Positions 1 to 15,277 of a stretch of DNA of 15,277 bases are shown here, piece after piece. The notes beneath the pieces are model-generated. The model saw only the letters and a list, made by a program, of their open reading frames with translations, had not been told where the DNA came from and did not search any database. Location of the stretch: the UHGV virus genome UHGV-0113810; one strand, given 5' to 3'. Source of the stretch: a virus. The position numbers and the translations under genes are program-made. Numbering within the stretch: position 1 is the first letter of the stretch; each line of letters opens with the position of its first letter.

Positions 1-1361
1 AACGGCAGATACAGGAAGCACAGGAGCGAATCAGCGCACTTCAGGAAGAAATGGCAGAAACGCTGGGTGAGCAATATGACCCGGTACTGCCATCCCCCCT
101 GCGCCAGTCTTCAGCCCGTAAACCGTTACCGGCTTCACTTCCCCGTGAAACCCGGGTCATCCGGCCGGAAGAGGAATGCTGTCCGGCCTGTGGTGGTGAA
201 CTCAGTCCACTGGGATGTGATGTGTCAGAGCAACTGGAGCTTATCAGCAGTGCCTTTAAGGTTATCGAAACACAACGTCCGAAACAGGCCTGTTGCCGGT
301 GCGACCATATCGTGCAGGCACCAGTACCTTCAAAACCCATTGCACGCAGTTATGCCGGAGCGGGGCTTCTGGCCCATGTTGTCACCGGGAAATATGCAGA
401 CCATCTGCCGTTATACCGCCAGTCAGAAATATACCGTCGTCAGGGAGTGGAGCTGAGCCGTGCCACACTGGGGCGCTGGACAGGTGCTGTTGCTGAACTG
501 CTGGAGCCGCTGTATGACGTCCTGCGCCAGTATGTGCTGATGCCCGGTAAAGTCCATGCCGATGATATCCCCGTCCCGGTCCAGGAGCCGGGCAGTGGTA
601 AAACAAGGACTGCCCGGCTGTGGGTCTACGTCCGTGATGACCGTAACGCCGGTTCACAGATGCCTCCGGCGGTCTGGTTCGCGTACAGCCCGGACCGGAA
701 AGGCGTCCATCCACAGAATCATCTGGCCGGTTACAGCGGTGTGCTTCAGGCCGATGCTTACGGTGGTTACCGGGTGTTATACGAATCCGGCAGAATAACG
801 GAAGCCGCGTGTATGGCTCATGCCCGGAGAAAAATCCACGATGTGCATGCAAGAGTGCCCACCGACATCACCACGGAAGCCCTGCAGCGTATCGGTGAAC
901 TGTATGCCATAGAGGCAGAAGTCCGGGGATGTACAGCAGAACAGCGTCTGGCGGCAAGAAAAGCCAGAGCTGCGCCACTGATGCAGTCACTGTATGACTG
1001 GATACAGACTCAGATGAAAACACTGTCGCGTCACTCGGATACGGCAAAAGCGTTCGCATACCTGCTGAAACAGTGGGATGGCCTGAACGTGTACTGCAGT
1101 AATGGCTGGGTGGAAATCGACAACAACATCGCAGAGAACGCCTTACGGGGAGTGGCCGTAGGCCGGAAAAACTGGATGTTCGCGGGTTCCGACAGCGGTG
1201 GTGAACATGCGGCGGTGTTGTACTCGCTGATCGGCACATGCCGTCTGAACAATGTGGAGCCAGAAAAGTGGCTGCGTTACGTCATTGAACATATCCAGGA
1301 CTGGCCGGCAAACCGGGTACGCGATCTGTTGCCCTGGAAAGTTGATCTGACCTCTCGGTAA
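1..1361 (+). CDS. IS66-family transposase (TnpC-type), 5'-partial; reading frame is open to the window start
   Basis: 436-aa ORF from ATG at 51, with the frame open upstream to position 3 ([16 protein letters not shown]..., coiled-coil-like). The Cys-rich CPACGG...CCRCD zinc-finger region and the overall layout are what I recognise as IS66 TnpC. Identity is from memory, not a search. Confidence 0.85.
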
Positions 1362-1391
1362 ATATCAATACGGTTCTGGCGAGTCGCTTAC
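1..1391 (+). mobile_element. Right-hand portion of an IS66-family insertion sequence; right terminus at 1391
   Basis: The minus-strand reading across 1365-1391 is GTAAGCGACTCGCC..., matching the GTAAGCG-type terminus of IS66-family elements. The helicase reading frame changes to IS-derived sequence exactly at 1391/1392. The left end lies outside the window. Confidence 0.75.
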
Positions 1392-2030
1392 AAACAGAGA
1401 GCCTTTCACCAGACCTTTCGGTGACAGCATCCTGTCCAGCGATGGGATCCCTGTGCTCATTCCTCGTTGTTCGCCTGACGGGTCAAATCGCTTCTCAAGG
1501 TCGCTAACCCAGTCTTCCATGACCTCACCAAATGAGCGAAGGCCGCGACGCGATCCGGTTTTTGCATGGTCTGTCAGTTGCGTGAAAATAGCCTGAATAG
1601 CTTCGTACTTCTGCGTTGCAGTCATTCCGTTGCGGGAATAGAGCAATTCCGTCGCTTCAGTCATGCGGTTAATGGCGTAGCGTTCCATTGCGGTTTCACG
1701 AACCTGCATTGCATAGGCAACGATGTTTGCTGCGCTTGGCGTGTTCTTTGCGATCTCAGCGATATAAGCAAAACCGCCAACAGACGCCGTTAACGATTTA
1801 CGCTCCAGTTCATCGAAAAGCGTCAGGCCATCTACTGGCTTTTGCTCCCGGTGCATTCTGGTTATTTCTTCGAAAAGGATTTTGTGTGGTCGGCTGTAAA
1901 ATGAATCAGGCTTCAGCATCGCCAGAACTTTCTGGACGCGCTCACTGCTGTCATCATCCAGAAGCAATCCACCAATCACCGCCTGCTCTGCTTCGATGCT
2001 ATGGGGCGGCGCATAAAAATTATCGGTCAT
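1392..2030 (-). pseudogene. Phage DnaB-like replicative helicase, N-terminal fragment truncated by the IS66 insertion
   Basis: [25 protein letters not shown]...GGFAYIAEIAKNTPSAANIVAYA is a DnaB N-terminal domain. Phage-derived reading ends at ...GLVKGSLF, just before the expected Walker A, and continues into IS sequence (VSDSPEPY*). Start ATG at 2030 has a GAGGGTG RBS and overlaps the O-like stop. Confidence 0.75.
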
Positions 2031-2919
2031 CGTGTTCACCCTCACGAACTTTCAGGTAGGTATTATCGTTAAGCAGGTAATCAAATCCCTTTTTGTGCCA
2101 GACGGTTCCGCGCTGATGGTTTGGGCGCTCTTCGAACATCCATCGGCAATTTTCGCCAACGTAGCTCAAATAATTTCTCCAGTCCTGCATCGTGAACCCA
2201 TGCCCGTCAAGCTGGCGGGTTATCACTCCGGCTTTGCGCCAGAACGTTCGGATCTGGTTTTTACGCTTGTCATTCAGTGCGCGGATTCTTGGCGCTTCAG
2301 GAAGGATTTCGTGGTAAGCATCGACAACATCCTGACAGCTAACGGAAGGTTTTTTCTTGTCAGACTTTTTGTCTGCTGCGGTACTCTCTAATACGTCAGT
2401 ATTAGAGATAATATTATTATATTCTTTATCTGTGGTAATTTGCTGGTAATCTGCTGGTACAGTATTGCTTGCAGGCATTGGTATTGCTGGCTTTGAGGTG
2501 GTAATTTGCTGGTAATCTGCTGGTACAAAATTTGACTGATAATCGTCATATTTCTCTACCGAGAAAACTGAGAATTTACCGTGTGAAACCCAGTCAATCA
2601 TGCCGAGTTTTTTGAACTTTCTAAGCAGGTACTGAACGCGATCTGGTTTGAGTCCTGTTTCAAACGCCAGAGAGTTTCTACCGCCAAGTAGCTTCCCTCT
2701 GCCTACCAGAATTTCTCCTGCGTCAGTCATTACATACTCAGGCGTATGCTTTGCTTTGAGGATTAAGTGAACCCACAGATGCGCTGCTTCTGCGTCCTTG
2801 TAAAACGGCACATCCATAATTTTACGGTGCAGCAAGGCATACCCCTTACCGCTGCTTTGATGCGGTTGTTGTAGCCTTCTGGCCTCTCTGGCTTCGGCTA
2901 GATTAGATATGTTACTCAT
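2020..2919 (-). CDS. Phage replication initiation protein (O-like), carrying the origin repeats internally
   Basis: 299-aa ORF immediately downstream of cII and upstream of the helicase, which is the lambdoid O position. AGGAGAAAGG RBS before the ATG. Contains the in-frame repeat [10 protein letters not shown] encoded by the iteron DNA. Confidence 0.65.
2401..2528. repeat. ori-like iteron array with adjacent AT-rich tract (candidate phage replication origin inside the O-like gene)
   Basis: Perfect 30-bp direct repeat GTGGTAATTTGCTGGTAATCTGCTGGTACA at 2432-2461 and 2498-2527, each built of TGCTGGTA sub-repeats, with degenerate copies between (tattgcttgc, tattgctggc). An AT-rich tract at 2401-2430 follows in the gene's reading direction, the same order as lambda ori. 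Confidence 0.6.
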
Positions 2920-3058
2920 GACCTTTCTCCTTCTGCATCAGCTTCACTTTTTCCAACTCAGCCCGGAATCGACCAGGCTGCTTGAAGCTGGACAGGAAGC
3001 GATCACGTAGTATGTGTTTGTGAATTTTGTCCTGGTAAGGACTGAGTTGTTTTGTCAT
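2912..3058 (-). CDS. Small hypothetical protein (48 aa) between cII and the O-like gene
   Basis: ATG at 3058 preceded by AGGAGTAATT; the stop TAA overlaps the O-like start (ATGAGTAA). Translation: [48 protein letters not shown]. Not in the supplied ORF track because it is short. Confidence 0.4.
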
Positions 3059-3068
3059 AATTACTCCT

Positions 3069-3147
3069 GTTGATAGATCCAGTAATGACCTCAGAATTCC
3101 ATCTGGATTTGTTCAGAACGCTCGGTCTTGCACACCGGGCGTTTTTT
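3069..3147 (+). ncRNA. oop: OOP-like antisense RNA overlapping the 3' end of cII
   Basis: gttgatagatccagtaatgacctcagaa...gttcagaacgctcgg closely matches my recollection of the lambda oop transcript. It ends in a stem (3118-3126 with 3134-3142) plus TTTTTT at 3142-3147. Antisense to the last ~19 codons of cII. Confidence 0.6.
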
Positions 3148-3390
3148 ATTGGTGAGTCCATCAAGCGCATACTTAAAAGCCCTGCTAATCGGACTGATGT
3201 CTGATGCCATTCCGAAAGCACACAAGACCGAAGCAATAAATCTCCAGTCCGTTCTGCTTATCTTCGATTCATGACAGCCAATCATCTTTGCCAGACCGCG
3301 CTGTGTAAGCGTTGACAGGTTGATGAGTAAATCTGTTTCTGCGCGATCAACGTCGCGCTGTGTTGGCTTGCTGTAACTTGCTTGTGTCAT
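3091..3390 (-). CDS. cII: Transcriptional activator CII (lambda-type C-terminus, divergent N-terminus)
   Basis: C-terminus [21 protein letters not shown] matches lambda CII (..[20 protein letters not shown]). Position between cro and O, TTGC-N6-TTGC site at its start, and oop antisense at its 3' end all fit. Confidence 0.85.
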
Positions 3391-3400
3391 TTCTTAATAT
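3368..3400 (+). promoter_or_regulatory. PRE-like promoter with CII-binding TTGC-N6-TTGC repeats
   Basis: TTGC at 3368-3371 and 3378-3381 with a 6-nt spacer, overlapping the cII start codon as in lambda. Candidate -10 TAATAT at 3395-3400. Oriented toward cI, antisense to cro. Confidence 0.55.
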
Positions 3401-3475
3401 TTCCAATAGTGAATAGTTAGTTGAAAGGTATGCGTGGAAACGCATATGGCCTTAGTTGGTCAGATATATTGGGAC

Positions 3476-3490
3476 TCGCTTTGTCAGCGA
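3476..3490 (-). promoter_or_regulatory. nutR boxB hairpin (GACAA pentaloop, P22-type)
   Basis: Minus-strand RNA would be UCGCU-GACAA-AGCGA (5-bp stem, GACAA loop), between cro and cII where nutR lies in lambdoid phages. Same loop as nutL at 6008-6022. Confidence 0.55.
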
Positions 3491-3528
3491 CGTAGGACGA
3501 ATGTCCATTGTGAAAATAGCGGTGTTAC

Positions 3529-3738
<210 letters not shown>

Positions 3739-3753
3739 TTAGTACATGCAACC

Positions 3754-3823
3754 ATTATCACCGCTAGAGGTAAAATAGTCAACACGCACGGTGTTAGATA
3801 TTTATCCCTTGCGGTGATAGATT
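3754..3823. promoter_or_regulatory. Right operator OR1-OR2-OR3 with divergent promoters PR (minus) and PRM (plus)
   Basis: OR1 3756-3772 TATCACCGCTAGAGGTA, OR2 3780-3796 CAACACGCACGGTGTTA, OR3 3803-3819 TATCCCTTGCGGTGATA, with 7- and 6-bp spacers as in lambda. PR -35 TTGACT (complement of 3777-3782) and -10 GATAAT (complement of 3754-3759). PRM -35 TAGATA at 3795-3800 and -10 TAGATT at 3818-3823. Confidence 0.9.
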
Positions 3824-3826
3824 TAA

Positions 3827-4543
<717 letters not shown>

Positions 4544-4615
4544 TTCCAATTGTGATTAATAAAAAACCGATAGTGCAACATGTTATTGTAAATTGTTGAT
4601 ATAGCAAGGTATCAC

Positions 4616-5518
4616 ATGAGCCAAAATCTTGATTCAACACTAGAAACATACATTTCTTGGCAGTTAGAGCAATTTAAAAATAACTTTTTCCCAAGCTGCG
4701 ACGTCATAGCGTACTACGGTGGTATCTTTCCATGGTCAAAAGAAGTTTACCAACCAAAACTTGAGGCTATTGGGGAGATGGCTAACAGTCGTACCAATAG
4801 ATTTCTAGTTATTATACTCAATACAAATGGTGGCTCTGTTGAGTCTGTGGAAAAAATGGTAGAAATTACAAGGCATTTCTATCAAGAGGTATATTTTATC
4901 ATTCCAGATATGGCCATGTCGGCAGGCACAATATGGTGTATGTCTGGAGATAAAATTTACATGAACTATGCTTCTTCATTAGGCCCCATTGACCCTCAAG
5001 TGCAATCCTCTGACGGTAAATGGGTTCCTGCTTTGGGATACCTTGATAAAGTTGAAGAAATGATTACTAAATCCAGAGAAGGAACCATTACCCAAGCTGA
5101 ACTAATGATGCTTAGTCAGTTAGATCTTGCGCACTTAAGGAGATACGAGCAAGCCAGAGAGCTATCAATAGACTTGCTTAAGAAGTGGCTTGTAGAGTAT
5201 AAATTCAGAGAGTGGACGGTTCATCAAGGTAACACAAAACGAGGAAAGCTAGTTTCCAAGAGGGAAAAAGAAGCAAGAGCTAAAATGATCGCTACCGCTC
5301 TTAGTGACAACGGAAAGTGGCATTCTCACGGAAGAACGATAGGAATAAATACTCTTATCAATGACTTAAGAATTAAAGTAGAAGACTTTACATACGACAA
5401 AGATTTTAGCATGGCGTTAAAAAATCTGCACAACGTCATTAATGAATACATGTATAAGACAAATCGACAGGTTCTTGTTCTGTCTTCATTCCCCTTCTCA
5501 GAACAAAGTGAGTCATAA
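4616..5518 (+). CDS. ClpP/crotonase-fold serine-protease-like protein (SDH / S49-like family), at the position occupied by rexA-rexB in lambda
   Basis: 300-aa ORF on the cI strand between cI and OL/PL. Motifs LVIILNTNGGSVESV and PDMAMSAGTIWCMSGDKIY resemble the oxyanion and nucleophile-serine segments of ClpP/SppA-fold proteases. The region is clearly AT-rich compared with cI. Family assignment is from motif recognition only. Confidence 0.6.
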   Translation: MSQNLDSTLETYISWQLEQFKNNFFPSCDVIAYYGGIFPWSKEVYQPKLEAIGEMANSRTNRFLVIILNTNGGSVESVEKMVEITRHFYQEVYFIIPDMAMSAGTIWCMSGDKIYMNYASSLGPIDPQVQSSDGKWVPALGYLDKVEEMITKSREGTITQAELMMLSQLDLAHLRRYEQARELSIDLLKKWLVEYKFREWTVHQGNTKRGKLVSKREKEARAKMIATALSDNGKWHSHGRTIGINTLINDLRIKVEDFTYDKDFSMALKNLHNVINEYMYKTNRQVLVLSSFPFSEQSES

Positions 5519-5689
5519 ATGAGCAAAGACAAATCACTGACACAGCAAGTGGCAGAAATACTTAGCAAGCAAAAAGTTAGCGAGCAAGGTAAAATGATTC
5601 AATCATTAAAGAACAAAGGATTGATCAACAAGCCTGTTTTTACTTTGGCTTATGGACCTGATACTACAGTCTGCCAAATGCACCAATAA
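5519..5689 (+). CDS. Small hypothetical protein (56 aa), translationally coupled to the protease-like gene
   Basis: ATG at 5519 immediately follows the upstream stop (TAAATG). Translation: MSKDKSLTQQVAEILSKQKVSEQGKMIQSLKNKGLINKPVFTLAYGPDTTVCQMHQ. Followed within 10 bp by an intrinsic terminator. Confidence 0.45.
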   Translation: MSKDKSLTQQVAEILSKQKVSEQGKMIQSLKNKGLINKPVFTLAYGPDTTVCQMHQ

Positions 5690-5698
5690 CAAAACCCC

Positions 5699-5725
5699 AC
5701 CCGGCCTCAGTGCCGGGTTTTCTTT
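5699..5725 (+). terminator. Rho-independent terminator closing the cI / protease-module transcription unit
   Basis: Stem CCCGGC (5700-5705) with GCCGGG (5712-5717), loop CTCAGT, followed by TTTTCTTT. Confidence 0.6.
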
Positions 5726-5876
5726 GCCTCACGTTCGCCCCAAAACACATAACCAATTGTATTTATTTGAAAATTAATAGATACAACTCACTAAACATCG
5801 CAATTCAGATCTCTCGATCACCTCCCAAGCCACACACCCCTGCAAAAAAATAAATCTATATAAAAAACATACAGAT

Positions 5877-5939
5877 AACCATCTGCGGTGATAAATTATC
5901 TCTGGCGGTGTTGACATAAATACCACTGGCGGTGATACT
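5877..5939 (+). promoter_or_regulatory. Left operator OL3-OL2-OL1 with promoter PL (directed rightward in this window)
   Basis: OL3 5877-5893 AACCATCTGCGGTGATA, OL2 5897-5913 TATCTCTGGCGGTGTTG, OL1 5921-5937 TACCACTGGCGGTGATA; -35 TTGACA at 5911-5916 and -10 GATACT at 5934-5939 with a 17-bp spacer. Matches lambda OL/PL. Confidence 0.9.
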
Positions 5940-6007
5940 AAACACATCAGCAGGACGCACTACTCACCAGGGCGGTGAATATACAACGATTCGAATATGA
6001 ATCTACG

Positions 6008-6022
6008 GCGCTGACAAAGCGC
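6008..6022 (+). promoter_or_regulatory. nutL boxB hairpin (GCGCU-GACAA-AGCGC, P22-type)
   Basis: Exact match to the P22 boxB RNA hairpin as I recall it, located in the PL leader upstream of the N-like gene. Confidence 0.6.
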
Positions 6023-6034
6023 AATAACCAAAGT

Positions 6035-6173
6035 GAACTTTGGGGTGTGGTGAAGGGTTCATGGACGGGAATATGTCGCACGTAAAGCGGCGAGGCCTGC
6101 GGGACTATTGCCGAATTGAAGTAGGCCGAAACAGGTCGAAATGGGTCTCCCACCTACCACACCACCAAAGTTC
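6035..6173 (+). promoter_or_regulatory. Long-range stem in the N leader (lambda-type RNase III processing-site architecture)
   Basis: gaactttggggtgtggtg (6035-6052) pairs with accacaccaccaaagttc (6156-6173), enclosing ~100 nt and ending just before the N RBS (caggaggtctatATG). The lambda N leader has the analogous TTTGGGGTGTGTG...CACACACCACCAAAG stem. Confidence 0.55.
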
Positions 6174-6187
6174 ATCAGGAGGTCTAT

Positions 6188-6571
6188 ATGACACGCAGAA
6201 CTCAGTTCAAAGGCAATTCACGTTCTCGTCGTCGTGAGCGTTTAAAGGCAAAGGCATTAGCTAACGGCGTACTGGCCCGCGAAGAAGCAATAAGTTCAGA
6301 AGTATTACACCGCCCTACTCTAAGCAGAGCGCAGATTCAGGCTAAAGGTACTCACGAAACGCCTGAGCGCATAGAAGACGCTAAGCCAATTAAGTTCATG
6401 GCACAGGACGTGATCTGGCAACAGAAAGAATACAGACGCAATCTGGAGCGAGCGGCCATTGTGTACGCGAATGAGTTTGGACATAAGCAACCAGAAACTG
6501 GTGTATGTCTTCCGAACGTAGCTCTTTACGCGGCAGGATACCGGAAATCCAAACAACTGACAGCAAGATGA
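6188..6571 (+). CDS. N: Antitermination protein N (P22 gp24-like)
   Basis: First gene of the PL operon; arginine-rich N-terminal motif GNSRSRRRERLKAKA; C-terminus VALYAAGYRKSKQLTAR resembles P22 N (..ALYAAGHRKSKQITAR). Strong RBS AGGAGG. Confidence 0.8.
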   Translation: MTRRTQFKGNSRSRRRERLKAKALANGVLAREEAISSEVLHRPTLSRAQIQAKGTHETPERIEDAKPIKFMAQDVIWQQKEYRRNLERAAIVYANEFGHKQPETGVCLPNVALYAAGYRKSKQLTAR

Positions 6572-6629
6572 CTTGTGTTGGTCGCCAGAAAACGAAGGGC
6601 AAATCCATCGCATTAATCTGAGGTGGCCC

Positions 6630-6794
6630 ATGAAGAACAGCATCAAGTGCCCGGTATGCGGTCGTGACTTCGATCCACGCACTCCGGTCTGCCACATCAG
6701 CAAGTATCACCAGTCAGAGAAGAACTGCGAGCTGGAGAAGATACGCGATGCCCGGCGGCAATATTTCAAAGTAACAGCGAGTGAGGTTCGGTGA
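6630..6794 (+). CDS. Small Cys-rich (zinc-ribbon-like) protein, 54 aa
   Basis: MKNSIKCPVCGRDFDPRTPVCHISKYH... contains CxxC...CH. GAGG RBS 8 nt upstream. Same strand as the PL operon. Confidence 0.45.
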   Translation: MKNSIKCPVCGRDFDPRTPVCHISKYHQSEKNCELEKIRDARRQYFKVTASEVR

Positions 6795-7132
6795 TGGAAA
6801 ATAAAACGGCTAACGGGATGTACGTACTGCGTGGTGAGCTGAAAAAGGGACTGATAGCGGAGCTGGTAAAGGCATACGACCAGCTGACTCAGGAGTCAGA
6901 AAAATTAAAGATCCTCGGACTCAGGTATAACACCCCTCGACGCATTGTTTATGGCTTTATGTATGAGGTTGCAGCATTAACCGTCAAGGAAATTATGTTT
7001 AAAACTGAGGGTGGCTTTTACATCCCACAGGATGACTTCGAATCGAGCGACGATATCGATTCATTAGCCAAAGAGATCATCGATGCAATTGACTGTAATG
7101 GCGCATTCCTTGAGCGCCTTCTTAAGGAGTAG
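6794..7132 (+). CDS. Hypothetical early-left protein, 112 aa
   Basis: ORF whose start overlaps the upstream stop (TGATG). No recognisable motif. Confidence 0.5.
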   Translation: MENKTANGMYVLRGELKKGLIAELVKAYDQLTQESEKLKILGLRYNTPRRIVYGFMYEVAALTVKEIMFKTEGGFYIPQDDFESSDDIDSLAKEIIDAIDCNGAFLERLLKE

Positions 7133-7134
7133 CC

Positions 7135-7332
7135 ATGAAAAAACTGTATGAAAAACTCCCGGTCGTAGTGCAGGGGGGTCATTTGGGGTCTGCTTATCAC
7201 TGCGGCCATTCTTCTGTCTACCCCGCCAGTCGTCATGTTTCTTCGTTGGTGGTTCAGAGTTTGGGGTGTCTGATCGGCGCAAGCATTACGCACAGAACGA
7301 ATCGAGCGGGTCGAGTGGCCTGCGGTGAATAA
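7135..7332 (+). CDS. Hypothetical small protein; frame uncertain because of a G6 homopolymer at 7173-7178
   Basis: Strong RBS (TAAGGAGTAGCC-ATG). The frame-0 product after the G-run is compositionally odd. The +1 frame after the G-run encodes GVIWGLLITAAILLSTPPVVMFLRWWFRVWGV* (TM-helix-like), ending at 7273. Confidence 0.3.
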   Translation: MKKLYEKLPVVVQGGHLGSAYHCGHSSVYPASRHVSSLVVQSLGCLIGASITHRTNRAGRVACGE

Positions 7333-7348
7333 ACAAAGGGGTGAGGGT

Positions 7349-7531
7349 ATGGAAAATTTGGAAAATGAACTGAAAAGAGTAGTTCAGGAACTGGCCAATG
7401 AAGAAGGCATCAGTTTTGCCGATGCCGTGGACGTTTCGATTAAGACGCTTCGTTACGAAATTCAGCACAGAAAGTCTTTTAATGGGTCGCCTGACCCCGA
7501 TAGAGGCGCATCAGGAGTAGAGGTACGCTGA
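7349..7531 (+). CDS. Hypothetical small acidic protein, 60 aa
   Basis: ATG at 7349 with a GGGGTGAGGG RBS. Translation begins MENLENELKRVVQELANEEG. Confidence 0.4.
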   Translation: MENLENELKRVVQELANEEGISFADAVDVSIKTLRYEIQHRKSFNGSPDPDRGASGVEVR

Positions 7532-7677
7532 CCAAATATCGAAGCGGCAAACAAAAATCGCTGGGGTTTGACGATTGGTGTAACTGGATAGATAGATACG
7601 GAACTTGGTGGGATAAATAACAGGTAACTTAAGCGTATTTACTTTCGCAGCAAACCACTTATTTGAGAGGAATTAAT

Positions 7678-8301
7678 ATGTCATCAATCCGCTTAACTAC
7701 GAGAATGAAAGAGAAAATCGCTCGTAACGCTTTAATTAAGTCTGGGGTTTTCACTGAACTTGAAGAAGTAACAAAGTTAAAGAACCAGCTTGCACTTGAC
7801 GCCAGAGTTATTGCGTTTGGCGGTAAAAAGAAAACTGAGGAAGTGGATCAGTTATCATCCAGGTTAGTAGCTATAAGTGAAGAACTTGAAAAGATGGGAT
7901 GTTCATTTTACTCATACGATGTTCGTTCTACTTCAATTTATCTGACTGTATCTGGCAGAAGGGTTGGATGGCATTCATATGGGAAAGACGGCAACGGCGA
8001 AGATATATTGCTCCCTACTCCAACCAAAGATAAATGCATGTTTGATGCAGAACACGAAATAACAAAAAGGTTTGATGAAATCTGCGCATTGCAACAAAAA
8101 CTTGAAGCCAAGAAAAAGGATATCGAATCAAATGTATGGGCTGCTTTGAACTCAGTCACAACAGTTAAGCGACTTATTGAAGTTTGGCCTGAAAGCAAAG
8201 AATTGCTACCAAAAGAAGCAGACAAAGCAAGTACAGCACTTCCTGCTTTACGGGTAGAAGATTTGAATAAGATGATTGGACTTCCTTCCGAGTCCGCATA
8301 G
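7678..8301 (+). CDS. Hypothetical protein, 207 aa (AT-rich accessory gene in the PL operon)
   Basis: ATG at 7678 with a GAGAGG RBS. Low GC relative to neighbours. No motif I can assign with confidence. Confidence 0.55.
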   Translation: MSSIRLTTRMKEKIARNALIKSGVFTELEEVTKLKNQLALDARVIAFGGKKKTEEVDQLSSRLVAISEELEKMGCSFYSYDVRSTSIYLTVSGRRVGWHSYGKDGNGEDILLPTPTKDKCMFDAEHEITKRFDEICALQQKLEAKKKDIESNVWAALNSVTTVKRLIEVWPESKELLPKEADKASTALPALRVEDLNKMIGLPSESA

Positions 8302-8338
8302 TCGGCCTTTATTTTTGGCACTAACAACAGAGGTGAAT

Positions 8339-8632
8339 ATGAATTATACACCCGGCCCATGGAAATGGTGGACAAGTAACAGCTTTCTGCGATTAAGCAG
8401 TCAAGCAACAGGTAAAGATGGTGGTGTCATCGACTCTTATGTCATGAAGGATGGTCACTCATCACTAATCGTTAGCAAAGAAGATATGAATCTGATAGCG
8501 GCAGCACCAGACCTTTTAAATGCCCTGCAAGCGATGCTAAACAAGGCATACAAGCAAAACTGGAATGACCATTATCCTGATGAAGTATCGAAAGCACAGT
8601 CAGCAATCAGCAAAGCTCTTGGGGAAGAATGA
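8339..8632 (+). CDS. Ea22-like domain protein (TPGPW and LIAAAPDLL motifs), 97 aa
   Basis: MNYTPGPWKWW... and NLIAAAPDLLNALQAM resemble the conserved motifs of ead/Ea22-like phage proteins, and the second motif parallels FIAAANPATVLALLDE in the ORF at 12147-12698. Confidence 0.5.
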   Translation: MNYTPGPWKWWTSNSFLRLSSQATGKDGGVIDSYVMKDGHSSLIVSKEDMNLIAAAPDLLNALQAMLNKAYKQNWNDHYPDEVSKAQSAISKALGEE

Positions 8633-8790
8633 TGAATAAGAAATACATCGTTGAAGTTATAGAGCGAGAAACGAAAGAAGTAATTAAACATTTCGAATTT
8701 GATAATTATAGAAAAGCTGACCGCGTAGAAGAGGGATTGTTGCGACAAAGTAATCTCGAAAAATTTGATGTTGTCATGCGATGCGAATAA
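8629..8790 (+). CDS. Small hypothetical protein, 53 aa
   Basis: Start overlaps the upstream stop (AATGATGA). Translation: MMNKKYIVEVIERETKEVIKHFEFDNYRKADRVEEGLLRQSNLEKFDVVMRCE. Confidence 0.35.
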   Translation: MMNKKYIVEVIERETKEVIKHFEFDNYRKADRVEEGLLRQSNLEKFDVVMRCE

Positions 8791-8882
8791 GCACATATAG
8801 CAGATTTGCGAGTCTGCTATGTGGGCAATGTCGCTCGTAACTAAACAGGAGCCGACTTGTTCTGATTATTGGAAATCTTCTT

Positions 8883-8908
8883 TGCCCTCCAATGTGAGGG
8901 CTTTTTTA
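8883..8908 (+). terminator. Rho-independent terminator within the PL operon (tL-type, likely overridden by N)
   Basis: Stem GCCCTC (8883-8888) with GAGGGC (8895-8900), loop CAATGT, followed by TTTTTT. Confidence 0.55.
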
Positions 8909-8973
8909 TATGCATACCAATAACGCTTCACTCGAGGCGTTTTCGTTATGCAATCAAACAGAAGGAGCATCCT

Positions 8974-9144
8974 ATGCAACAGTTCGCTATTGCAGGGGCG
9001 GCATCGGTTCGCCCTTTCAACCCGATTTTATCGGTGCAGCATTCACGAAAAAATATTTTAACCGGAGCAGACTTTAAACAACCAAGAATGAAAAGTTTGC
9101 TCGAAAAGCTTTGGGATATTTTGAAACAACAAGGCCGTCCATGA
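8974..9144 (+). CDS. CIII-like small protein (candidate FtsH inhibitor), 56 aa
   Basis: MQQFAIAGAAS...SLLEKLWDILKQQGRP resembles lambda CIII (MQYAIAGWPVAG...SLLERITRKLRDGWKRLIDILNQPG) in start and helix region. GAAGGAG RBS. Similarity is recalled, not aligned. Confidence 0.45.
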   Translation: MQQFAIAGAASVRPFNPILSVQHSRKNILTGADFKQPRMKSLLEKLWDILKQQGRP

Positions 9145-9225
9145 GTTTTACAGATAACTGGTCAGACGAAGAATTCATTCGTCAGATGAACAAAATGCTC
9201 AATCAGCACAAAGAACAGGAGAAAG

Positions 9226-9537
9226 ATGATGATTCTGACTCTGAATGATAAGCGTGAAATATCGCAAATCATCGCAAGTTTTACTGATGAAGATTACGAA
9301 CGAATCAACAGTGAAGTTGATCGCCTCTGCAAACGTTGTGACCCAATAAGCGAAATGCTTCGCTCATATAAGCCAGATGAACACACTAAGGACGCTATCG
9401 ACTGGCTGGAAGATGATGACTGTGACTATCAGGAAAAAGCCGCTGAATGGTTCTGGGATGCAATAACCAAAAGAGTTAAGGCTGAATATGCCTTCGCAAT
9501 ATTCAAACGCAGACACATTTTTGGAGAAGCAGCATGA
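9226..9537 (+). CDS. Hypothetical protein, 103 aa, immediately upstream of recT
   Basis: AGGAGAAAG RBS; stop overlaps the RecT start (GCATGA). Acidic; no recognised motif. Confidence 0.5.
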   Translation: MMILTLNDKREISQIIASFTDEDYERINSEVDRLCKRCDPISEMLRSYKPDEHTKDAIDWLEDDDCDYQEKAAEWFWDAITKRVKAEYAFAIFKRRHIFGEAA

Positions 9538-10445
9538 GCAATATCGTTGAATTCGTTAAACAGCAAGAGCAGTTATTCTGCGGAGCATTGACTGAACAGA
9601 CGGTGACATGGGCTAAGGAAAGCCAGTTTGCAATTCAGTATTTCCAGAAAAATGATTACCTGGCTAAAACAGCACTGGCAAATCCAACCAGCGCACAGAA
9701 CGCCATCATCAATGTTGCGGCGATCGGCATCACCTTAAACCCGGCTAGCAAACTGGCTTATCTGGTTCCGCGCGACGGCATGGTGTGCCTTGATATCAGT
9801 TATATGGGATTGCTCCATATTGCAATGGAGTCTGGTGTTATCTCATGGGGTCAGGCAAAACTTGTTCATGCTAACGATACCTATGAGTCAAACGGGCTTG
9901 ATAAAGCACCAACCCATAAATACAACGCCTTCGGTGATCGTGGTGATATCGTTGGCGTTTACTGCACAGTTAAGACGCCAGCAGGTGATTATCTAACGGA
10001 AGAGATGAGTCTGGCTGAAATTGAGGCTGTAAGGAAAACAAGCAAGGCGGCATTCAGCGATAAAGGACCATGGGTAAATCACTGGAATGAGATGGCGCGA
10101 AAGACGGTCGTAAAGCGTGCAAGCAAGTATTGGCCTAAGGCATCACGTCTTGATAGTGCTATTCACGTACTAAACGAAGAAGAAGGTGTATGGACTGAAC
10201 CAGTTATGCCGCACAAATCAGAGGAAGATATCCGCGAAGATGAACGGAAACGCCAGCAGGAAATTATGGAAAAAGCTCAACTTCTTTGTGATGAAATGGC
10301 TCAGGCAGAAAACATGGATGATTTGAAGCGATATTTTGCAGAAGCATATCGCCTGACATCTGGAATGAAATTGCAGCAGAACGTACAAGCCATTTACGCA
10401 GAATGCAAAGCAAAACTGGAGGTTGCCAGTGAGCAAACTATATGA
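9534..10445 (+). CDS. recT: RecT-family single-strand annealing recombinase
   Basis: 303 aa; KGPWVNHWNEMARKTVVKRASKYWPKAS matches the conserved RecT segment (..NGPWVTHWEEMAKKTAIRRLFKYLP..) of Rac RecT as I recall it. Confidence 0.85.
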   Translation: MSNIVEFVKQQEQLFCGALTEQTVTWAKESQFAIQYFQKNDYLAKTALANPTSAQNAIINVAAIGITLNPASKLAYLVPRDGMVCLDISYMGLLHIAMESGVISWGQAKLVHANDTYESNGLDKAPTHKYNAFGDRGDIVGVYCTVKTPAGDYLTEEMSLAEIEAVRKTSKAAFSDKGPWVNHWNEMARKTVVKRASKYWPKASRLDSAIHVLNEEEGVWTEPVMPHKSEEDIREDERKRQQEIMEKAQLLCDEMAQAENMDDLKRYFAEAYRLTSGMKLQQNVQAIYAECKAKLEVASEQTI

Positions 10446-10911
10446 AATTGCCAATGAATACGCAAAATTGATGGATTCAGATTTAGAGCCAGAGATGATT
10501 GCTGACACAATAGAAGGCATGGAAGGAGAATTTACCGATAAAATAGAGCAACTTCTTGCCATTATTAAAAATGAATCTGGTTATGCTGAACGCCTCAAGG
10601 AAGAGGCAAAGTCACTAAATGAACGAGCCGCAGTAATTCAAAATAAGATTGATAGCATTATGTCATATATAGCCTCATCGCTTGAAATGGTTGGCAAGAA
10701 AAAGATTAGAGCAGGTATTCACCAGGTAACAATCCGCAAACCGTCAGAAACTGTAGAAATCATCGACTCAAGCGCCCTTCCTCCTGATTACGTTGAGTTT
10801 GAAACGACAATTAAAGCCGACAAGTTGGCAATCAAGCACCAACTAAAAGCAGGAATAAATATTCCCGGTGCTCAACTCAAGGTTGGTAAACCTTCACTTC
10901 TTATCAAATAA
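10423..10911 (+). CDS. Gp157-like (siphovirus Gp157 family) protein
   Basis: ~160-aa coiled-coil-rich protein directly downstream of the recombinase; composition and position fit the Gp157 family. Start is TTG at 10423 or GTG at 10429, overlapping the RecT end. Confidence 0.45.
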   Translation: MPVSKLYEIANEYAKLMDSDLEPEMIADTIEGMEGEFTDKIEQLLAIIKNESGYAERLKEEAKSLNERAAVIQNKIDSIMSYIASSLEMVGKKKIRAGIHQVTIRKPSETVEIIDSSALPPDYVEFETTIKADKLAIKHQLKAGINIPGAQLKVGKPSLLIK

Positions 10912-10922
10912 CGGTATCGCCT

Positions 10923-11237
10923 ATGAAAAAGGCTCCATGGGAGAAATGGGAAGTCGATTTCTTGCGCGAAGTATCGGCGACAATGCCAGTTGAAGTTATT
11001 GCTGAAAAACTGGAAAGGACTGAAAAAGCAGTTATGGCGAAAGCAACAAGGATTGGCGCTGACATTGTTAGCCGACTTCGTGGAAGACGCTGGACAAGAG
11101 CCGAAGTATCACTTTTCGGTAAGTTCTCCGCAGAAGAAATAGCAATTGCAACCTGCCGCTCAATTTATTCAGTAAGAGCTATGCGATACAAGCTAAAAAA
11201 ACTCGATGAAGAAAGAGCAGGCATACGAATAAATTAA
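10923..11237 (+). CDS. Small protein with two tandem GcrA/SANT-like HTH repeats, 104 aa
   Basis: Internal duplication: [40 protein letters not shown] and [37 protein letters not shown] share a W..E...L....S..EIA......AV..K pattern. Confidence 0.5.
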
Positions 11238-11253
11238 CAAAGAGGAATTTACC

Positions 11254-11418
11254 ATGAGAGGACTTGCATACAATCCCGGCATTCTTCCGGCAGAAATGAT
11301 TATTCGCCAACGCGTAAAGCCAATGCCATCGAGAGAGGAATTACTTAAGAGAAATAGTTTCGGTTCTGTTAATGACAACAAATATCTGAATGCGATGTTG
11401 CGGAGTGGGAAAAAATGA
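11254..11418 (+). CDS. Small hypothetical protein, 54 aa
   Basis: AGAGGAAT RBS; stop overlaps the next start (ATGA). Confidence 0.35.
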
Positions 11419-11897
11419 AACAAATGTCACTAATTGAGATGGATGGTTTTCTGAAAGGTAAATGCATCCCACGAGATTTAAAGGTTAACGAAACAAACGC
11501 TGAATATCTGGTGCGTAAATTTGCTGAAGCGGAGGCCAAGTGCGCGGCGCTGGCGGCGGAGAATGCGGGGCTGAAGGCTGCGCACCCTCAACCATTCGGA
11601 CCTGAGATGATGAAGGCTCTTGATGCGTATGAGAAGCATCAGGATGAAGTGCCGGAGACTGGAATGCTTGATGCATTTTTCATCTTGCGCGACAGCATCC
11701 GTGTTGAAACACCAGCCACCGATGCTTTCCTGGCTGAAGTACGGGCGCAGGGGGTAGAGATGTACGCAGATAACCTCGACAACGGAGCAGACGACGCAGA
11801 ACGAGGTGGTTTTGATGATGTCGTTAAGTTTCTACGCAGTGAAGCGTCTGGTGTACGTTTGTTCGCCGACCAGCTTCGCAAAGGAGGCAACCAGTGA
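11415..11897 (+). CDS. Hypothetical protein, 160 aa (first ORF of an Ea22-type mosaic block)
   Basis: Ends in the repeated junction GGAGGCAACCAGTGA that also forms the next RBS and start. Confidence 0.5.
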
Positions 11898-12160
11898 GTG
11901 AGTCAAAATGCCAAATTAATGGCAACAAGATAGAACCGTGCGCGGCGTTGACGCAATCTCTGGAGCAGGATGCTGAATACACGACGCGGAAAGGTCTGCT
12001 GAAATACAAAATCTATAACCATGAATTAATTCATTCACAAGACCTGATCATGCTGCGGTCAGGCGAGTTTTCTAAATCGCCGATTCGAATTTCATTTTGC
12101 CCGTTCTGTGGTGAAAGTCTGAAAACGTGGGAAGCGGAGGCAACCAGTGAGCAAGATTGA
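11894..12160 (+). CDS. Hypothetical protein, 88 aa, with a C-terminal CPFCG zinc-ribbon-like motif
   Basis: GTG start inside the repeated junction; stop lies 14 nt into the next ORF. Confidence 0.45.
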   Translation: MSESKCQINGNKIEPCAALTQSLEQDAEYTTRKGLLKYKIYNHELIHSQDLIMLRSGEFSKSPIRISFCPFCGESLKTWEAEATSEQD

Positions 12161-12698
12161 CTATCAGGCACTGCGTGAAAAGGCAGAGAAAGCAACGTGT
12201 GGTGTGTGGTCGCTCGAATATGGAGAGGGCCGATTTGATGGTGATGATGCGCTAATTCATCGTGAAGTTGCTGGATATATTCCCATTTGCAGAATTGAAG
12301 GAGCGCATCCTGAAAGCGGTTTCGATGAAGATTTCCAAACTGAACAGCAGGCCAATGCTGAATTCATCGCCGCAGCCAATCCGGCTACCGTCTTGGCGCT
12401 GCTGGATGAACGGGAAAGAAACCAGCAATACATCAAATCCCGCGACCAGGAGAACGAGGATATTGCGCTAACGGTAGGGAAGTTGCGCGTTGAGCTTGAG
12501 GCAGAAAAACAGCGGGCAAAGGATCTGTTTATGGAAAATGCTCGGCTTAAGTCAGGTATAGCCGGTCTGATACACCTCGGTATTCGATATGCAGATGTTG
12601 AGGTCATGAGAATTGCTGGAGATGCCCAGCTTTCTACCCCATGCACTGACAGCATCATAAACAGCATTGCAACAGGCATTCGCATCAAAGGAGAGTGA
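12147..12698 (+). CDS. Ea22-like family protein, 183 aa
   Basis: ALREKAEKATCGVW and FIAAANPATVLALLDERE motifs are typical of ead/Ea22-like proteins; size and position next to xis parallel lambda ea22. Confidence 0.6.
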   Translation: MSKIDYQALREKAEKATCGVWSLEYGEGRFDGDDALIHREVAGYIPICRIEGAHPESGFDEDFQTEQQANAEFIAAANPATVLALLDERERNQQYIKSRDQENEDIALTVGKLRVELEAEKQRAKDLFMENARLKSGIAGLIHLGIRYADVEVMRIAGDAQLSTPCTDSIINSIATGIRIKGE

Positions 12699-12699
12699 T

Positions 12700-13317
12700 A
12701 TGAGCGCTATAACCAAAGAACGTATCAAATTATTCATTAAAAATCCGCTTGATAACGGACTTACTCGTGGCGAACAAATGGAACTGGCACGAATTGCACT
12801 GGCATCACTGGAACGCGAACAGATTCGCCACGAGCATGCCAAATGGTCTGACTCCACATTTGGCTGCGTTGGCCCCATTGGTCCGCTGAAACATCTCTCA
12901 AAAGAGGCACTGGAAGCCGCAGCCGAACCAGACGATCTTAGCGAGTGGGCTGATATGCAGTTTCTGTTGTGGGATGCACAGCGCCGTGCTGGCATCAGCG
13001 ATGCTGAAATTACCGCTGCTATGGAAGATAAATTGAAGATCAACATGGAGCGCCAGTGGCCTGAGCCAAAAGATGGTGAGCCTCGCTTGCACATTAAAGA
13101 ACCCGGCAACTATCCGGTAACTCCGGATGGTTGGATAAGCTGTAGTGAGCGAATGCCCCCTCAAGATGATTGGATTTTAATTTATTCAAAGCACGGCGAG
13201 TATATGGCAGGACAGGTACAAGGGGAATACGTGGAGTTGAGCGACGGCACTTTATCGTGGTTAGGGAACGCCTTGTTCTGGATGCCGCTACCAGAACCGC
13301 CGCAGGAGGTGAAGTAA
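12700..13317 (+). CDS. DUF550/DUF551-like phage protein (dATP/dGTP pyrophosphohydrolase-like N-terminus), 205 aa
   Basis: GGAGAG RBS. C-terminal WISCSERMPP...WMPLPEPP resembles DUF551; N-terminal part resembles the DUF550 region. Recalled from annotation patterns, low certainty. Confidence 0.45.
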   Translation: MSAITKERIKLFIKNPLDNGLTRGEQMELARIALASLEREQIRHEHAKWSDSTFGCVGPIGPLKHLSKEALEAAAEPDDLSEWADMQFLLWDAQRRAGISDAEITAAMEDKLKINMERQWPEPKDGEPRLHIKEPGNYPVTPDGWISCSERMPPQDDWILIYSKHGEYMAGQVQGEYVELSDGTLSWLGNALFWMPLPEPPQEVK

Positions 13318-13595
13318 TGGACTCCTTCGCGAAATATACAATTATTGACTGGATAGCCTTCCTTCAGGTTTTGCTCATCTGGTTTTATATGGCTTACAGG
13401 AGTGGACAGTGGATTGTCAGTGTAGCCTGTAGCAAGGGATGGCGTTGGTGGAACAGAAAGAATAAAAAAGCACTGGCATTGGATTCGTTTTACGAAGCAT
13501 TCAATCTTAACAGCCTTCAGCCTGGTTCTGTCATTGTAGTCACCACTCAAAGCGGCATGACCATTCAGATTCATAAACCAAAAGAGGAAAAATGA
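13317..13595 (+). CDS. Small membrane protein, 92 aa
   Basis: Start overlaps the upstream stop (TAATGG). Hydrophobic segment IIDWIAFLQVLLIWFYMAY. Confidence 0.45.
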   Translation: MDSFAKYTIIDWIAFLQVLLIWFYMAYRSGQWIVSVACSKGWRWWNRKNKKALALDSFYEAFNLNSLQPGSVIVVTTQSGMTIQIHKPKEEK

Positions 13596-13681
13596 TGTGG
13601 CCTATATGTGTTAATTGCGGACGGATGTGCCTATCTGGATGGTGCCGAAAGTGCGACAAATGCACGAAGAAAAGACAATAA
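13592..13681 (+). CDS. Cys-rich micro-ORF, 29 aa
   Basis: AAAGAGGAAAA RBS; translation MMWPICVNCGRMCLSGWCRKCDKCTKKRQ with 7 Cys. Very short, so speculative. Confidence 0.25.
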   Translation: MMWPICVNCGRMCLSGWCRKCDKCTKKRQ

Positions 13682-13753
13682 CAATCCTCGCACTCGCGGG
13701 GATTTCTTTTATCTGAACTCGCTACGGCGGGTTTTGTTTTATGGAGATGATAA

Positions 13754-13921
13754 ATGTACTTCCGAGTCACAGGTGAATGGAATGGAGAACCATTCAACAG
13801 GGTTATCGAAGCAGAGGACATCAACGACTGCTATAACCACTGGATGATATGGGCGCAGATAGCGCATGCAGGCGTAACAAATCTTCGAATTGAAGAACTG
13901 AAAGAACACCAAACCGCCTGA
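13754..13921 (+). CDS. Conserved small ORF upstream of xis, 55 aa
   Basis: GGAG RBS; MYFRVTGEWNGEPFNRVIEAEDINDCYNHWMIWAQIAHAGVTNLRIEELKEHQTA. I recall an almost identical ORF at the same place in lambda. Followed by a terminator. Confidence 0.4.
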   Translation: MYFRVTGEWNGEPFNRVIEAEDINDCYNHWMIWAQIAHAGVTNLRIEELKEHQTA

Positions 13922-13935
13922 TGGCGGTTTTTTCT
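13912..13935 (+). terminator. Rho-independent terminator upstream of xis
   Basis: Stem AACCGCC (13912-13918) with GGCGGTT (13923-13929), loop TGAT, followed by TTTTTTC. Confidence 0.6.
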
Positions 13936-13960
13936 TGCGTGTAATTGCGGAGACTTTGCG

Positions 13961-14179
13961 ATGTACTTAACACTTCAGGAGTGGAACGCACACCAGCGGC
14001 GCCCAAGAAGCCTTGAAACAGTTCGTCGATGGGTGCGCGAATGCAGGATATTCCCTCCTCCGGTTAAGGATGGAAGAGAGTATCTGTTCCACGAATCAGC
14101 GGTAAAGGTTGACTTAAATCGACCAGTAACAGGTAGCCTTTTGAAGAGGATCAGAAATGGGAAGAAGGCGAAGTCATGA
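13961..14179 (+). CDS. xis: Excisionase Xis (lambda-type)
   Basis: 72 aa, MYLTLQEWNAHQRRPRSLETVRRWVRECRIFPPPVKDGREYLFHESAVKVDLNRPVTGSLLKRIRNGKKAKS, essentially lambda Xis. Overlaps the int start as in lambda. Confidence 0.95.
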   Translation: MYLTLQEWNAHQRRPRSLETVRRWVRECRIFPPPVKDGREYLFHESAVKVDLNRPVTGSLLKRIRNGKKAKS

Positions 14180-15227
14180 GCGCCGGGATTTACCCCCTAA
14201 CCTTTATATAAGAAACAATGGATATTACTGCTACAGGGACCCAAGGACGGGTAAAGAGTTCGGATTAGGCCGAGACAGGCGAATCGCAATCACTGAAGCT
14301 ATACAGGCCAACATTGAGTTATTTTCAGGACACAAACACAAGCCTCTGACAGCGAGAATCAACAGTGATAATTCTGTTACGTTACATTCATGGCTTGATC
14401 GCTACGAAAAAATCCTCGCCAGCAGAGGAATCAAGCAGAAGACACTCATAAATTACATGAGCAAAATTAAAGCAATAAGGAGGGGTCTGCCTGATGCTCC
14501 ACTTGAAGACATCACCACAAAAGAAATTGCGGCAATGCTCAATGGATACATAGACGAGGGCAAGGCGGCGTCAGCCAAGTTAATCAGATCAACACTGAGC
14601 GATGCATTCCGAGAGGCAATAGCTGAAGGCCATATAACAACAAACCCGGTCGCTGCCACTCGCGCAGCAAAATCAGAGGTAAGGAGATCAAGACTTACAG
14701 CTGACGAATACCTAAAAATTTATCAAGCAGCAGAATCATCACCATGTTGGCTAAGACTTGCAATGGAACTGGCTGTTGTTACCGGGCAGCGAGTTGGTGA
14801 TTTATGCGAAATGAAGTGGTCTGATATCGTAGATGGATATCTTTATGTCGAGCAAAGCAAAACAGGCGTAAAAATTGCCATCCCAACAGCATTGCATGTT
14901 GATGCTCTCGGGATATCAATGAAGGAAACACTTGATAAATGCAAAAAGATTCTTGGCGGAGAAACCATAATTGCATCTACTCGTCGTGAACCGCTTTCAT
15001 CCGGCACAGTATCAAGGTATTTTATGCGCGCACGAAAAGCATCAGGTCTTTCCTTCGAAGGGGATCCGCCTACCTTTCACGAGTTGCGCAGTTTGTCTGC
15101 AAGACTCTATGAGAAGCAGATAAGCGATAAGTTTGCTCAACATCTTCTCGGGCATAAGTCGGACACCATGGCATCACAGTATCGTGATGACAGAGGCAGG
15201 GAGTGGGACAAAATTGAAATCAAATAA
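14157..15227 (+). CDS. int: Tyrosine integrase Int (lambda-type)
   Basis: 356 aa, near-identical to lambda Int throughout (MGRRRSHERRDLPPNLYIRNNGYYCYRDPRTGKEFGLGRDRR...; catalytic region ..HELRSLSARLYEKQ..LLGHKSDTMASQY). Confidence 0.95.
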   Translation: MGRRRSHERRDLPPNLYIRNNGYYCYRDPRTGKEFGLGRDRRIAITEAIQANIELFSGHKHKPLTARINSDNSVTLHSWLDRYEKILASRGIKQKTLINYMSKIKAIRRGLPDAPLEDITTKEIAAMLNGYIDEGKAASAKLIRSTLSDAFREAIAEGHITTNPVAATRAAKSEVRRSRLTADEYLKIYQAAESSPCWLRLAMELAVVTGQRVGDLCEMKWSDIVDGYLYVEQSKTGVKIAIPTALHVDALGISMKETLDKCKKILGGETIIASTRREPLSSGTVSRYFMRARKASGLSFEGDPPTFHELRSLSARLYEKQISDKFAQHLLGHKSDTMASQYRDDRGREWDKIEIK

Positions 15228-15228
15228 T

Positions 15229-15277
15229 GATTTTATTTTGACTGATAGTGACCTGTTAGTTGCAACAAATTGATAAG
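15229..15277. other. attP P' arm (Int arm-type sites and IHF H' site); the core and prophage-host junction lie just beyond the window
   Basis: Reverse complement reads CTTATCAATTTGTTGCAACTAACAGGTCACTATCAGTCAAAATAAAATCATTATTTGA, matching the lambda P' arm (IHF site TATCAATTTGTTG; arm-type sites AGGTCACTAT and CAGTCAAAAT). Confidence 0.75.

What the first reader, a model, noticed from the sequence alone, without database searches (positions are those of the whole stretch)
1362..2045. IS66-family insertion splits the phage DnaB-like helicase gene just before its ATPase domain
The helicase reading frame runs from 2030 down to 1392 (...GMSTGIPSLDRMLSPKGLVKGSLF) and then continues into sequence beginning GTAAGCG, the IS66-type terminus, stopping after 8 IS-derived codons. 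The break is just upstream of where the Walker A motif is expected, so the encoded protein would have only the N-terminal domain. With ori and the O-like gene intact but the helicase broken, the prophage is probably replication-defective while keeping immunity, the rex-position module and int/xis.
Basis: partly seen in the sequence, partly recalled or inferred. Interest (0 to 1): 0.55.

Follow-up and report, generated by a model that had tools for sequence, protein, structure and literature searches.

The report
IS66-family element truncates prophage helicase gene
A common E. coli jumping gene (an ISCro1-like IS66-family insertion sequence) sits inside the replicative helicase gene of a lambda-like prophage and cuts it off two residues before its ATP-binding loop; this is a real but ordinary way for prophages to become defective.

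Summary
Window 1-1391 is the right-hand 1391 nt of an IS66-family element. It is 99.2% identical to a complete 2699-bp copy with an 8-bp target duplication, and 97.3% identical to a copy that PGAP labels ISCro1 family. It ends exactly at ...GAGTCGCTTAC (1391).

From 1392 the sequence is 100% identical to an intact lambdoid replication module. The helicase ORF (2030 down to 1392) keeps residues 1-213 of a 478-aa phage DnaB-family helicase. That protein is identical to the P protein of viable phage mEpX2. The ORF then reads 8 IS-encoded codons (VSDSPEPY) and stops. The Walker A loop (GARPKMGKT, residues 216-224) and the rest of the ATPase domain are missing.

The same junction occurs in three independent assemblies, so it is not an assembly artefact. 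All contigs stop inside the IS, and window position 1 is a contig end. The left IS end, the target duplication and the helicase C-terminal half therefore could not be found. Simple insertion is favoured, but an IS-bounded deletion or rearrangement remains open.

A replication defect is a sound inference, not a tested result. IS66-family disruption of an essential lambdoid prophage gene is already documented (ISEc8 in nu1 of Sakai Sp4). Low interest.

The parts
1..1361 (+). 3' part of the IS66-family transposase gene tnpC. It encodes the C-terminal 452 of about 523 aa in frame 3..1361, with the stop at 1359-1361. It is cut by the contig end at position 1.
   Evidence: Pfam DDE_Tnp_IS66 1e-102, zf-IS66 and DDE_Tnp_IS66_C. 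NCBIfam NF033517, 476 bits. 99.3% aa identity to TnpC of the complete copy L002 and 97.6% to a PGAP 'ISCro1 family' TnpC. The window equals the end of contig ERZ1742477 NODE_1.
1362..1391 (+). Right end of the IS, including the terminal inverted repeat. On the minus strand it reads GTAAGCGACTCGCCAGAACCG... The last IS base is 1391.
   Evidence: The alignment to complete copies ends at this base. The reference copies L002:1693-4391 and L008:655-3352 end ...GCTTAC directly before their 8-bp duplications. The IR matches the left end GTAACCGGCTCATTTAAACCGT at 16 of 22 positions.
1392..1399 (.). AAACAGAG: the predicted right-hand copy of the 8-bp target-site duplication. A prediction only, because the left copy lies outside the available sequence.
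   Evidence: Close relatives of this IS make 8-bp duplications: TTCAAAGG in L002 and AAAAAGAG in L008. The intact target reads ...CCAATGAC AAACAGAG AGCC....
1365..2030 (-). Truncated phage DnaB-family helicase ORF of 221 codons plus stop. Residues 1-213 are authentic (1392..2030). Then come 8 IS-encoded codons, VSDSPEPY (1368..1391), and stop TGA (1365-1367). It lacks Walker A and the whole RecA-like ATPase core.
   Evidence: translation. Pfam DnaB N-terminal domain at 8-112 only; the intact homologue is 478 aa, hits TIGR03600 phage_DnaB at 584 bits, has DnaB_C at 190-445 and Walker A at 216-224; alignment to E. coli DnaB structures.
2020..2919 (-). Intact O-like replication initiator gene (299 aa). 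Its stop overlaps the helicase start. It contains the presumed origin: a 30-nt direct repeat at 2432-2461 and 2498-2527 with 11-nt sub-repeats, next to an AT-rich stretch at about 2396-2430.
   Evidence: Positions 1390-3000 are 100% identical to prophage MEI008 and 99.3% identical to the region that includes Sakai Sp5 'replication protein O'. There is no Pfam or NCBIfam hit, so the name rests on annotation and position.

Best explanation
An ISCro1-like IS66-family insertion sequence (about 2.7 kb, tnpA-tnpB-tnpC) transposed into the replicative helicase gene of a lambda-immunity, lambda-int lambdoid prophage. The gene is of the HK022 'P' type, called gp12 in P22-like phages.

The right IS end abuts codon 213/214. 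The gene now encodes a 221-aa stub: the DnaB N-terminal domain, the linker, the first 24 residues of the C-terminal domain and 8 IS-encoded residues. The stub has no P-loop and no ATPase or translocation core, so it cannot act as a helicase.

Phages of this replication type bring their own DnaB-family helicase instead of a lambda-P-type or DnaC-type loader. After induction, the intact O-like initiator should therefore bind the origin but no fork should be established. The prophage should still repress (cI), excise (int/xis) and express its lysogenic cargo, yet fail to amplify its DNA unless a co-resident phage supplies the helicase.

Shown: the identity and exact end of the IS, the truncation point, the loss of Walker A, the intact neighbouring genes, and the presence of the junction in several assemblies.

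Inferred: simple insertion with an 8-bp duplication (about 0.65), the replication defect (about 0.85 given the truncation), and the presence of the rest of the prophage.
For: - IS identity and terminus.
- Complete relatives have tnpA/tnpB/tnpC, imperfect terminal repeats and 8-bp duplications. This agrees with the 8-bp duplications, 2.7-2.8 kb length and multi-ORF structure reported for functional IS66-family elements (PMC3281130).
- Truncation point and missing Walker A.
- The intact allele is a phage DnaB-family helicase (TIGR03600 above cutoff). It is 100% identical to the P protein of viable phage mEpX2 and 99.6% identical to that of HK629. It is the type carried by inducible Sakai Sp5 (PMC2669165).
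- The junction is identical in ERZ1742477, ERZ1742438 and OMAZ01000001.1, and the truncated product is on 9-12 contigs.
- Precedent: ISEc8 (an IS66-family element, from my own knowledge) disrupts nu1 of Sakai prophage Sp4 (PMC2669165).
Against: - The left IS end, the second copy of AAACAGAG and the helicase C-terminal half were not found. Every contig stops inside the IS.
- The product predicted for a simple insertion is MSRLPLFVIGARPKMGKTT.... Neither it, built with five known C-terminal alleles, nor the MGKTT... start is in the 15-billion-protein collection, although the N-terminal stub is.
- The predicted left-junction DNA is absent from GTDB representative genomes, IMG/VR and 5426 complete E. 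coli genomes. This is weak negative evidence, because the protein look-ups need exact sequence matches.
- No functional data exist. Rescue by another prophage's helicase cannot be excluded.
Confidence: 0.8

Rival explanations
1. IS-bounded deletion or rearrangement. The IS end marks where an adjacent deletion, or recombination between two IS copies, removed or relocated the helicase C-terminal half and possibly the nin, Q, lysis and structural genes. What remains would be a prophage remnant (int to helicase N-terminus) rather than a whole prophage with one insertion.
For: - The products predicted for a simple insertion are absent from the protein collection, while the N-terminal stub is present on 9-12 contigs.
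- The predicted left-junction DNA is absent from all DNA collections searched.
- Genomes carrying this IS hold many copies, up to 34 places per genome, which favours IS-IS recombination.
Against: - The negative look-ups require exact 272-aa matches and a guessed start codon, so they are weak.
- The lineage carrying the right junction is itself absent from the complete-genome and GTDB sets, so absence of the left junction there says nothing.
- Simple insertion with an 8-bp duplication is what both sequenced relatives of this IS show.
Confidence: 0.3
2. Assembly artefact: a chimeric join between an IS copy located elsewhere and an intact prophage.
For: The window is a contig end lying in a repeated element. 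Short-read assemblers are unreliable at repeats.
Against: - The identical junction appears in three separate assemblies. Two of them end only 54 nt into the IS, as expected for a true repeat boundary.
- The join falls at the exact terminal nucleotide of the IS, which a random mis-join would not produce.
Confidence: 0.02
3. The truncated product is retained because it is useful. One version: the N-terminal domain plus linker poisons hexamers of the same helicase from superinfecting phages. Another: together with an IS-initiated C-terminal fragment it forms a split helicase.
For: - The stub ORF stays open and translationally coupled to O.
- The IS left end would supply TAA-ATG in frame with the C-terminal half.
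- The same gene carries an independent IS3-family insertion 14 codons away in other strains.
Against: - The gene lies in the pR operon, which cI represses in a lysogen.
- No promoter-like site occurs in 1200-2200.
- The insertion looks recent: the flanks are 100% identical to intact phages.
- The predicted C-terminal fusion was not found.
- Nothing indicates selection.
Confidence: 0.04

Closest known systems
ISCro1 (IS66 family; first described in Citrobacter rodentium ICC168, common in E. coli)
   Same: - 97.3% nt identity over 1391 nt and 97.6% TnpC aa identity to a copy that PGAP labels 'IS66-like element ISCro1 family'.
- Same termini.
- The relatives are 2698-2699 bp with tnpA-tnpB-tnpC and 8-bp duplications.
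- ISCro1 is the most expanded IS in C. rodentium, with 24 copies, many of them on mobile elements (PMC3072379).
   Different: - Only the right 1391 nt are in the window.
- The closest copies (99.2%) are in ETEC plasmids and chromosomes and carry only the generic IS66 label.
- No ISfinder reference sequence was available for direct comparison.
ISEc8 insertion in nu1 of E. coli O157 Sakai prophage Sp4
   Same: ISEc8, which I know from my own knowledge to be an IS66-family element, disrupts an essential gene of a lambdoid prophage and helps make it defective (PMC2669165).
   Different: The IS species is different. The target there is the terminase small subunit (a packaging gene), not the replicative helicase.
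Phage DnaB-family replicative helicase: HK022 P, Sakai Sp5 ECs_1190, mEpX2 P, gp12 of P22-like phages ST160 and SE1
   Same: - Residues 1-213 are identical to the mEpX2 and MEI008 protein.
- Same position after the O-like initiator, with overlapping stop and start codons.
   Different: The window's allele lacks residues 214-478 (Walker A, Walker B, DNA-binding loops), so it is a pseudogene of this family.
Independent IS3-family (IS629-like) insertion in the same helicase gene in other E. coli assemblies
   Same: The same gene is interrupted in its P-loop region, after Y227, 14 codons downstream of the site here. There both halves and the downstream nin-Q-lysis genes are retained (L013).
   Different: The IS family is different (IS3, end TGAACCGCCCCGGG). 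The prophage is different (P22-type Cro). Both junctions are sequenced there.

Membership tests
IS66 family insertion sequence | DDE transposase of the IS66 type (TnpC) | tested here: met
   Pfam PF03050 at 1e-102, with PF13005 and PF13817. NCBIfam NF033517 at 476 bits against a cutoff of 180. The N-terminal ~72 aa lie outside the window.
IS66 family insertion sequence | Accessory genes tnpA and tnpB upstream of tnpC | not testable with these tools
   They lie beyond the contig end. They are present in the 99.2% identical copy L002 and in L008.
IS66 family insertion sequence | Imperfect terminal inverted repeats beginning GTAAGCG or a close variant | tested here: met
   The right end reads GTAAGCGACTCGCCAGAACCG. 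The left end could only be seen in relatives: GTAACCGGCTCATTTAAACCGT, matching at 16 of 22 positions. That GTAAGCG is the family's consensus terminus is my own knowledge, not tested against ISfinder.
IS66 family insertion sequence | 8-bp target-site duplication | not testable with these tools
   Only one flank (AAACAGAG, 1392-1399) is available. Relatives show TTCAAAGG and AAAAAGAG. 8-bp duplications are reported for functional IS66-family elements in PMC3281130. Searches for the second copy failed.
ISCro1 (isoform) | At least ~90% nt or ~95% aa identity to the reference element (ISfinder convention, from my own knowledge) | tested here: inconclusive
   97.3% nt and 97.6% aa identity to a copy that PGAP labels ISCro1 family. 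The ISfinder reference itself was not available.
Phage DnaB-family replicative helicase (TIGR03600) | DnaB N-terminal domain | tested here: met
   PF00772 at 8e-32, residues 8-112 of the window ORF.
Phage DnaB-family replicative helicase (TIGR03600) | RecA-like C-terminal ATPase domain with Walker A (GxxxxGKT) | tested here: not met
   The window ORF has no DnaB_C hit. The intact homologue has DnaB_C at 190-445 and GARPKMGKT at 216-224. The window's gene is therefore a truncated pseudogene of this family, not a functional member.
Lambda-like O initiator with internal origin | Initiator gene containing iterons next to an AT-rich region, placed directly upstream of the helicase or loader gene | tested here: inconclusive
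   The position, the direct repeats at 2432-2461 and 2498-2527, and the AT-rich stretch are present. It lies in the 1390-3000 stretch that is 99.3% identical to Sakai Sp5, where the gene is annotated 'replication protein O'. No Pfam or NCBIfam model matches, and no origin function was tested.

The most novel reading that the evidence does not exclude
The P-loop region of this prophage helicase may be a recurrent target of independent IS insertions. The evidence is an IS66-family insertion after F213 here and an IS3-family insertion after Y227 in other strains. The protein collection also holds two clusters made largely of partial or truncated helicase products, with 348 and 414 member sequences. 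This pattern could reflect selection on lysogens to disable prophage replication while keeping immunity and cargo. The 221-aa N-terminal stub, or an IS-initiated C-terminal fragment, might even retain an exclusion or split-helicase function.
Probability: 0.07. Interest if true: 0.4.

Novelty: already known. Interest (0 to 1): 0.1.

Why it matters
Its value is mainly for annotation. The gene at 1365-2030 should be called a helicase pseudogene disrupted by an IS66-family (ISCro1-like) element. The prophage should be scored as probably replication-defective when its inducibility or gene-transfer potential is predicted. It adds one example to the well-documented decay of lambdoid prophages by IS insertion. 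It opens no new question by itself.

Tried and rejected
**1. Looking beyond the left edge.** This is impossible. The window is the terminal 15,277 nt of contig ERZ1742477 NODE_1. The other assemblies with the junction (OMAZ01000001.1, ERZ1742438) end 54 nt into the IS.

**2. The right junction in other collections.**
- Absent from 5426 complete E. coli genomes.
- Absent from GTDB species representatives, IMG/VR and GenBank phage records.

**3. The predicted left junction.**
- The DNA GCGCCAATGACAAACAGAG+GTAA is absent from GTDB representatives and IMG/VR.
- A 300-nt synthetic junction is absent from complete E. coli genomes.

**4. The predicted left-junction protein.**
- MSRLPLFVIG... was built with five C-terminal alleles (MEI008/Sakai, ECONIH4, HK629, ST160, P0039-like). 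Internal starts (MGKTT, MAINCAV, the GTG start at V243 translated as M, MFSLEMP, MPGDQ) were also tried.
- None of the IS-specific sequences is in the collection.
- The two internal-start fragments that do exist gave no support. The one followed up, P0136 (MFSLEMP...), traces to a different insertion of an IS3-family element. P0137 (MPGDQ...) was not followed up.

**5. Homology search with the predicted fusion.** No cluster representative carries the IS-derived N-terminus. Cluster members cannot be listed exhaustively.

**6. Defence-system check of the rex-position genes.** PADLOC gave no hits.

**7. Outward promoter at the IS end or inside the stub.** None was found in 1200-2200.

**Rejected:** assembly artefact. 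The junction recurs in independent assemblies and falls at the exact IS terminus.

Full report
**What is in the sequence.** The window opens inside a plus-strand ORF (3..1361). This ORF is the C-terminal 452 aa of an IS66-family transposase, TnpC. It hits Pfam DDE_Tnp_IS66 (1e-102), zf-IS66 and DDE_Tnp_IS66_C, and NCBIfam NF033517 at 476 bits against a cutoff of 180.

On the minus strand, an ORF from 2030 down to 1365 starts MTDNFY and carries only a DnaB N-terminal domain (PF00772, residues 8-112). Its translation ends ...GMSTGIPSLDRMLSPKGLVKGSLF-VSDSPEPY-stop.

**Where the IS ends.**
- Megablast against 5426 complete E. coli genomes splits the first 3 kb of the window into two unrelated matches. 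Positions 1-1391 match IS66-family copies, and 1390-3000 match lambdoid prophages. No genome contains both joined.
- A three-way alignment shows that the window follows an IS copy up to ...GAGTCGCTTAC (1391). It then follows an uninterrupted helicase gene from AAACAGAGAGCC... (1392) onward.
- The closest complete IS copy is plasmid NZ_LR883051.1 (L002:1693-4391). It is 2699 bp long with tnpA, tnpB and tnpC. Its imperfect terminal repeats (GTAACCGGCTC... and GTAAGCGACTC...) match at 16 of 22 positions. It has an 8-bp duplication, TTCAAAGG, and is 99.2% identical to the window's 1391 nt.
- A second copy, which PGAP names 'IS66-like element ISCro1 family' (L008:655-3352), is 97.3% identical at the nucleotide level and 97.6% for TnpC. 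It is flanked by AAAAAGAG.
- Both copies end ...GCTTAC immediately before their duplications. The IS end in the window is therefore base 1391, even though the intact phage sequence also has AC at that spot.
- The expected duplication is AAACAGAG (1392-1399).
- Length, three-gene layout and 8-bp duplications match what is reported for functional IS66-family elements (PMC3281130).

**What was hit.**
- The uninterrupted gene (L001:3205-4641) encodes 478 aa. It scores above the cutoff for TIGR03600, 'phage replicative helicase, DnaB family' (584 against 499 bits). Pfam finds the DnaB N-terminal domain at 8-112 and DnaB_C at 190-445.
- It aligns end to end with E. coli DnaB structures. GARPKMGKT (residues 216-224) lies on the DnaB P-loop ARPSMGKT.
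- The protein is 100% identical to 'P' of the viable phage mEpX2 and 99.6% identical to the HK629 helicase. The same protein is called gp12 in the P22-like phages ST160 and SE1.
- It is also the Sakai Sp5 elongation protein, which the literature describes as HK022-like and of the DnaB family (PMC2669165).
- The window keeps residues 1-213. The break therefore falls 2-3 residues before Walker A and 24 residues inside the Pfam C-terminal domain.
- Everything needed for ATP binding, hydrolysis and DNA translocation is absent from the ORF.

**Surroundings.**
- The O-like initiator gene (2020..2919) overlaps the helicase start, as in intact phages. The stretch 1390-3000 that contains it is 100% identical to prophage MEI008 and 99.3% identical to Sp5, where the gene is annotated O.
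- It carries a 30-nt direct repeat (2432-2461 and 2498-2527) with 11-nt sub-repeats beside an AT-rich stretch, the layout of a lambda-type origin.
- Further along are cII, cro and a cI of the lambda/HK97/mEp234 immunity type. A cargo pair then sits in the rex position, followed by N, RecT, Ea22-like genes, xis and a lambda-type int. All are full-length by Pfam.

**Is it real?** The exact 221-aa stub is recorded on 9-12 contigs from ENA and Logan. The junction DNA occurs in OMAZ01000001.1, which is 100% identical to the window over 13,940 nt. It also occurs in ERZ1742438. In those two assemblies the contig stops 54 nt into the IS, which is typical of a true repeat boundary. A mis-join would not land on the terminal base of the IS in three assemblies. 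The artefact explanation is rejected.

**What could not be settled.** The window is the very end of its contig, so the left IS end, the second copy of AAACAGAG and the helicase C-terminal half are out of reach.
- I reconstructed the reciprocal junction. The left IS end would place TAA-ATG in frame, giving MSRLPLFVIGARPKMGKTT....
- I searched for this product with five known C-terminal alleles and alternative starts. None of the IS-specific sequences exists in the 15-billion-protein collection.
- The junction DNA is absent from GTDB representatives, IMG/VR and complete E. coli genomes.
- Two C-terminal fragments with internal starts do exist. The one followed up, MFSLEMP... (P0136), comes from a different event. 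An IS3-family element with an IS629-like end is inserted after Y227 of the same gene in other strains, where both halves and the nin-Q-lysis genes are retained.
- The negative look-ups need exact matches, so they are weak. They still leave an IS-bounded deletion or rearrangement at roughly 0.3 against about 0.65 for simple insertion.

**Mechanism and consequence.** An IS66-family element transposed into the helicase gene or ended up at its edge. The resulting allele is null for helicase function.

Phages of this module type supply their own DnaB-family helicase instead of a lambda-P or DnaC-type loader (PMC2669165). Requirement of that helicase for phage replication is established knowledge for P22 gene 12; I did not retrieve a paper for it. 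The O-like initiator should therefore be unable to establish forks after induction.

Immunity, excision and lysogenic cargo are untouched in the window. The replication defect is inferred, not tested. A co-resident phage with the same helicase could complement it, as happens among the Sakai prophages (PMC2669165).

**Comparison and novelty.** The IS is a known, abundant enterobacterial element, and the helicase is a known phage protein. IS-mediated disruption of essential lambdoid prophage genes is well documented. One example is ISEc8, an IS66-family element by my own knowledge, in nu1 of Sakai Sp4 (PMC2669165). This particular insertion site is not in the complete-genome, GTDB or phage collections, but it is only a new allele of a known phenomenon.

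The only mildly unusual note is that two different IS families have hit the same gene 42 bp apart. If both had landed at random in a 1437-bp gene, a gap that small would have about a 6% chance. This was noticed after the fact and is no more than a lead.

**Verdict.** Interest is low, about 0.1.

Noticed in passing
L013:3958-6708 (GCA_014373845.1 contig DABQSB010000009.1); also L014-L019: The same helicase gene carries an independent IS3-family insertion (404-aa rve transposase, IS end TGAACCGCCCCGGG) right after Y227. That is 14 codons (42 bp) downstream of the IS66 site, still inside the P-loop region. The C-terminal fragment MFSLEMP... (P0136) is on 16-19 contigs.
   Followed up: partly
window 4616-5689: Between cI and N, where lambda has rexAB, HK97 has gp48/49 and mEp234/HK106 have hicAB, this prophage carries a 300-aa SDH-family Clp-fold serine protease (Pfam SDH_protease; NCBIfam NF047768 below its cutoff) and an abutting 56-aa ORF. 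PADLOC gives no hit. It may be an uncharacterised lysogen-expressed cargo or defence pair.
   Followed up: partly
window 2432-2527 versus L004: The O-like gene differs in repeat number between assemblies with the same IS junction. ERZ1742438 lacks one 66-bp unit, giving O of 277 aa instead of 299 aa. This is either real iteron copy-number variation or repeat collapse at 1.9x coverage.
   Followed up: partly
window 1392-1399; L008:647-654 and 3353-3360: The presumed target AAACAGAG resembles the duplication AAAAAGAG of the ISCro1-labelled copy in strain F5505-C1 (7 of 8 bases). The L002 copy has TTCAAAGG. This may hint at a weak target preference.
   Followed up: no
L002:1693-1711 (IS left end), hypothetical left junction: Read outward, the IS left end contains TAA-ATG. 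After insertion at this site, that ATG would be in frame with the helicase C-terminal half and predict a 272-aa product, MSRLPLFVIGARPKMGKTT.... The product was not found in any collection.
   Followed up: yes
P0087, P0039, P0021: Other truncated or chimeric versions of this helicase exist in public assemblies, and some are widespread. P0087 (280 aa, 390 contigs) joins unrelated N-terminal sequence to the helicase at ...QGDYDGDF. The P0039 cluster holds 414 member sequences, largely C-terminal fragments.
   Followed up: no
window 12667-13317 and 7663-8301: The early-left region encodes a dATP/dGTP pyrophosphohydrolase fused to DUF551 (216 aa) and an Nmad5-family putative nucleotide-modification protein (212 aa). 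These are accessory genes typical of lambdoid ea/nin-type mosaics.
   Followed up: no
window 1 versus L007 and L004 contig ends: In ERZ1742477 the contig runs 1391 nt into the IS before breaking. In OMAZ01 and ERZ1742438 it breaks after 54 nt. This suggests that the samples differ in IS66-family copy content or used different assembly settings.
   Followed up: no

Follow-up and report, generated by a model that had tools for sequence, protein, structure and literature searches.

The paired 30-bp repeats at 2432-2461 and 2498-2527 very probably constitute the replication origin of a lambdoid prophage of the HK022/HK620/VT2-Sakai type, located in the linker-coding middle of the phage's own initiator gene. 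The DNA analysed is a 15,277-nucleotide viral stretch (the window), the minus strand of which carries the O-like initiator gene at 2020-2919 (299 codons; PHROG 345 'replication initiation O-like', E 2e-88). The genes cII, cro and cI come before O, which is followed by a DnaB-family helicase gene. Together with N, RecT and a lambda-type integrase elsewhere in the window, these neighbors identify the window as part of a lambdoid prophage, namely its early region. At the nucleotide level, the O gene is 99.7% identical to that of mEp235, 99.1-99.4% identical to those of Stx2-converting phage 86, VT2-Sakai and Stx2 II, and 98.6-98.7% identical to those of HK620 and HK022, and the 30-mers are 100% identical to those of HK620.

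These bases have been marked as an origin before. In AP000422.1, the record for VT2-Sakai, 2498-2527 and 2432-2461 correspond exactly to the misc_binding features 'ori iteron 1' and 'ori iteron 2', respectively, for which 'O protein' is given as the bound moiety, and the HK620 record (AF335538.1) places rep_origin on the same two blocks. In the Sf6 record, the parallel region is described as a 'repeat region reminiscent of the phage lambda origin', and in that of phage L as a 'putative origin of replication'. Public origin annotations of this type are worded as 'putative' or argued by analogy. A literature search for an experimental test of the HK022/HK620/VT2-Sakai-type origin, be it O binding, unwinding or O-dependent replication, found annotation-level statements only. 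Because the same bases are already annotated in public phage records, the identification is correct but ordinary, being that of a known putative feature, and the feature itself belongs to the standard biology of lambdoid phages. What is added here is modest: a covarying hairpin, an 11-bp phasing with allele-specific cores that extends across the family, and a link between the Eru3 unit of Stx phages and O-type origins.

Repeat array and AT-rich tract

The distal repeat (2498-2527) and the proximal repeat (2432-2461) both lie on the minus strand and share the sequence GTGGTAATTTGCTGGTAATCTGCTGGTACA. Their identity, already noted in the preliminary description, stops precisely at both borders. 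The sub-repeats that it had also reported inside each copy are confirmed by Tandem Repeats Finder, which assigns an 11-bp period to each 30-mer. On the coding strand, each 30-mer reads TG-TACCAGCA-GAT-TACCAGCA-AAT-TACCAC and is thus made up of three direct 11-bp sub-repeats. When the coding strand is laid out in lines of 11 nt, CCAGCA stands in one phase across the whole array. The two 30-mers are separated, start to start, by 66 bp or six 11-bp units, and all six sub-repeats are in 11-bp phase. The exact core TACCAGCA, an 8-mer on the minus strand, is found four times in the 15.3-kb window, always within the two 30-mers, where about 0.5 exact matches would be expected of a random 8-mer. An inverted-repeat search for dyad symmetry within the repeats (2432-2527) found no inverted pair. 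The likely unit of initiator binding is the 11-bp sub-repeat rather than a 30-bp dyad-symmetric iteron of the kind present in lambda and P22. The grouping in triplets may be explained by the reading frame, as 33 bp, or 11 codons, is the smallest block that keeps both the frame and the 11-bp phase.

The proximal repeat abuts an AT-rich tract at 2409-2431, which directly follows the iterons in the reading direction and is presumed to be the first site of strand opening. Of its 23 nt, 21 are A or T (91%) and two are C. The GC content of the 40-nt interval 2400-2439 is 0.175, the minimum of the 1800-3200 profile, so that the AT-rich segment placed after the repeats by the preliminary description is indeed present. 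Related loci show a similar composition: in 24 that carry the inverted repeat discussed below, the 30 nt upstream of it are 67-83% A+T.

It is very unlikely that the repeats bind the initiator for control only, through titration or autoregulation of O or through incompatibility and exclusion, while replication starts elsewhere. Plasmid iterons do serve in copy control and handcuffing, and lambda oop-ori plasmids inhibit rep-lambda phages in a manner that requires the iterons (PMC3349717). However, an AT-rich tract and an inverted repeat invariably accompany the iterons described here, arranged as they are in lambda, and neither a repeat search nor the GC profile of the window's replication module revealed another candidate combining repeats with an AT-rich tract. 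Moreover, the two roles are compatible, as the lambda origin fulfills both.

An inverted repeat next to the tract

Directly after the AT-rich tract lies an inverted repeat at 2385-2408, with perfect 10-bp arms and a 4-nt loop, which reads TCTCTAATAC-TGAC-GTATTAGAGA on the coding strand. Going by its sequence and position, it is a third origin element, one that the preliminary description missed. As single-stranded DNA, either strand of 2385-2408 is predicted to form a hairpin of about -7.5 kcal/mol (z about -3.8). The element is widely retained among relatives. A scan of the 250 nt that follow the N-terminal domain in 32 species loci gave, as the longest hairpin in 24 of them, a perfect stem of 9-10 bp with a 4-nt loop (TAAC, TGAC or TAAA). 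In those 24 loci, it lies 102-152 nt after the end of the N-terminal domain, always in the same codon phase, and the hairpin of each locus is rare in shuffled sequence (p 0.015 or less).

The stem itself varies, with at least 14 different versions among the related loci. In an alignment of 21 sequences, both members of nine of the ten pairs change, and pairing holds in 96.6% of cells as compared with 26-45% in slid controls. The pairing percentage is inflated because the alignment was anchored on hairpins found by the search; neither the per-locus shuffles nor the constancy of position and frame depends on this anchoring. The covariation score was 0.824 against 0.06-0.21 for the slid controls, and none of 500 shuffles reached 0.824. 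The nine inner pairs are Watson-Crick in all 21 sequences, and G-T or G-U is never present, which is more consistent with a requirement for a true palindrome at the DNA level than with an RNA hairpin. We also considered whether the sequence of the inverted repeat tracks the C-domain type of the initiator, as would a co-evolving dimer site, and found no support for this. Similar C-domains are accompanied by different stems, and this speaks for selection on structure rather than for a dimer site that is sequence-specific and co-evolving.

Alternatively, the inverted repeat could be an RNA element outside the origin, either a rho-independent terminator of an antisense (plus-strand) transcript or an mRNA hairpin, although we regard this as quite improbable. 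A consensus scan flags the plus strand as terminator-like, with the AT-rich tract as the T-rich tail, and the phage L record has predicted terminators at the same spot. Against these stand the stem, which contains only three G-C pairs, and the tail TAATATTATT, which is a poor U-run. No promoter-like plus-strand site was found downstream of the inverted repeat in 1900-3500, and an Rfam search over the whole window gave no match. The invariably Watson-Crick inner pairs, with no G-U intermediates in the 21 sequences, are what complementarity between the strands of DNA would be expected to leave. Finally, an inverted repeat is found at the corresponding place in lambda, beside an experimentally defined origin.

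The initiator and its alleles

The initiator appears to be made up of two folded domains joined by the linker that the repeats encode. The N-terminal domain (aa 1-125; 2545-2919, minus strand) is a predicted winged helix-turn-helix (wHTH) and the presumed reader of the iterons; taken alone, it matches phrog_345 with an E value of 8e-26. An AlphaFold (AF2) model of residues 1-125 adopts the wHTH fold, with pLDDT of 85-93 over residues 40-120, and has a helix at aa 92-104, the predicted recognition helix, that is followed by a β-hairpin wing. A Foldseek search of the PDB returned as its top fold matches wHTH DNA binders throughout, all generic regulators, and as these matches are weak (best E 2.4e-3), we do not assign the model to a specific structural family. 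A sequence search of the PDB found no relative with a solved structure. Residues 16-169 of lambda O also match phrog_345 (E 5e-17). The O proteins of lambda and the window have no pairwise sequence similarity, with a direct BLASTP comparison giving E 4.7 only and hhalign of the N-domain alignment giving no match; the N-terminal domain would be related to the origin-binding region of lambda O at the level of the PHROG profile only. The window O does not match Pfam Phage_rep_O, with DUF7376 as a sub-threshold hit only, and has no match in NCBIfam. The C-terminal domain (aa ~173-299; 2020-2400, minus strand) corresponds to phrog_24933 (E 2e-82) and is presumed to recruit the helicase. It shares 97% nucleotide identity with phages that have another N-terminal domain and other iterons.

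Two samples were used to follow the array across relatives, consisting of 80 viral loci collected through the conserved C-domain and 33 different-species loci collected through the N-domain alignment. Only two N-domain types, HK022-type and Sf6-type, are present in the 80 loci. The HK022-type has the core TACCAGCA and the Sf6-type TGTCCAAC, with an otherwise identical layout. More generally, the cores differ with the N-terminal domain of the initiator and include TACCAGCA, TGTCCAGC, TGTCCAAC, AATCCAA and others. The 33 species loci show stepwise changes of the core, through TTACCAGCA, TGTCCAGCC, TTACCAACA, TGTCCAACG, AATCCAA and TGCCAACA, and distant relatives from Firmicutes and Bacteroidetes have unrelated cores, still arranged in 11-bp arrays. 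The spacing of the sub-repeats (11, 11, 44, 11, 11) is kept in 23 loci. Within each allele, the two triplets match each other, and between alleles they differ in step with the N-terminal domain. Whole 66-bp units have been gained in three loci (L006, L013 and L059), giving three triplets, in parallel to the variation between the four iterons of lambda and the six of lambda-type Stx phages (PMC7466680).

The predicted recognition helix changes along with the core. TTACCA is accompanied by DRVQY or DRIQY in two lineages with only 47% identity, TGTCCA by DRVKS or NKVKS, and AATCCA by LLDTF. That the helix tracks the core is suggestive, not proof. A recognition rule running from DR/NK to CCAG/CCAA was also tried and is broken by two loci, L097 and L108.

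The repeats lie in frame within the minus-strand ORF 2020-2919 and encode the same 10-aa peptide twice, as the preliminary description had recognized, within aa 132-163 of the 299-aa initiator, between the wHTH domain (aa ~40-125) and the phrog_24933 domain. The preliminary description had gone on to propose a dual constraint, on the DNA and on the peptide. This turns out to be lopsided: the constraint falls mainly on the cores as DNA, and the polymorphism described below points to a peptide that is a tolerant linker. Since 11 bp is not a multiple of three, the core is translated in all three frames, as V-P-A, Y-Q-Q and I-T-T, and selection on the peptide cannot maintain the repeat. By this reasoning from the sequence, the repeat is selected as DNA and not as peptide.

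Polymorphism among close relatives leads to the same division. In 57 Sf6-type genes, 3 of 48 core positions in the array vary as compared with 16 of 48 non-core positions (Fisher p 0.0016), although core variability, at 6.2% against 6.7% in the rest of the gene, does not fall below the gene average. The contrast between core and non-core positions stems from the hypervariable non-core linker. Changes outside the cores are mostly non-synonymous (for example R to Q, P or L). The 22 HK022-type genes vary in the same direction (1 of 42 core and 5 of 53 non-core positions), in a sample that is too small for significance (p 0.22). The combination of amino-acid changes outside the cores with cores that are spared suggests that the peptide is a tolerant linker and that the constraint acts on the DNA of the cores. 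The minus-strand spacer between the triplets (2462-2497) encodes a 12-aa linker, and its 36 bp are the most polymorphic stretch of the gene. Its length is conserved, as the 44-nt step, but its sequence is not, and similar spacer sequence is found in alleles with differing cores. The degenerate repeat copies that had been thought to lie here, between the 30-mers, are not supported. Only one partial in-phase match (CCAGCAAT) is present, in a hypervariable spacer that does not track the allele-specific core.

These data bear directly on the proposal that the array merely reflects the duplication, in frame, of 66 bp coding for a flexible linker between domains, kept or tolerated as protein and with no role as DNA. 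Such a duplication would suit the region, which encodes a low-complexity linker rich in Pro, Gln and Thr between two folded domains, and the copy number of the 66-bp unit does vary among phages, as that of a slippage-prone duplication would. Nevertheless, this explanation is hardly credible. Peptide periodicity cannot explain an 11-bp unit that is read in three frames, nor would a tolerated duplication be expected to show strict 11-bp phasing in 23 loci, amino-acid-changing polymorphism that spares the 8-bp cores, or triplets that are identical within an allele and differ between alleles in step with the N-terminal domain.

The HK022-type and Sf6-type alleles meet at a mosaic junction in the AT-rich tract, with similarity between the two types starting or ending at position 2429 of the window. 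It follows that the iterons travel with the N-terminal domain, and that the inverted repeat, the C-terminal domain and the helicase travel together. The least plausible alternative, that the repeat and AT-rich region is mainly a recombination 'boundary sequence' for lambdoid module exchange, with the repeats as by-products of crossover, draws on the placement of this junction exactly at the AT-rich tract and on the hybrid crossover points that the lambda record marks beside its origin, but a junction there is expected if the N-terminal domain and iterons form one co-inherited specificity unit. A boundary role, which could coexist with that of an origin, would also leave unexplained why the sub-repeats are in 11-bp phase, why the recognition helix varies with the core and why the inverted repeat covaries. 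None of the four alternatives jointly explains the 11-bp phasing, the core-helix link and the strictly Watson-Crick covariation.

Proposed mechanism and relation to known origins

If the repeats are the replication origin, initiation could proceed as follows. By analogy with lambda (PMC7466680, PMC3349717), the N-terminal winged-helix domain would bind the 11-bp sub-repeats, with approximately one domain per helical turn. As the sub-repeats recur once per turn, bound proteins would be aligned along the same side of the double helix. A complex resembling the lambda O-some would then take in both triplets, which are separated by three turns, and would distort and open the adjoining AT-rich tract, and the C-terminal domain of the initiator would recruit the phage's own DnaB-like helicase. 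In the most speculative step, the inverted repeat may extrude as a hairpin or cruciform upon opening, either stabilizing the bubble or marking a site of loading or priming. The mode of binding is inferred, as the direct repeats differ from the dyad-symmetric iterons of lambda and P22.

A joint reading of the inverted repeat and the sub-repeats, possibly general for O-type phage origins, can be offered tentatively, and we consider it rather doubtful as a whole. First, the inverted repeat after the AT-rich tract may be selected for self-complementarity rather than sequence and hence act as an extruded hairpin or cruciform in helicase loading or priming. Second, initiators of this family may read the 11-bp direct repeats in monomeric form, stacking along a single face of the helix and using a simple helix-to-base code in which QY goes with TA and K/R-S with GT. 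Neither point appears in the public annotations. If the code were true, origin specificity would become predictable and could be swapped. The covarying hairpin and phased 11-bp sub-repeats in any case add minor, testable details to the known architecture of lambdoid origins.

In the window, the helicase gene is broken. A minus-strand remnant at 1390-2030, corresponding to the DnaB-like helicase called 'P' in HK022 and HK620, retains about the first 213 of 478 codons, matching only the N-terminal DnaB domain of Pfam and profile positions 1-198 of 421 in TIGR03600 (phage_DnaB). Homology to HK620 P ends at position 1390, and beyond this point lies an IS66-family element, whose transposase ORF occupies 51-1361 on the plus strand (Pfam DDE_Tnp_IS66, E 1e-102, with zf-IS66 and the IS66 C-terminal element). 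The junction between helicase and IS66 sequence was absent from the complete E. coli genomes in the collection searched. Because the helicase gene is cut by the element, this copy probably cannot fire alone. The origin and initiator look intact, and autonomous replication is probably not to be expected unless a compatible helicase is supplied in trans; the broken gene thus predicts a replication-defective prophage. In E. coli O157:H7 Sakai, it is this type of phage that carries Stx2a, with the present region (the 'Eru3' unit) as its replication-control region, and the replication of Stx phages drives toxin output.

Of the known origins, that of P22 was the comparison suggested in the preliminary description. 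It is likewise placed inside an initiator gene (18), with the gene for a DnaB-like helicase (12) following it, and its iterons and AT-rich tract precede a short inverted repeat in which the loop is TAAA. By our own reading of the sequence, this last element is CCCCC-TAAA-GGGGG, which follows the AT-rich tract and falls below the length cut-off of the repeat tool. The four P22 iterons, however, are palindromes of ~20 bp (TTTACC..ATCGGTAAA; TTTACCnnATCGGTAAA) that are unrelated to the repeats in the window, where the initiator is of the HK022/L type. Identity to the P22 proteins is only about 25% for the L-type initiator (against gp18) and only 29% for the L helicase (against gp12; PMC8022706). 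Given this distance between initiators and the palindromic P22 iterons, a 'P22-type' label fits the class of helicase and not the origin.

The lambda origin resembles that of the window in lying in the middle of its initiator gene, in encoding a linker peptide, and in the order of iterons, AT-rich tract and inverted repeat with a 4-nt loop. The lambda inverted repeat, read from the sequence, has 12-bp arms that are 92% complementary and a 4-nt loop, and is found at the same position. A lambda-like layout inside an O-like gene had been claimed at the outset, and with respect to the order of elements this agrees with our results and with existing annotations. The claim does not extend to the units themselves, which in the window are direct 11-bp repeats that lack dyad symmetry and are arranged in two triplets. 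Within gene O, lambda has a 38-bp AT-rich tract and four iterons of 18-19 bp at a spacing of ~20-24 bp, and these iterons are dyad-symmetric and bound by dimers of O (PMC7466680). In addition, the lambda P protein hijacks the host DnaB, whereas modules of the type in the window encode a DnaB-like helicase of their own.

Phage L and Sf6 are closer. Their putative origins consist of six 11-bp repeats, TGTCCAACGGA (PMC8022706; AF547987.1), arranged as in the window in two triplets of sub-repeats 66 bp apart, with an AT-rich tract and an identical inverted repeat. Both also have a DnaB-like helicase, and their C-domains share nucleotide identity with that of the window of about 90% (L) and 97% (Sf6). 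They differ from the window in the core, which is TGTCCAAC instead of TACCAGCA, in an N-terminal domain that is 45-56% identical, and in the recognition helix, which is NKVKS instead of DRVQY.

The closest match is found in HK620, VT2-Sakai and HK022, which share with the window equivalent coordinates of the 30-mers, the AT-rich tract and the inverted repeat. The window differs from them in its helicase gene, truncated by the IS66-family element. The HK620 and VT2-Sakai records mark the two 30-mers only, and not the 11-bp substructure or the inverted repeat. Stx2a phages of the VT2-Sakai type carry the same pair of initiator and helicase under the names Eru3A and Eru3B, and the papers on Stx phages describe Eru3 as being without O and P (PMC8044961, PMC8951638). 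One of these (PMC8044961) is silent on iterons, on an AT-rich tract and on any replication origin. On the basis of the older GenBank annotation and the present analysis, Eru3 would belong to the O-type origin family. Since recent Stx-phage papers treat the module as one without O and P, it is useful to link it again to this family.

Exchange of the putative origin module and its iteron copy number

In the O-like replication initiator gene (O), Sf6, HK106, HK629, mEpX2, and others share 96-98% similarity with the window, but only across 2020-2429, placing the mosaic junction at 2429, within the AT-rich tract of the putative origin. The N-domain and iterons are thus swapped as a single unit, apart from the inverted repeat, C-domain, and helicase. 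Iteron copy number is also variable in the HK022/Sf6 origin type, as some phages carry three 66-bp units in the ori segment instead of two. These are the related loci L006 and L013, both with the HK022-type N-domain, and L059, with the Sf6-type, which have three triplets of 11-mers and encode longer O proteins (322 and 319 aa).

Remote homologues of the N-domain (L109-L117; 21-35% identity) are found in Flavobacteriales, Lachnospiraceae, Ruminococcus, Sporosarcina, Anaerosporobacter, and others, and terminate in the same KYD[DE][YF]Q motif. The N-domain in these loci is followed by A+T-rich DNA and their own arrays of 11-bp direct repeats, for example CGACACGAG in three copies and GGCAGTCAA in four. 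Judged by these sequences, the origin-in-gene design appears to reach well past the enterobacterial lambdoid phages.

The interrupted helicase gene and neighboring features

Downstream of O, a DnaB-like helicase gene remnant (1390-2030) is cut off after about 213 codons by an IS66-family element (1-1389), whose transposase ORF lies at 51-1361 (+). Among the complete E. coli genomes of the collection searched, not one spans the truncation junction, and the replication module of this prophage is therefore probably defective.

Antisense inside the 3' portion of cII is a strong hairpin that resembles a terminator and carries a T-run (AGAACGCTCGGTCTTGCACACCGGGCGTTTTTT; 3115-3145, +). It has no match in Rfam; in the record of P22, the oop terminator is marked at the corresponding position. 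The early-left region carries accessory genes for a nucleotide modification associated domain 5 (Nmad5) protein (7663-8301, +) and a dATP/dGTP pyrophosphohydrolase-domain protein (12667-13317, +).

Eru3 and the conserved inverted repeat

The VT2-Sakai-type replication unit goes by the name Eru3 in the Stx-phage literature, where it is said to be without O and P (PMC8044961, PMC8951638), with Eru3A listed as a protein of unknown function (PMC8951638). However, Eru3A is the HK022-type O homologue, and its GenBank record has for years contained "ori iteron" features.

Directly after the AT-rich tract is an inverted repeat whose 10-bp arms pair perfectly around a 4-nt loop (2385-2408). This repeat is unmarked in the public records consulted that annotate such an origin (VT2-Sakai, HK620, Sf6, and phage L). 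An equivalent is found in 24 related loci, where at least 14 different stems occur, complementary every time, and counterparts are present in both lambda and P22.

Follow-up and report, generated by a model that had tools for sequence, protein, structure and literature searches.

What is the role of a two-gene unit inserted directly behind the repressor gene of a lambdoid prophage? The question is raised by the window (the whole stretch of DNA analysed, 15,277 nt), which holds a lambdoid prophage early region in reversed orientation relative to the standard lambda map (Table 1). Between cI and the OL/PL region lie an ORF for a ClpP/SDH-type protease and a much smaller ORF, called the partner here. 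A sequence-only reading of this DNA had proposed that the two form an imported module at the position of rexAB, possibly with a function in phage exclusion.

Table 1. Coordinates of the features discussed in the text
Feature	Position	Strand	Basis or remark
IS66 transposase	51-1361	+	
DnaB-like helicase, truncated	1365-2045	-	
O-like replication protein	2020-2919	-	
cII	3091-3390	-	
cro	3529-3729	-	
cI, lambda-type CI repressor	3830-4543	+	HTH_3 and Peptidase_S24 (Pfam)
AT-rich cassette leader	4544-4615	+	72 bp, 29% GC; carries the protease ribosome-binding site
SDH-type ClpP-fold protease ORF, 300 aa	4616-5518	+	PF01972
Partner ORF, 56 aa	5519-5689	+	PHROG 28875; family HMM
Intrinsic terminator, Timm-like, bidirectional in form	5699-5725	+	Stem-loop 5699-5718 and T-run
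OL3, OL2, OL1 and PL (downstream edge of the cargo slot)	5877-5939	+	
N-like protein	6188-6571	+	
RecT	9534-10445	+	
Integrase	14157-15227	+	

The flanks are lambda-like, with cI before the pair and OL/PL after it, as that reading had it. The immunity region of the window was about 99% identical to its counterparts in HK97, mEp234 and HK106. In a promoter scan, both PR (3782-3754) and PL (5911-5939) had exact lambda-type hexamers, PL in the form TTGACA-17-GATACT. OL1-3 (5877-5937) were read directly from the sequence and compared with the annotation of phage CL707. The two ORFs, their TAAATG junction, the two protease motifs and the candidate nucleophile Ser102 were all located as the sequence-only reading had described them. 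The pair occupies the equivalent of the rexAB position, between cI and Timm/OL-PL on the cI strand, again as proposed.

The limits of the exchangeable DNA were obtained by pairwise comparison with a lambda-immunity prophage carrying other cargo. Homology ended with the cI stop codon at 4543 and restarted at 5699, leaving a cassette of 1155 bp (4544-5698) between cI and a conserved terminator. Because homology restarts exactly at 5699, the terminator is part of the conserved phage backbone and not of the mobile unit. The module had been drawn from 4544 to 5730; its start holds, and its end is moved back to 5698. The terminator itself had been correctly noticed: a scan found the hairpin, for which the predicted folding energy was -13.9 kcal/mol and the z-score, at -2.0, modest. 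Its homologue in phage CL707 carries the annotation Timm. The GC content was 37.9% in the cassette, 45.5% in cI and 45.8% in the downstream flank. The base composition of the cassette is foreign relative to its flanks, in line with the AT-richness that had been pointed out. The repressor and the protease gene were separated by 72 bp in the window and in three other loci (L001, L004 and L006), and the DNA homology of the cassette to L001 and L004 extended through the leader.

A scan of the gap between cI and the protease gene found no terminator-like and no consensus promoter-like site. Lying outside the cassette, cI is presumed to be the first gene of a shared PRM/PRE transcript, and the terminator, from its predicted hairpin, is presumed to close this transcript after cI, the protease gene and the partner gene. 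Judging from the gene layout, cI and the module are likely to be co-transcribed and hence expressed in the lysogen, as had been predicted. The TAA of the protease gene (5516-5518) directly abuts the ATG of the partner (5519-5521), and this TAAATG junction shows the arrangement of a partner translationally coupled to the protease, as read from the DNA.

The larger protein matched PF01972 at residues 64-199 with 41.0 bits, above the Pfam gathering threshold of 31.3. Its match to the NCBIfam equivalog NF047768 (Clp_like_SDH) reached 54.5 bits, covering profile positions 77-161 only. This is far below the cutoff of 250 and indicates that the protease belongs to a distinct subfamily of the SDH group. 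An AF2 model built from 32 homologues had a pLDDT of 90.1 and a pTM of 0.87. The best Foldseek matches of this model were SppA, ClpP and the NfeD protease 1510-N (probability 1.0, E = 4e-6 to 4e-4). The predicted fold is of the ClpP/SppA/NfeD (ClpP/crotonase-like) type, and the family match and the model agree with the ClpP/SDH-type protease proposed earlier. No membrane segment was found in the protein, and a C-terminal helical region of about 160 residues is unique to it.

The two motifs are NTNGGSVESV at residues 69-78 and MAMSAGTIWCMSGDK at residues 99-113, the latter placing a serine at position 102. In a profile search of PDB sequences, Ser102 was aligned with Ser97, the nucleophile of 1510-N, and the entry for the S97A mutant of 1510-N had Ala in this column. 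There were 58 invariant positions within the close protease family. Gly72, Gly73, Glu79, Ser102, Pro124, Asp126, Gln128, His238 and Arg240 were invariant down to 25% identity. Ser102, Asp126 and His238 were the only candidate catalytic residues that were invariant over the whole range from 100% to 25% identity. The choice of Ser102 as candidate nucleophile is borne out by this conservation and by the alignment with 1510-N. We predict a catalytic triad of Ser102-Asp126-His238 with an oxyanion hole at Gly72-Gly73; the order Ser, Asp, His is a hallmark of the SDH group. From the conserved residues, the protease is expected to be enzymatically active. An NfeD-like dyad of Ser102 and Lys145 was considered and rejected because Lys145 is replaced by Gln or Glu in deep relatives. 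NfeD/1510-N and SppA (MEROPS clan SK) are the closest solved folds and sequences, with their nucleophile serine aligned to Ser102. They have a Ser-Lys dyad and are membrane-associated, whereas in the module protease Lys145 is not conserved and there is no membrane segment.

Could the gene be a head-maturation protease displaced from its proper place, or an artefact of annotation or assembly? Such an origin would account for the weak matches of the protein to head-maturation profiles (NF045542, 24.6 bits; PHROG 53, E = 1e-6). The NF045542 score is far under its cutoff of 120, the gene was in the immunity region and not the head module in every prophage examined, and many complete genomes independently show this arrangement. 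We therefore rejected the assignment to head maturation, which the sequence-only reading had itself named as a risk, and regard an explanation of this kind as scarcely credible.

The protease family had 4334 detectable relatives. About 50% identity was kept across Proteobacteria, Bacteroidota, Acidobacteriota, Gemmatimonadota, Planctomycetota and other phyla.

By sequence search, the 56-aa partner appeared to be confined to the Enterobacteriaceae, in 3 clusters. The wider family became visible only because synteny was used. At 80 loci in species-representative genomes, an ORF of 55-90 aa lay directly 3′ of the protease gene in the same orientation, and the gap between the two was mostly -4 to +20 bp. 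An HMM of the partner family matched 79 of these 80 loci, once each and solely just downstream of the protease gene; the matches include loci left out of HMM building. When the same HMM was run on the flanking DNA of the 80 loci, there was no further match anywhere. Among non-redundant viral loci, the partner was found at 48 of 54. The distances of the two proteins were correlated, which suggests co-divergence (Mantel r = 0.64, p = 0.001), and the mean pairwise identity was 57% for the protease versus 20% for the partner. A distant protease clade, with 25-32% identity, was without this partner. Judged by this conservation, the small coupled ORF is a real gene, as had been suspected, and the obligate companion of the protease across phyla. 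Its cross-phylum conservation with the protease had been overlooked in the sequence-only reading. Gene callers often skip the partner ORF, and the Proteus copy was read by eye.

In the family alignment, an N-terminal helix and a second helix are followed by the motif G-hydrophobic-hydrophobic-x-K/R-x-x-Y/F-x-L-P/A, and in many lineages by D-T-I-G-K/R after it. In the window, the C-terminal motif (G-L-I-N-K-P-V-F-T-L-A-Y-G-P) is GLINKPVFTLAYGP, at residues 34-47 of the partner. A model of the partner (pLDDT 73) consists of two helices and a C-terminal beta-hairpin that bears the motif. A fold search with this model gave nothing significant, with every match at E > 3. Matches to ArgR-like proteins were weak (E = 0.003-0.005) and had no support from the fold search, and a DNA-binding reading of the partner was dropped.

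The motif allows another interpretation of the pair. The partner might be a dedicated substrate or pro-peptide, cleaved at the motif to free an active fragment that serves as effector or regulator, or it might be an adaptor that delivers substrates. Its most conserved part, the short C-terminal strand motif with Y/F-x-L-P/A and then often D-T-I-G-K/R, resembles a recognition or cleavage site. The solved relatives of the protease also act close to home: NfeD 1510-N cleaves stomatin, its operon partner, and SppA binds its own C-terminus. Against this, the partner lacks a membrane segment and any effector fold that could be recognised, and several E. coli prophages retain it intact without the protease, which one would hardly expect of a pro-effector. 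We regard this possibility as rather unlikely.

The full module was present in 17 of 5426 complete E. coli genomes, always in a lambdoid or P22-like prophage and just after the repressor gene. The window has its cassette behind a lambda-type cI; in other E. coli genomes, a near-identical cassette was found behind six further repressor proteins, a pattern that indicates horizontal transfer in recent times. The pair was likewise right after a repressor in Klebsiella, Enterobacter, Proteus, Edwardsiella and Pasteurella; all 19 of the loci inspected in Enterobacterales and Pasteurella had it directly behind a prophage repressor. Some of the host prophages had short repressors without an S24 domain. 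A context of phage-inducible chromosomal islands (PICIs) was sought among the E. coli, Klebsiella and Enterobacter copies, and none was found; all were in lambdoid or Rac-like prophages. A blastn search of complete E. coli genomes, with a sensitivity of about 65%, found no second SDH clade.

Among 50,697 phage records, megablast found no match to the cassette. With tblastn, the phage records gave distant relatives only (26-30% identity), without the partner and in accessory positions in Shewanella Mu-like, Gordonia and Porphyromonas phages. Relatives were encoded on 167 viral contigs of IMG/VR, and the 80 best loci were retained. A scan of 59 nearest upstream neighbours gave matches to Peptidase_S24 (27), HTH_3 (28) and Phage_CI_repr (8), so that about half or more of these viral contigs had a repressor-type upstream neighbour, mostly on the same strand. 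This concentration of the viral copies in the repressor operon suggests selection for expression in the lysogen.

The same adjacency would be expected if the module were a part of the prophage switch, with the protease acting on the neighbouring repressor, an antirepressor or the repressor of a competitor and thereby tuning induction or immunity. The protease gene directly follows genes for CI/LexA-type repressors in all the inspected Enterobacterales prophages as well as in that half of the viral contigs. On the other hand, an identical cassette occurs behind unrelated types of repressor, S24 and short non-S24, and the pair is common where no repressor or prophage is nearby. For the non-viral copies, HTH_3 was found in 2 of 125 nearest neighbours, and Peptidase_S24 was found in the only neighbour that was tabulated individually and was absent from the 25 families listed. 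A role in the switch seems very improbable to us.

In the non-viral genomes of other phyla, the pair stood alone, and the genes around it were unrelated and in many cases of the housekeeping type. A collection of one genome per species (185,579 species) gave at least 515 confirmed matching stretches. Around the 80 genome loci, there was no conserved neighbour besides the partner and no defence-island signal, and known defence models matched 2-3 of the 125 nearest neighbours in the non-viral genomes. The many copies between housekeeping genes and the very high conservation of the protease across phyla are what a physiological protease might show, one that confers a phage-independent benefit by lysogenic conversion or by regulated host proteolysis for stress, quality control or the envelope. 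The patchy distribution, both in E. coli and in the collection of species, does not fit well with such a role; nor do the foreign GC content of the cassette and its recent horizontal movement behind the six other repressors. We consider this explanation quite improbable.

The interval between cI and N has already been described as a hotspot of variable cargo and mosaicism (Degnan et al. 2007, cited in PMC8585504). In lambda it is occupied by rexAB, and in the Salmonella prophage BTP1 by bstA (PMC8585504). A survey of lambdoid prophages for this slot had been suggested by the sequence-only reading. Besides rexAB and bstA, slots with the same flanks carried gp48/gp49 in HK97, hicAB in mEp234 and HK106, an unrelated 301-aa protein in CL707 (CL70704, among the cargo of the hotspot) and, in one E. 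coli prophage, proteins of 88 aa and 216 aa.

The module resembles RexAB in layout. RexAB is likewise a two-gene unit between cI and Timm/OL-PL, on the cI strand and with presumed co-transcription with the repressor gene. Of its two proteins, RexB forms an ion channel in the membrane and RexA serves as a sensor. There is no homology to either: a Pfam scan of both window proteins gave protease families and a weak ArgR match only, and neither protein has an obvious hydrophobic segment as read from the sequences. Unlike RexAB, the module would have a soluble serine protease as its predicted effector. BstA, gp48/gp49 of HK97, HicAB of mEp234 and HK106, and CL70704 are also expressed in the lysogen from directly 3′ of a lambdoid repressor gene, but the module proteins are unrelated to BstA and to the other cargo of this interval. 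BstA works as one protein and has a DNA element for self-immunity, whereas the module consists of two proteins.

Lit of e14 and IetAS, examples of protease-based abortive-infection and toxin-antitoxin systems of prophages or plasmids, share a logic with the module as we read it, that of a dormant protease of a mobile element unleashed upon infection. In IetAS, the toxin is the serine protease IetS, and its partner is the antitoxin. The protease family studied here is unrelated to either: Lit belongs to the zinc metalloproteases and IetS resembles subtilisin. Lit has no partner and IetA is an AAA ATPase, whereas the partner in the module is a small protein of 56 aa.

For neither protein did PADLOC-DB v2.0.0 give a match at E <= 1. 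The searchable literature gave nothing on the SDH/PF01972 protease family in phage defence, and the family is not mentioned in the DefensePredictor paper or in one domain-centric screen. DefenseFinder does contain, by name, a system FS_HP_SDH_sah with a gene SDH_sah. SDH_sah is the former name of PF01972, and by its name FS_HP_SDH_sah would pair a hypothetical protein with a PF01972 protease. Fillol-Salom et al. are reported to have validated such an HP and SDH_sah pair from a PICI as anti-phage, in Cell in 2022. The earlier claim that systems of this composition have yet to be characterised is therefore likely wrong. The module protease has the PF01972 (SDH_sah) domain by the Pfam model rather than by the DefenseFinder profile, and the match in composition to FS_HP_SDH_sah is by name only. 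Both are carried by mobile elements related to phages; FS_HP_SDH_sah is reported from phage-inducible chromosomal islands, while the module is in a prophage repressor operon. Compared by composition only, the module is probably a member of the FS_HP_SDH_sah kind in a new recurrent location. If the PICI system is a different clade with a different partner, the module would instead be a new variant.

Decay of the cassette gave a further indication. In one E. coli prophage lineage, the partner gene was present and the protease gene was gone except for its last 13 nt; this remnant of its 3′ end indicates that the loss was by deletion. The intact partner without the protease, of the WP_164834428 type, was found in several E. 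coli prophages. In one other genome, an IS element lay within the protease gene. Among the decay cases, no loss of the partner alone was seen. As judged from only two independent events, this direction of decay agrees with a cost of the protease when its partner is missing and with a harmless partner.

The module also has a trait of type II toxin-antitoxin systems: two adjacent, co-directional and coupled genes that are inherited together. It could accordingly be a selfish addiction or stabilisation module, toxin-antitoxin-like, which retains the prophage or island and has no anti-phage role. Several traits would fit this: the two-gene cassette is mobile and stands alone, its neighbours vary and give no defence-island signal, a conserved enzyme goes with a fast-evolving small partner, and an orphan partner is left after loss of the protease. 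The strong concentration of viral copies in the repressor operon argues in the other direction, and so does the listing of a related HP and SDH_sah pair as a defence system. Addiction also overlaps with a defence function, since many toxin-antitoxin modules defend as well. Pure addiction is in our judgement unlikely.

The explanation we favour is that the module may be a protease-based anti-phage defence system, to which we assign a probability of about 45%. Several lines of evidence point to it. The family, the fold and the Ser-Asp-His residues are conserved down to 25% identity. The pairing with the partner is obligate and the two genes co-diverge. The placement in a repressor operon suits expression in the lysogen, and the slot is a known position for defence genes (rexAB and bstA). 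The decay pattern fits a costly protease with a harmless partner, an argument weakened by there being only two independent events. A pair of HP and SDH_sah from a PICI is reported as validated against phages. The defence reading is weakened by the absence of a PADLOC match, by the non-viral pairs among housekeeping genes with 2-3 of 125 neighbours related to defence, and by the cross-phylum identity of about 50%, which is unusually high for an arms-race gene.

If the module is such a defence system, its action might proceed as follows. The two genes would be transcribed with cI from PRM/PRE up to Timm, as the layout suggests, so that both proteins would be made in the lysogen, and translational coupling would let the partner be made together with the protease. 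The partner would bind the protease, probably by its conserved C-terminal strand motif, and keep it inactive or narrowly specific. Infection by another phage might remove, titrate or outlast the partner. The freed protease could then cleave a conserved host or phage protein, and the infection would be aborted or excluded. Taken together, this would amount to a toxin-antitoxin-like protease defence in the rexAB slot of lambda. Its specific mechanism, restraint of the protease by the partner, is put forward tentatively and we hold it to be doubtful.

A broader proposal can be made at the level of the family. The pairs may form a phylum-spanning class of two-component protease switches, in which a fast-evolving partner of 55-90 aa gates a conserved ClpP-fold protease by its C-terminal strand motif, and which has been repeatedly captured into the repressor operons of temperate phages of Proteobacteria as an immune effector. 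We offer this as a conjecture that is on balance unlikely to hold in full. If it is true, FS_HP_SDH_sah would be one instance of the class or a different clade.

The hotspot between cI and N was already known; what is new here is the conserved small partner and its motif. The module adds a defined, recurrent type of cargo to this hotspot in lambdoid phages. Its small partner routinely escapes both gene callers and searches by sequence. Protease effectors make up a minor share of bacterial immunity and are poorly understood. The pair is a compact one of about 1.1 kb and occurs widely in different phyla. The strict pairing, the partner motif and the predicted catalytic triad offer immediate starting points in the search for what triggers the protease and what it cleaves.

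In lambda-immunity phages other than the one in the window, the slot between cI and the Timm-like terminator held uncharacterised cargo unrelated to the protease-partner module, such as a protein pair in E. coli LR-29-1 and CL70704 in phage CL707. A tblastn search with the protease as query gave no match in E. coli phages, and CL70704 is therefore not homologous to it. The features discussed here are listed in the table.

Coordinates of early-region features in the window and in comparison loci
Feature	Sequence	Coordinates
IS66-family transposase gene	Window	51-1361
DnaB-like helicase gene, N-terminal domain only	Window	1365-2045
O-position replication protein, 299 aa	Window	2020-2919
Nmad5-domain protein, early leftward operon	Window	7663-8301
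216-aa ORF	Window	12667-13317
Additional 53-aa gene	L002 (STEC-associated variant)	5729-5890
Orphan partner	L003 (E. coli prophage)	6001-6232
88-aa + 216-aa protein pair, cI-Timm slot	L005 (E. coli LR-29-1)	3070-3974
CL70704, 301 aa, cI-Timm slot	L087 (phage CL707)	1508-2413
RVT_1-domain protein	L105 (Edwardsiella prophage)	5980-7918

A STEC-associated variant of the module had 92% nucleotide identity. Its repressor-protease interval carried an additional gene for a 'transmembrane anchored protein', which is missing from the window. The module was also found, together with a complete lambdoid early region, in the 111-kb plasmid pSM107_MCR (NZ_CP130669.1), whose name refers to mcr. Either a prophage has inserted into a resistance plasmid here, or the element is a phage-plasmid. 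In the Edwardsiella prophage with the module, a 1233-aa protein with a reverse-transcriptase domain (RVT_1) was encoded just past the N gene and may represent a further defence gene within the same region.

In the window, the IS66-family transposase gene adjoins a helicase gene remnant encoding 226 aa, as opposed to about 455-460 aa in related prophages. Because the transposase gene abuts a helicase gene reduced to its N-terminal domain, the replication helicase of this prophage appears to have been disrupted by an IS66-family insertion sequence. The prophage is probably defective. The O-position replication protein had no match in Pfam. A ten-residue peptide occurs repeatedly in it at a spacing of about 20 residues, and this repetition of the encoded peptide suggests iteron-like direct repeats (an origin) within the gene.

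Two other early-region genes had domain assignments. 'Nucleotide modification associated domain 5' spanned the whole of a 212-aa protein (Pfam, 243 bits), and the 216-aa ORF combined a dATP/dGTP pyrophosphohydrolase domain with DUF551.

In several E. coli prophages (L003 and L099-L102), the 56-aa partner was intact without the protease. It lay immediately after the repressor gene, with a convergent hicAB pair downstream, and all that remained of the protease gene was 13 nt of its 3' end. We speculate that such an orphan partner could serve as an antidote against rivals carrying the protease.

Follow-up and report, generated by a model that had tools for sequence, protein, structure and literature searches.

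In the lambda map, ral and sieB occupy the position between N and cIII that corresponds to the segment described here, and lambda sieB has an internal promoter that gives expression in the lysogen. The Nmad5 family (PF18757) is named after its association with base-modification clusters, as stated in the Pfam description and in passages of papers citing the family, and Nmad5 is listed in the thymidine hypermodification cassette of the SN1/M6 group. In Dhillonvirus phages, the missense mutations K216E/K296E in Nmad5 let the phage escape the defence system Tmn, and deletion of nmad5 gives no such escape; the gene is dispensable for growth, and attempts to clone it failed, apparently owing to its toxicity (PMC11846954). 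These escape mutants are the sole experimental link between Nmad5 and defence (PMC11846954). In phage T2, Tmn is triggered by RIIB, a protein with no relation to Nmad5; when T4 RIIB was compared with Nmad5, homology was rejected (hhalign probability 0.6%, BLASTP E 2.7). Likewise, the validated "NMAD"-domain defence system of the DefensePredictor paper contains Nmad2, not Nmad5. Literature searches on PF18757, mEp235, and PhiR12 gave no functional account.

The window, i.e., the whole stretch of 15,277 nucleotides of viral DNA analysed here (UHGV-0113810), contains at 7532-8800 a segment, hereafter the block, which the sequence-only reading had assigned to an early-left operon. As shown in Table 1, PL, N, and a cIII-like gene were all located around it, in agreement with that assignment; the cIII-like gene had been expected beyond the block and was found there, and the three predicted ORFs of 207, 97, and 53 aa were all present on the plus strand. 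Window positions 5900-5969 aligned with 2473-2542 of the HK542 locus at 94% identity, and 2484-2512 within this stretch of HK542 is annotated there as "similar to lambda PL." The N-gene DNA was 98.6-99.9% identical to the N modules of two related loci, L019 and L021. The block thus represents ordinary mosaicism in the PL (early-left) operon of a lambdoid prophage, where it lies between N and cIII; the prophage itself is probably defective.

Table 1. Features of the operon around the block, in window coordinates
Feature	Position	Strand	Basis or remark
PL-type promoter	5911..5939	+	TTGACA-17-GATACT, consensus matches 10/12
Antiterminator N gene, 127 aa, first gene of the operon	6188..6571	+	PF25694 N_peptide E 9.8e-16
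Insertion module, 1,054 bp, between N and Nmad5 module	6593..7646	+	absent from L019, L021
Conserved Nmad5 module: gene with its ribosome-binding site and 30 nt of 3' flanking DNA	7647..8331	+	
Nmad5-family gene, 207 aa	7678..8301	+	PF18757 E 3.7e-72; phrog_1965 E 1e-83
Variable cassette between Nmad5 module and terminator/cIII module	8332..8824	+	
97-aa gene, PF27050 (Phage_P22_Y8K6) family	8339..8632	+	phrog_1273 E 3e-24
53-aa gene	8629..8790	+	phrog_6949 E 3.4e-40, full length
Intrinsic terminator downstream of block	8884..8908	+	6-bp GC-rich stem, 6-nt loop, U6
cIII-like gene, 56 aa, next conserved landmark	8974..9144	+	phrog_550 "CIII" E 1e-22

Because the three block genes lie on the same strand as N, downstream of PL and upstream of the terminator and cIII, they are presumably co-transcribed with N, and their place just downstream of PL and N implies early expression. 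The interval from PL to 7678 showed no convincing intrinsic terminator. No sigma-70-like promoter was detected inside the block or anywhere from PL to 9147, so that CI should silence the block genes in a lysogen. An Rfam scan of the whole window gave no match, and a repeat search was likewise empty. The promoter search bears on the idea that the block, in the manner of sieB or rex, is expressed from the prophage and serves exclusion or defence, shielding the lysogen from other phages. The block is an AT-rich, horizontally shuffled prophage cassette at the lambda position of sieB, and the apparent toxicity of the Dhillonvirus gene would fit such a role. However, there is no sigma-70-like promoter of its own in the searched interval, PADLOC gave no match, and strictly virulent phages, too, commonly carry Nmad5. 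We consider this explanation very unlikely. The likeness to lambda ral/sieB is one of position only: the slot between N and cIII is the same and both are accessory, non-essential, and swappable, but the block shows no sequence similarity to them (Pfam, E <= 0.1) and no sieB-type internal promoter.

The GC content of 7532-8800 was 0.398 compared with 0.459 for the whole window. Values as low as this were found in 3.6% of 1269-bp windows, and the sole lower trough was the gene downstream of cI. The claim that the block is more AT-rich than its flanks was clear on the upstream side (6188-7531, 0.488), whereas the contrast with the downstream side (8801-9533, 0.424) was small. A strong terminator had been predicted immediately after the block, and it is there: a stem at 8884-8901 (GCCCUC/GAGGGC) followed by U6, with a minimum free energy of -11.1 kcal/mol. 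It begins 94 nt past the stop codon of the 53-aa ORF and belongs to a module, 8825-8907, with 96-99% conservation among other phages. A second, weaker hairpin was observed at 8922-8941. The further proposal that expression of the block depends on N read-through at the terminator (8883-8908) fails, because the terminator lies downstream of the block; cIII and the later genes can depend on such read-through, but the block cannot.

Comparison with related loci placed module junctions at 7647, 8331, and 8825. The treatment of 7532-8800 as one block consequently needs correction at its left end, where the 115 nt at 7532-7646 are the 3' tail of a separate insertion. In L019 and L021, N and the Nmad5 module are only 9 bp apart. 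The insertion contains small ORFs of 73, 113, 65, and 68 aa; the first gave weak zinc-ribbon matches, and the other three had no family match. When the spacer at 7528-7680 was folded, its RNA structure was not notable (z -0.08). The Nmad5 module is a single 685-bp unit with 96-100% identity, common to HK542 and six E. coli prophage loci with differing flanks. In place of the variable cassette, HK542, L019, and L022 have ~45 bp, and in L002, L008, and L021 the cassette is partly divergent. Across 81 related loci, the slot after Nmad5 has at least seven alternative contents, which supports its reading as a swappable accessory slot.

The closest relatives of the Nmad5 protein of the window are mEp235 gp37 and HK542 gp33 (96-99.5% identical, 99.5% for mEp235). 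In mEp235, HK542, and E. coli prophages, Nmad5 likewise follows N (or N/Nun) and precedes cIII-kil. Unlike mEp235 and HK542, the window has the 1,054-bp insertion that parts the Nmad5 gene from N, and it carries the Y8K6 and 53-aa cassette after Nmad5, where the slot of the two phages is empty.

The 207-aa protein had been described as one that could not be placed. Profile search identified it as a canonical, full-length Nmad5 protein: the match to PF18757 scored 243.2 bits against a cut-off of 27 and aligned residues 4-203 with positions 1-206 of the 206-position profile, and the protein had already been named as such by NCBI PGAP. The gene starts at ATG 7678 and stops at 8301, with GAGAGG 7-12 nt upstream; the program-made ORF list begins the ORF at TTG 7663, whereas homologs begin MSSIRL. 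The exact protein is found on 267 public contigs under the name "Nmad5 family putative nucleotide modification protein." The exact sequences of all three block proteins are already public, and Nmad5 is a named family. The block region was matched in 478 of 5,426 complete E. coli genomes, with the PGAP Nmad5 name on near-identical genes, and Nmad5 is carried by roughly 9% of complete E. coli genomes. The family comprises 2,272 cluster representatives at E <= 0.001. A weak Pfam match to YfjL_C (18 bits, below the cut-off of 28) was taken as noise, and homology to the Gp157-like protein of the window was rejected on comparison.

Conservation was evaluated in 147 family representatives with 25-57% identity. 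Positions conserved in >=80% of them were R5, L6, I14, A18, G23, R43, G48, G49, G93, V153, T162, L166, W170, P171, E172, E175, L176, P178, L188, P189, L196, N197, G201, L202, and P203. The window protein holds every one of these, including the WPE..EL.P ... LP ... LN...GLP module. No conserved set of His, Asp, Cys, Ser, or Lys was found across the 147 representatives. The AlphaFold2 model of the protein had a pLDDT of 86; residues 184-207 had a pLDDT of only ~46-57, yet they include the most conserved residues of the family. Structure comparison gave no PDB fold match and no enzyme-like fold, and sequence-profile searches of the PDB with the Nmad5 and 97-aa families gave no match. Family members have a median pI of 7.7; this near-neutral value speaks for neither binding nor mimicry of DNA.

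The family name raises the possibility that Nmad5 helps to modify phage DNA bases, with host enzymes or alone. The association with base-modification clusters is real in Yuavirus and Pam3. In PAE1, the Nmad5 gene lies between the 5-hmdU DNA kinase gene and a thymidylate-synthase-like gene, in Pam3 between aGPT-Pplase1 and thymidylate synthase, and in both within a 5-hmdU cluster adjoining DNA polymerase. This placement, together with the SN1/M6 listing, speaks for a role in modification. The Nmad5 proteins of these thymidine-hypermodifying phages (Pseudomonas PAE1/M6/SN1 and Pseudanabaena Pam3) belong to the same Pfam family over their full length, although their identity to the window protein (~30-44%, tblastn) is confined to the C-terminal part. 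PAE1 Orf51 matches PF18757 with E 7.4e-51. These proteins and the window protein have the C-terminal WPE...LN..GLP module in common. However, PAE1/Pam3-type copies are surrounded by genes for hydroxymethylase, 5-hmdU kinase, aGPT-Pplase, and DNA polymerase, whereas the lambdoid copy has no such partners. Thymidylate-synthase-like, kinase, aGPT-Pplase, and transferase genes were absent from the 15-kb window and from the complete mEp235 genome; hydroxymethylase, kinase, and transferase genes were absent from complete Nmad5-bearing lambdoid genomes and from the Klebsiella/Pantoea prophage and Dhillonvirus contexts. The missing catalytic residues and enzyme-like fold argue in the same direction, and lambdoid coliphage DNA is not known to be hypermodified. 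A part in base modification is thus distinctly unlikely. Since there is no conserved catalytic set and mEp235 and the window have no modification partner genes, Nmad5 in this phage is unlikely to be an enzyme that modifies DNA.

The genomic contexts of Nmad5 mark it as an early gene tied to DNA metabolism. Among temperate phages, lambdoid ones included, it is the first gene of appreciable size to follow N or the repressor, and it is found there alongside every recombinase type seen (Red, Erf with Abc2, Rad52 with SSB, and RecT). Virulent phages carry it within modules for replication and nucleotide metabolism, as in the PAE1 and Pam3 clusters above and in Pylas, where the gene order is thyA-Nmad5-PD-(D/E)XK-primase-AAA_24-SSB. 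A role as a Gam/Abc2 substitute was rejected, as Nmad5 was seen in company with Gam, in company with Abc2, and where both are missing.

The sequence-only reading expected anti-defence or exclusion functions here. On the anti-defence view, at least one of the three proteins would directly inhibit host restriction or defence, as Ral or Ocr do. Several features point that way: the block is at the lambda ral/sieB position, it is just downstream of PL and N, and the slot after Nmad5 is hypervariable, as is typical of counter-defence hot spots. Mutations in Dhillonvirus Nmad5 also alter the outcome of Tmn defence. The Dhillonvirus proteins (SM_A8 and SMS22) match PF18757 with E 2.8e-55 and are ~33% identical to the window protein over 101 residues of the C-terminal half. 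In the alignment, escape residue K216 falls on R165 of the window protein, a conserved basic residue where the conserved C-terminal module starts. The Dhillonvirus proteins differ in length (254-334 aa, with an extended middle) and in being encoded among head genes on the opposite strand. Deletion of the Dhillonvirus gene, however, leaves Tmn sensitivity unchanged (PMC11846954), so the wild-type protein does not act as an inhibitor of Tmn. In addition, Nmad5 has its place within replication modules in virulent phages, and its conservation sets it apart from fast-evolving inhibitors. A Pfam scan of the three ORFs at E <= 0.1 gave Nmad5 and sub-threshold noise only, with no similarity to Ral, SieB, or Ocr/Ard. 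PADLOC returned 0 families for them at E <= 0.01, no block ORF had an NCBIfam match, and none received an anti-defence annotation from Pfam, NCBIfam, or PHROGs. Direct inhibition of host defence by a block protein therefore appears unlikely.

The 97-aa gene runs from ATG 8339 to the stop at 8632, although the listed ORF starts at TTG 8276. It had been called Ea22-like, a label we withdraw: the protein gave no PF13935 match at a cut-off as loose as E 10, and the positive control, a true Ea22 ORF in the window (12147-12698), scored 1.2e-35. BLASTP likewise gave nothing, and the hhalign probability for Ead/Ea22 was 0.2%. A short common motif reads LIAAAPDLLNAL in the 97-aa protein and FIAAANPATVLALL in the Ea22-like protein of the window. 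One homolog, in Pseudomonas phage EM, is annotated as "Ead/Ea22 domain-containing." Membership of PF27050 is indirect: a precomputed hit to this family was present in all 120 of the homologs listed, including ones 96-99% identical to the window protein. PF27050 proteins of P22-like Salmonella phages are 71-77% identical to the 97-aa protein, and in these as in the 97-aa protein an N-terminal segment, TPGPWxWWTSNSFLRLSS...DGGVIDS, and a C-terminal helix, AISKALGEE, are conserved. The centre of the gene varies between alleles, and recombination junctions lie inside it at 8345 and 8480/8601. PF27050 genes, which encode small proteins in P22-like and lambdoid phages, are often found directly after Nmad5. 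The exact 97-aa protein is present on 345 public contigs, always named hypothetical.

The 53-aa ORF is coupled to the 97-aa gene, as had been noted, its ATG overlapping the TGA of the latter as ATGA. Its product is 100% identical in mEp043 and mEp213. Among four alleles, all six variant sites were at codon position 3, and five of the six were synonymous. The ORF behaves as a coding sequence. One could still propose that the small ORFs are not genes and that the AT-rich segment is non-coding filler, given that they are short (97 and 53 aa), AT-rich, and overlapped by minus-strand ORFs. Yet both ORFs have full-length PHROG matches (Table 1), homologs of the 97-aa protein occur in several Enterobacteriaceae genera, and every variant site of the 53-aa ORF falls at a third codon position. 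The minus-strand ORFs (7938-8408 and 8572-8796) had no family match and are in the wrong frame for the third-position variation seen. The filler explanation is extremely improbable. The Y8K6 and 53-aa genes most likely encode small accessory proteins of the same early programme.

The explanation we prefer, which we hold to be about evenly poised, is that the block is a mosaic piece of the PL operon, consisting of the Nmad5 module and a swappable cassette, and that Nmad5 is a non-catalytic early binding factor in DNA metabolism. In this view the protein is a helical bundle that carries a beta-hairpin insert and ends in a flexible, near-invariant C-terminal tail bearing the motif T..L...WPE..EL.P ... 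LP......LN...GLP. This tail may bind DNA itself or a conserved partner that acts in DNA replication, recombination, or repair; partner binding through the tail is our best guess, based on residue conservation and model confidence. Such binding would tune early phage DNA metabolism, and Nmad5 might incidentally become a determinant to which host defences such as Tmn respond. A bolder form of this proposal, which we regard as doubtful, is that stand-alone Nmad5 of lambdoid phages represents a new type of early host-takeover or replication-accessory protein with no relative of solved fold. Its invariant flexible tail would bind a universally conserved replication or repair factor, membrane NTPase defences of the Tmn type would respond to that interaction, and "nucleotide modification" would be a misnomer for most members.

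For annotation, these results mean that the "unknown" 207-aa protein is Nmad5, that the "Ea22-like" protein belongs to the Y8K6 family, and that the block reflects ordinary lambdoid mosaicism. The name Nmad5 suggests DNA modification, yet most of the contexts seen are without modification enzymes, and the family has no catalytic residues and no known fold. The phages mEp235 and HK542 are tractable models for Nmad5. A defined function would aid the understanding of early DNA metabolism in phages; in view of the Tmn escape results, it could also help in the engineering of therapeutic phages.

The 207-aa protein, which the sequence-only reading had left unplaced, proved to be a textbook member of PF18757 ("nucleotide modification associated domain 5," Nmad5), with a match over the whole profile (243 bits, E 3.7e-72) and a further match to phrog_1965. 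An exact copy, which PGAP calls "Nmad5 family putative nucleotide modification protein," occurs in 267 public contigs; the protein was 99.5% identical to gp37 of lambdoid phage mEp235 and ~96% identical to the proteins of phage HK542 and Stx1 phages. Its gene region had matches in 478 of 5,426 complete E. coli genomes. In dozens of Stx2a-converting phages (e.g., LC616047.1, 11131-11652), only residues 34-207 were matched, and the match fell in two separate stretches of the record, which suggests a truncated or interrupted gene in this lineage. The two smaller proteins of the block could be placed as well: the 97-aa protein belongs to PF27050 (Phage_P22_Y8K6) and phrog_1273, with relatives 71-77% identical in P22-like Salmonella phages, and the 53-aa protein matched phrog_6949 (E 3.4e-40) and was identical in phages mEp043 and mEp213. 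None of these proteins had a counterpart in NCBIfam or PADLOC, and the minus-strand ORFs overlapping the block matched no family. All three ORFs were present as previously described. All six variant sites in the 53-aa ORF fell at the third codon position (five synonymous), and variation in the Nmad5 gene showed a third-position bias too; this bias supports the coding status of both.

The 97-aa protein had been called Ea22-like, an assignment that no test upheld. BLASTP detected no similarity to the Ea22-like protein encoded in the window itself, profile-profile comparison reached a probability of 0.2% with an alignment limited to 15 residues (LIAAAP..L.AL motif), and the Ead_Ea22 HMM did not match even at E 10, with the control ORF at 12147-12698 scoring 1.2e-35. 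The C-terminal helical hairpin of Y8K6 (8480-8632; LIAAAPDLLEAL ... AISKALGEE) is found again in other phages, joined there to unrelated N-terminal halves (e.g., related locus L051), and many tblastn matches span residues 44-97 only. This pattern suggests a shuffled small domain. Ead/Ea22 proteins carry a motif resembling one in this hairpin.

Features of the window and modules defined by alignment
Feature	Position	Strand	Remarks
IS66-family transposase gene	51-1361		PF03050, E 1e-102
Replication genes		-
CII	3091-3390	-
Cro	3529-3729	-
CI, lambda-type	3830-4543	+
300-aa SDH-family protease gene	within 4616-5689	+	PF01972, E 1.6e-10; phrog_11747, E 2e-99
56-aa ORF	within 4616-5689		phrog_28875
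PL-N module	5900-6592
PL-type promoter	5911-5939	+	TTGACA-17-GATACT
N	6188-6571	+
1,054-bp insertion	6593-7646		four small ORFs (73, 113, 65, 68 aa)
Nmad5 module	7647-8331		common to all comparators, 96-100% identity
207-aa gene (Nmad5)	ATG 7678-stop 8301	+	GAGAGG ribosome-binding site 5' of ATG
Variable cassette	8332-8824		Y8K6 and 53-aa genes
97-aa gene (Y8K6)	ATG 8339-8632	+
53-aa gene	8629-8790	+	start in ATGA overlap with 97-aa stop
Terminator-cIII module	8825-9190
cIII-like gene	8974-9144	+
RecT	9534-10445	+
Gp157-like gene	within 9534-10911, with RecT	+	Siphovirus Gp157-like, PF05565, E 1.8e-36
Ead/Ea22-like gene	12147-12698	+	Ead_Ea22 HMM, E 1.2e-35
Excisionase and integrase	after Ead/Ea22-like gene	+

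The GC content of 7532-8800 was 0.398 against 0.459 for the whole window, only 3.6% of same-size windows were as low, and the sole region lower was the protease gene 3' of cI. The block is sharply AT-richer than its upstream flank (0.488), as had been proposed, but differs little from the downstream flank (0.424). The terminator reported after the block was confirmed as a 6-bp GC-rich stem at 8884-8901 with a 6-nt loop and U6 (-11.1 kcal/mol). The consequence drawn from it, dependence of the block on N read-through, runs the wrong way: from its position 3' of the block, the terminator would restrict expression of cIII and the genes beyond, not of the block. Scans found no convincing intrinsic terminator from the early-left promoter (PL) to 7678 and no internal promoter for the block. 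In lambda, ral and sieB occupy the equivalent position of the PL operon, and the argument that the block sits in an accessory slot is sound.

Junctions between modules, taken from an alignment of the window with HK542 and six prophage loci, were sharp. The interval 7532-8800 therefore starts in a different module, the insertion, and covers two independent units. The closely related prophages L019 and L021 lack the insertion, with N 9 bp from the Nmad5 module, and HK542, L019, and prophage L022 carry ~45 bp in place of the cassette. Within the insertion, the 73-aa ORF gave weak zinc-ribbon or Rad50 zinc-hook-like matches; the other three matched no family. We surveyed the slot after Nmad5 in 81 lambdoid loci, each encoding an Nmad5 of at least 95% identity. 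A Y8K6-family gene was present in 12 loci, a 322-aa coiled-coil protein in 10, and a 156-aa gene followed by a DUF2528 gene in 8; about 31 had nothing before the terminator or cIII, and rarer alternatives occurred elsewhere. This varying content shows that Nmad5 is independent of the Y8K6 and 53-aa genes, and the pattern is one of classic gene-boundary mosaicism.

The Nmad5 family is large: a search of 1.84 billion cluster representatives yielded 2,272 members (E <= 0.001), almost all of them ~200 aa long with a single domain. Across 147 representatives (25-57% identity), conserved positions were mainly glycines, prolines, and hydrophobics, together with R5, R43, T162, E172, E175, and N197, and no His/Asp/Cys/Ser/Lys constellation suggesting catalysis was conserved. 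The most conserved segment was the C-terminal 45 residues, the last part of which (184-207) was modeled with low confidence; such an invariant, poorly ordered tail is typical of a segment that folds on a partner. A near-neutral pI characterizes the family, whose N-terminal segment is mildly basic. Genomic contexts fell into two classes. With modification genes, Nmad5 lies inside the 5-hydroxymethyl-dU hypermodification cluster of Yuavirus PAE1 and cyanophage Pam3, adjoining DNA polymerase, and SN1/M6 belong to the same class. Without modification enzymes, it follows N or the repressor as the first gene of appreciable size in lambdoid prophages (Escherichia, Klebsiella, Pantoea), precedes DUF2800 nuclease, Enc34 SSB, and PolA genes in a Providencia prophage, lies in the order thyA-Nmad5-PD-(D/E)XK-primase-AAA_24-SSB-RusA in N4-like phage Pylas, immediately 5' of replication gene O in Vibrio phage Athena1, after helicase-primase in Edwardsiella phage eiAU, and among head genes in Dhillonvirus. 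No hydroxymethylase, kinase, pyrophosphorylase, glycosyltransferase, or methyltransferase was found in the complete 37.6-kb genome of mEp235. Substitution by Nmad5 for a single recombination or anti-RecBCD function was rejected, since it co-occurs with lambda Red and Gam, Erf and Abc2, Rad52 and SSB, and RecT and therefore replaces no one of these. On the combined evidence, lambdoid Nmad5 is probably an early factor without catalytic activity that is linked to replication or recombination of DNA, and not a base-modifying enzyme.

The window belongs to a lambdoid prophage and covers its immunity and early region. The IS66-family transposase gene abuts a DnaB-like helicase gene (region 51-2045) reduced to its N-terminal domain (226 aa, whereas relatives have 458-478 aa). 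Given this apparent disruption of the replication module, the prophage is probably defective. The recombination module (9534-10911) consists of RecT and the Gp157-like protein, which also gave a weak Mu Gam-like match. Scanned ORFs of the window contained neither a Gam nor an Abc2 domain, and there was no exonuclease domain among those scanned between cIII and xis, a set that left out several small ORFs. In a 216-aa ORF (12667-13317), DUF551 is joined to a dATP/dGTP pyrophosphohydrolase domain (PF04447, E 5e-42), whereas DUF551 proteins at this position in related prophages have no PF04447 match. Directly after cI, where lambda carries rexAB, the segment 4616-5689 encodes the ClpP-like serine protease and the 56-aa ORF. 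It ends at a terminator-like hairpin (5699-5718) and, at GC 0.385, is the window's most AT-rich part. PADLOC gave no match for the protease in a scan that excluded the 56-aa ORF. This segment is a candidate lysogen-expressed exclusion or defense module, arguably more intriguing than the block at 7532-8800.

All three block proteins are public as named families or conserved hypotheticals, so the block, real but ordinary, is already known at the sequence and family level. A link to defense comes from Dhillonvirus, in which mutants escaping the host defense system Tmn carry Nmad5 K216E (SM_A8) or K296E (SMS22), reversion restores Tmn sensitivity, deletion of nmad5 does not confer escape, and the gene could not be cloned, apparently owing to toxicity (Yamashita et al., PMC11846954). 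Membership in PF18757 was confirmed for the SM_A8 protein (E 2.8e-55), and the aligned counterpart of its K216 in the window protein is R165, immediately before L166...WPE. These data do not establish Nmad5 as an anti-defense factor, and the view that the block consists of anti-defense genes is unsupported. In phage T2, the direct Tmn trigger is reported to be RIIB, described as an early, replisome-associated, membrane-anchoring protein (2026 preprint, PMC13001434); similarity between Nmad5 and T4 RIIB was not detectable. A more novel reading, in which Nmad5 would be a previously undescribed type of protein associated with replication or host takeover and its name misleading, seems rather unlikely. 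The Tmn data fit a view of Nmad5 as an early protein that could influence a defense system.
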